Shown one piece after another: positions 1 to 64,000 of a DNA stretch of 64,000 bases. The DNA is from Zootoca vivipara (taxonomy: Eukaryota): positions 39,742,001-39,806,000 of the forward strand of contig NC_083279.1 of assembly GCF_963506605.1 (NCBI RefSeq), given 5' to 3'. The stretch's first letter is position 1. Every line of letters starts with the position of its first letter. Made by a program: the position numbers and the translations under genes. The notes under the pieces were generated by a model. The model was not told the DNA's origin and ran no database searches. It saw only the letters and a list, made by a program, of their open reading frames with translations.

Positions 1-146
1 ACTCCCCCTGATGTTTCTTAATCAGTATGATGCTGCAGTGGGCTTGCAGTGGTGAAGCCTGGTCTGGAACAGCGTTGTGCTAGAAGGAGGGGGAGAGAAT
101 GACAAAGAAGACCCTGAGGGAAATGGATTGTCAAAAAAGAAAGTCT

Positions 147-147
<1 letters not shown>

Positions 148-189
<42 letters not shown>
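148..189. repeat. (GT)n microsatellite
   Basis: About 21 uninterrupted GT units. Confidence 0.95.
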
Positions 190-191
<2 letters not shown>

Positions 192-604
192 GGAAAGGAG
201 GGGACTCCCTGGATTTTGTCCTGATATTCAAAACACATTTCTGTTGGAGCTTCAGCACAATTTTTACCATTGGTAAACATAAAGAATGGAGAGTTTGACC
301 AGAGGAATGGAGAGTGTGCTAGGCTGTGGGACCCTTTTTTTTATAGGAGCTATTCAAAAGAAGACGTGCAGGGAGGGACACTGACAACCAGGAATAGTTT
401 TTTGCGCCAAAGGGAGTGGGCGTTCTAATTGCACATTGTGCTGATACAGGATGTGGGTGCAGTGCATTGTTGCAGCAGCAGCTGCTGCTGTTTTTGTTAG
501 TGATGCCTGGAGTGCAAGTCCATGTGATATTCATGCAGCTGCAAGTGTGTATGGAAAGTGGGGAATGGATGACCATATGAAACTGCCTTAAACTGAGCCA
601 GATG

Positions 605-770
605 GTTGGGTCCATGTAGCTCAGCATTCTCTACACCGACTTGGCCATGTTTCTTCATTGTCTCAGGCAGGGGCTTTTCCCATCATCATCTGCCCGGTCC
701 TTTTAACTAGAGATGTCAGGTAACTGAACCCGGGATCTTCTGCATGCAAAGGATGTGCTCTACGGCCACT
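605..770 (-). mobile_element. Degenerate tRNA-derived squamate SINE (Squam2-like)
   Basis: Reverse complement shows the AGAGCACATCCTTTGCATGCAGAAGATCCCGGGTTCA head; related copies at ~47.2 and ~62.5 kb. Confidence 0.5.
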
Positions 771-914
771 CTTTGAACATAAGTCATAAAGTCATGAAAG
801 CAGTGGTGATGATTTTTTAAATATTCTGGTCTTAGTTTACAGAGTTCACTATTTTTGTTTGTTTGTCTTGTTCACAAAACCATCAACTCTAACTTGTTCT
901 CACTATTTCCGCAG

Positions 915-973
915 GTGGTTTACGAGTCCAACTACCGTCAATGCCTTTTACAGTTCATCAACAAATCAGATCA
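915..973 (+). CDS. PHEX: PHEX coding exon 15 (59 bp): (E)WFTSPTTVNAFYSSSTNQI(R)
   Basis: ttccgcAG|GTGGTTT...GATCA|GTgagt; contains the M13 VNAFY motif; size and phase match human PHEX exon 15 as I recall it. Confidence 0.96.
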
Positions 974-1980
974 GTGAGTAAAATGTACATTGATTAAAAT
1001 TACAACTGCATTACTTACATGGGAAAAAAAGGTATCCCCTTGGCTTCCTCGAACATCAAAGTCGCATCTTCTCTTACCCCTGTGCAAATTGCTAGCTGGT
1101 GCCGTTGTGACTCTAAGGGCCTATTAATACATTACTACTGCAGTTTAGGAGCTGTTCCAACATGATCACATAATGGCCCCATACAGGAGCCAAATAGAGT
1201 AGGCAGATTACATGGCCCCATGCCATAACACTTTCTGTCCCACCAGGTAGAAGCTTATTACTTTGGAGAGTAACGTGGTACCTGCACACACCATGTGGTT
1301 CCTATAGAGACATAGCTAGTGCAGCATGAAACCAATTATGCAGAAGTGGTTTTCAGGTTTATTAACGTTTTCGGGTACCAGCCACCATCACATCCTTGGG
1401 TGTTTCCAGGAACAGCATTAGGGGTTAAGCATTGTGGGGCACCTGTTGTTGATGTCTATAGCTCATCAGGAGGCCTACTACCAATCTCCAGAATCCCATA
1501 CCTTGATGCTCTTTCTCCTTGCTCCTCTCTGCCTGTATTTGGGAAGAGCAATGGGGCAAGAAAAGGAGCAGTAGCTTCCACTTGTCCTGCCTTTCCTCTG
1601 GATCGAGAAATTTTTTTTGGGGGGGGGGTGCTGGGAGAGTAGAGGAAGGGGATGTCCCACTTCAGAAGTGGAACATCATGCATGCAGTGTTGGATACGAC
1701 CCTCAGTCTTCTGAAAAGTGTTGGCTCAGCTTTATGTGCTTCTGAAAAAAACATGCATAGGATCGGGCTCCTGTTAGTATTATGGCAGCTGCTGCCGATT
1801 ACAAAGCCAACTTTCACCACAGATGGACAGGTCCTTTAATGCAGGCATGCTAGGCTTCCAAATACCTGGGTAATGTGTTTTTTAAAAAATTAATTTTTAT
1901 TTTAAAAAGAAAATTCTGCTTGAAGGAATTACAGTATGTTGCTAGGAACAGAAGACATGAAGGCATGGATCTCTGAAGTG

Positions 1981-2212
1981 GGTAAAGGTACCCCTGACCA
2001 TTAGGTCGATTTGCGGATGACTCTGGGGTTGCGGCACTCATCTCGCTCTATAGGCCAAAGGAGTTGGCGTTTGTCCGCAGGCAGCTTCCAGGTTATGTGG
2101 CCAGCATGACTAAGCCGCTTCTGGCAAACCAGAGCAGCGCATGGAAACGCCGTTTACCTTCCCTCCGGAGCAGTACCTATTTATCTACTTGCACTTTGAC
2201 GTGCTTTCAAAC
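1981..2212 (-). mobile_element. Sauria SINE, 5'-truncated
   Basis: GGTAAAGGTA is the reverse of the (ACCTTT)n tail; diagnostic body CCCCTGACCATTAGGTC...GTACCTATTTATCTACTTGCAC. Confidence 0.85.
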
Positions 2213-3049
2213 ACCTTGTTTGGCATTGAAACCATGTGACTCTAAGCTTGATAAATTCTCTGATTTTGCTCAGGTTCATGAAATCAGTGCTGTTGCTGTT
2301 TTAAATAAAGTATTTATATGCTGCTCAATTAACAAAGTTTCTAAGTTTCAGCTAGGCAGAATTGAACAGTATTATTTAGTACCAAATTTGTTATACACAA
2401 TTAACTCTTCAATCTTTGGCTTCGATAAGGAAATTATTTTATTCTGAAGTTGGGGTTTTCCCTCCCTTTTCTATGCCTTATTTTATTACGGCATTTTCCC
2501 ATTTTTATTTTTACTTGTTTAAGGTTATTTAAGACCGATTTTACTGGTTTCTTTGGCTGAGAAAACTGACTGTCCCTGCTAAGTTCAGCACAAGTGCTTG
2601 TATGCAGATTCACAGCACGAAATGTGTCTCTTTGATTAGTCATTACTGAATCCTCTGGTATTTTGTTTAAGTTCTTTTTCATTTCGGTATGATCTGGATC
2701 CCAGAGCTGCCACCGTGCTATAGCAGATAAAACAAAGCTGTCCCAAAAGAAAAATGAAAAAATGAAGAGTCAGGGTTCCTGGTCTGGGATTTCACAGCTA
2801 GCTGTGTCTAACAGCATCAAGAAGCCGAGACCTGTCAAATGTAACCAATCAGTCATGGCATACAAGCAGTTGCGCCTTGCCTCTCTCCTCCTGACCTTTC
2901 TGTATCGCTAGTGTTTGACCTTGAGATCTTGCTACTTGCTGTTTTCAAGAGTCAACAAATCCATGTGGCGTGAACTGCACTTACTTAGAGTTGTCTGTTG
3001 CTGTATATAGGTACGCAAGCAGCATATTTCTGTGTGCTCGCTTGCATCA

Positions 3050-3200
3050 GGGCTATGATTATACATACCAGTTGCTGGAAACTGCAGGAAGTGGGGAGTG
3101 CTTTTGCACTCGGGTCCTGCTCGTGGGGATCCCACAAGGATCTTGCTGGCCACTGTGAGAACAAGATGCTGGACTAGATGGGCACTTCTTAGGTTCTTAT
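3050..3200 (+). mobile_element. CR1 LINE 3' end remnant
   Basis: GGCCACTGTGAGAACAAGATGCTGGACTAGATGGGC...TTCTTAT, typical of squamate CR1 3' ends. Confidence 0.6.
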
Positions 3201-3350
3201 TAACCTCTTAGGAAGAAGAAACAGGGTGTTGATTCGAATGGTTTATTCTTGTTGGAGGAACTGCTTCCTGTATTACCAATTATGTGTTAACAGCAACATG
3301 CCCCCCCCGAGTTTAAACTTTACACAGAATATTACCAGCCATTTTGACAT

Positions 3351-4317
3351 GTTGTTGTTGTTGTTTAGTCGTTTAGTCGTGTCCGACTCTTCGTGACCCC
3401 ATGGACCATAGCACGCCAGGCACTCCTGTCTTGCACTGCCTCCCGCAGTTTGGTCAAACTCATGTTCGTAGCTTCGAGAACACTGTCCAACCATCTCGTC
3501 CTCTGTCGTCCCCTTCTCCTAGTGCCCTCCATCTTTCCCAACATCAGGGTCTTTTCCAAGGATTCTTCTCTTCTCATGAGGTGGCCAAAGTATTGGAGCC
3601 TCAGCTTCACGATCTGTCCTTCCAGGGAGCACTCAGGGCTGATTTCCTTAAGAATGGATAGGTTTGATCTTCTAGCAGTCCATGGGACTCTCAAGAGTCT
3701 CCTCCAGCACCATAATTCAAAAGCATCAATTCTTCGACGATCAGCCTTCTTTATGGTCCAGCTCTCACTTCCATACATCACTACTGGGAAAACCATAGCT
3801 TTAACTATACGGACCTTTGTCGGCAAAGTGATGTCTCTGCTTTTTAAGATGCTGTCTAGGTTTGTCATTGCTTTTCTCCCAAGAAGCAGGCGTCTTTTAA
3901 TTTCGTGACTGCTGTCACCATCTGCAGTGATCAAGGAGCCCAAGAAAGTAAAATCTCTCACTGCCTCCATTTCTTCCCCTTCTATTTGCCAGGAGGTGAT
4001 GGGACCAGTGGCCATGATCTTGGTTTTTTTGATGTTGAGCTTCAGACCATATTTTGCGCTCTCCTCTTTCACCCTCATTAAAAGGTTCTTTAATTCCTCC
4101 TCGCTTTCTGCCATCAAGGTTGTGTCATCTGCATATCTGAGGTTGTTGATATTTCTTCCGGCAATCTTAATTCCGGCTTGGGATTCATCTAGTCCAGCCT
4201 TTCGCATGATGAATTCTGCATATAAGTTAAATAAGCAGGGAGACAATATACAACCTTGTCGTACTCCTTTCCCAATTTTGAACCAATCAAAATTGGGAAA
4301 GGAGTACGACAAGGTTG
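3351..4317 (-). mobile_element. BovB (RTE clade) LINE, 5'-truncated, young copy
   Basis: Uninterrupted RT C-terminal ORF (GVRQGCILSP, YADD, ...VHGVTKSRTRLND*); (CAA)n tail; 18-bp TSD TACCAGCCATTTTGACAT at 3333-3350 and 4318-4335. Confidence 0.95.
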
Positions 4318-4319
4318 TA
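4249..4319. repeat. Perfect 33-bp inverted repeat with 5-nt loop at the BovB 5' junction
   Basis: TACAACCTTGTCGTACTCCTTTCCCAATTTTGA-accaa-TCAAAATTGGGAAAGGAGTACGACAAGGTTGTA. Confidence 0.95.
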
Positions 4320-5322
4320 CCAGCCATTTTGACATACAGGTGACCAAATGGCTTTGGCAAAACATTTCCTCGACATATATATCTATGCCATATATATATT
4401 TGTAACTTGTGTGTATGGTGTGTTCACATACAGACTGGGGCAGACCAACCTTATCATCAGATTTTATTTTTTTAAACTACCACATATTGGGACCCCTATA
4501 GAAAGACTCCTCCCTGCATCCTCCACACAATCAGGGCACCCATATGACCTGTTGAATGGAACCTCTGCATATGAAGAGGAGGATTTCATATGTCAACTTT
4601 GGTATACTGATAACTCTACACAACATGTGTAGCCTCGCCATACGTCAGGAAAATTCCTGACATGTCTTGTTTTTTGGGTGTAAAGATGGCGTCGGGGGAA
4701 TTTTGCCAAAGTGGCAAAATGGCAGGGAAAATCCAGGTGTATGGCAATGTGCTGGAAAAAGCAGTGGAAACAGCTCAAAAAGCTTAAAATAAAATAAAAA
4801 GTTCAACCATTTGGGGTTGTCCCCCCCCCCCAATAATCTTTTTTAAAAAAACAAACAAACATTTTTTTGTAGGTGTCAGGAACCCCTGGTGTAGTTAATT
4901 GATACAACCATATATTTACTATACTGACTAATAAAACAAAGATATTAAAGTCTTAAAGCAAAACATTCTGGCTTTCTCCTTCAATTGCTCGAATGTGGAT
5001 ATTCAGGTCAGAGCAGCTGAAGAAGGCTAAGCCCAAACATTTTGCCTTAAGATCTCACTTGATCCCTCTGTCTTTCCATATCCATGCCATACATTTAAAG
5101 CACATTCAGAGTACCTGGCTTTCCTGAAAGAATCCTGAAAACTGTAGTATGTCAAGTGTGCTGGGAATTGTAGCTCTAGGCAAGGTAAACTACAGTTTCC
5201 AGGATTCTTTGGGGGAAGTCATGTGCTTTAAATGTATGCTGTGGGTGTGACCCCCCCCCATGTTTTTCTCCCACAGTGATTTATACTTTCAGGAAACAAA
5301 GTTATTTCTGTCCTAAACTAGT

Positions 5323-5513
5323 TACAGGTAGGTAGCCGTGTTGGTCTGCCGTAGTCGAAACAAAATTTAAAAAATCCTTCCAGTAGCACCTTAGAGACCA
5401 ACTAAGTTTGTCATTGGTATGAGTTTTCATGAGTATCTGAAGAATGAACACGAAAGCTCATACCAGTGACAAACTTAGTTGGTCTCTAAGGTGCTACTAG
5501 AAGGGGGGTTTTT
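5323..5513. mobile_element. Penelope-like element terminus with inverted (hairpin) structure
   Basis: ~48-bp inverted arms (5376-5423 / 5457-5504); 14-bp direct repeat TGTCCTAAACTAGT at 5309-5322 and 5514-5527; same family as the 23703 and 33584 copies. Confidence 0.75.
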
Positions 5514-8500
5514 TGTCCTAAACTAGTGAGACAGTGAAAAAATTGCCCAGTATGGTCCAGTATCTCTTTTAGTGAGATTAAAAAAGGTTAAAATTAGTTT
5601 TGACTGCCTCCTCAATTTTTTGTACAAATGCCTATTTAAATTACATTAAAATATGTGCATATCAAATTGGGCATGCTCATGTATTTGTCATAGTGGTTCT
5701 AGAAGGGTAGCCAAGTAAATATTAAGAGACATACATGGCAGTATTTTTCCCAGTTAGAAAGGAGAGGATTATCACATAGCTGCTGGACTTTTCTGCAGGG
5801 CACCCCCACCCGTACATGAATAATCTGGCTAATCAGAAGCTTATTGATTAGAAAGCAGTTTTTTAAACGGCTCACCAGCTTTCTTATGGCTAATGGGCAG
5901 AGTCGTTCTGGAATTTACATGTTCAAGCAGGCTTGCTAATTAGAAGATTCAAGCTGTTCCTATTTTCCTAAAGATTGAAAGTTACTCTTTCGTATATATT
6001 TCTCATCATTTTGTCTCTGAGCTTGATCTTTGTAGTGCTCCTCCTCCTGGCCTTTCTGACTAATTTTAAAGGTTTCATCCTGTGTGTGAGAGAGAGATTC
6101 AGTCAGTTATGCTAATATAGGGAGTTTTGCACAAGAAATATACTTCCATAGAATTTCCATTTGAACACATCATTCATCGAGTTCTTATATTATTATTTTG
6201 GTTTCGTATCATTGCCTTATATGTTCCTTTACTGATTCTGTTTGCACTCCTCAGTCTCCTCATTGGTACTAGCTTCTCTCAGATGTTTTGTGTACCCTTG
6301 CACATGTATGTTAGGGAATTTGCTTTTTCTGGATTTCCTGGATTTCCTCTGTAAGAGCAAGTGAGCAGTCTAGGGTACTCTTAGCATCCTAGCACTAGCA
6401 ATGGAGGCACAAATGGCGTCCATGATGTGGACTGCTTTCCCCCCAACTATGGCTGGTAGGTATGGCCATTCCTGGACAGGGATAGGCTTACCACAGTGAT
6501 CCATGCACTGGTAACATCAACAGGGGATTACTGTACAGTAATGTACTCTACATGAGTATTCATTGGAAGCTGGCCAAGAAGCTGCAGATTGTACCATATA
6601 TTACATCGGATATCTGATGGGAGTTGGAATCCAATAACATCTGGAGTACCACAGGTTCCTGAACCCTGATTTAAAGACATCCATGTCTCATAATAATTTA
6701 GGTTTCTTCATTCCATTTATTTATTTATTTTGCTTTTAATTACTATCCAAATTCACAAGGGCATTATTGATCTTCCCTTCCATAATCAGTTTGTTAAACT
6801 TCAGCTCTTGGTTTGTAACTTTTATATTCACTTAATATCTGCTAATGTTAATATTCATTAATGCATTTATTTTTCAAAATGTACTATTGCTAATTATGTT
6901 TGATGGATTGTTTTCACAAGATATAGGGCATGTTATTTCGCTGGTAGACATTTAAGCAAAATTAAAGTTTAATGAGTTTGATTAGCCAAGTAATCAATGA
7001 ACTAATCAATCTTAAATGCAACCTTCATTAGATCACCCAACTAATTTCACTTAAGTCAAAATTAATTTGGCTACTCTAAACAGTTAAATGACATTTGAAG
7101 ACCTATTACAAGAAATGAATCTCAGGATTTGATTTGTGAACCAGCTGAGCTGTAGGTGTGGATACCTGTCTGCATGTACCTATACAGTATTTCAAGAAAG
7201 CATTAAGGTACATTTTACTATATGCTCTTCCATTTTTAAACAGTACCTTTCCATAATGGAGTAATCTATTTACTATTACTGAAATCAACAGAGTGTGCAG
7301 AGGCAACATTCAGACGCTTACTGGTGGCATGCACAGACTCTGCGGATAACATGTAGCTTTGCTGAAAAATAGTCACTAATTAGCAAAAAAGAGAAGATTT
7401 TTAATGGAAAAAATCAGCAGAGCATGCATGATGTGTAATGCAGAGCTCACAGTTTCTGGCATGGTTTGTGCTTATCAGTTTGCCCCTGCTGCCCTGGCTG
7501 TTTCCCAAATGACACTTTATAAATTATTGTGATGATTAATAAGAATATAAAAATGTGGGTTATGATTTTCCAGTTGTAACTGAGATCCTGGTTGTGTAAA
7601 AGTGGGTTTACTCTAGGCAGTTTTCAGAATGGATTGAAGGGGATGCCTCTGAACTCCATCTCATTGTGCCCTAGATATTGCGTATTATGTACTTTGTGTT
7701 TTCATACTGTAAACCACTCTGTACTCTTTGGATGAGGGGTGGCATATAAATTTAATAAATAGTAATAATAATATTGGAAGTCCAGCATCAAAACAGCCAT
7801 TATGGATCCTTAGCTTACCACTAGCAGATGATGTGATGGCGACACTCTCTAAAATCCTCCAAAGAGCTGTGAGAGGAAACTCCTTAAAACGAAACCCACA
7901 GTGCCTAGACCTTAATATATATAGTTATTCTATTGGGTAAAAAAATGTATTTAGTTAGAATGGTAGTGTGCTGTGAAGCTGAGATACTGAACAGCACACA
8001 TGGCAGAAATAAAAATTCACACTTCCAGATAGGCTATGATTTAAAAATAAATCAATCAAGGAAGCCTGGCTCTCCACACTAGTATAATTAAATTGTTTTT
8101 ACAGCATAGAAATCAGCCTATTTGACAAGTTCCAAACAACCATAGACCATTAGAGATACTGTGATCCCCAGAATATAAGTTTCCGCAATTTGCCTGTCTC
8201 ATACATCAGTGCCAAAACAGGTGGCAAAGGCAGCAGGGGAACAACAGCCGGCAGATAGCAGATGGGCAGGCCAAAGGAACATGCTGCTTGTTGCTTCACT
8301 CGACATGAGTTACATTTAGTGTATCCCTTGAAATGATGCTGTAAGGAAAGTGCTGAAAGCCTCCCGTCCCAATAGGAGGATGTTCCATCAATTTTTAGAA
8401 ATGGCTCCATGTGTTTAATAAATGAATTATGGGATTATGGAGGCAAGGCTAGCTGGAGTCTTTGAAAAACAAATATGTGTGCATTGAAACAATCATCTCT

Positions 8501-8525
8501 GGCAATGCTAACTTTAGCCCTAAGC

Positions 8526-8837
8526 CATGGGTAGGCAAACTTAAGACCCAGGGGCTGGATCTGGCCCAATCGCCTTCTAAATCCGGCCCGCAGACGGTCT
8601 GGGAATCAGTGTGTTTTTACATGAGTAGAATGTGTCCTTTTATTTAAAATGCATCTCTGGGTTATTTGTGGGGTCTGCCTGGTGTTTTTACATGAGTAGA
8701 ATGTGTGCTTTTATTTAAAATGCATCTCTGGGTTATAGGAATTCGTTCATATTTTCCCCCCAAAATATAGTCTGGTCCCCCACAAGGTCTGAAGGACAGT
8801 GGACTGGCCGCCTGCTGAAAAAGTTTGCTGACCCCAG
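8526..8837. mobile_element. Non-autonomous hAT (Charlie-like) element
   Basis: Ends CATGGGTAGGCAAAC / GTTTGCTGACCCCAG; 8-bp TSD CCCTAAGC / CTCTAAGC; internal ~55-bp tandem duplication. Confidence 0.75.
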
Positions 8838-10284
8838 CTCTAAGCTGTAGCCTGCAAGTTATACGGTAGTGCTTAAAGAGAGTACTTTTATATCCCTTAA
8901 AGAGAGTACTTTTAAGGCATGGGTTTCATCTGCTAACATTTGCTGAAAGCAAAAGCCAAGTAATATGAGATCCTGCAGACTTCTTAACAGGGTCTGTACA
9001 GAGTTTGGCATATGGCAAAGCAGTCTCCTCTTCATGTGCCCAGTTCACACCCAATCCAGAAGTCTAGGAAATCCATTGAGCTGAAAGTTAAGAACACAAT
9101 GAAGCAATCACGGGGGCACTTCACAAAATGTGTGTGGATGTGCATTGCCCACAGTCTAACCCATTTAGGCAAGTGAATCATTGTCTGGCTCACTTGCAGC
9201 ATGATGTTTTGTTTCAATGGATTTTATTGTGGTGTATTAGCAGGAATAAATAAATAAAAAGAGAGAGACGGGGAAGCCAAAGCAATACCTTTATTGAACT
9301 AAATGCGAAATCAAATTATGTAGAATCCTTCCATGGATGCATATAATATGACATTACATTGAAAGCCTGTAATACAGAACCAGGTATGGCAAGTAGAGAC
9401 TGTTTAGGTTATGCTGTCTGCTGTTATTTGCTCACTTATTAGGACACCTGTAACTCAGTTTCCTCTGTTCTTTAGTCTGCTGCCCTTTAAAGCTAACCAC
9501 CAAGGAGAACTGCCTCAGGTGTTACCTAAAGCAGAAGTATTTGCCCATTTCCTTTCCTGAGAGAGGATAGGTGGGAGTGCCTGGCCACCTTCAACTGCAG
9601 AAACTGTGTTGCATCTGAGAGAGACAAAGCAGTTTGGCTTCCTGCTCATGATAACTGGCTGGAAGGAGTCCAGGGGAAGAAAATGAGAGGGGTAGGAAGG
9701 ATTGTTTCTGCTCTATATAAGCAACAGAGAAATAAGGAGCAGGAAGACAGGAGGAGGGTGGAGGAAACAGAGGGAAATTGCATAGTTGGAAAAGGAGCAG
9801 CAAATATACTAAAGAAAGCAGATTGTAGGAATGATTAGGTCCAGAAGCATAGACCAAGAATGGCTTTAAACCCTATCCTCTGACATCCAAAGGGGATGAG
9901 AACACTCTGAGCAGTTGTGATTTTCTTAAAAGGGTTAACATAACATGTCTTGGGCTTTGAAGTCTTTTACACATTTTTAAAACTTGCTGATGGCTCTGTT
10001 TTAAACTGCAGGTTGCTTTTGTTGCGTGGTTTTATTGCTTATTGATACTCCCATTCTGTGAACTGATGAAGGGTAGTATATAAATATAGTTAATCGATCA
10101 ATTAGTTTGCTGTCTTTGACAGGTGAGAAATTAGAAGAGTTCAATATTCCTTCTAATCAGCAACCGCAAGCTCTTTATATCAGGAGCAGACTATACATTA
10201 CGTGATCACACTTTACAAAAAGGATGCTTAATTTTTGTTTTGAAGGAAAAGCAGGTACAAGCCATCCCATAGATATAATGGTGC

Positions 10285-10698
10285 GCCCACTGGTATGCCC
10301 CGCGGAGGACCTTAAGGTCCACAAACAACAATATTCTTGAGATCCCGAGCCATAAGGTGGCTAGATTGGCCTCTACTAGGGCCAGGGCCTTTTCAGTATT
10401 TGCCCCAACTTGGTGGAACGTTCTTTCACAGGGCCTGCAAGACAGAGCTGTTCCGCCTGGCCTTTGGGCTGGACTTAGTCTGACCCCTGTGTTTTCCTCC
10501 CTCATGACTTGGATTTATGGACTACTTAAAATCAGGCTGCATTTTAAACTTAAATTTTAAATTTTAATACTGTATTTTAATCTGTCTTTAAATCAATTTC
10601 TTTTTATGTTTTATTGGTGTGAGCCGCCCTGAGCCCGGTTTTGACTGGGGAGGGTGGGGTATGAATAAAAATTTATTATTATTATTATTATTATTTTA
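10285..10698 (+). mobile_element. L2 LINE 3' end
   Basis: Residual L2 ORF2 end (RARAFSVFAPTWWN), GTGAGCCGCCCTGAG 3' motif, AATAAA and (ATT)n tail. Confidence 0.75.
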
Positions 10699-11035
10699 TT
10701 CTCTGTGTTACTAAAAAACCTACTCACTTAAGCATTAGCTTTGCTGTTTTTTAAAAAACCTGTTATCTATTCTACACAAAAAGGGGGGGGACAAAAAAAA
10801 AATTTAGCTAATGCTTTTATTAAATGTGTTTTAAAAGTTGCCTGCCTGGCCTCGTCATCTGGTCCATTCATAATACAGTGTTCCTGATTCATATATGGTC
10901 ATGTTAACCATTTGATTAACTCCACTGATCTTAAGATTGGGAAGTAACTGAAAAGACTTAGAAGAGCCCTCGCTTCAGAATTCAGCTGGCCTGAATTTAC
11001 TGCATCTCTCTCTCTCTTTTTTTTTTAAATCATAG

Positions 11036-11090
11036 GATTCCCAGCAGGAGAGCTCCAGAAGCCATTCTTTTGGGGGAAAGAATATCCCAG
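11036..11090 (+). CDS. PHEX: PHEX coding exon 16 (55 bp): RFPAGELQKPFFWGKEYP(R)
   Basis: Polypyrimidine tract then catAG|GATTCCCAGCAGGAGAGCTCCAG...CCCAG|GTaaaa; in frame with exons 15 and 17. Confidence 0.96.
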
Positions 11091-11631
11091 GTAAAAGCAA
11101 AGTCTTAAAACTAAAATGCTGTATGTATAGGTATGAAAAATAAAATAAAAGGAATCTAAAGGGAAATGAACTGGCAAATAATTTGCTAAATGAAGTCGGT
11201 ATAGTAAAAATACTTGAGAAAGTTGGAAAATCAGGAGATACCGACCGGTATGTGTAGTTTTTGTTGTGCTGCAGGGGTCAGAACCTATGGCTGCCTGACA
11301 ATTATGTTCCCTCACCAGCCACATGAAAGTAGTGAGCAAGGCCAGAGGCAAAAGTGTGAGGAGCAAGGGAATTGACTCTTACTTTTGTACAGTAAGCTAT
11401 ATTCCAGCCATGCAAATGTCAGGGGTTTCTATGCACATAAAGGCTACACTCACACCATTTTTTTTAAAAGCACCATGATACCACTTTAAACAGTCATGGC
11501 TTCCCCCAAAGAGTTCTGGGAGCTGTGGTTTGTTAAGGGTGCTGAGAGTTGTTAGGAGACTCCTATTCTCCTCCCAGATGCTACAGTTCCCAGGGTGGTT
11601 TTACAATCAGTCCCTCTGAGAATTATTCTGG

Positions 11632-11743
11632 AATCATAGATTTGCAGAGTTGGAAGGGACCATCTAGCCCAACCGCCTGCAACGGAGGAATCTTTTGCCC
11701 AATGTGGGGCTCAAACTCATGCTCTACCAACTGAGCTATCCCC
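11632..11743 (-). mobile_element. Short tRNA-Lys-headed SINE with CR1-type tail (second copy ~18815-18943)
   Basis: Reverse complement GGGATAGCTCAGTTGGTAGAGCATGAG...GAGCCCCACATTGGGCA followed by CCCTTCCAACTC...TCTATGATT. Confidence 0.6.
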
Positions 11744-11961
11744 GGATGGAGACTGTTTTTGCTACATAGTCCACACACAGTCAAGATCTCTTGATTCTTT
11801 TTTTTTTTTTTTGCCACTGAAAAGCCCTTCATGAGAAACCCACTTCATTCCGAAAAGAAAAGCTCATTGCAGATTCATTGTGCGTTACACAGCAGTGTGT
11901 CCATTTGAAAACAGATGTAGGTGGTCCCAGTAATGGAAGATTCACCCACACATGCCCAGTG

Positions 11962-12240
11962 ATTTTTTTTATTAAAGGTTTTCCTGGTTTACAAAGATAT
12001 ATGCAATGTCTCTCATAACATTGTTTACAAATCAGTTTCATTTGTTGAGACGTTGGGGAGAAGTGGGGGGAAGCGGTAGGTGGGGGAGGGTGGGTTGGGG
12101 ATGGGGTCGGGTGACGATGTTTCTATTTTGCTTAATATATGTGGGGATTTTTTTGTCAGCGCCGCTTGTGCAGGTTCTCTGCTGTTCACTTGTGTTCCTT
12201 TGGTGGTGAGAGATGTTGGGGTACATCAGTGATGATGTTG
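11962..12240 (-). mobile_element. Probable LINE 3' end (AATAAA plus poly-A on the minus strand)
   Basis: TTTTTTTTATTAAAGG boundary followed by G-rich 3'-UTR-like sequence; family not identified. Confidence 0.35.
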
Positions 12241-14201
12241 GTGGGTGTATACTTAGATGGCAATTATCACTTGCAAATACGTATCAAGTAACCACACCCA
12301 CTCTTGTGGACAGCAGGATCGAGAATCAATCTGGATTGAGAACATCATTTTGAGGACAAGCATTAGCGATTCTAGATTGAGGAAAAACTCCATTGTTCTG
12401 CTACTAATGGGTTTGTGTGTACACTGCCCAAGTACAGGATCCATGTGAAACCCACAAGCAGGACATGAGCACAACAGCATTTCTTACACAGATCATGCAG
12501 TGGGTATTGTGCCGTTGTTCCAATATTTCTAAGTCACAAAGAAAGAGGCTGAGATCTGGGTTGGTTTTATATTCTAGGCACACACCGCTAGATACTATCA
12601 AAACTTGAACAGCCTAACTCTTAAGATTGTATTCCATATCTTATGCCACACGTGTCTACAATGCAATATAAAATAGTAAACTTGTCACAGAATGTATAAT
12701 TTTAACCTCAGGCCTATAATGGAATTTTGCACTGATAGAAAAACAAACAAACAGATGTATTAGTAGGAAACATTTTATTACATGCCAACTATGTTTCATG
12801 GAGGGCATAACCAAAAAAAACGGCAGGGTAAAAATGATACCAGACTTCAGGTTTTAGACATTACTCAGAAGGCATGTTTTGGATTGTTAAATGATTTTGA
12901 AATCTCAGCTGCCTCTTCTAAAACAATGTCTGTATATTTGGGTGGGGGACTTGTGGTTTTCTAGGTGGTGTTGGACTACAACTCTGATTTTCCTGGACCA
13001 TTGGCCATGCTGGCTGAGTATGCTGAGAGTTGAGTGCAACATCTAGAGGGCCACAGCTTCCCTACTCTCATGTATATTATTAACTGACTTAATTATTATG
13101 TTGCCTCAGCTAACTAAGAAATACTTCAAGTTTCTGTAGAGCAGCTGAATTAAAAAGTCAGTTGAATGAATTTTGTTTTATAAATGCCAATCTGGATTAA
13201 AATACTGTTTCTATTGTTCTCTTCCAAAGATAGACATAGGACCAAAAAATCCTGCTTTCTTTCTTAGCTTCTTTTTCCTTCCTGTATTCTATTTAAACGT
13301 CTTCAGTTGCCTACAAAATGACTTCATTCTTTTCACATCTCTCTAGGCTCTTTTATCTGTCTGTGCTCCCCCCACCCCGCTTCTTTCATCGCTCCTTTGG
13401 TACATTCACCCTTAATAACCCCCCCTAATTATATCTGTCGTTCCCGGACTTCATCCATTCTACCCTGCTGCTACCTGCCATTGCAATTCTTTATCTCATG
13501 GCATCCATCTGGCTTCTACCGTTGGTGTATTTAAACACTGATAGAAACTCATCTCTTAGTACTGGCATTTCACTGATCTTGAACACCTCCCTTTCTACTC
13601 CTCTCTTCTTCCCCTTTGTGTATCTAGACTAAGTTGTAAACCAGAGGGCAAGGCCTCTATTGGTTTTTTTTTAGTGTTACATACAGAGCACTAGCTGTGG
13701 TCGGTACCCTAGAAATAAGCAAGTATAACAAAAGTGCTCATTAAGCACAACCAACATATTTTTATCGGTTGGCTTGACTATATATACCTAATTTATAAAT
13801 GATTATCTGGCTGAAATGTGTCCTTGAACTGTGAAAATGCTCTCACTTTGCCTGCATGGAGGAATGTTTGGCTTTCTGTGTATAGAACCTATCTGACTTT
13901 TGCGTAGCAGGAATGTAGCCTACTGTAGCAAGGTAAGATTTGCACCCATTGCTCTGCTCACTTCTGCCTCTGGCACGCAGCCCCCCTGAAAGGTTCTCCA
14001 TGAAGGAACGTGCTCCTTGGCCTTTAAAAATGTTCATCACCCCTGCATTAAACAGCATTTATTTTTTCTCTTCCCCTCAGTCTTTTGGACAAGATGCCTT
14101 CGTTTTTAAATTATTGATGCCCAAATAACTGCATTCTGTTGCACAGTCTTATGAAATTTATGTGTGTACATATCGAAGGAAAGCTCTCCTTTCTTCTGCA
14201 G

Positions 14202-14269
14202 GTCTTTAAGCTACGGTGCCATTGGAGTAATTGTTGGGCATGAGTTTACTCATGGATTTGATAATAACG
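14202..14269 (+). CDS. PHEX: PHEX coding exon 17 (68 bp): [22 protein letters not shown](G), zinc-binding HExxH
   Basis: ttcttctgcAG|GTCTTTAAGC...AATAACG|GTgagt; HEFTH is the PHEX form of the HExxH motif. Confidence 0.97.
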
Positions 14270-15127
14270 GTGAGTACTCAAACAGATGGCTTATCTATTG
14301 ACTAGAAAAGATAACTACGGACAGATCCAATGACATACATTTAAAGCACATCCAATGTACAGGACGTATCCCAGAGGATCCTGGGTACTGTATATTGTTA
14401 AAGAGGCTGGCGTTGGTAACTCTGTAATGGAGGGAAACTGTAGTCCCCAGGGTTCTTTGGGAGAAGTTATGTGTTTCAAATGTATCGTGTGGATTTGTAT
14501 GGTGGTGCAAGGAGACCTTGCCAAGCTGTCACTGCCATCAGTTGTCAAGCCCCTTCAAAGGGTAACTTTGTCAGGGAAGGCTGAGGGCAATCTCCCCTTG
14601 TCTTGTTTCTTTTTAATTTTTTTTGGAGAAAGCTTGAAAACTTCTGAAGTTTTTTTTTTTGTAGATTCCCTGAAGAAGCCTAAGGAGGGGGAAAACAAAA
14701 TGCTTTATAATGCAAATTGGGAAGAATATGTCCGATGCTTTTTTGTCTGTGACAGTACTCAGTGATACAGAGTACCTCTTCATGGCAGCCATTTTATGCT
14801 TGTACCAATGACACTTTTATCAAGAGTCCCAGCACCTCATTTATTTTATTTTTTGCCAAAGAAGCACTGAGTACCCCAAATTTCTTCCTTAGATGGAGTC
14901 TTTTAAGTGAATGTAACTCATAATGATGTTATACTCTCCCCTAGGGGGAAATGTCCACAAGAGCAAGAAATGGGTAGTTTTACCAATCTCTAGAAGAGTA
15001 GATTCATATAAACAAACGTGTGCGGAGTGGTTTAAGAAATGTGTCTGCTTTTATTTGCTCAATCCTCATGTTCACGTTAATTGTAAAAAAAATAATAATT
15101 TTCCTTTCTGAAAAACAAAAAATGCAG

Positions 15128-15258
15128 GCCGAAAATATGACAAAAATGGAAATTTGGATCCCTGGTGGTCTTTGGACTCTGAAGAGCAATTTAAAGAGAA
15201 AACAAAATGTATGGTCAATCAGTACAACAGCTATTATTGGAAGAAAGCGGGCTTGAAT
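15128..15258 (+). CDS. PHEX: PHEX coding exon 18 (131 bp): [44 protein letters not shown]
   Basis: aatgcAG|GCCGAAAATAT...TTGAAT|GTaagt; overlaps ORF 15154..15438. Confidence 0.96.
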
Positions 15259-15421
15259 GTAAGTGCAAGAGCAGTGATGGATGAAAATATGTTCTATCTT
15301 TTACAATATCATGGAAACCAGTTGGCTGTGGGGACAAAGCTATGGAGAAAATTATTATTATTTTATTATTTTATACACCTCTTAATTGCCAAAGTGACTT
15401 CTAATCAATTTACAAAAATAA

Positions 15422-15544
<123 letters not shown>

Positions 15545-15636
15545 TAAGCGCTCTCTCTCTCCACCCCCCCACATTGAGTAACAAGGGTTGATGAAATTTG
15601 CACCTAGTTAAATGTGTTCATTGTGCTTCTCATCAG

Positions 15637-15741
15637 GCCTATAGGAAGTGGATCAAAGAAAAGCGACAAGGAGAGGAAGAGGCCTTATTACCAGGCATTG
15701 ACTTCACCCACAATCAGCTCTTCTTTCTAAGTTATGCTCAC
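15637..15741 (+). CDS. PHEX: PHEX coding exon 20 (105 bp): [35 protein letters not shown]
   Basis: catcAG|GCCTATAGG...GCTCAC|GTgagt; LPG...QLFFLSYA motif. Confidence 0.96.
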
Positions 15742-16908
15742 GTGAGTAGTACAAGATGCCCTTTCAGAATGGATGTGTGTATTTAGCTGCTTGCTTAGTG
15801 GTGAATAGACAATTCTGGTGAATAGACAATTCTGCTTGATTACAAAAAGAACTTTGTTAATTCACAGCTTTTCTTGGAGTGTAGATCTGGGGGGAGCTAG
15901 CTGCTATCTCTTTTCCTTCTCTTTCCTACAAACCATACCTACTCAGAGATCGGCTGCCTTTGCACTTCATAGTAAACCGTAATTGATGGGCCTAGCATGG
16001 CTCTTGCTTGGTTCCTCCTGTGAGAGTAACAGAACCCTGGATTAGTGTTAAGCCAAAATGGAGGATCATGGTTTGTTTTGGTCCAAACAAACATGACCTG
16101 GAGCCATGACAGCTTGTTCATGGCTTCCTGATTGTGGTGGAACCAATTTGATGCTCCTGTCTGTGCACAGTCCTGACCTGGCCACTGCCTCGCCTCTCCC
16201 TGCTCCCAGTTAAGTGGCAGTGATGTTGCTTCCAGCAGGCTCAGGAACTTCAACTCTCTTGTATGGGCATGTATAAGTGTGTACAAGGTTGCGCTTGAAT
16301 ATTTTAGCTGACACTGTTCTGTTCATAGCTGTCTGGTCCTACAATACCAGTTGTAAACAGATTGATTTGAATGCTTTTTAATTTTTAGTGTCTAGATTGC
16401 CTCTTGCCTTGTTCTCTATGTTGATTGGATTATCTTTACATCGTATTGATGGCATGTGAATAGTTTTATTCATATTTTTGTACCAGTAATGTGTGTTTTC
16501 CTGGGGGGAAATGGAATGGGGAAATTCCTTAACTGTGCATGGGAAAATTTTCAGTTAGCATTTGAAAATTTCCTGGTGGCCCTATAGAGTGATCTAATTT
16601 AGTATGTTTATTTTACTTGTATTTAGTAAAAAGCTTTTTAAATAGCCAAGGTTGCCAAGGTGGTATTTACAGTTGGCATCCATGCATTGCAATTTATGAA
16701 CTTACGGAACAGAAAAATCATCCATGTAAAAATAAAGTGCTGGGGGAAAAAATGTTTTGAGCCCACAACTGTTTATGGATGTGACTCTGGAATCTTTTGG
16801 TGAAGGCTGATTGAGTAATATTTAAAATAAAAGAAATAAATGAACTATATTTAGGATTGTAGGCAGAGATAAATTCACCAGCATGTTGTTGTTGTTTTTA
16901 AATCTTAG

Positions 16909-16985
16909 GTGAGATGCAATGCCTTTAGACCAGAAGGTGCCAGAGAGCAAATCTACACTGGAGCCCACAGCCCTCCTCAGTTCAG
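16909..16985 (+). CDS. PHEX: PHEX coding exon 21 (77 bp): VRCNAFRPEGAREQIYTGAHSPPQF(R)
   Basis: aatcttAG|GTGAGATGC...TTCAG|GTattt; HSP motif. Confidence 0.96.
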
Positions 16986-17737
16986 GTATTTTAAAGTGTG
17001 TCTCTCTACCCCACAATATGGGGTATTTAATAGAGTACATAACAACATCATGGGTTGGATCCTATGTTGGTCCTCCATTCACAAGGGAGGGTGCAATTCC
17101 TTTCAACTTTGCAGCACCCCCCCCTTTTGCACCCAGTTTCCAACCCTTATCAGGGAGGGCAAACAATGGGCCACAGAGCAAAGTGGGAGGGAGAAACAAC
17201 CTGATCCATAAATGTGAACTCCGTTCTGTTGATAGAAAGAAATTTAAGTATTTCTTTTCCGCGACCAAGCTGTTTGACGTTGAATTTATGAGCATATGAT
17301 CTGGTTTTGTACCCTTACCCTTTCCAAATGTAGTATTATACATCCAACAGGTGTTCCACAGTAAAGTTTATTTTTTATTATCAAATCATTCAACACCCAA
17401 ATATACACTTGGCTCAATTTGGAGCCCTGCAAAGACATATGTCCTGGGTACAGAGGGGTCTCCGTAGGACATGAAATATTTTCTCCTGTCCTCATGGGTA
17501 TATGCGTAGGTGCACAGGTTTCTCATTGGGCCATCGCAGAGAAAGGGAGGAGGAATACTCGCTGGTCGGTATCCTGCTAAGTGGTTCAGCTTGTGCAATG
17601 GAACTTTTCTCCTCCCCACATGCCCACCCTTCCTAAATCTGCTCCGGGAGGTTGGGAGGAAACCCATAACATATTTAGTGGTTGCACAGTAAGGGGAAGA
17701 TCTTCCTATGTTCTTAAATTTCTAAAATGCCCATTTA

Positions 17738-18740
17738 CAGTGGTGCCTCGCTAGACGAATGCCCTGCTAGACGAAAATTTCGCTTAACGAAAGGATTTTC
17801 TGATCGGAGGTTGCCTCGCTGTACGACAATGTTTTCTATGGCCACCGCTTCGTCTTGCGAAGCGTGGCCATAAAAACCTCCGATCAGAAAATCAGGGCAT
17901 TCATCTAGCGAAAGGGGAACCAGCTATAGCAAGGGAAGAAGGCTTCCTTTCCCTGCTGCAGCTGGTTCCCCTTTGTGTTCCGCTGGTCTCTGCCCTGGCA
18001 GAGACCAGCGGAACACAAAGAGGAACTAGTAGGGGAGGAACTAGGTGTCCCCCGCTTGCCTTCGCCGAGAAAGCCAGGCGCTTTCTCGGGGAAGGCAAGC
18101 CCCCTACGATCCCCCGCTGTGTGTCGGGGCAGGATGGGGGGGGGAAACGCAGGATCTTTCCTGTCTTTCCCCCCCATCCCGCCTGTCACACAGCGGGTAT
18201 CGTAGAGGGCTTGACATCCCGCCTGTGTGACAGGCGGGATGGGGGGGAAAGACAGGAAAGTTCCTGCGTTTCCCCCCATCCTGCCCCGACACACAGCGGG
18301 GGATCGTAGGGGGCTTCTCAAGCCCCCTACAATTCCCCGCTGTGTCGGGCTTCCCCGGGTGCTTCAGCTGGGGGGGGGGAGGCAGGGAGATGGCAACAGC
18401 CCGGGAAGCTGCGGGCTGTTGCCGTCTCCCTGCCTGCTTCCCCGAGCCGTAGCGCATCGGGGGACAGAGCCAAAGATCGGCGGGCACTGTTTGCTGAGGT
18501 TGACAAGCCCCACAAGCAGCACCCGCCGATCTTTGTATGACAGGCGGTGGGGAAGGCAGGCAGGCAAGAGAGCAAGCGCCTGCCTGCCTGCCTGCCTTCC
18601 CTGCCGCCAGTCCCCTGGAACCCATAGGAACGCATTAAGTTTCAATGCATCCTATGGGAAACTGGTACTCGCTAGACGAAAATTTCGTTTCACAAATTGA
18701 CCCGTGGAACGAATTAATTTTGTCTAGCGAGGCACCACTG
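17738..18740. mobile_element. Non-autonomous Tigger/pogo-like DNA transposon (~1 kb)
   Basis: 19-bp perfect TIR CAGTGGTGCCTCGCTAGAC, TA on both sides, GC-rich palindromic interior. Confidence 0.9.
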
Positions 18741-19035
18741 TACCACAATTTGAGGATAAAAGAGAAACATCAGAATAGTTAAAATGGGGGTATACTTACC
18801 TTTTAAGATTAGAAAATATATAGAATAATCATAGAATTGGAAGGAACCATGAGGGCCATCTAATCTAACCCCCTGCAATGCAGGTATAGTTTCCCAATGG
18901 GGGGTTCAAACCCATGAGTCATATGCTCTACTGACTGAGCTATAATTTGGCAATAAGAGTTTGGCACTGAACCAACACAATTCAGTTATGGTACAATATT
19001 TGAAAGGTACCATACCAAACATGTGAAAATATATA

Positions 19036-19830
19036 CCCTATTTTTCGCTCCATAGGGCGCACCTCATTTTTAGTGGAGGAAAACCAGAAAAAACCCTTTT
19101 TTCTGGTTTTCCTCCTCTAAAAGGCTGGGAGGGGGGAATTGGAGGGGGAGCGAAGGAGGCAGTGGAGGGACCAGTCCGGTTTCCGCTGCCTCCCCCGCCC
19201 CCTTCCGACACCGGCTTTCTCGCTGAATGTGGGGGGAGGCGGAGGAGATGCTGCTGGTTGCTCCCTGCCAACCCCATTTGCAAAAACAAGCCTGCTTTCA
19301 CGAATGGGGTTGGCGGGGAAGAATGAGCAGCATCCCTCCACTGCCCCCCACTCCTTGCTGAACATGGCGGAGGCACGAGGTAGCGGAGGAGATGCTTCAC
19401 GGAGCAGGGAAGGAGGGGCGGGCAGCGGGCGGCTGCCGCCCACCCCTCCTTCTCTGCTCCCTGTCAAACTTTTATTTCCCCCCCCCCGGCTGCTCTTCCT
19501 CTCCCACCCCATGCACCGCCCCCGCTTCTGATGCTTGAAAGAGCAGGGTATGCAGCCAGGGTTGAGAGAAGCACAGCGAACCAAAGTGCCTCTCTCATCC
19601 CCAGCTCTGATCTCTTATGAGCGTCAGAGGTGGGCAGGATCAGAGGTGGGGGGTGGACGGAGGAGCAGCTGAAAGGAGCCCTCCATCCGCCCCCCGCTTC
19701 TGCTGCCGCCTGCGCAAGCCGCCCGAGATCCCATTTCCTGCTGCGCGCGGCTCTGGCTTGGAGAGCCGTGCGCAGCGGGAAACCGGTTCTGGGGCCGCCT
19801 CCTTGACAGCGGGTGGAGAGGAGGATTGGT
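19036..19830. mobile_element. Tc2/pogo-like non-autonomous element, one terminus visible
   Basis: TA|CCCTATTTTTCGCTCCATAG terminus resembles the 20703 end; shares an internal motif with 20370-20460; right end approximate. Confidence 0.55.
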
Positions 19831-19985
19831 GCATTTTAAATTGTTTAAAATTGGGAGTTCCTGCTGCACTTTACAAGTTTATATTGGAACAGTTCTTTGC
19901 AAGATCGTTTGCATTTCTACTTAAAAGTTAAAAGTTGCATTACTTTTCAGCTGTCAGGTATGTGTGTGAGAGTGTACACACATTA

Positions 19986-20703
19986 CCGTATTCTTCGCTT
20001 CATAAGACACACTTTTCCCCTCCTAAACAGGAAGGGGAAATGTGTGTGCGTCTTATGGAGCGAAGGCTACCCACTGCTCAAGCAAAGCAGGAGCCCTGCG
20101 CAGTGGGTAAGCGGCTCTCCACCCGCCTGCTTGACAGCAAGCCAGGAGGGCTTCTCCCGGCTCGCTGTCAAGGGGGCGGACCCAGAGCCACTCCTTTTGG
20201 GGCTCTGAAGAGCCGGCGGCAGCATCAGCATGCTCCTTCCAGGATGCTGATGCTGCCACCGGCTCTCCCAAGAGTGGGGAGCAGCCGCGGTTGCCCCTGC
20301 CAGAGCCAGCTCGTCCCTCTCCCCCGCTGTTGACAGCAGGCACAGGACCCATCCTGGGGTTCGGAGAGGCACTTCTCGCTGAACGCGGGGGAGGAGATGC
20401 TGCTGGCTCCTCCCCACCGCCTCCGTTCGCAAAAAAACAAGGCTGCTTTTGCGAACAGAGGTGACTGGGAGGAGCCAGCAGGCTGGCTTTAAAGCCAGCG
20501 GCAAAGGGGCGAAGGAGGAACGTTCCCCCACGCCCCATTGCCGCTGGCGGAGGGGGAACGTGCAGCCCAAAAGCTGCTTTCTCCTCCTCTGTAGCTGCCA
20601 CCACCAGGTTTGAGGCGGAGTAATTTTTTTCTTGTTTTTCTGCTTTTAAAAAAAATAGGCGCGTCCTATGGTCCAGTGCATCTTATGGACCGAAAAAATA
20701 CGG
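19986..20703. mobile_element. Tc2/pogo-like non-autonomous DNA transposon
   Basis: TA|CCGTATTCTTCGCTTCATAAGAC ... TCTTATGGACCGAAAAAATACGG|TA; imperfect TIRs, TA TSD. Confidence 0.8.
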
Positions 20704-20804
20704 TATGCACTGTTTGTAAAAATTCTACAAAGAGAAAACAAAATAAAATTGGCAAAAATAAATATTTGAAAAACAGATGAAAACACTCACCAACATTCTA
20801 CATA

Positions 20805-21100
20805 CAGTGGTGCCTCGACTTACGAATTTAATCCGTTCTGAAGGCACCTTCGTAGGTCGAAAAATTCTTAAGTCGAAAAGCGCCATTGGAAACGCGATTT
20901 CCCATAGGAATACATTAGAAACGGAAACATTCGCAAGTCGAAGCAACCCCATCTAAAAATTTGTAAGTCGAAAAACTCCTACCTAAAACTGTTGCGGTTT
21001 CCGTTCGGATGTTGAGAAATTCGTAAGCGTGCGGCCATTAGCCCCATTCATAAGCCGAAAAATTCGGTTGTCGAGTCGTTTGTAAGTCGAGGTACCACTG
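20805..21100. mobile_element. Tigger-like MITE (296 bp)
   Basis: TIRs CAGTGGTGCCTCGACTTACGAA / TTTGTAAGTCGAGGTACCACTG; TA TSD. Confidence 0.9.
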
Positions 21101-21523
21101 TATCTGGGTAAGCTAGTCTAAATAAAAATGTTTTTAGCAGGCACCAAAAAGAGTACAGTGAAGAAACTAAAATATCAATTTATTAGCCACACAGAATGGG
21201 CATTATGGGGGACCTGTAACAGTGCCAGTTCAGCAGATTGAAGTGGTTGAGTGGGCTATGGCACTCTCACCTTGTATATGTTATATACATGTGTCTTTTA
21301 AAAGAGGCCCCGTGGAACATGTGTACTCTGTATCCATGGGGCCCCTTTTAAAGGACTGACCCTGTACATATAATATATAATATATAGATCAACACAGGTG
21401 GATCCCATTCAAGCTATGATAGAACACAGTGTCCAAACTGGATACCTCATGAATTGGAAGAAACAACATCTCCAAAAGTCTGGAGAGGAGTCCACTTATC
21501 TTTCTTTTCTCCCTCGCCTGCAG

Positions 21524-21626
21524 AGTTATTGGTGCTATGAGTAATTTTGAGGAGTTCCAGAAAGCTTTCAACTGCCCAGAAACAACAACAATGAATCGAG
21601 GTGGAGACTCCTGTCGGGTTTGGTAG
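21524..21626 (+). CDS. PHEX: PHEX terminal exon 22, coding part: [34 protein letters not shown]
   Basis: cctgcAG|AGTTATTGGT...TGGTAG; M13 C-terminal CxxW followed by the stop codon. Confidence 0.96.
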
Positions 21627-23048
21627 CAATCTCTCCAGTGTCCTATGCTGAAGAAGTCACTTGCTGGAATCAGTTCCAAACTGTTAATGAGCTACCGCGG
21701 CTTCAGAACAGCCTTGGCCAACCAAGGGACCAGATTTGTTGTTTCGTGACCTGCCCAGCTCTACTACTTAATTGCTTGTTCAGGATATAGAAACTATTCA
21801 AAATATAGAGTATAAAAAGGGCAGATCTTTTCAGAGAAATGTATGCAGATGGATTGTTTATGGGTTATTTTCATAAATACATTCCCCTCTGTGATTTAAG
21901 CAGGTTTATCTCTATGTATCTTTATTCTGAAGCTTGTCCCACTATATTCATTGGGTTTTACTCACATGCAAGTGTAGTCATATTGCAGGCTTAAGTTAAC
22001 AAGGTTTAAATGGCACACTTGCGCTTTACAGAATAGTGGACAAACTTGGTGTGGTAGCCATGATGCTGTTTTAAGTGGAGGGAAAACATCCAAAACGTAT
22101 CTTTTCTAATGTTTTTTTTCCCCCTTGATCAAAAATAGCTTTGAGATTTTGAAGTAAAGGAAGAGAAGATTAAAATGTGGCTGCTTTATCCTTTCCTACT
22201 CTGCTGTTTTTCCTGTTCAAAATTCCACTAACCCTCTGAGCTGTTTCTTCCCTGGTGGTAAAAAAAAAAGAAAAGATTATCCATGTGATAATCTGGTCTG
22301 GACTTCAGGTACGGCCTTCCTGTGTTCCATCCTTTCTTGAATGCATATTGTATGCTATCACTATTTCCACATTCCTCTAGGCAGAAGAATGTGGAGTAGT
22401 GCTGTGTAAGGTTACATAAATCTTAATTCTAAGTCTGAGGCAAAAACGGTTACTAAGACCAAAATGGAAAGAGGAATTATTTCTTGTTCGCTTCACTAAT
22501 TTCACTTCCTACCCCTCCCACCCTATAACTTTCAGCCATCCCCCTCTGCTCAAACGTTGGCTGATAATGCCTTACTGCATATAGGAACTAGGACCAGAGC
22601 AAAGGCAGATTTCTCTCTTCAGCAGGGAACCACTGCTATAAAAGCAGAAAGCAAATATCTGACTCCACATTCTGATCTTTCCTGTAACCATGCTGATTCT
22701 GCCCATTGGTTGTAGATCCTGGATGTTAAACTCATTAAAAGAACTGTGAAATGTATAGTTCAGATTAAGGAAAAGCCCCACCCCACCCCGGATACCAGCA
22801 TCTCTTTAGGGGTTTGGTTGTACCTGCAGTGGTTTAGGCACATATAAAACCTTCAGTACATATATATAGTCAGGGCTGAATGTAGAAACTCATGTTTCCA
22901 CTGAAATCAATGGGATTAAGTCAGGAATAACTTATCCCATTGATTTCAAATACAGTAGGAGCTATGGGTTAGGCTGCAATCCTAATCCCACTTATTTGAC
23001 AGTAAGACCCATTGAATTCAATAACAGGATTTACCTCTGAGTAAACAG

Positions 23049-23180
23049 TGGACAGTGTTCTTGAAGCTACGAACATGAGTCTGGCCAAACTGCGGGAGGC
23101 AGTGGAAGACAGGAGTGCCTGGCGTGCTCTGGTCCATGGGGTCACGAAGAGTCGGACACAACTAAACATAAACAAACATA
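23049..23180 (+). mobile_element. BovB extreme 3' fragment in the probable PHEX 3' UTR
   Basis: Closely matches the reverse complement of 3365-3490 (TGGACAGTGTTCT...GTCACGAAGAGTCGGACAC). Confidence 0.9.
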
Positions 23181-23334
23181 ATTAGGATTACCTTTACACA
23201 TACTCAGACTGTTGTAGGTGTACTGTGAAAGGAGCAGCATTCCTGCTGCTGAAGGCAATGTAAAGGATTAAAGAGTTGTAGCCGGCTTCTCATTTTTCCC
23301 GCCATTTTCGTCGTCGTTACATAACTACTTCAGG

Positions 23335-23340
23335 AATAAA
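23335..23340 (+). terminator. Candidate PHEX polyadenylation signal AATAAA
   Basis: First AATAAA after the stop codon; ATTAAA about 20 nt downstream, then T/GT-rich tracts. Confidence 0.5.
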
Positions 23341-23702
23341 TACAGTAGTACAGGATTAAAACATATGTGTTCTGAATGATTGTTGTATACAATTTTTTTG
23401 CGCATTTATTTTTAAGGGGATGGAAATGACTGCTAATTTGTTGAAGTAGAGGGATTTTGTAAACTATATAATATAATAAAAGCTTTCCAGAATACCATGA
23501 CTCAGTCATCTTCTCTTGCGATATTCATTTTTATGGTGTGTCGTTTTATAGTGGATATAGTTCTCTGTGTGTTTTCATGGTGTAAACGGGGGAGGGGGCA
23601 GGGAGGAGGCAGAGTACACAAGTCTAAAATAAGAAGCAAATAACTGTTGCAGGGGCATTCTCAATGTTATTGTTTTATGTGTCATGGGTGAACAGGAATA
23701 TA

Positions 23703-23808
23703 TACAGGTAGGTAGCCGTGTTGGTCTGCCATAGTCGAAACAAAATAAAATTCCTTCCAGTAGCACCTTAGAGACCAACTAAGTTTGCCATTGGTATGAG
23801 CAAACTTG
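23703..23808 (-). mobile_element. Penelope-like terminus fragment
   Basis: TACAGGTAGGTAGCCGTGTTGGTCTG...GGTATGAGC, near-identical to the 5323 and 33584 copies. Confidence 0.7.
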
Positions 23809-23889
23809 AGCTTCACACCATGTTAGTGCATATTTATTTTTTAAAAGATGTTTCTAATTGTAGGAACTGGAGTTGCCAAAGATTACAGT

Positions 23890-24020
23890 GCTGACCACAT
23901 GACCTGGAAGCTGTCTGCAGACAAATGCCGGCTCCCTTGGCCTATAGAGTGAGATGAGTGCCACAACCCCAGAGTCGTCTGTGACTAGACCTAATGGTCA
24001 GGGGTAAATTTACCTTTACC
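23890..24020 (+). mobile_element. Sauria SINE 3' fragment
   Basis: Matches the reverse complement of 1985-2105; ends in the TTTACCTTTACC tail. Confidence 0.8.
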
Positions 24021-27000
24021 ATTTTTCAGTGGCACATTGGGAAAATGTACACCAGTAAAATGGCTCTTGTTTCCTGGCTTCAAAAATAGAACATAGCCAT
24101 TGTTCAAAACTGCTTTAGGAAACCCTGGCTTACCTCCTGCAGTAGAGGCCTGTTTCGCTAATCAAACCATTTAATCCAATTTAAAATAAGACGTTTTAGA
24201 TTCCCCAGTGATTATCCTAACCAAAGCATAGATCCTACTCAATATATTATCAAAGCTTGCAGTTAAAAAGAAGCAAGACGACATGTTACATGAGAATCTC
24301 TGATCTCAGAAATGATGTGTATATGGTATTAATTAGTCTACAATAGTGCCGAATGTAAGGAGTAGAACTATGCATCAGATTTTAACCTTACCTCTTACAG
24401 TACCATTTTGTTTACATGATTGTATTGTGGATTGGGATATTTTTACATGCTCTATATTTTCCTCATTTATTTATATGGATCCCAGGACAGCTAGCAGCAA
24501 TCTTGAAACACAATGCAAATATTATAATATAGCCATTAAGATTATAAAAAGCAACCTTTAAAAAACAATGCAGCAGACAATAAACTCTCTCTGTCAAAAG
24601 GCGCAGTTAAGAACCAAAAACCTGGAGAAATAAAGAAGTGGATGTTTAAACACTGACAACAACTGAACATTGGTAGACAACTGAACCTGAATTAGAATTG
24701 TCCCTTTTGGGTCACCCCACCGGAATGGCCTTCTGAAAATGATCCCAGCCTCATAAAGCAGCTCAGAGAGGGCGGCGTGGAAAAAGCCGCCATGCGAATA
24801 GCCCTTGATAGTCCTCTCCTCCATGAATTGGTCTTGAGTTACTTGTGACCTAAGGATTTAGTTTCATTGTTCATGGAAAGCAAAATTATGTCTGTGTCTC
24901 AGCTGGGCAAAGGCTGTCAGTAGCAGGTATCCATGGAAACTGGTCAGTCAAGCAGTCAAAAGGCCAGAAGGCTGTCTCCAGACAGCCACATTGATTAAAC
25001 TCCCTTCTTATCAAGAGAGGAAGCCCTTTGAAGTGGATGATGTCATAGACTCAGGTGGTTAAGGACCTATCTCAACAATCTGTTGAAGTTTCCATCTAAC
25101 AATAAGTAGCAAAGAGAAAGCTTCAGTAGATCTGCTGACTCGGGGAAAGCGAGATTGCCTTTTGGGCAGGCTGTGCTGCCGATAGAATATTGACTTAAGA
25201 CATGGGGGAAAGCTCAGGTTTAGCTCAAAGGGAAGGCAGAGAAAATGTGAAAATGGGTTCTGAATACCTTCAAGAGCAAAGTAAGGCAAACGTCCCAATC
25301 AACTACTGAGAACTGCACACAGAAGTAGCTCTCTATGTGCAGAATGCAGATATATATCTTCATTTCCGTCACACCCTATGCACTGCCTAGACATCTGTTT
25401 TGCTGAATAGGGAGATGCATAGCTAATAGCCCATTGCTAGATATACATTGGGGACAAAGTTCTTTATCTGTGCTCCTACAATACATGTGTTACTCCCAGG
25501 TAAGTGGGTCTAGGACTGCTGTCTTTGTTCTAATAGGGTCAACAATACGGTTTTTCAGAAGGCAAGAAAATGAATAGGCAAAAACCAAGTAGCTCAAAAA
25601 ATGATTAACATGAGAGAAGATATATTTCAGAATAATTCTGTAAGGCTACTCATCTGTTAATACTTTAGGGGATTTTTAAATCAACAATTTACACTGAGTA
25701 ACAAAAGGGGTTATGGAAGAAAAGTGAGAATCAGTCGGGCAAGGAGAGAATTGAGGGGTATTTTTCCTCCTTAAATTCCCTTCACATGATTTGTTCTTTT
25801 TCATTGCATTATTAATGAAAATACCATATTAATTCACTTTAATTAAAATCCTGCCGTGCAGTTCTTTTGAAAGAGAAGCAATTTTTTTAGTCTTTACCCA
25901 GCTAACTCATTTAATGAAAGATTTTCTAAATGTTAGTCGGATCAGCACTGCTGCTTCCTTTTGATTGCCATCAGGTGTAATGGCTTTTCCAGCTGCTTTG
26001 GAGAAGGTGGGGGGGGGAGCCATAATTGGACATAGGTCAGTGCTTTCATGTAGGATTATCATTCCCATTGTAGAAAATGGTCGCTAAATATTTGATTTAG
26101 CTTTCTCTGTGTGTACTTGTTGGAGATGTGCATCAGGTGACTCCTGTCTGAAGTAGTTTTCAGATCAGGATTCAGATTCAGGGCTTGCCGGAGCCAGAGC
26201 TAGATCTCCACAAAGCATGCTGAACTAAAGCAGGGATCTCTAAAGTGATGCAGGGCAATTTAGAGATTTGGATATACTGTAGTAGAAACTCTGTAGGCAG
26301 TGTGCTTTCAAAAAAACTGAAATATTGCTCCCAGGGCTCACCACAATAACAAATGTCATGGTGGAGGAAGGAGAACTCTTGTGACTGACAGGTCAGGCTT
26401 TTAATAAGAGGCAATGATTTTACCATGGTCTCTAATAACACTATTTCAATATCCCTTCCCTAAAACACTGTATCACCTAATTCTTGTTTGTTCTGCACTC
26501 TTTGCTATTTCTGCTTGCTTAGAACACCCACTTCTGTGCCCCAGTCAAATCAGCTCTTGGTCTAATTCAGCAGAACACAAGCCTGAAGATCCCCCCCCCC
26601 TCCATTTATTATAACTCCCTAGCCCTTGCATGAATCCTCCTGAAATTCTGCAAGTTACTTTTTCCATGGGGTACCTTTTTTATTCATGCCCATTTTCATA
26701 ATTAAATCGACATAACCATAGGGAGGGAAGCGAATCCCCTTTAGTATTCTTCCCCCATTGACTTTAAAGGTGCCCAGCATAAAACATTAGACCAATTACC
26801 TGCAATTTGACAGGTTTCTCACCTAGAGGGTCCTCACTCATTTTTCATTCAAATTGCTCGCAAAAAGTAGGGGAGATTAAGTGAATCCTTTCTTTAACCA
26901 CCCCCAAACTGTAAATAGGTAGTGCCCTTGTGGGGAAACTGCTGCATCTATCCATCTGAAGCTTGGTAGGATTCATTCCTTTAAAAGAAGTAACAAGTGT

Positions 27001-27906
27001 GCAAATTTCATTCAGTTCTGCCAAACCAAATTTAAAAACAAATAACAAAACTTATAGATGATTGCTTTAAGAAACGTGAAAAGTACCCAGCACAATAACC
27101 TAATGTCATAGGCTTTATCTACTTTGGAGGGGCTGCTATACTTGCAGGTTTCATCCTAAAGAAGAAGTTAAACTGGTTTTTAATTTTTCCATGATAGTGA
27201 ATGAGATTTCAATGAGAGTAATTCTAAACATGTCTCCTTAGAAGCAAATTTCATTTAAATAAATGTGGCTTGCTTTCAAGTAAATATAATCAGTATTAGG
27301 CTGTTAGTCACACCCAACTTTCTTGCATCAAATCACCTCAGATTTAGGGGTTCTTACATACTTATTAAAATAAACAGATCCAGCAGTTTGCACATGGAAC
27401 CACCATTCATTTTAAGTAAGGGCACTAAAATCTTCACAGCAAAGAAAGTGTTCAAGAGAAAACTCCTACTTTTGTTAAAATAAGTGAGGAAACCATTCTA
27501 GTTGAAGTACACTTAAACTTCAGGGTCTGAAATACTCCTCTGGATTGAGGCAAATTCTGATGTAGGAGTACTATATCTATTTCTTTCTTTGCTATTCAGA
27601 TCTTAATAACATTTTGGGGGGGGGGAATATAACCCATTGTCATTTAATGAAAACTACTATTGTAAACAGCCATTCACATAACTGTCCACAGATCACCCTA
27701 ATGGCGCACCATCAGAAAGAGCCAATATGGGGCCACCAGGAAACAAGGAGGAGGTATAAGCTCAGTGCTCAGTGAAACTCCAGCGGTTAAAGAAGTACAA
27801 AAGAACCTATTTAAAAAGTCCTCGGGCAAAACAACATGCTGAGAACCGAGCAAACTCAGTAGCCTCAGAATGGTGGGTGTCAGTTAGAACAGAAATGGGT
27901 GGGGCC

Positions 27907-28645
27907 CATAGCTGCCAACACCCGATTAGAAAAATACAGGATCAGCAGCGCCGGCACCGGAAGTCGCTTCTACGCATGTCCAGACATGCGTAGAATCAAC
28001 TTCCGGTGCCGGCGCTGCCCGATTTCTGGTGCACAGGGAGGGCAAACGTCTCAGCGCCCTCCTACCCTGAGGTGACCACCGTGAACAGCAACTTAAAGGA
28101 GTGCACGGAACAAGTTTCCCTCGGAGGCTCCTGCTGTGCTTCCTCCGCGCTCTCAGAACACATACGCCCACAGAACTCACGCAAAGGGCCGTCCGGCTGC
28201 CACCTTCCCAGCTCGCGGAAAAGGCTGAGCGGTGAGGCGGCTGCTGCTGCTGCTACAACTACCCCTCTCATGCTCCTCGCACTTTAGCCCTACCTGTCCC
28301 CTACCTGTTCCCACCACTCGGCGCTCTATATAGCCCCGGCGAGAGGAAACCAGGCCCCCCTCTGCTAACCCTCCCACCCCCAAACCCACCATCACCTGCG
28401 CTTCCCAGCCCAGCCTCCTCGTCGCCCACTTTGCATTCCTAGGCCTTCCCCCATCTATTCCCGTCACGTTTCTGCCCAGCAGCACCACCCTCCTTTATTA
28501 AACGGAGAGCCCAGCAGCAGTGCCAGCCCAGAGCTGCTTTGAAAATCTGGGGGAATTACGGGATAATCCGCCATTCTGGATAACAGCAGGATACTGCTTT
28601 AAAAATAGGGGTTTCCCACGAAAAACGGGAGACTTGGCAGCTATG
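27907..28645. mobile_element. Non-autonomous hAT element, CATAGCTG-TIR family (739 bp)
   Basis: TIR CATAGCTGCCAA / TTGGCAGCTATG; perfect 8-bp TSD GTGGGGCC (27899-27906, 28646-28653). Confidence 0.9.
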
Positions 28646-29399
28646 GTGGGGCCTGCTTGAGTCCCTTGTGGTTTATCACATTTCTGATGAAGCCATGACT
28701 GACTGGAACCCTGAGCAGGAGCGTTCCTGTTTGGAGTTGAGGATATACTGCAGTGTTTTGTTGCAGGTCCCCATTGAGCTTCTTAAAAGCAACGCACCTT
28801 ATCTGGATAGCCATTGTCATCTTTATTTCCCTTTATTTCCCTTTGCCTTGAACACGCAAACATTCAACATGGAAAGGCAGTGGTGGGAAAAAGTTTTCCA
28901 CAGGAGCCGGCTGTGCCTTTCCCTACCTCCCAAACCTTTCTACTATAAGATGCTGTCCAAGACACCCTCTCAATTGGCAACATGTCTGTTTCACTTGAGT
29001 AAGATGATGACTCCTCTTATACCATTTTTGTCAGCCTTTTAATGGGAAATGCACTTGAAGAGAAGCTTGCCATCGTTACTTGACATCTCCTACAATACCA
29101 TTTTATTAGCATGAAAGTGAGAGGCTCTGCAGCTCAAAAGTAACACATCTTTCCTGCATTTGAGCCACTGACTTCTTGCCTATTAGTTGTGATCATAGTT
29201 CATCTATAATAGCAAGGAAGACAAGCTACCCATGAAATTGCCACATTCAATAATACCCGACTGTTCCCCCTTACTACTACAACTGCTGTTAATTTCATTG
29301 CACACAGGTTTACATTGGCAATAAAGGTATTATAATATTATTATTACTAATAATAATAATAATAAACCATAGAGTGAGTCCATTATCAATAAATCAGTT

Positions 29400-30187
29400 T
29401 CCAAATTTCAAGGAATTGAATGCAAATCGAAAGTATTTACTTGATGCCATTAAAAAACCCATCTTAAAGTTTTACTTTATGAAGATGCTATACAGGTGTT
29501 ACATCACCCCCAGCAGACTGTCCAAAATGTACAGAAACAACTCAATTTTATGCTGGGGGCATAGAGAGTTAGAGGGAACAATGTACCACACGTGGTGGGG
29601 TTGCAAAAAATAACTGTTCAAAACGTTTAATAAAAAAAAGGAAGCCTTCCTCTTAGGCATAATGGCATCAGACATCCCAAGGGGGAAAAGAAGGATCTTT
29701 TTGTATGCAACAAGGGCAGTGAGGATGATGATTGCCAAGGGGTAGAAAGAAGAAAATTCCATCAAAAGAGGAGTGGCAAGTAAAAATGCTTGAATACATG
29801 GAACTAGCATACATGATGGAAAAGATCAGAGATCGATCGACCCAAGTTTAAAAGGGAATGGGACATCTATAGAATGCTTTGAATAACTCTTGAAATTGAA
29901 TGTGGTATAAAGAATACAAACAAGATTGATTAAAGATTAAATTTGTTGAAAAATAGATGCAAGTAAGTAAGTAAACAAAGAACCCATATCAAGGAAGTCG
30001 AAAGTTGATGCTGGAATGTTTTTGTGCATTCGAGACATATTGTTATATTTCTTTTTGTTTCTTTTTGACGTATTGTGTTTCTTTTGTTTTGTTTCCTTTC
30101 CCTTTTTTTCCCCTTTCCCCCTTTTCTAAGCTTTCTTTGTGTGTATATGTGTTGATTTCAAACCAATAAAGATTGAATTTTAAAAAG
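29400..30187 (+). mobile_element. L1-clade LINE 3' fragment (degraded ORF2 C-terminus plus 3' UTR)
   Basis: KMLYRCYITPSRLSKMY...CWG...GTMYHTWWGC Cys/His region; T-rich UTR; AATAAA and A-rich end. Confidence 0.75.
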
Positions 30188-32476
30188 AGCCCATTTTAAG
30201 GTCACAGCCTATCCAAACTAATGCTAGGCAGCTCCTTCTCACACTCTTTAAACGGGAGCGTACTCACTGTAGAACACCTGGAATAGCCATCAAGATAATC
30301 CCCAGCAGTCATCTTGATTTCTCTTGTCCAAACCCCATTCTTTAACAAAGAGAGACACTGGGCTAGAGGTCACCCCCCCCCCCCCCCGGGTTCATCCAGC
30401 TCAACCCATATCCCATAGTTGACTATACTCTTTAAATACATTGCAATCCATTTAAGTGAGTGTCACACGGACCTTGGGCTTTCGTAACAGGAAATCCCCC
30501 TTTTCATTGTCTACATAAAAAAACCTTCATATGCGGACACAGGGAGTATGTGGCTGGAGCAGTCAGACCCATTCCAAGCTGCAAGGCTCCCACTTCTTTT
30601 TACCCATTACTTGGTGTAGCATGGTAGAGTGTGATAGGCAGTGGTAGTTCATAGTTCTCCAGATAAGGCTTTGTCTGTAACTCCAGACAGTAAGTGTACA
30701 CCAGGCTCTATGTTACACCAATCTAATTTCACATGGCCCAGGGTCTAATTTTTATGTGGTTGACAAGGAGGGGAGAAACATAGCTGAAAGACAAGAGAGG
30801 ACAGGGGGATGACAGAGAGGATAGGGGAAGAGAGAAAGGGTGTCTGCCTAATTTTGATTCTGTCAACTTTTGGCTCCGCCCACTGCTAGCATGCAACTCC
30901 CGACAGATTCCACCCAAGCAGGAGTGGCTCTTCTGGTGGGACAGAGCCACAACAGCAGCTTTCTGGCAACAGCATTGTTGCTGTGTACCAGTTGGAAAGG
31001 GGAACGAGATGAGGTGGTGGTGAGGTCAGGGCTGGGCAGATACACCCTCAGAAGCATTGTAATGTTTCCACTGGTGTGTCCACACAGTCCTGACCTTGGC
31101 ACCCTTCCCTCATAGGATGCAGCAGTCTCACTGCTGCTGGAAGCCCATTGTTGCAACTCTGCTCCACTGGGGGAACCATTCCTGCTCCTGCAGAAATGCA
31201 ACAGCAAAAAGGGGGGGTCTTGGCCCCTGGTATAGACAATATAGAACTAGATTGACCATTGATTAATGCATTGTAGAACCCTATGTTTCTGCAGTTTTTA
31301 AGGGCTGGATGTTATGGTTCTAGCTACATGGGCATGCCCTGTCAACTAATCGATACAAAGGCAGCATTGAACTGTAATATTGACATTCTGGGTGGATTGT
31401 TTAATGAAACCATGTTGGAAAGGGGTTTTGCACAATAATTTGCTTGCTCTTAAAAACCTAGTGATTGAAAATACAGAAAACAAATCTAGCTCTTAATGAT
31501 TATAGTCAGCTCCACATTAAACAAGATTTGCAAGGTGATGATGGATGTTAAGCTCCCAAGTGTTGAACTACGAATCTCAAAATTCACAAAAATCTAATTA
31601 TGAATTTACCTTACACATCAAGTGAAAAGTCAAGCAAGTGTATTGATAATGTATGCTTTTCTGTCTTTTGGTGTAAACATTTGCATTCTTCATAAAATTG
31701 CATAAGTATTGTTTAGTGGATTACACAGTAGAAAGGTTTAAGAAATGTAGATTCAGCTTTTCCTCTCAATGAGTTTCTCCCTTATATTCCACGGCTATAA
31801 TCTGCAGATTTATAGTGATTCTTTTAAGCTGCAACATTTAGGGTGAGTTATGCCTCTTCAAATTTTCAGGTTAGCTTAGCTATATCACTTCAAGTATTAA
31901 GGAAAGCATAGCCAGCCATTAAGTGAATGGTCTCAAACACTCTTTAGCATATATATATATATAGTCTGGCACTGCAGTTGGCAAAACAAGACTAATGGGA
32001 AGGATGTATATTGTCAAGATCATTTTCAAGGGCATTTGTCATTAATATGTCAGGAGGAACTGACCCGACTAGGCCAATATGATCTAGAAAATAAAATCCC
32101 TAGAAAGATTAATCAGTAAACAAAATAATCTATCATGGTTACTCTTTTTCAATGCCAGTTTTGTGTATATCTTTCTAAGTTGTTATTTACAGCCAAACTA
32201 GGCATGAGTCTATTGACATATGTGGGCCCTGTTGTTGGGTGATAACGCCAAGGCCTGGTGCCTCCCCCCAACTCTGCAAGGCCCAGGATTCATTCCTCCG
32301 GTCTCCCGTCACACTGATGTGGCCCATATCCAGGGACATGAGCACACGACAAGCATAGTTCAAAACAGAAACTCAGCCTCGAGGAGTAACATCTAAGCCT
32401 AATTTATTGCAAATTAAATCAAACATAACAGAACAAAGAAAACATGGCTCCTCTCTGTTTCTTTCTTCCTACGAGA

Positions 32477-32722
32477 GAAGAAGAAGAAGAAGAAGAAGAG
32501 GAGGAGGAGGAGGTTTGGATTTGATATCCCGCTTTATCACTACCCGAAGGAGTCTCAAAGCGGCTAACATTCTCCTTTCCCTTCCTCTCCCACAACAGAC
32601 ACCCTGTGAGGTGGGTGGGGCTGAGAGATTCAGAGAAGTGTGACTAGTCCAAGGTCACCCAGCAGCTGCATGTGGAGGAGTGGGGAAGTGAACCCGGTTC
32701 ACCAGATTACGAGTCTACCACT
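32477..32722 (-). mobile_element. tRNA/CORE-type squamate SINE (Squam3-like) with (CTT)n(CCT)n tail
   Basis: GAA/GAG repeat tail, CAACAGACACCCTGTGAGGTGGGT core, CAAGGTCACCCAGC and GAACCCGGTTC B-box region. Confidence 0.7.
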
Positions 32723-32912
32723 GTGTGACTAGGAAGAGAGTGTGGCTTGGGGAGAATTCAGGCAGCAAGTTAGAGACGCCTGGAGGGCTGTTATTTGAGC
32801 CCCAGGATTGAGGTTTCCTACCCCATGTTAGATAAAAGAATATTGACATCAAATGTCAACTGATGTTATCAAAATAGCTTACGGAGAATGCAAAAGCCTG
32901 ATTTTAAAATAA

Positions 32913-32945
<33 letters not shown>

Positions 32946-33583
32946 TAATCAAACCATCTTTAGAATTTAGTTTTAGATTAGGACTACATTAGATTAGGAC
33001 TACTCATTAGTATATTGCCTATATTACCTAAGCTGCTCTATCCATCTGTTTGAAAGTGCCTGTTTTTTATTGGGCAGAAAGATTAGCAAATTCCAGACTC
33101 GGGGCCAAACATGGTTTGATGTTACAAGTAACTGTTTTCAGCTTCAAATAGCACCTGGTCAACTGATGTCAACTTGAGCCTCTTTTCAAATGCAATCAGC
33201 AGTTTTGTAGCTGCAATTCCTGTCAGGACCACAACTAGAATGGTGCAAGACTGATCCTGAGTGGGCCTGCAGCAGATGCTATTTGCAGTTTAAACAAACA
33301 AACAAACATTGTGACAGGAAATTACACAATTTAATGTTGTGTGCAGTTTAACCCTCAGTTACCAAAACCTCTTGCAAGGAAATGATGTTATTTCTTTGAA
33401 GGAAATGTGTCCCAAGGAAGAGTTCCACAACTTCCCGTTGTATTGATGGTTCCAGAGCTAGAATTTGGCACATCACACAGGAAATACGGGGGTGGGGGGG
33501 AGGGAATGTGATGGGTAATGGAACCAGAACAGAGCACTTCCTACTGTTTTGAGAAAGACTGGAAGGCAATCACAGAGAAGTGT

Positions 33584-33715
33584 GGTTACAGGTAGGTAGC
33601 CGTGTTGGTCTGGATCGAAGTAAAATAAAAAAAATTCCTTCAGTAGCACCTTAAAGACCAACTAAGTTTTTATTTTGGTATGAGCTTTCGTGTGCATGCA
33701 CACTTCTTCAGATAC
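33584..33715 (-). mobile_element. Short Penelope-like element terminus carrying a hammerhead motif
   Basis: 12-bp direct repeat ACAGAGAAGTGT at 33572-33583 and 33714-33725; internal AATAAA on the minus strand. Confidence 0.8.
33678..33715 (-). ncRNA. Minimal type I hammerhead ribozyme motif
   Basis: RNA GUAU-CUGAAGA-A-GUGUG(CAUG)CACAC-GAA-AGCU-C^AUAC: complete core, 5-bp stem II, palindromic AGCU in place of stem III, 4-bp stem I. Confidence 0.75.
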
Positions 33716-34155
33716 AGAGAAGTGTATATCTGTTGCTACGTGTTTGAAAAAGTGCCCAAGAACATGCCCGTGGGCAAACCAGTCATCACATTTAGCATTA
33801 TTACAGATATCCTGTCTTGGAAACATTCCTCTCTCTGTAGGCTTTTCCTGTCTTCATCGTTCACAATTGTCACAATGGCTCATTAAACTGACTGTTCACC
33901 ACTCCAGGCTCCCAGGATGTCTTTGTGCCCTTCTACTAAGAGTTGGAGGCTAAAACTGCTGAGGCACGTAGAACTCCAAGGGACAGATTTTTCTGTTTCA
34001 ATATGGCCAGAAGGGGGTCGGTTTCTTTTGACTTATAGAGCTTGCCAGAGGGGGGGGGGAGATATTCCTGGGAGGTTGCTAACTGGGCTTCTATCAGGAT
34101 GACAGAACTTCTCAACACCATCAAAACAGGGAGCATGAACCACCATGACTTAGAT

Positions 34156-34291
34156 CAGGCACCCCCAAACTGCGGCCCTCCAGATGTTTTGGCCTACAAC
34201 TCCCATGATCCCTAGCTAACAGGACCAGTGGTTGGGGAAGATGGGAATTGTAGTCCAAAACATCTGGAGGGCTGAAGTTTGGGGATGCCCG
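34156..34291. mobile_element. hAT MITE (136 bp)
   Basis: TIR CAGGCACCCCCAAACT / AGTTTGGGGATGCCCG; TSD ACTTAGAT on both sides. Confidence 0.9.
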
Positions 34292-35223
34292 ACTTAGATC
34301 CTAACTTCCGCCTGCTGGAGGGAGTGTCTCTCATAAGCAGCGTTCTGCTCAGAGAAGGTGACTTCTACCATCTCATCCCCTCAAAAATCTGCTTTGTAAT
34401 CCATTGCTATTGCCAGGGTTCCTATGCCCACTATTTGCTCCAGCTTCCCATTGAGCCAGTGGATGGTTTCTGTCTGCAGTTGTAGGTGCTCCTCACCGGA
34501 ACCGAGACCACAGCAGGGGTGGAGGGTTACAGCCCCTTTTCACACAGAACTGGGAAGGTTAAACATTAAAATGCCCAAAATGTTTCACTATACATTCAAA
34601 CCAGTATCATACCGCTTTAAGAAGTCATGACTTCTCCCAAAAGAATCCCGGGAACTGTAGTTTAACACTGCTGAGGGTTGTTAGACTCACAGAGCTATAG
34701 AGTAGTTTAATTATCATTCCCTCTTCTCCAGGGAACTGCGGGAATTTTAGCTATGTGAGGGACACAGTAGTCTTCTAACAACTCTCTGCAAAGAATCCAG
34801 TTCTCAGGATTCTTTGGAGGAAGCCAAGACATATAAAGGATTAGCTACATCCTGCACTCAGAGTCTTCAGCTGGAGCTGGAGTTTATCTGGGGAAGATAC
34901 ATGAAGTCCACAATGTTCATCTTCCAGGAAGAAGGAACACAATACTGCTGGTTTTAGGCTGAAATAATCCTGCAGCATGTAGTGGAAGCTACCTGTCTAG
35001 TAACGCAAGTTTAGAAGTTAGTGCAACCTTTTATTTTTCATTTATCCTACGCTCTGTGTGTTTTGTTATTAAATCAAACGGTTTAAAGTACAGCTGGTGT
35101 GGTTTGATCCAAGGGGATACTGAACAACCTGTATTATCTCACTGCATATCCTTGCCTCGGGACTTTTAGCCAAGTTGCTGCTCTGTATTCAGCAGGTGAT
35201 GGCAGCGAACAATCCATTTAGAT

Positions 35224-35359
35224 CAGGCATCCTCGAACTGTGGCCCTCCAGATGTTTTGGCCTACAACTCCCATGATCCCTAGCTAACAGGACCAGTGGT
35301 GAGGGAAGATGGGAATTGTGGTCCAAAACATCTGGAGGGCCGGAGTTCGAGGATGCCTG
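35224..35359. mobile_element. hAT MITE (136 bp), same family
   Basis: TIR CAGGCATCCTCGAACT / AGTTCGAGGATGCCTG; TSD ATTTAGAT / ACTTAGAT. Confidence 0.9.
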
Positions 35360-37809
35360 ACTTAGATGCTCAGGTAAACTAGTCTTCCTCGTGACTGCCA
35401 GAGATACAGAGTATCACAAGGATACTCTTGAGGATCCAGGGTATGTCAAACCCACCTACCCACAATGCCACGGTCCTGATACCCCCCCAACTGTTTATAT
35501 ATACGGTATAATAAATATTTGATACACTTTGATATTGCCTATCCAGCTGTGTTCTCTAGTTTCAAGCATATTGAAACTAATAAAACATTACAAAATAGCA
35601 GCTAAACATTTTGTACCAACTGAAGCCCACAGAAATCTCTCTCTGATGGGATTCACTACCACCAGATATAGAGGTGGCCACAGAGTTGGGTGGCTTTGAA
35701 AGGAGCGCAGCCAAAGGCTATCAATGGCTATATATCCATTCCAGTGGCAGAGGCAGTATGCCCCTGAATACCACCAGGAGAGAGTGAAGGTCTTGCTTCT
35801 GGGATTCTCATAGGTATCTGGTTGGTCATTATGAGACTAGAATGCTGGGCTGTCTAGGTCTGTCATCAGCTAATTTGGCCCTGTGGTATCATGATGTGGA
35901 AGCAGTAGTTTTAATCTGGGCACACTTGTTTAAGTGCCATCGATTTCACTGTGTTAAACTGTCCATATTTATCTGCAGCCAACCTCTCTGTTGTGAATGG
36001 AGGTTCAATACATAGCTCCACTTTATTCCTAGAAAGATCTATGCTAAAAAATGATTGGAATGTGAAATCCGTTGAAGATGCGGTACTGAAAATTCAGCTT
36101 GAAAGATATGTATTGATCTTGTCCCTAGTCTGGAATGGAACTTTTCAAAAAGGCCATCATTCAACAAGCAGATACTGAAGGTGATCATAAAGAATGGTTT
36201 ATGCATGTGTGCAAGGGAACCATTGACAACAACAAGGTTCTTCCCCAGTGTCCTTTCTCACTGCAGCATCAACAGGGATAAGCCACATTTGAACAGGTCG
36301 GTAACTTACTACATCAGCTGTTGCAGCAGCAGCAGCAAATTACCCTCAGAAAGCATTGGACGGGGGCCCAGCTTCTCTGCATGAGCAGAAATGCTTCCAT
36401 TGAATCTCACCCATTGGCAAAATGCAAAGATTAGCAATGAGTTTATAATGGAGTCCAAGTGGACAGGAAACTCAGTCCAGTTGTCACAGGATTTATTTTC
36501 ATGAACTCCGACAAGACGCTCCAATGAAGCTGGCTGGCCGTTCTTCTTGTGAGGTATAATGGAGCACATCCTTCCAAATTCAATCAGCAACTAGAATCAG
36601 ACTTAATCCAACAAGCCACTGGGATTACATAGCAACTCACAGCATTACAGGGGTAATATTACCCATGGTCCTCTAGATGTTGATGGACTACAACTCCCAT
36701 CATCCCTGTCTGAAGCTAGATCTACACTGACCTGTTTAACATTATTAGATTAGAAATATCATTCTAAAACATCACAGGGCATACTTGTTAATTAAAGCGT
36801 TTCTTACCTTTGTTTCCTCCCCCTAAAAACACTGTCTCCCTACTGCTGGTTGCTTGCAGCTCTGGTGTCATGTTTTAATAACACATTATGAGCATGAATA
36901 GTAGGACACCATGTGTCCATATACATTATCAAAACCCTTCCTTAATGTCAGGGCTTTTCCCCCCAGCCAGAACTCGTAAGAACAAGGGAGGCGTTCATGG
37001 TGAGTCCTGGCACCTCTTTATCTAGAAAAATAGCACTGCTTAATGTTAAAAACGAGGAGTGTAGATCTGCCCTAAGGGTTATGCTGACTGGGGCTGATGG
37101 GAAGTGGGAGTCCAGCCACAGCCAAAGGGCCACGGGTTGCCCTCTCCTAGCTTAAATAAGGTCTCAGCCAGCATGGTGGCACTGCTCATGCCCATACCTG
37201 ATGCACAATGATATTTCTGCAGAACATGAGGGGGAGCGAGCAATAGCCTCTTATCAGGGTAGCCATTTACACATAGACAAAAAGGGAGAAAAGGCACTGC
37301 CAAAACCGAAGGGACATCAATCTGCATTAAAAAGATGACATGGCAATTGATAAGTATAGATGCACATTTTAAAATGAATTAACGTAATATAAATAATATT
37401 TATATCATATATAGTGGATGACTGCACTGGCCTGCACGGCATTGGGAGAATTGTGTGATGTCATGCAATGCATGCATAACATCACACACAAACAGCGCAC
37501 ACTGGCCCCCAAATCTTGGGGGCAACTACCACTGCCTCTCATGCATTCATAGATGTATGAATGAGCAGGGCCATAGCCGCTGGAATGTTGCCTACCCTCT
37601 TTGCTCCACCTTCTCATTAGGTGGAAGGTCAGCTGAAAGGCCCATTCAGCTGAGCACCTTGTATGATCAGGGCTTCTGATCACGTGAAACAGCCAACATG
37701 GACTCAGCTGAACATGCATAGGCTTCCCAGGGATGGCTATGTGAGGAGTGGAGCCAGTGAACATGGCCCCACACCCCTTGCCACTTATTATTAATTTTTA
37801 AATTTGATC

Positions 37810-37932
37810 AACCCTGTAAGGTAGGTTAGGCTGGTGGCTGGTAACTGGCATAAGGTCACCCAATGAGCTTCAAATCCTAGTCTGGATTTGAACTCTGGTC
37901 TTGCAGGTTCTGGTCTGACACTCTAACCACTC
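37810..37932 (-). mobile_element. Old CORE-type SINE remnant (Squam3/MIR-like)
   Basis: ACCCTGTAAGGTAGGTTAGGCTG...AAGGTCACCCA...TTTGAACTC...CTCTAACCACT. Confidence 0.55.
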
Positions 37933-38855
37933 ATGAATTCATGGAGGAAAAATTGTGAAGTAGGCTAACGATTGCTTACACTGACCCTCTGCTTAACAAA
38001 CGAGTGAGAAGCCCTTCATGTATTGCAAGGGAAACGGCTCCATGTTAGCAATTGAGTGCTACCTTATTCTGCTTTGTAATGCTGGCAACAGTCCTGACAG
38101 CAACGATCCAGAGACCATCACTTCAACCACAGATGTGGGAGCTCAAACACAAATGTTTCAGATTGCCTTCTTACACTGTATCTCAAAGAGCAGCTAATGC
38201 CTGGAACCTGACAGAAATAGCAGTGCTATCCATCATCTGAATTCAATTCAAACTCTATACAAGGCTTCTTTATTAATTACATGCTTATCTTAATACCCTA
38301 GAAAATAAGTTACCCAAATGAAAACGGGTAGTACGTGCTAAAAGAATGCGAGCGTACAGTAGGCATCAAATCCTTTTAGCACTAATGAATTTATACCATG
38401 CAGTTAAAAATATACAGCAGTCAGCAGAGCTTGGTTTAAAAGAAGAAGAAGAAGACTTCAGAGTTCCACCATTAATATTTGATATTGTCAATGAATATTA
38501 TCTGGCAGCACAAAACCTTTCATCTGGTCATTGTACCTGGAAAAATAAAAACCCATTTACATGGGGGTGGCTATTACAGTATCTGGGATATTGTATCTGT
38601 GTTAAAGTGAAGAAATTTAGTAAAGATAGGAGGCAGATTATGAGTTGGTTGAATAAACAGAAAAGTGTGGGATAAATTAATGGGAATATGTAGAACTACC
38701 ACACAAGCAAATCAGGACGAATGCTCATTGTTGTATGACCTCCACACAAATGTCAGCATGAATGTTCAATATAAATATCATCTAACCTCTTCCTAAGCTT
38801 TGTGCAAGCAAATCAGGATGAATGCTCAATGAGCAGGTCATCTTGCCTTCTGTTA

Positions 38856-39047
38856 CAGTGGTACCTTGGTTTATGAAAACAATTGGTTCCGGAAGTCTGT
38901 TCATAAACTAACTGAAGCATTCATAAACTGAAGCAAACTTTCCCATTGAAAGTAATGGAAAGTGAATTAATCCGTTCCAGATGGGTCCGTGGTGTTCGTA
39001 AACCGAAAATTCGTAAACCGAGGTGTTCATAAACAGAGGTTCCACTG
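38856..39047. mobile_element. Tigger-like MITE (192 bp)
   Basis: TA|CAGTGGTACCTTGGTTTATGAA ... TTCATAAACAGAGGTTCCACTG|TA. Confidence 0.85.
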
Positions 39048-39589
39048 TATATTTTAGTGCTGTTTGATGTTTTATTGTATTTTAACTTGGTTGTAAACTG
39101 CCTCAAGAATTTTGATTAGAAAACAGGATGGTGCTGTTTTAAATAATAAGTAAAAACAACAACAGTTGACTTTGGAGGTGGTTCTTACAAAAACCAAATC
39201 TTCAGATTTATAAAAGGTAATCTTTTTGATCTTCAACAGAGATGTGTAACTTTGATTATGAGTGGCCAAATCCTACACATGGCTGCTGTCTACTTAGAAG
39301 CAAGTCCCAATGAATTCAATGGAGCTTAGTCCCTGGGTTCATAACACTTAATACAGTTCCATTTCTCCGATGTTAAAAAATCAGGGGGGAGGATAGATGC
39401 TATTTGGATTTCTAAAGGGCTAACTCTCTTCTTAGAAAAAGCAATTCGGTAACAGTACATATGGAAATAACGCCTGTAAAATTAGCAAAAATAAGTAAAT
39501 TATATAATAATAAGAATAAGTGCTGGAGATGTAAGGAACAGGTAGGCACATACTACCACATGCATAAAGATACAAATATTTTGGAATTT

Positions 39590-40240
39590 GATTTACGAAG
39601 AAATAAAAAGATTCATTAAAATTACATTTAGCAAGAAACCAGAAGAATATTCCCAAAAAGAAGATTAGGTTATTTATGTATGCGACGTCAGCAGCAAGGG
39701 GTATAGTGGCAAAACATTGGAAAGATAAAAATATACCTACTAAAGATGAATGGGTAGCTAAATTGTGCAAGTACTTGGAGCTCGCGAAGCTGACAGATGC
39801 AATAAGAGGTAAACCTAAAAGGATGGTGAAAGAAGAATGGGAATGCTTAAATAATTATTTGAGGGGTAAGGGTCCACCAACAAAGTCCTGGTTATGTTTA
39901 GAATGATACAGCATAGGGAAGTGTTCCCTGATACCAAGATGAGGGACTCCATGGAATGCAGATAGAGAGAAGTGATGAGAATTAATGATCTGTTGTGACC
40001 TTGGCGGAAGCGTACAACAGACAAGCCTTCTAGTTTGTGGCTAGTTTGTATTTGCATTTTGTTCTTTGTTTTTGCTCTGTGTTTTCTTTTTTTTGTCCCC
40101 CCCTTTTTTACTTTATTCTTACCCTTTGTAGTTTTGTACTCTTTATTATTTATTGTTAAGGATTCTTTTTTTTTTTGTAATTTGGGTTGTTTCATTTTTG
40201 CCTGTATCTGTAAATAAAATATATCAAAACAACAACAACA
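39590..40240 (+). mobile_element. L1-clade LINE 3' fragment
   Basis: MYATSAARGIVAKHWKDKNIPTKDEW... L1 ORF2 C-terminus; T-rich UTR; AATAAA and A-rich tail. Confidence 0.75.
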
Positions 40241-43200
40241 CTGTATACAGTTCATTGAGAAATATATTATTATTAAAAAATAACTTGTGAGAATAGTAGT
40301 GCTTCACAGCTACCTGTTTTTTTCCCTCCTCTTGCTGACATACTGTGATCCCATCTTTGAACAATGCTGTTAATGGCTTTAATAATGGCTTATACAGTAA
40401 GTACCACAGTTTACATCTGCTATTAATCATCTAGATACTTTAAGACTACGCATGCTGCCATTGCAAATGAATAAACTGAGCCATAAATCCCAACTGATTA
40501 CATGTAATTGTACCAAGCCAACAACCCAGCTTTGCTTATCTTTCATCAGCTCTCCTCCTCTAAAGTGTTTCTTTTTCTTTTTTTCAAATCCAGTGAATAT
40601 ATTACTTTGTTGCTGTAAAGATACCACCATAGAATTTCTAATGTGCTTTCATACTTAGCTGCATCAGGAAAAAGGTCAGTGCATAACACTCTGTAGTCTA
40701 AGGATGGACCAAAGTAAACACAGTATATCAACAATAGTGTCTCTTTTTAAAGTTAATTTGTCCTTGAAGGGATGCTCTACCAGTCCTCTGAGTGGTTTGC
40801 TTGGTGGAAAGGATGAAAACTACCTGGGTTTTCTCTTGATTCCCAACTTCTAATGACCAGGAGGACTCCACTCAACTGAGTTCTTTATTTGCACTCTCCT
40901 TCAATTCCACATTTGAGGGGAAATGATAGTAAACAGATACTGTTTTGGCTGCAATCCTGAACGTGTTTACTTGGAACACAAAATGGGACTTACTTCCAAG
41001 TAAGCATGCATAGGATCATTCTGTCAGTTCACCAAGGGTGGCACTAAATGACCTTCAGCGCTGAAATGTGACATCAAAATTTGATAGTCCTTGACGGACT
41101 GGCTGAATGAGAGTAATAAAAGTTTTACCCAATTCTCCCACAAGTCAGTTGCTGAGCTTTGTCACAAACACTGCTACGGCGAGATGCTGTCAGTTACAGT
41201 ACTGAATGGTACCACATGATGCCAGCTGCCATATTCCACTAAATATTGACTGTTAGTTGTCAAATATTGAATTTTGATTCCCACTGCCGAGCAGCTGTTA
41301 GAGGCTCTCAAATATTGATGCCTACTGCAGAATATTTGGATGTTAAATGCTGATACTTGGTTATCACACACCTGCTAAATGTGCATAGCTCCGGAGAATA
41401 TATGGCATCAAAATCAAGGAATATAATTTCGAAGAAGAAAAATCGGGGGCAAATTTGTTTCATCTCTAGGCAGATTATATTGCTCGTTTCAATGAGATGT
41501 TAAGGGTACCTTTAAATAATTAACATTTCTGTACCTAAGCCAGTCCTCTGTTCAGGATAATGTGCTCTGTCAAAGCACTTACTGTTAAACATCTTGAACA
41601 GGGTTAGATTTAGATTCACTGTAACTTCCACATGTCTGTTTTGAACCAAGCGTGGGCTGTCAGAAAAACTGTTATTGGCCTTGGCCCTTTACTTACCATT
41701 CTCTCTGCATCTAAAATGCTGGTGTATTTCTAACACCATAGCACCAAAGAACTGCCAAAATGACTGCAAATTATCTGTCTACCTATAAACATAGAATTCA
41801 ACTTTCAGTTCTGAAAATAGAAATGAAACACATGAATTTCACAACCAGACTATTCTGTTGGTGTTACTTTGATAGTGCTACAGCCCTTTGCCATATTTTT
41901 CCTCTTAAAATCTTGATTTCTCTTTCTATTAACAATGTTAGCTATATAAACTATGATCAGCTTTGACTACTTCTTACCATGTGTCACTTAAAAAACCATT
42001 TAAAAAGAAAAACCCCAATAGGGATGGACAGCTCAGTTTATTCTCTGACTGTGTCACATTTGCATTTGGTCACTCATAATCTCTTCTATTTCCACATGAT
42101 CCTCCATTTATATATATCATAATATCCATATTAAAGTGTACGTTTAAATAGTATTTTTCAAAATGATTTCTCTCAAAATATGCATTTATAAATGTATTTT
42201 ACCTCAAAATGCATTTTGACTTTTTGTTGCTGAGCTCAAACTGTGTTGCAACAGTCAAATACATGCAAAATTCCTTCTGATCTGCACCTTCTGATCTGGG
42301 TGGGTTTAGATCAAGTCCAATTGTATTAGAATTTGCAAATACTGAATTCCCCAAACCATGATTGATTCATCTAGCTAAAGTACCCCTACATCTCAGGGAA
42401 GACAAATAACGGGCTTTCGTAAAATCCATGCAATCTAGGCAATTTAAATGTTTCACCCACCTCTCTCTCCTCTTTCTCTCTTAAAATAACAAAACTGAAT
42501 ACAGAAAACACATGGTCTGATTTCTTTGGGGATTTGGAAGGATATATTTCCAACCATACCGGGTGTAGGTGGAATAACAAATGCACAGCTATTAAGAAGA
42601 ACGGAAATAAATAGCTGCTGAAACTGTTACTCCCCGAGAGGATTAGCACGAATAGCAAGCAGCAGCTATATATTTTTTTTTAGAAAAGTCCTGTTAAGGA
42701 CCAGAGCATAGGCTAAGAAGAATTATATCATAAAAATATTGATTCACGCTATAGATGAGGGCTGCACACTTGACAAAGACATACAGTGCACACTAGAAAG
42801 TGTGGGGCTTTTCTAAGTTATGGGAAGACTTCTAAAATAGTTTCCCACATGTAGCCTTGGAGGTATATAATCAAGGAGAAATCTTTCAATGGGATCCAGA
42901 TGAATTTACCAGGTTTTGTACCACTATTACTCTGATTTTCATTGGAAAGGCACAAAGTGTTGCAACTGACCAAGTGTACCATGTACTTAAAAGTGAAGGG
43001 GTGTAAATGAGGTATGCCAGTTCCTGCCTGCTTATGTGGACGCTGCTCTACTGCCCTCAAGATGGTGGTTTTGCCTACTGTGCTACCTTGTGAAGGAGTA
43101 GCAGGACAAAGAGATCAATCCAACCCCTTGGGCCAGAAGTGGCAGGGCTTGATAGAGTGGTGTGGCCCCTGTTGTATCCATAGCACCTCCACTCATGTTG

Positions 43201-43629
43201 CCCAGGGTGAAAAATGAGAAAGGGAAGGAAAAAATGCCTCTTGGCTGTGCTATCTCCCAGGCTGATGTAGCAAGGAGGTCTGGATTGGCCATATTGCCAT
43301 CATGTGATAGCTGGTCTGGCTCAAGATCCAGCAGATAACAGCATTTTGGTGATTTCTGCTTGCTACTGCTGGTGGATATGCCCTGGGATATGTTACCCGT
43401 TAGCAGTTGCTCCACCCCACCTAGGTTGGGGTGCTCCTCACCAGCGGGATCCCTCCAGACTGCTGAAACTCTCTCACTAGTGGAGGCTGACAAGAGTTGT
43501 GCAGGGCTGGGCAGTGGGAGACCTCTGCCTCATCCAAGATCCTTCCAGCATGGTGCATTGGGAACTTGAATTGCTCTGTATTATTAGTATTAAAATTTGT
43601 ATACACATTTTAAAAGGGCACTGGATGTC

Positions 43630-43850
43630 AATCAGCCAAAGGCTTGGTTAAAGAGGAACGTTTCTGCCTGGTGCCTAAAAGTGTGTAATGAAGGCGCCAG
43701 GTGAATATCCCTGGGGAAAGCAATCCACAAATGGGGAGCCACTGCAGAGAAGGCCCCTTCTTGTGTTGCCACCCTCAAACACGAGGCACACGAAGAAGGG
43801 CCTCAGAAGATGATCTCAGGGTCAGGGTAGGTTCATCTGGAAAGTGGTGA
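43630..43850 (-). mobile_element. L2 LINE 3' remnant
   Basis: GGGGAGCCACTGCAGAGAAGGCCC is the reverse of the L2 RAFSAVAP coding motif. Confidence 0.6.
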
Positions 43851-43959
43851 TCCTAATACAGTGGGTTATTTCTTCCCTCCTTTTCTTGCCTATCCTTTGA
43901 CTTGCCTTTCTTCTTTATAGGAAAACCTTGGCTGCAGACAGGTGACCAGGGCCAGCCCT

Positions 43960-44340
43960 AAGGCAAGGCTGGGTGGCGCAATGTGCCAGGGTGCCGGGCC
44001 GCCAGGGGGCCCCGTGCTGTGCCTGCCAGACAGCCCGGCCGCCCTCCCGCTCGCCCTGTTCCTTGCCTTCCTCCCCCTCCCGCCCGGGGTTCGAGTCCTG
44101 GCCTCAGCCTGGCGGGTCGGGGGCATGAGGAGGACAAGAGGCCGGTCGCTGCGCGGCACCGCCCCCCCAGCAGAGGCCTCCGCGCAGGAGGAGGCGGCGC
44201 CGGTACCCCGGAGGACAACCAGGCAGCCCGGCCCACCCGCTGCGGCGCCCCCGAGCCCAGCCTACCCTCAGCACCCGGCCCGCCCATGCCATGTCCCTCC
44301 TCTGCATCCGCGGTGAGTTGGGGGGCAGCGATCGATGTGG
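43960..44340 (+). promoter_or_regulatory. CpG island / promoter and 5' UTR of the putative UNC13-like gene
   Basis: Very GC- and CpG-rich block with GC boxes (CCCGCCC), no TIR or TSD, ending at a consensus splice donor. Confidence 0.7.
44291..44312 (+). CDS. Putative first coding exon of an UNC13/Munc13 gene (UNC13B-like): MSLLCIR + phase-1 donor
   Basis: gccATGTCCCTCCTCTGCATCCGCG|GTGAGT. UNC13B begins MSLLCVRV and UNC13A begins MSLLCVGV, each with a 22-nt phase-1 first coding exon as I recall. No downstream exons found in the window. Confidence 0.68.
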
Positions 44341-46221
44341 TCAAGACGGGTCTGCAGGTGACAACTGTCAGTGATCTTGTCACCTTTCCAACTCTTACCG
44401 TCTTACCTTTCTAATGGTGAGCTTGCCCTCAGCTAGTGTACAATGAAGCTTGTGCCTTGACTCTACTAGTTAACACTTGCCTGTAAAACTCATATGATTT
44501 ATGGCCAGATGTCCTAAGCTTCCTCAGATGTGTATGTCAGGGTTTTGTTTCACATTAATACACACACATGCACACTCCTATCCTGGGCTTTTAAAAAATT
44601 CAGAAAAACAGATTGGAAGGTGGGCTAAAATCATACACTGTTTGAGACAGCCAATTTATAAAACCAGAGTATTTTGCTAACTCCTAACCAAAAATGCACT
44701 TTGTAAATCCATGCATCCTGATTCTGAAATGCAGGTGATTTAAAGGAGGAGATCGAGCAATCTGAGAGAATGAAATAAGGCACGACATTATTTTGCTGCA
44801 GAGTCTGTTGCTATAGGGATTTTGCTCAATAAAAGTGATCATTCAGGGGCAGCTCTGTCCACATCACTGAAGGAAAGTCTATTTCCTGGCCAAGGCAAAT
44901 TACCAGGAGTAAATGCCTCATGCAACAATTTCCTTCCCATCATTTGTACTTTTGCTGTGCTCATCTGGCATTGATATGGATTGTGAAGAGAGTAGCATAG
45001 GTCACTGCATTTATTCCAAGGTACCTGAAAATATTCTGCACTGCACAAATAAGCTGTATTCATTACATTACTTAGTTTCAAGCTGGACAAGCCGGCAAAA
45101 GCAGTGTTATTGATTTCCCTCCCCTGTGTTCATGTCAGCCTCATATTCACTCTAGTGAAACTCTGCGGTCTGAGAAGGCGGCACATAGGGAAATCTACCA
45201 TTACATTGCATCTAATCTTGGATCATTCAGCAATGGGAGGCAAAAAGAACCCACTGCAAATCTCCTGGATTTGCAATATAGGCAGACAATAATAATAAGA
45301 AGAAGCTTCTCATTCTACCTTTATTTATTTTTATTATTAAAATATGTATATCGCCCGATACCTGCAGGTCTCAGGGTGGATCATAGGATAAAACCACAAT
45401 ATAAAAACACAAAATTATTATTTATTAATGTAACAATCACTGCAGCATTGCTAGCAGTTTTACTTTGAAGGCCAAACCAAATATGATCTGGAATTCCAGC
45501 ATTCCCCCTTGACTAGAGATGGGCAATAAATTTGATTTGGTTCACACTGAATTGCAAAACTACCTAACTCAGACTTTCTAAAACAACACACAAGCTGAAA
45601 CACAGGTCTCCTTTGAAACGCAGACATCTCTGAACGCTGCCCTTTTACAACCAACTAATATGTAAAGAAGTGCATATCCTGGATCAAAGAGAGTGCATTA
45701 AAATGCACACATTAGTGAAACTAAAAAGCCATTGAACTAAGGAATATTGCTTTGCAGAAATGTACATACAGGATTAGGGAAAATTGCATCCAAGCATATG
45801 TATGGTGGGATACATTTTCACAAAAAAATGTTACTGAATTCCCATGAGGACTTGGTGGACTGTTCATACATCATTCCACTTTCTAAGTTGTTCCCCAACA
45901 TTGCCACATTCTTGCTGTCTGGAGAGATACTCTTGCACGATAGTGCAACAAAAGTCTCTTTTCCTGCTGTTTTCAACAACTGGCATACTGCCTAAACTGT
46001 GGGTGGCACAGCATAGCCATCATGGTTACCGTAGTAGCCACTGATAGCCTTATCCTCCATGAATTAGTCCAATTGTGTCTTAAACCAACCCAACCCTAGA
46101 ACATACATGGTATAAAAAGTTACAGTATTTTAGCAGGAAGCTACAGGAGATGCACCAATTGGAAACAAAGCAGGATATCCACTCCAAAACTTTTGCAGGC
46201 ACAAGCAGGGCCATGCATAAC

Positions 46222-47012
46222 TGTCCTGATACTATCATGGCCACAAATCATGTCCTCCCTTAAAGTGGGCACGTGTTGCGGTAAGACCTGGCAACCAAAC
46301 CCTGTGTTGTGGATGGGTATGATTGGATAGCCACAACACCCTATTGGTAGGTCCTTTGATGCAGGGTTCAATCAGGCCAATGGGACGCAGGCTAGACAGA
46401 TCAAGGGACCTATATATGCATGTGACCCAGAGCTTCCTCTTTCGTTGTGTGCTTCGGAACATCTGCCCACCTCTCCCTACTTTTAGGGCTTGTTGCGCTT
46501 GACCTTGCTATGCCGTCGTGTGTCACCAGTTGTTGGGACAGGGGCACAGCATGAATTTCCCCCACTTGGCTGATTGGATGGTGTCATTTGGGTTTCGCCT
46601 ATCACGTAGCAAATCGTCACAACTTGTAAGGTTGTGGATAGGCTCTGGTTCAGGCAATAGGGATGGGGGAATGCTCTCGCCATCCCTATGTGAAGGGTAT
46701 TCTGTTAAAGGAATCCAGGGACTCAATGGTTTGGTCAACCCTGCAAAGGGTTGTGCCTGTACCTGAGTCCAGGGGGACATCTGGGTGGTGGACATAGCCT
46801 GTCCCCTGCTTTCCGCCTATCCAGGTGTTCACCCTTGGCTGACCTATGCTGGTGCCCTGGGTCAGCGCTACCTGCAATGGTGCCGGGAGCTAGTCAAACC
46901 AGAGCCTATGCAACCACTCACTTGCTGTAATCAATAAAGCTGCCAAAAACCAAACCAAAATTTGAGTCTTGTGTGAATTTATTTAAGGGAGAGGTTTAAA
47001 GGTCTGAATATG
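46222..47012 (+). mobile_element. Possible solo LTR / DIRS-type terminal repeat (boundaries uncertain)
   Basis: CCAAT/ATTGG boxes, TATA-like TATATATG, AATAAA at 46933-46938 in LTR-like order; no TSD found. Confidence 0.35.
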
Positions 47013-47223
47013 CAAATCATAAATACACAAAGAAAAGGATGTCTGGAGAGGACCTGAGTGGTCCTGGCTGGTTGTTAGAATAGGACCACAGTTCTAGGAA
47101 GGAAGGTGCAGGTACAGTGGTTTTGTATTCACATGTTTCTTTTACTGTATAAATCAGGCCCACACAGTCTATGTGATTGTCCCAGCTCCATGCTTAAATC
47201 ATGTGGAAGTGATGTTGTCAGTC

Positions 47224-47386
47224 ACCATTGTAGCTTGGTGGCAGAGCAGCTGCTTTGCATGAGTAAGGTCCCCAGTTTGAATCCTAGCATCTAGATAGTT
47301 TGGGGAAGACTGCTCTCTACCAGTCAGTGCCAACAATACTGAATTAGATGAACCAATGACTTTTTGTAAGATAGCTTCCTATGCTC
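47224..47386 (+). mobile_element. tRNA-derived squamate SINE (Squam2-like)
   Basis: GTAGCTTGGTGGCAGAGCAGCTGCTTTGCATG...GTCCCAGTTTGAATCC head; AGCTTCCTATG tail. Confidence 0.6.
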
Positions 47387-50300
47387 CTGTGTAGTGTGGC
47401 CCTGGGTGCATATGGTTGAGCCCTTTTGCTGATAACCACATTGCCCTCTGGCTGAGGGGGCTATCGTTCCACCTACAATCAGTTGCAAGAGATTTGCTGT
47501 GGAAAGGTAAAGTAAGGTTTTTCTTTAATTACTCTAAATCTGTCAAAGGAAACAGCTGAATCAGTTCTGCAGCTAGAGAGTGAGAAAGAATGCTATTTTT
47601 TTGTGAGGAACTTGGCAAAATGGTTAAGATTAGGATTTACTGGACCTGCAGGGTGTTGGAGGAATAAAATGAACACTAAGCGGTTTGGAGCAGAGCAGAC
47701 TGCAAAAGGTAAGATGGGCTTTTCTGAATGGAGTGAGACAAAAATATCTCCTCCGACCGTTTGCTAAGCCAGGAAGACTCCCCAGTCAAAATGCTATGTA
47801 ATACTGTTAGCAAATGATTTATTTTCAAACTACGGGGGCATCTGGATTGAGAATCTCAGTTCAGAAAGAAGTTAAACCTTTTTTTTTTGAAGAAGAGCAA
47901 GAAACCTGAGACTCGGATAGCATGTCGAAGTGAACTTTGGATGCTATGGCCTCTACTATTGCAAAGTTAATTTGGTTTCTCAATACTGCAACATCAGAGC
48001 AGCTCATCAGTATATTCAACCTTATAATCTCTCTATCAGGGAAACAAATATAAATTCCATGTAAGGGGGGGTCTAGAAGACCACGTAGCCCATGCTCTCT
48101 GACAGTGAAGGCATTACAACTGCTAGGCCAGAAGGCAGCAAGGTCAACTGCAGGTGGAGCCAAAGCAAATGGCTGGTGGAGCCAACTAATTCCACTTTTA
48201 TCCCATCCTTCTCTCTGTTGACTTCTACAAAAGTCCTTGACACTAAGGAGCGTCAAGGACCGATTCCCCAAACCTGGGACCAACCCTGCAAGGTACACTG
48301 CCACCACTACTTCTGTTCAGCCAGCCTGGGTCAGGAGACTCCCAAACCTTACTGGATAACCTTGAGAGTCAAGGGAAACAAATGGCAACCAAAGGGTTAA
48401 TGGTGGATTCAGTACCAAGGTGTCGGCCAAACAGACCGAAACCAATGAAATTGAGGTAGATACATTAAAAAGGGGGGGAACCCTACCAGTATAAAATAGG
48501 ACCCCAAGTACTCATAAAAAGTACAAATAGAAAATCCAATTGACAAGAGTAGTTGGGAATTATAAATCAGACTACAATAACAAAGCTAACTTTATGCACA
48601 CAACAAAATATTCCTATAATCCAGACATGGGTCCCCAGGTATTGTTGGACTACAAGTCCCAGCATTGCTAGTGAGAAGGGTCAGCAGCCAGGGATGATGG
48701 GAGTTGTAGTTCCAAGACATCTGGAGAGCCAAGTTTGCCTATGCCTGGTCCATAGCATGAAAGGCATGGTCTCCCAGGTGTTGCAAAGAGACAAGATGAA
48801 AGAGATGCAGAGCCCCACCACACACACAAGGCTAGCTTTATGGTAAACAGCAAAGCAACTGGGTGAGTCGCCTAAACCAGTCAGAAGGCTTTGAAGCAAG
48901 AACTTTCCAGTACTTTTGTGCACCTGCATCCCCACATGACTATGCAACTGAAACCACCTCCCAATTAGGAGGCCTAATCCCTGGCCTTGAAGCACAGCTA
49001 CGTCAGCCTGATGAAATCATCCAAATTACTGAGAAGTAGCCATTTTCCTGACAACAAAAAGGAAAGTGACAGCTAGTGGCATACCCAGGTCTGGTTGTAA
49101 GGGCGTAGGCAAGTGAGGACCAGCTGGAGGCAGACTGATCTTGGTGGGGCGGAGCTCCACCTACCTCTCACTTGCCCTAATCACAGACCAGCCTCTGCTA
49201 CTCTCTGCTGTGCAGAAAGCTGCTCCTCTTCATAAATGATACCCCCACCCCAGGTCAAGGGGAACAATATGCAAGGCCAGTCCAATGTTGGCACCTGAAG
49301 CAGAAATACCACACTTTTCACTAGGAGTAAAAATACAGTCATAATAAAAGGATTAACTATCAGTATGGTGCCCTGCAAAATCAATTTCCTGAGCTGGCTG
49401 CTTCATTCCACAATAAACCCAAAAAGTCAATGTTCACAATTCAGATAGTCATGTACCATAACCAGTAGAAAGGAAAAGCTGTATCGGTATGTATTCTGGC
49501 CTGAAATATGCATTCAGACCAAGTAGCTCCTGGTGACCATACAAGATTCACACAATTAGGGTTTCCCATTGTTCTTTCTTCTGTAAAATAACATCACATG
49601 CGGTGCTCTCCCATTTTAATTAATTTAATTCTCTAATGTATTATGCATGGGGCTTCCAGTGAAGACTTCTCAGTTAGTTCAGAACACAGTTGCTAATTGG
49701 GACTGGCCTTAGAAAACACAGCTCGCCAGTATTTCATAAGAAGCTGTCCCATTTCTAAGCATAATTCAAATCTGTGCTGCTTACCTGTAAAGACTTGGGA
49801 CCATCTTCTCCCAGATCTGCCTCCCTATGCAGATAGACGTCAGAGGCCCTTCTCCACAGGCTCCTGCCTTCTGAGATCAGACAGGTGGTGATGAGGGATG
49901 GGACCTTTTCTACTTGTGGCTCCTCATATATGGAATTCTTAAGGGAGGCTCAGGTCTACTGTTAAGTCTTTTTTGGGACCAGGCAGATACACTTATAGTC
50001 CTCTCTAGACCTTTGAATTGTCTTTTATTAGCTGTGAGTCCCAAAACACCTGCTCCCTGCCTTGCAGGCCTTTCCCCATCTAGCCTGGGAAGGTGGGGCC
50101 TTGATTGACTCCAGCTGCAAAAGCTGAGGCTGCTGAACAGACTCTTGGGCTGGTGCTTTGTTGTGGAGAGGAGGAAGTTAGTGCTGTTATTGAGATTAAT
50201 ATTGTGTATCTTTATTTTTAGATCTTATTAAGAGTTATGTGGAAAGCATTCAATTTGGTTGTGTGCACTTTTTGATGTGTTTTATTTACTGTTTACGACT

Positions 50301-51055
50301 TCTTTGGCTATGTTTGTAATTAGCTAAAAAGAAATATGCTGTAAGCTGCCTTGAGAATGGAAAGGCAGCATATAAATAAAATGATGGAGGGAGGGAGGGA
50401 GGGAGGAATTATTTTTCTGCATTTTACATCAGATTGTTTTAACTTTGCTGCTCTTTGGTATGATTTTTTTAAAAAATGTGTTTCTAAGCACCACAAGAGC
50501 TGAACTGGTTTTTTTCTTTTCTTTTTAAAAATCTTTAAATCAATGACACACACACCATACATTTGGCCTCCCTGCAAAGAATGATGGGAACTGGAGTTTC
50601 AGGGAACTGGTAATTGTAGCTCTGTGAAAGGTAAACTGCATTTCCCAGGATTCTTTAGAGAAAGCCATGTGCTTCAAATCTATGGTAATGTATGCAGCCT
50701 TAGTGCAATCCTCTATATGTCTACTCAGATGTTAAGTCTGATTGTTTAACTCCCATGTAAAAGTGGATCGGATTGCAGCCTTAAACCTCAAATGCCCCGA
50801 ATTATTTAAATCTGAAGACAATATTATATCACAAAGGACATAATTCTCCCAATAAGTACATGCAGTTCTTTTTTTCTGGGGGGACACAGGGGTGCACATA
50901 AACATTTTGTGAATCTAAGTTTGGCATCATTGAGGGGCAGTATTTCAGTATGGGTAGGAAAATGAGAGTACCCCTAAACACTTAAAAAAAAAGCACTGAG
51001 CACTATACATGTTTTACTTTTCTTGTGACGTGTGTATGCATTTTACATATTATGG

Positions 51056-51192
51056 CAGGCATCCCCAAACTTCGGCCCTCCAGATGTTTTGGACTACAAT
51101 TCCCATCATCCCTGACCACTGGTCCTCTTAGCTAGGGATCATGGGAGTTGTAGGCCAAAACATCTGGAGGGCCGCTGTTTTGGGGATGCCTG
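51056..51192. mobile_element. hAT MITE (137 bp), opposite orientation to the 34156 and 35224 copies
   Basis: TIR CAGGCATCCCCAAA; perfect TSD TATTATGG (51048-51055, 51193-51200). Confidence 0.9.
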
Positions 51193-52737
51193 TATTATGG
51201 TATAGCCATAACCCAATAAACACACACAGGACTTTGTAGATTATATAAAGCAGAATTCTGCTTAGTTTGTAATTGATAAAAACTTACGAGTTTTTATTTT
51301 TTAAAAAAATTCATTCTAAGCTGTTCCATTTTTGAGCTGTGGAAATTTGTTTAACATCTTTTGTTAAATAGCATAAAAAGATGGTTGTAAACAGTTCACT
51401 AATGGCAGCTTTATTTTTATGTGAGTTAGTAGTTATACTTCATGACACATGAATATAATATGCAACATTGTGTTGTCTTGTCCCTTAGATTTTAATCTTT
51501 CTGCAGTTATCCTTAAATCTAATTTTCAGTCCTCATCAATGTTTCCAATAAACAGGCTTCTTTTTGTATTGTCCCTTCAACATACATATTTCATTTTTAT
51601 TAGCTGATCGGTGTGAGTCATCCGATTAATTGGCATTAGTGGCAAACACACACTGTCAGCTTGGCCTTTGCAGAGAAGACTATGTTTAGAAATGGAATGA
51701 GCTTGCAGCTGGTTTATATAATGGTGTTTCTATTTTTAGATCTCCATTATACCTAGATAGCTGTGTCCTGCCATATGATTTGTTAACAATGGGCTGACAG
51801 AAATGTGATCATTGATTCCTTTATTGTGTTTACCCCCTAAAATTCCCTGTTCCTGGACAATCAACAGGATTTACAATAGTTCTTTATGTTGATGCAACCT
51901 GCAGGATAAACATATTCAGGAAACAGTCAATCGAAGCCAGCATGAGATTGCAATCCTGTGCTCATTTACCTGAGAACAAGCCCTATTGAAAGCAGTGAGC
52001 TATACTCCTCAATAGAAATGGGGGGAAGGGGAATTCCGCGCAGGTCACATTTAACGGCATATATATCAACTTTGCACTTTTTGAAACTATGAGAACTGAA
52101 ACACAGAATGCATATATGAGAGAAAGGTATGCATAAAAATGAATATATTAGTGAAAAATAACATACAAAAATGTCTTAGATAAGTGGAAATCACTTGCAA
52201 AAGTATGTTAAGTTAGTCAAAACCACATACCGAAATGTACTTTAGGAGGCACTTGCGCTAAAATGCTGATGAATTCTCATGAGGATTTTTTTAAAAATAT
52301 GGAGAACTGAATTTAAGGTTGCAAAAATGAGAATCTGAGAGAACAGAAGCTGACAGGGTCTCCCATCCCTACTCCTCAGTAGACATACTTGTGCTACTGA
52401 GTGTGCCAGAATGCTTTTTGACAGTAGCAACAAAAGGCACTATCCCAGCCTGAGACAGATTTAGTTTGCCAAGTTATGTTCCCCAAAGAGAAACACAGGT
52501 GAAAAGCCTTTTAATCCTCTCTCTTCAGTGTGATCAGCCAGAGATGCTTTACCAGAGATTCCCCATTTTCCACATCCGCTGCTCGCTCCCATGTGCGAGT
52601 GAAAACAAGTCAATGTGCAGCTGAGAGGACCCTGCTGTTCATGCTGAGGAGGACATGGCAAAAGAGGCTAAGGGCCCATTGGTGATGTCTCAGCTCTCAT
52701 GGGCCAGAATCAGTGAGTGGAGCTCATGTTTCTGGAG

Positions 52738-52829
52738 CATAGCTGTCAAGTTCTCCCTTTTTTAAAAGGGAAATTGCCTTATGCTGAATAGGCTTCCTCG
52801 TGAGAAAAGGGAAAAACTTGAGAGCTATG
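52738..52829. mobile_element. 92-bp hAT MITE, CATAGCTG-TIR family
   Basis: CATAGCTGTCAAG / CTTGAGAGCTATG; TSD TTCTGGAG / TCCTGGAG. Confidence 0.8.
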
Positions 52830-55800
52830 TCCTGGAGTTGGTGTCCTCTTCTCTGGTAGCAGCAGCACCTACATGGGAGTGTAGAGAAGACTCTATCTTC
52901 ATCAGGCAATATTCACAATGACCTTCATTCAAATCAGTCCTTTGGAGACCCTACACCTTAAGTTTGGTGGGACCCTACCCGTGTTGCTGACTCCTGGAAG
53001 TCTGTACCTGGACAGACAATTCTCAAAGCAGGGATTCACAGAGGAAGAAGATGTGGCCTATATATGTGCCTTAGGGAAGACATGACTAGGGTTATTTGTG
53101 AAGCTTCTTTCCTTACAAGAGATGGGACCAGAACTATCAGTTCCAGGATTTCCAACAGAGTAGACTCTTTTCCACAGAGAGTAGACTGTTGGAAGCAGGG
53201 GGGCTTCCCGGTGACCCGTTTGTTGAGCATTCATCCTGATTTGTTTGAAGGGAAATTAGACATGAGAAAAATTTACCTGGAAATTCTCTTATGTAAGGTA
53301 GAATAGGACAACTTATTGATTGATTGTACAATATGTATTTATTGCATTTCTGTCTTTAATGGAATCTTGCCCAAGGCAGTTCACAATAAAACACATAAAA
53401 TCATGCCACAATAAAAAGCTGCGGCTAGCACAAATTAACAGCCAAGGAGCATGCCAACAATGGAATCTTTTTTCAGGTTCATGAGAAAGTGTATTCATTC
53501 TACATCTTTCCATAAATATTTGTCCCTTCTTCTTTGGTGATACTAAAACAAATAATGTATATTAAAATTAAACTAGTTCTGAAAAGAGCAAACAAACAAA
53601 CCAATACTCGGCTATGATAGGTCTGAGTGACGAGCACCGGGAACTTCTTGAGAGTTATCCAAAGTGTGTCTATATGCAAACTCTCCTCATTTCACATTAG
53701 CTCCTGAAACAGATGTATGGGTGGAACCAGTAAAGGCAAGAAGTGGGGTGTTTTGTAGGGCTTTGCATATTGTTATCTGGGGTGCTTCCAGGAAGGGGTT
53801 TTTTTTTCCCACAAGCGAGTTGTTGAGATGCGACAAATGAGTTGTTGGCAATGGGGTTTTTGATTTCCTTTTACCCCTAGGAAAGATGAATCCTGATTAA
53901 ATGAGGTGGAGTGGGGAATACAGCCTGGCATTTTGATGTCCATGATAGCATCTTGATATGAAAAGAGAGAGAGAGAGAGACAGACAGAGACACAGAGAAA
54001 ATGCACTAAGAAGGAGCACCAACCCCACAGTAAACACTGGGTGCATCATTTGTGTGGACCTTGCTATGATTGTGCATCGGTCCTATGATTTTGCCTGGCA
54101 TTTTGTGTGAACTGTGAGGAGATGGCAATAAATGCAGGTTTTGCACAAATGCTCCATGGCTTGTAAGACTGGGTACAATAAACCAGGGCATCAGAGTCGC
54201 TGACACAGGTTGGGGTGGGTGAAGAAGACCTCCATAAGTAAATCTGCCATGTGAAACTAACAACTCACTAAAATGAGAGCCATGAAAGGTTTTATCTTCA
54301 CTTCTTTGGAGAAAGCTCTGATGAGGCTGTATAACTGTGCATAGATGTTGCTTTTGTTTTGTCTTTGCTTCCAATTGCTGGGCTCATTGGCACATCTCTT
54401 GCAATCTGAGGTGCCCTCAGGGAGGCAGAAGTCCAGGGCTCCACTGAGCAGAATAAACAGGAAAGCCCTCCAAATGCAGCCAGGTCGATTACCACATTTT
54501 GAATGGAAATGTCTCAAATTACTGGTCTGTGCCATTACTTTGTACTTACACAAACAATGCATGGACATGAAAAGGAGCTGTAAAAAGTGGGGGGGGGAGG
54601 TGTTCTCTCGAATGCATAAGTAATGACAGATATTAAAATATAGTCACCCACATTAAGCTACTGCCTTTGACTTTTGAATGTGCTTCTGAGAGGATTAACT
54701 GCAAAGCACCTTCCCTTGAGAACAGATTGCTCAGGTACCCTCTCCACAAATAGGACATGAGCTTTGCATACAGGAGGGAAAGAAAAAGGCTTCTGTTAGT
54801 AGGAGATGCTTATCTTTCTTTACCACAGGGAGGGATGCCTGCCACTATTTGCCAATGACACTATCTCGACATCTAGAGAGCCAGCTGAATGGCGGCAAGA
54901 GATAACCAGCCAGCTCTTGGTCTTTATGCAAAGAAATCCGCCAGAGACTTAAAAATGAAGGGGGCGGGGGTGTTTGAAAGTGTTTTGTACAAAATGACAC
55001 TTGCTGTGGCGAATATTGATACAGAACATTTGGGTGAGCTTTGGATTATACATTTCGGTGCCATTTAGGAAGAGTCTGGGATGCACTAAGGAGACAAGTA
55101 TCCATCAGGATTTCCATAATCAGTCCAGGCTTTGATAGCTATTAAAACCTCTTTCTGTCAATGAGCAAGCTTCTTCCAGCTGCACAAGTCACTCTTGTGT
55201 CCATCAGTTTGGGATAACAGAGTCCTTTTAAAATGCAGCACATAGATATTGGTTTTGCTGTGTGAAGATGAAATCCTGGCAAAAAGCAAAGTAGAGCAAT
55301 GGATGATGGTGATGGTTATGTATGCCTTTGGGCTGCTGCTACAATAAATGATGATGATGATGATGATTAACATTTTAAAATGATTTTAGATGTTCTTAAA
55401 TTATTTAAATGTTTGGTTTTTTAAAAAATATATATTTATAATTGCACTGTTTTGGTGCTTTGTTTTCTGCTTCCCTGGGATCCTTTTAAAAGACAGGCAG
55501 ATTAGACATTTTAATAATGATAATGATCTTAGTATTACCACTAATACCTCATCAGCATGAAGTGTGTGTTTCACAAGAGGGAAAGTCCCTGCCCAGAGGC
55601 CTTAAAGCTAATAGAAAATAATTTCAGGGATGATTTTTGGGGATTTGTTAGGAAGAAAAGGATTACATTCCCCACAGACTGAAGTACTAACGAAAGTTGG
55701 TCTTCCTTGGTGCCCGCTATAAAATCGAGGAAGACTATTGCTATCTTGAGGAGTTCAGGGTGATGCCCTATACAACCTAGAGTAGCCGTGTGCCTCTTCT

Positions 55801-56330
55801 TCATAGGGGACTAGTCCTTTATTTTGAAGAACTCAATTCGGAAAGTTGTCTGGTTTCAACATAAAAGAATCATCACAATGCAGAGCAGGCCAAATGTGGC
55901 CGCTAGTTCTTCTATTTGCCCCTTGGGACCCTCCCTAGGCCACCCCTGCTCAGGTCACACCCACCCATGGCAATACCCTTTCTTGAATGTTTCTGCTGGG
56001 CTGTAACGCGTTATTAAACTGTGGCAAATTCCACTTGCTTGGAAGGAGGGAAGTGGTGTGTGTGTGTGAACTGTAATCTACCGTAGAAAGAAAATAATTG
56101 TATTCATTGCACCCACTTTTGCATCTGGCTCTATGCACCACTGGTATATGGCCCCTGACAGGTTGCCTACAAAGGAATGTGGCCCCTAAGGGTGGAAAAA
56201 TGTTTGCCTCCCATGCCACCCAAGCTGCCGACAAGAAAAAATTGACTTGTGAGTGTTTTGTGCAGAGGTGAGCATGAGGTTTTGGCATACTCTGGCTGAT
56301 CAGTTCAAAGACTTTCACATGAGAATGACA

Positions 56331-56361
<31 letters not shown>

Positions 56362-58264
56362 AACACACAAAAGCTGCACAGAAATTATGGAACAGTAATT
56401 GTCTCCTGTCTCCTGGCCCTCCTCATTTTTCTTTTCCTGAAGTGAGCTGTGCCAACATAAAAATGCTGCCAAGCAATAAGGACCTGGAGTAGCCCAGCGA
56501 TATCTGAAGCTGAGAAACAAGAGGAATTATTCCCACCTCCTCTCCCCTCCATTCAGCTGTAGAACTAGCTAAGAGTAAGCACTACAAGTACAGTCCACTG
56601 TTTCAGCATTCCCTCTTCAGTAAAATCAAGCAATCAAAGTCCTGTCAAGTTGAACATCAAAGAAGAGAAAGACGAGACAGCCCTGGAGACTGAGCACTCA
56701 CACATTGACTGCCTGGCTCTTTATTGAGTTTAGGTACCACTGCTGTTTAAATGGCCATTCCCTTCCCTCTGGTTCTTTCCATTTATCTTTCTGTGCCAAT
56801 CCATGTGAGTTTTTCTTCTCTGTGTCCTTGGGCCAGGATAGCAATGCTGCAATGCTGTTCATATATGAGTGTTTTTAAAATCCAATTTGTATCGTGCTGT
56901 TGCTTGTTGGAGCCTTCTTGGGATTGCGCTCTTATCTTCACGATAACCCTACGAGCTAGGGCAGGTTGTGAGATACTGATAAACGCACGAGAGCGCATGT
57001 GTACAGTGCAGCTCTGTGGACTGCAAAATGTGAATGATCAGGAAGAACCCTTCACTGAGTGGCTGCTTTTGTGAATTTTGCAGGCAAGACCTCCATATTG
57101 CACACGTTTCTGTCCTAGCTCTTGGTAGATGAAGAACTCAAATTCGGAACTTGGTTTCTGCCAAAATCTTTAATGCGCAAATCAGTGTGAGACACAGGCA
57201 AGTCACAGCAGGTAGATTGTATGGCTTGGCTACCTAAGCTGTTGATCCAACTGGCGACCCCTTCCCATTCCTTGCTTTTGAAGAGAGGGGCATGGAAATC
57301 TTTAGCGTTGCAAGTCAGAGGTGTCCCTGGACTGGGCATGCAAATGGCCATTCCTTCAAGTAGGTTGGGCCTAAGTTGCCTGTTCATGCCAATGGGACAG
57401 AGACGGAGACCTGCTCAGTACCTGATGTGCCATCCACTGCTTCCCCTGAGGGTGGAAGTTAAGTAATCAGGGTGTTTATGCTGCAGATGCCTCTGAACTG
57501 GGAGGGATCAGGCTGTGAAGGCACAGAAGCAGGACTTTGCCCTCCCAACCCATTCAGTCTCTCTGTGGGATCCAGCTCCGTAGTCTTTGGTTCTGTCACC
57601 TCTTCCTCCAGCTTTGATGCTTCTTGAGGCCTTCCTCAACCTGCTGGGACTTTTCCCAGGACCACCGGACTCCAGTTCTTCAAACTCCTCCCACACTTCC
57701 TTCTGATCCACCTACCCCCTCCATGACACGTCCACATGGCTCATGGCAGTATTCATGTACATACCCCCCAGAGCAAAACGCTCACATCTGACATGGTCCT
57801 TGGTCTTAGCAAATGCTAGGCTGTATGTAACTTCAGAGCTGGTAAACAGAAAGGGGGAAGTGGGGTGATTACTGATACTTTGCTTGTACAGATTGCTTTT
57901 CTTACCACAAAGGCACCATATTATTTATATCCTCTGATTAAATATGAGTTGCCATAATTTCTTTAATCCCTGTAACAACTCTCTAAGGAAAAATAAGGAA
58001 CCCTCTTCCCCTTTGTTTACATTTGAAGAAATAAATGTACTAATTGTCTTAATAAAAAAGAGGGGGAAGCAAAACATAAATGGTTTTTTGGCTAGAGCGC
58101 ACCCATTTGTGACTGCAGAGCCTTTTGTAATGTGAATTGCTCTTGTCATTCCAGAGATATTGGGGGATCAGGCTATGTGATTAGCCTTTTTTCATATTGT
58201 GTCTTGGGTTTATCTTATGCCTGTAATGTGCTTCTCACTCTGGGATGCTTAATAAATAATAATG

Positions 58265-58334
58265 ATGAGTCTGACTCAGCTGCGCCTCGACACAGTAAGA
58301 AAAGATGCAGGGACTGCTATGTTGCCTAGGAAAC
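58265..58334. promoter_or_regulatory. AP-1/MARE site (TGACTCAGC, 58272) plus RFX X-box (GTTGCCTAGGAAAC, 58321-58334)
   Basis: Direct motif matches about 150-220 bp upstream of the candidate exon. Confidence 0.4.
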
Positions 58335-58487
58335 AGCAGCCTGAGATAGCTGTGCAGTTTTGAGCAGGACCATTTTAAGTTTTCTTTTCAGAGAAGGCAT
58401 CACAGGAAAATAATATAAAATTCAAGTGTGCAGGGTGGGATGGAAGGGAGAGGAGGAATTTGTCCGCTCATCCTCTCACATATCAGC

Positions 58488-58533
58488 ATGTCTCCAGGGA
58501 AAGCCTTCAAAAAGCTGAAGCTTGCATTAATCG
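58488..58533 (+). CDS. Possible alternative first coding exon (MSPGKAFKKLKLALI + phase-1 donor)
   Basis: agcATG with A at -3, 46 nt open, CG|GTAAGG donor, same exit phase as the 44291 exon; no homology recognised. Confidence 0.3.
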
Positions 58534-59433
58534 GTAAGGAAGCATTCACAAAATGTTAATTTTTCCCCCCTTAAAGAAATCTAGATTAACTAATCAAAAT
58601 AAATACCAACCCCTTACTCTGTTCTTCCTAACAAATTCGAGTGATTCTAATCTAAAACATAAATGAGAAAAGCCATTTGCACTTCGAAGATTCCTTGCAA
58701 TTCCCCAATGTCTGCTTTTTACAATCCCCAAATAGGAGCATCAATTTTAAAGATGTGGATTTGTCCTCCTTCCTGCTGTTTCAGTTTTAGGCAATATTCT
58801 CACAATTTAATGTTTATCTGTTTTTTGTTTCCTTATGTTTTGCTGGGTGCTGTTTATGCACAGCAACTGTACATTGAACTGAAAATATTGGCCATGGATA
58901 CAGCTCCCATAGCAGGACTTGAATAATCATAATCGTAATCATAATAATTTCATTTCTGAATTGCTTCATATGAGGCAATCCATAGTGGTTTACAATACAA
59001 TAAAACATATCTAAAATAAAACAACTGCATGTATGAAAGCAATTTAAAAACAAAACAACGATAATCACACATGTAGAATCAGTTTCAAATCCAACACAGA
59101 TAGCAACTAGAATATCATACAGTAGTCCTCCTAACTGCTGGGCTGTAGGAACCAAGTGCAGTAGTTTCCTTACGTACAATATTCTCCGGCCATTTTGTGA
59201 AGCCAGTAATAACATAACTTAAAATAAATGGATTGACCATATTGTGCAGCCACTGATTCTGCAATACGTACTTATCTAATGTTTCCCTAGCTGACTCTCT
59301 GAAGATTGAAAAATGTGGCATTTTTTTCCTTAGCAGGGAATTTACTACAGTATTATAAAAGTGCTCAATGAATTGCACTAGAACACTGAAACATGCTGAA
59401 AGAAACCAGTTCCCATTCCTCTCTGTTTGCAGA

Positions 59434-59820
59434 CATAGCTGCCAAGTATCCCGTATCCGCCGGGAAAACCCCTTTTTTCTCACCGTTTCCTGGCGGTCTC
59501 CCGTTTGGCGGAAAATCCCGGTATTTTCCCTTAAATCGGGATACTTGGCAGCTATGACTGTGGAGGAGAATGCAATTGTTACCCGGCCATTTTTCTGGTG
59601 CCGCTTTGCCCTTCTATGGGCACCAGAAAATGGCGGCGCCGGCACCGGAAGTCGCTTTTACGTGTTTCCGGTCATGCGCGGAAGCGACTTCCGGCGCCGG
59701 CGGCGCCATTTTCTGGTGCCCATAGAAGGGCAAAGCGCCACCGGAAGTTGCGTCACACAACTTCCGGTCATGCGCGCGCTGCCGATCCCGGATCTTTACG
59801 ACCCGGACTTGGCAGCTATG
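59434..59820. mobile_element. Non-autonomous hAT element, CATAGCTG-TIR family (387 bp), with an extra internal TIR
   Basis: Perfect 8-bp TSD TTTGCAGA (59426-59433, 59821-59828); TIR CATAGCTGCCAAGT; internal right TIR ending at 59556. Confidence 0.92.
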
Positions 59821-62220
59821 TTTGCAGAGCCTACATATTTTAAGGTGGTATGAAAACATTTAGCAGACAAGATTCATTGAAATGAACAAGGTAGCCTCTT
59901 GAAACAGTGCCTTAAAGGAGGAAGTGCACCCCCCAAGAAAGAGGACAAGATTTGGGTCAAATTTGTGTTTGTCTCATTTTCTATTTTTATGTTGCGAACC
60001 ACCCTGTGATCTTCAGATGAAGGGTGGTATACAAACTTAATTTATACAACAACAACAAGTGCTTTCTATGCACCACTGAAAGGAAAGTTGAGCAATGATG
60101 GAATTGGTGAGTAGTGATGCGGCTGCTATGGGCAGCAAAAATGATTCCCACCATTTCTTTATGCCCCTCCTTGTGCAGGTATGGAGAAGTGCACCCAACT
60201 GGAGGGTGGAATCCAGAAACAGGCAACCCTCAACAGGCCACTTGGACAGGTGAACAGGGCCAACCATGTGCCAATTGTCTGGCATCTTATGATGTCAGAA
60301 GACAGGAAGTTTGAGCCACAGCTGCAGTGGGAGACTCTTCCTTTGTAGCCAGCTTGAATGGCTGGAATTCAAGCCACGAGTGCAGAGGAAGAACTGGGAG
60401 TACACTCTAAGTGCATGCCTAATCATTCCTTTGGCAGATGGCGCTTTTTGAATTTGCACTTTCTCTGACTGTTGCTGTGCATGGTGAATTTAAAAAGTGC
60501 TGACTTTTGAGTGCAAAGGAATAATCGGGGCCACACTTGCAGCTTGCCATAAGATACAGGAAATATGGGCATGGTTTACCCCAAACATACATACATAAAT
60601 GCATAATTTGTATGCTGTCTTTCCATAGTTCAAACTATGCTGAAGGTGGCTTACAATATGGAGGGACAGCTGCTAGGATTACAATTTTCATTCTTCTACA
60701 CCTGGACATAACATTATCCCCATGTTTTGGAAGCCTAATAAAGTCATCAAACAAATTTAACATCTAAGCCTCTCACCTTGGCCTCAGTATTGTAAGGCTT
60801 ACCTGCCCCACCTGGGCTATATAAAAGGGTGACTAGGTGACTTGTGTTGTGAACTGCCCTGAAATCTTTGGGTATAGGGTGGTATACAAATGTAATAAAT
60901 AATAATAATGTTGTGGGGAAAATTAGAAGCATTTTTGTTCAGTAGATACCGGTAAATCATTAGATGAACTCAGGAAAGAGAAAGAGAAAGAGAGTTTCAA
61001 AAGTCACCTCAGTCATAGAAGAACTGCATGGCCCTTAATAAGGTAGAGAGCAAACAAAAACATTATAGCACAATCCTATGCATTTTATACTCAGAAATAA
61101 TTATTGGGTTTTTTTCAGTGGGGTTTAATTCCAAAAACCTGTTGCTATTATTATAGTCTTAAGGTCCTATACACAAAAGGTTCTGGTGAGTGAAAGCAAC
61201 ATTATAGGCAAGTACATATATTTACAAAAAAGAAAGAAAAAAGAGTAATCTTCTTGTTCCAGAAAGTCCACAGCTGGATCAATTAAACAAAAACAGAAAT
61301 ATGGCAAGTGACAGTTCTGTGACATTTTTCTGACTTTTTTGTTGGTCCTAATGAAAGGGGCATTTTGCAACTGGGGATTTTGGAGTCTTTTTTCCCCTCT
61401 TCTGGAGCAAGAGTCATTTAAAACTGTTTTTTTTAATATAAAAAGACACACATTTTCTGGTGTCACATGTCGTTTGCCTCCACCCTGCGCAAAGTGGAGC
61501 AAAAGTATTGAGATCAAATTGCCCAAAAAAATATTCAATAAGGTTCCTGGCCCATTTCTGTCTGGTACTTTTATCTAGATATTCAGTAGGAAGAAATGTA
61601 AGGCAAATATATGGGTCTTCTTGTGCTCTTTCTAAACACCCCTGTTTCCTGTTTTCCTTCAGTAGGGTTTCACTCTCCCTCTCCTGATCTCTATCATCTG
61701 GTCATTCAGTCCACAGATGGGCCTTCAACAGCCTCCTCTGCTTTTTGCCTTATATAAACCGCCTCAGGTCAGGGTATGCCGTCACCCTTTCATCTTTTAA
61801 TTGGCTTTATGTATCTGTATCTAGGCCTCAGACTTATTACCAAGAAAATAGCTCCTTAATTCATTTTTTAGACAACTCCTTTAAATCCTACTTTTTCTAA
61901 TCAAAGTTTTGGGATTCAACTAATTTGCCTTGTCTCCCTCTGAAATTGTCAAGAAAATAAAATGTAAACATTAAAAGAATGGATTGCATTGGTTCTCAAA
62001 TAACATTAAGTAATTAGAAGGATGAAGGTTTAATTTTGTAGGCTTACAATCGCACAGCCTGTAGTCATTTCATTCATTTAATTTAAAAAGAACAAAATGC
62101 TATAATGAAAAAAGTGATCTGCCGTGATAATAAACTGCATGCTTAGAAAGTCTTGAACTCTTGCTTCATTGTGCATGGATAATGCAATAGTTAAAGCATT
62201 AAAAACGTTTAAGATAATGA

Positions 62221-62223
<3 letters not shown>

Positions 62224-62264
<41 letters not shown>
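62224..62264. repeat. (TA)n microsatellite
   Basis: About 20 TA units. Confidence 0.95.
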
Positions 62265-62267
<3 letters not shown>

Positions 62268-62511
62268 TGAATAACTTTTCATAATTGTATTTTTCCTAGT
62301 CAATGCCAATTATTTTCCAAGCAAACGTTTAAATATCCATGTTAATTACATTTATTAGTCTCTGCTACAGCATTTTCCACTAATGATGGAATGATATTCC
62401 ACTGGATATACTTTTTAAAAAGTCCGATATGACAAGAGAAAACATAAACAGGAAATGAAGAAAATCACTAGGCTAAAAATCTTTTTAAAGTTAAGGGTGT
62501 GCAACCCTCAC

Positions 62512-62686
62512 ACAGTGGCAGAGCACACAATTTGCATGCAGCATGTCCCAGGTTCAGTCTCTGGCATTCCCAGTTATAAAATGTAGCGGGTGATGGAAAA
62601 GACCTCTGCAAGATACCCTGTTAGTCATTTATTGGTCTTGATTCACAAATAGCCTGACCTGGTATAAGCCAGTTTCCTATGCTCCT
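62512..62686 (+). mobile_element. tRNA-derived squamate SINE (Squam2-like)
   Basis: CAGTGGCAGAGCAC...TTTGCATGCAG...CCCAGGTTCAGTC head; TTCCTATG tail. Confidence 0.55.
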
Positions 62687-62804
62687 AAAAATGCAAAATA
62701 GACTTTGATGATCAGTGCATCTCTAACCTGCCTCATGATTTTTTTTTTTTATAAAAAGGTGAGGGAGAACCTTGAGGTTTGTTAGCCACCCTGAAAGCAC
62801 TTGT

Positions 62805-62972
62805 CCTCCACTGTCAGAGACAGTATGTATGCTTCTGAATACCGGTTACTAGAAACTGCAGGAGGGCACAGTGCTGTTGCTCTCAAGTCCTGTTTACAAG
62901 CTTCCCATAAGCATCTGCTTGGCCACTGTGAATAGGACGACTGGCCTGATCCAGCTCCTATGTTCTTATGTT
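62805..62972 (+). mobile_element. CR1 LINE 3' end remnant
   Basis: CTTCTGAATACC...GGCCACTGTGA...GGCCTGATCCAGC...TATGTTCTTATGTT. Confidence 0.6.
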
Positions 62973-64000
62973 GTGCTGATGAGAGGGTTCAATTTGTTTA
63001 AGGCTTTGCTCAGGGGCATCCCACCTCATACTAAACCATAGTTTAGTGTTAACATGTTAACAAGGTACGTGAGTCTTCCTTAGGGTGTCTTGGGAGTGTT
63101 GAAGAAAAAGAAAAACTCTCCTTCCCTACAGAGAGGGCAGAGATTTGAGTGATTTGAGCCAGCAGCATTTGAAGCAAGCTTCAGATTATTATTGTGCATG
63201 TACTAAATGAATTAATAGATGTCAGAAAGTGTGGCTATTTGGACAGAGGGGTATTTGGTTCTGTATGAATTTGGGTACAATAATATCTCATGAAATGCTG
63301 ATATGTCCGCTCCAGAGTTTCTATCATCATGCTGGCGGGATGGGGATAAGGAGAAAGATATTGAATAATTTAAAGCTCAGAATGATTTAAAACGATGTTT
63401 TCTTTTTAAAAAGGGAGCCGTTCAAAGGTTTCCCAAAACATGGATCGATGGGGGCGTTTAAAATGCTATATTTATTTTAAATAAGTAATTCATATATTTA
63501 ATATAGCATGAGACTGGTGAAGGAGACACAAATGATTCTGAAAAGGGATGGTGAATGTCAACTAAATCAAACAGAAATGAGGGCCCCATAGGCCTCTCTG
63601 TCTGAGATGATGATGCCAGAAGTAACATTATTTGGTTCCAAAGGATGCAGGCTAATTCTTCTCTGCAAGCTGGATGTCACCGACTAATGAAAATCTATTG
63701 GTACAATACTTGCAGGTTACTGTTCCGTGAAACTGTGCCTTTCAGTTGTGTTACTGCAAGCAGGCCATGAAGGAAAACAATACGAAGGCACCCAAGTATT
63801 TCAAGATGCAAAACATATAATGCTGTCCTGATTAGAAACAAAGTTTGACAAGATAATGTTGATACTAGGGAAAGGGTGATGAAAGATTGCTGTGCATTTA
63901 TAAGTGTTGGCGGTGCCTTGTAATAAGAAATGACACATCTTAAATATTTCTGTTGCAACGGGAAAAACAACCATTCATAATTCCGCAATATTGTTAGCAG

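What the first reader, a model, noticed from the sequence alone, without database searches (positions are those of the whole stretch)
33584..33725. Intact minimal hammerhead ribozyme in a ~130-bp TSD-flanked Penelope-like insert
Seen: the minus strand reads GUAU CUGAAGA A GUGUG-CAUG-CACAC GAA AGCU C^AUAC, then AAUAAA and the element 3' end, all between 12-bp direct repeats. The insert's 5' boundary coincides with stem I. Known: Penelope-like elements carry minimal type I hammerheads whose stem III is a palindromic tetranucleotide and which work as dimers; an extra A between A9 and G10.1 is a tolerated natural variant. Inference: this short unit may be mobilised as a non-autonomous, retrozyme-like ribozyme element rather than being a random truncation. 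Predicted cleavage is between 33682 and 33681.
Basis: partly seen in the sequence, partly recalled or inferred. Interest (0 to 1): 0.7.

Follow-up and report, generated by a model that had tools for sequence, protein, structure and literature searches.

The report
Penelope leader copied to its cap
This 130-base insert is one of thousands of short copies of the front end of a Penelope-type jumping gene that sits intact elsewhere in the genome; many sister copies begin on the first base of its known minimal hammerhead motif behind an extra G, which likely marks the capped start of the gene's RNA, so the predicted ribozyme is likely a passenger and not a self-spreading unit.

Summary
A complete minimal type I hammerhead motif (33715-33678, minus strand) lies between 12-bp direct repeats, with the cleavage site predicted as stated. 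The retrozyme reading does not hold. The insert matches, but for one T, the first 131 bases of the 137-base leader of a 3-kb Neptune-type Penelope-like element with intact 901-aa RT + GIY-YIG copies in this genome. The 39-base motif has 13,052 exact copies. Short copies share all variants with long ones. Of 100 listed copies starting exactly at stem I, 72 have G in front (23 of 100 at a control position), and a TATA-like box lies at -31 in five of six subfamilies. Best reading: reverse transcription primes about 100-130 bases into the capped, uncut RNA and runs off its start. Cleavage and the start site were not shown. The scan has reported this pattern before, in this genome and in others. 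I did not find it in the papers searched.

The parts
33572..33583 (+). Target-site duplication, copy at the element's 3' end
33584..33713 (-). 130-bp insert: 5' leader / pseudo-LTR end of a 3.03-kb Neptune-type Penelope-like element. With the 2-base microhomology it is the first 131 bases of the 137-base leader, ending 6 bases before the ORF start codon
   Evidence: 131 of 132 aligned columns identical to the leader of an intact copy in L174, one T-run gap; same against L064
33584..33621 (-). Optional 3' 'tail' (about 38 bp), between the two inferred reverse-transcription start points
   Evidence: present in 52 of 100 sister copies, absent in 48; tail explained in PMC11167929 (parts 1-2 read)
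33669..33674 (-). AAUAAA hexamer; probably not a poly(A) signal
   Evidence: replaced in subfamilies B2 and D; no poly(A) tail
33678..33715 (-). Minimal type I hammerhead motif; predicted cut between 33682 and 33681; activity untested
   Evidence: 13,052 exact copies of the 39-mer; 1 of 38 columns varies between subfamily consensuses, at N7
33690..33703 (-). Stem II, a perfect 14-base palindrome; frequent fold-back point in sister copies; predicted to allow a 14-bp intermolecular duplex
33662..33697 (-). 11-codon upstream ORF opening at the AUG in loop II (the only AUG in the leader); significance unknown
   Evidence: position of the AUG; codons read from the sequence
33715..33715 (-). First G of stem I, the inferred transcription start (+1) of the parent element
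   Evidence: inferred from the pile-up of 5' ends, the extra G and the TATA-like box at -31 in long copies
33714..33725 (+). Target-site duplication, copy at the element's 5' end; shares 2 bases with stem I

Best explanation
The insert is a TSD-flanked copy of the 5' leader of an intact Neptune-type Penelope-like retrotransposon, likely made when the element's own enzyme primed reverse transcription about 130 bases into its capped, uncut RNA and ran off the RNA's first base, which is likely the first G of hammerhead stem I. Shown here: the identity to the leader, the intact parent ORFs, the TSD, the pile-up of 5' ends at stem I, the G excess, the fixed TATA spacing, and the lack of pile-up at the cut site. 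Inferred: that this G is the transcription start, that the extra G is the copied cap, and that priming is internal as shown in vitro for the anole Poseidon element. On this model longer and full-length copies arise when priming happens in the downstream pseudo-LTR of a read-through RNA. The short copies lose the upstream promoter and are likely dead on arrival. The hammerhead is likely real and under selection in the parent, needs a second copy (and perhaps the element's protein) to cut, and is a passenger in this insert.
For: Parent: two 901-aa ORFs in L174 with RVT_1 (E 3.8e-12) and GIY-YIG (E 5.9e-5), both above Pfam cut-offs; 19 of 97 scored matches lie in open frames of 925 codons or more (97 of 9,737 candidates scored). 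Identity. Pile-up: 38 of 100 anchor-picked copies end in +20..-10. In the window's subfamily 31 of 100 reach furthest into +8..-1, 32 times the background rate; for host-joined copies alone 11 of 30, 33 times. Genome-wide, 3,248 of 13,512 pattern matches lack the element's T at -1. Extra G: 72 of 100 listed at position 0 (hand count) against 31% expected and 23 of 100 at +2 (hand count; Fisher p 4e-12); 60 of 88 after removing fold-back junctions that end in G by themselves. An extra G is described as the cap footprint of full-length L1 insertions (PMC11702581, passage). A TATA-like octamer starts at exactly -31 in subfamilies A-young, A-old, B1, C and D although 20 of 35 upstream columns vary. 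TATA plus Inr-like motifs were noted in a rotifer pLTR (PMC3846280, passage). Cut site: 2 of 100 ends at +30..+38, p 0.30; 283 non-C matches genome-wide, about 34 of 100 listed being true junctions. Uncut RNA is the dominant template in vitro and priming is internal at two sites (PMC11167929); 3' ends here are bimodal, 52 with tail and 48 without.
Against: No RNA evidence for the start site: three RNA-seq runs (about 6% of each read) show no read starts at position 0. The only start piles were 7 and 5 molecules at about -26 and -24 in one run, and 73-92% of reads run on into unrelated sequence. 10 of 54 copies that pass position -1 end at -2..-17, about 9 times background, which a single start does not explain. 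This copy has no extra G. Of 10 TSD-bearing copies starting at 0 behind a non-T base, G precedes in 6, but it is a lone non-target G in only 1, part of a short insert in 3 and part of the TSD in 2. Subfamily B2 had no match to the TATA pattern used (its TA run is one base shorter). The +8..-1 zone was chosen after seeing the data, four values were corrected by hand, one copy was measured against the wrong subfamily, and tandem or paired arms were counted separately, so the p-values are indicative. All sampled copies came from contig C1.
Confidence: 0.8

Rival explanations
1. Structure-driven stop: the RNA is longer, but once the cDNA has copied the whole motif it folds on itself (palindromic stem II, stem I) and lets go of the template or snaps back, so ends pile up at stem I without a transcription start there.
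For: Many copies are fold-backs turning in the motif; six or seven of 100 are perfect hairpins on the stem II palindrome; a few junctions join the stem I complement straight to the cut-site side; some ends lie at -2..-17.
Against: It does not predict a G excess at position 0 and not at +2, nor the fixed -31 TATA spacing. Host-joined copies without fold-back pile up equally (11 of 30). About half of all copies read through the same motif without stopping. It probably explains the +12 hairpins as a second effect.
Confidence: 0.12
2. One reading: a non-autonomous, retrozyme-like unit that is transcribed, self-cleaves as a dimer, perhaps circularises, and is mobilised in trans.
For: Intact core, clean TSD and non-random 5' ends. 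Animal retrozymes are proposed to derive from pLTRs (bioRxiv 10.64898/2026.07.22.740005, parts 1-3 of 5 read). Internally deleted tandem arrays with a hammerhead in each unit exist in this family (598-bp units in L061; 263-bp units in L166).
Against: Monomer, collinear with the parent leader. No shared private variants in 25 short against 40 long copies, and every common haplotype occurs in both classes. Ends are not at the cut site. The 598-bp deletion junction occurs at one locus only. There are no reads on this locus's flanks.
Confidence: 0.05
3. Ordinary random 5' truncation that happened to stop at stem I.
For: Microhomology at the 5' junction is typical of truncated insertions (PMC11702581, passage), and this copy has it.
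Against: The end rate in this zone is about 32 times background, so at most a few percent of copies ending here are expected to be random stops.
Confidence: 0.03

Closest known systems
Minimal type I hammerheads of metazoan PLE pseudo-LTRs (Cervera and de la Pena 2014, PMC4209133; parts 1-2 of 4 read)
   Same: Core boxes, unpaired base between 9 and 10.1, G10.1-C11.1 pair, 4-bp helix I, palindromic 15.2-16.2, position in the pLTR, mostly single dispersed copies; reported there in turtle and snakes.
   Different: Helix II is 5 bp with a self-complementary loop (7-8 bp in their Schistosoma examples). The motif is near-invariant in this genome, whereas they stress high variability. Its first base coincides with the inferred RNA start, which the parts read do not discuss.
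EN+ Penelope-like elements, Neptune/Nematis type (Craig et al. 2021, PMC8557442, passages)
   Same: Single ORF with RT then C-terminal GIY-YIG, CX4CX2C linker, partial tandems forming pLTRs, inverted 5' copies, optional 30-40-bp tail.
   Different: No tree was built, so Neptune versus Nematis is not resolved here.
Poseidon element of Anolis carolinensis, PAc (Frangieh et al. 2024, PMC11167929; parts 1-2 of 4 read, supplements not seen)
   Same: Hammerhead in the pLTR, two 3' end classes separated by the tail, uncut RNA as template.
   Different: Different clade (Zn linker here). In PAc the ORF starts in stem II and priming is inside the ORF; here the main AUG is 137 bases from stem I, copies end before it, and the AUG in loop II opens only an 11-codon uORF.
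Animal non-LTR retrozymes (Cervera and de la Pena 2020, PMC7229834, passages; Li et al. 2026 bioRxiv, parts 1-3 of 5)
   Same: Short, non-coding, type I hammerhead, related to pLTRs.
   Different: Those are tandem repeats of two or more units, expressed as circles cut at the ribozyme. This is a monomer whose boundaries ignore the cut site and that has no lineage of its own.
Full-length L1 insertions with an extra 5' G (PMC11702581, passage); retroviral strong-stop cDNA (recalled, no call)
   Same: Reverse transcriptase reaches the capped RNA end and leaves an extra G.
   Different: Here the run-off product is only 90-130 bases because priming is near the 5' end, and it is integrated as such.

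Membership tests
EN+ Penelope-like element (parent) | Single ORF with RT and C-terminal GIY-YIG | tested here: met
   901-aa ORFs; Pfam RVT_1 and GIY-YIG above cut-off
EN+ Penelope-like element (parent) | Tandem or partial-tandem copies giving pLTRs, direct or inverted | tested here: met
   motif repeats at 3,030-bp spacing in L174 and 3,000-bp in L064; 51 of 100 copies joined to an inverted copy
EN+ Penelope-like element (parent) | Optional 30-40-bp tail; TSD | tested here: met
   52 with tail, 48 without; TSDs of 9-15 bp
Neptune/Nematis type | CX2-5CxxC linker between RT and EN | tested here: met
   CX4CX2C read in the ORF; definition from PMC8557442 passages
Neptune clade | RT groups with Neptune in a tree | not tested
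   no named reference RTs were fetched
Minimal type I hammerhead of PLEs | CUGANGA and GAAA boxes, NUH triplet, stems I and II, base between 9 and 10.1, palindromic 15.2-16.2 | tested here: met
Minimal type I hammerhead of PLEs | Conservation or covariation beyond flanks | tested here: inconclusive
   1 of 38 columns varies (N7, the free position) against 20 of 35 upstream and 13 of 55 downstream, but many copies were picked through the motif; no compensatory changes among 122 descriptor hits
Minimal type I hammerhead of PLEs | Self-cleavage as a dimer | not testable with these tools
   needs an assay; 8 of 9 predicted Xenopus dimers did not cleave in the 2026 preprint
Hammerhead families in Rfam 15 | Match to a covariance model | tested here: not met
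Non-LTR retrozyme | Tandem repeat of two or more hammerhead-bearing units | tested here: not met
   single unit between TSDs
Non-LTR retrozyme | Unit defined by cleavage-to-cleavage RNA | tested here: not met
   ends cluster at stem I and not at the cut
Non-LTR retrozyme | Own amplifying lineage | tested here: not met
   no shared private variants in short copies (two samples of 100 copies from contig C1)
Non-LTR retrozyme | Abundant linear and circular RNA | tested here: inconclusive
   this locus's flanks have zero depth in three runs; family reads are mostly read-through; such libraries can lose short circles

The most novel reading that the evidence does not exclude
The element's RNA begins on the first base of its hammerhead, and Penelope-type enzymes routinely prime on their own leader and copy it to the cap, so the genome holds thousands of single-base records of the start site and of which RNA was used. 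These records say that capped, uncut RNA is the template in vivo and cut RNA almost never is. The ribozyme would then act as a self-decapping switch: cutting at +34 removes the cap and the loop II AUG, and can happen only when a second pseudo-LTR is present, which would also explain why the element needs tandems to make full-length copies.
Probability: 0.55. Interest if true: 0.6.

Novelty: new member of a known kind. Interest (0 to 1): 0.38.

Why it matters
The insert itself is ordinary: one of at least 13,000-20,000 copies of a known motif in a known class of element. What is useful is the family-level footprint. How Penelope-like elements copy themselves and what their hammerhead is for are open questions (PMC11167929, PMC4209133). 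If the pile-up marks the cap, start sites can be mapped from assemblies alone, the in vitro result that uncut RNA is the template gains in vivo support, and the need for tandem copies gets a simple explanation. It also warns that short TSD-flanked hammerhead inserts in reptile-type genomes should not be counted as retrozymes by default. The family has many identical intact ORFs, so it is a practical substrate for the tests.

Tried and rejected
A DNA similarity search of the own genome with the insert returned nothing because common words are skipped; exact patterns were used instead. Rfam gave no relevant hit. AAUAAA as a poly(A) signal was rejected. AAUAAA as the 3' strand of an extended stem I was considered; folding with 14 upstream bases did not extend the stem, so it was dropped. 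A splice acceptor at the 5' edge of stem I (an AG precedes it in most subfamilies, as with the D. virilis intron in PMC4209133) was rejected as the cause of the pile-up: the window's subfamily lacks the AG, and short copies share no common upstream exon. Stalling of RT at the ribozyme fold was rejected because it would stop copies on the 3' side of the motif. The descriptor scan for covarying relatives found only this family. The 598-bp tandem unit as a dispersed non-autonomous family was rejected (4 hits, one locus). The run search listed no RNA holder on record; three raw RNA runs of the same species label were laid instead and cannot show starts or cuts. The first TSD script found few TSDs and was redone. 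One search used the wrong ambiguity letter and serves only as a denominator (14,686). Nearest-neighbour energies for a double hammerhead (-12.7) against a stem II duplex (-32.2 kcal/mol) are crude and were not used as evidence. Lunse et al. (RNA Biol 14:1499) is not held and is known here only through a review passage (PMC6765202). PMC6431247 passages held nothing relevant; PMC2377424 passages describe a TATA-less internal promoter for D. virilis Penelope. No paper reporting the cap footprint in PLEs turned up; subscription papers and supplements (notably Fig. S2 of PMC11167929) were not seen and may bear on this.

Full report
1. Observation. A 12-bp direct repeat at 33572-33583 and 33714-33725 brackets a 130-bp insert and is the only direct repeat nearby. 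The first two bases of stem I fall inside the right-hand repeat, so the 5' junction is a microhomology. Rfam has no hammerhead match and the fold is not more stable than shuffles (z -1.06). The motif does have every feature listed for the minimal hammerheads of Penelope-like elements in PMC4209133.

2. Copy number and parent. The 39-base motif has 13,052 exact copies in the 1.44-Gb genome, a 24-base stretch downstream has 20,572, and the subfamily's tail has 2,462; reversed-pattern controls gave 0. The window holds two more, older copies. Locus L064 holds a 3.0-kb unit with a frameshifted ORF. A search with its C-terminal 431 aa scored 97 of 9,737 candidates; 19 lie in open frames of 925 codons or more. 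L174 has two 901-aa ORFs with RT and GIY-YIG domains above Pfam cut-offs and a CX4CX2C linker, the mark of the Neptune/Nematis type (PMC8557442 passages). The insert matches the first 131 bases of that element's 137-base leader with one extra T. That the host is a lizard comes from an earlier scan note and from recall; it was not tested.

3. Where copies end. I took the first 100 listed places of a pattern 3' of the motif, all on contig C1, and measured 5' ends against eight or nine references, with position 0 at the first G of stem I. 38 of 100 end in +20..-10, at 0.0126 per base against 0.005 or less in every other bin; among host-joined copies 13 of 35. A second sample of 100, picked by the window's own subfamily tail (11 places shared with the first), gave 31 with their furthest point in +8..-1, 32 times the background rate; 11 of 30 host-joined copies, 33 times. 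The cut-site zone +30..+38 held 2 of 100 (p 0.30) and 0 of 30. Caveats: the zone was chosen after seeing the data, four values were corrected by hand for palindrome over-extension, one copy belongs upstream to another subfamily, and tandem units were counted singly. Ten copies end at -2..-17, more than background, and six or seven are perfect hairpins on the stem II palindrome. Genome-wide, 3,248 matches lack the element's T at -1 against 10,264 that have it; 5 of the 100 listed look like point changes. At the cut site only 283 lack the element's C (about 14,700 have it), and about 34 of 100 listed are true junctions, so about 100 copies against about 3,000.

4. Why there. The base in front of position 0 is G in 72 of 100 listed (A 15, C 13; hand count), against 31% expected. 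At +2 it is G in 23 of 100 (Fisher p 4e-12), so it is not a general tailing habit. Twelve of the 72 come from fold-backs that end in G anyway; without them 60 of 88. At base level the picture is mixed: of 10 TSD-bearing copies, G precedes in 6, as a lone non-target base in 1, within a short insert in 3 and within the TSD in 2. An extra G is given as the cap footprint of full-length L1 copies (PMC11702581 passage). A TATA-like octamer starts at exactly -31 in five of six named subfamilies although 20 of 35 upstream columns differ; -31/-30 is the usual TATA position (established knowledge, no call). TATA and Inr-like motifs in a pLTR were noted in rotifers (PMC3846280 passage), whereas D. virilis Penelope has a TATA-less internal promoter (PMC2377424 passages). 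3' ends fall in two classes, 52 with the tail and 48 without, as expected from two internal priming sites shown in vitro for the anole element, where uncut RNA was the main template (PMC11167929).

5. Mechanism. Inferred: an upstream pLTR promoter starts a capped RNA on the first G of stem I. The protein nicks target DNA and primes at about +95 or +130. If it primes on the 5' leader it reaches the cap after 90-130 bases and the end is joined to the target, often by microhomology as here, or it snaps back. If it primes in the downstream pLTR of a read-through RNA, it makes the longer, randomly truncated and full-length copies. Short copies lack the TATA region. This locus shows zero depth on its unique flanks in three RNA runs (about 6% of each read). 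Family reads are abundant but 73-92% run on into unrelated sequence, the ORF start is nearly uncovered, and no read starts or ends pile at position 0 or the cut. These libraries cannot confirm or exclude the start site.

6. The ribozyme. Between subfamily consensuses 1 of 38 columns varies, at the free position N7, against 33 of 90 flank columns (p 2e-5), which suggests selection in the parent. The sample was partly picked through the motif, and there is no covariation. Activity is untested. Published minimal motifs did not cut as monomers and cut weakly as dimers, the anole motif needed protein, and 8 of 9 predicted Xenopus dimers did not cut. A cut at +34 would remove the cap and the only upstream AUG.

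7. Retrozyme test. Retrozymes are tandem units processed cut-to-cut into circles (PMC7229834 passages; 2026 preprint). This insert is a monomer, keeps the part 5' of the cut, and has no lineage of its own: all common haplotypes occur in short and long copies, and 25 short and 40 long copies of the subfamily share no recurrent variant over 86 bases. Tandem deleted arrays exist, but the 598-bp junction is confined to one locus.

8. Verdict. A real but ordinary copy of a known motif in a known class: new member of a known kind. The family-level cap footprint is the interesting part. I did not find it in print, but subscription papers, Lunse et al. and supplements were not seen. The scan has reported the same pattern in this genome (e1-9556134) and in at least seven windows of other genomes; those notes are unreviewed and are not counted as evidence. 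My run-off reading was stated, and the G test was sent in the same turn, before any note was seen. Interest 0.38.

Noticed in passing
window 5307-5519: Older-subfamily fold-back insertion: two inverted arms between direct repeats of about 14 bp; one arm starts at the first G of stem I and has a 7-base deletion in stem II.
   Followed up: partly
window 23703-23801: Older-subfamily copy truncated inside the motif near stem III.
   Followed up: partly
window 34151-34289: Another abundant short repeat with internal inverted similarity, heavily covered by multi-mapping RNA reads; family not identified.
   Followed up: no
L061 3321-5742 (G000:C1 about 2,777,300-2,779,740): Four head-to-tail 598-bp units, each an internally deleted element with promoter region and hammerhead; the junction is unique to this locus. 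It fits the tandem definition of a non-LTR retrozyme and is a natural substrate for a dimer cleavage test.
   Followed up: partly
L166 3286-3872: 263-bp tandem (2.2 copies) of a more deeply deleted unit that keeps the TATA region and motif; dispersal not tested.
   Followed up: partly
L174; one search list: Many intact, identical ORFs, often in tandem or head-to-head pairs: the subfamily is very young and probably still active.
   Followed up: partly
window 33697-33662, minus strand: The AUG in loop II opens an 11-codon upstream ORF, the only AUG in the leader; in the anole Poseidon element the main ORF starts in stem II.
   Followed up: no
sister copies: A shoulder of 5' ends at -2..-17 in the youngest subfamily, unexplained; possibly minor upstream starts.
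   Followed up: partly
L064 6450-6575: One RNA run (X22) has several hundred-fold depth over the ORF end and 3' UTR, mostly from one strand, while the ORF start is nearly uncovered in all three runs.
   Followed up: no
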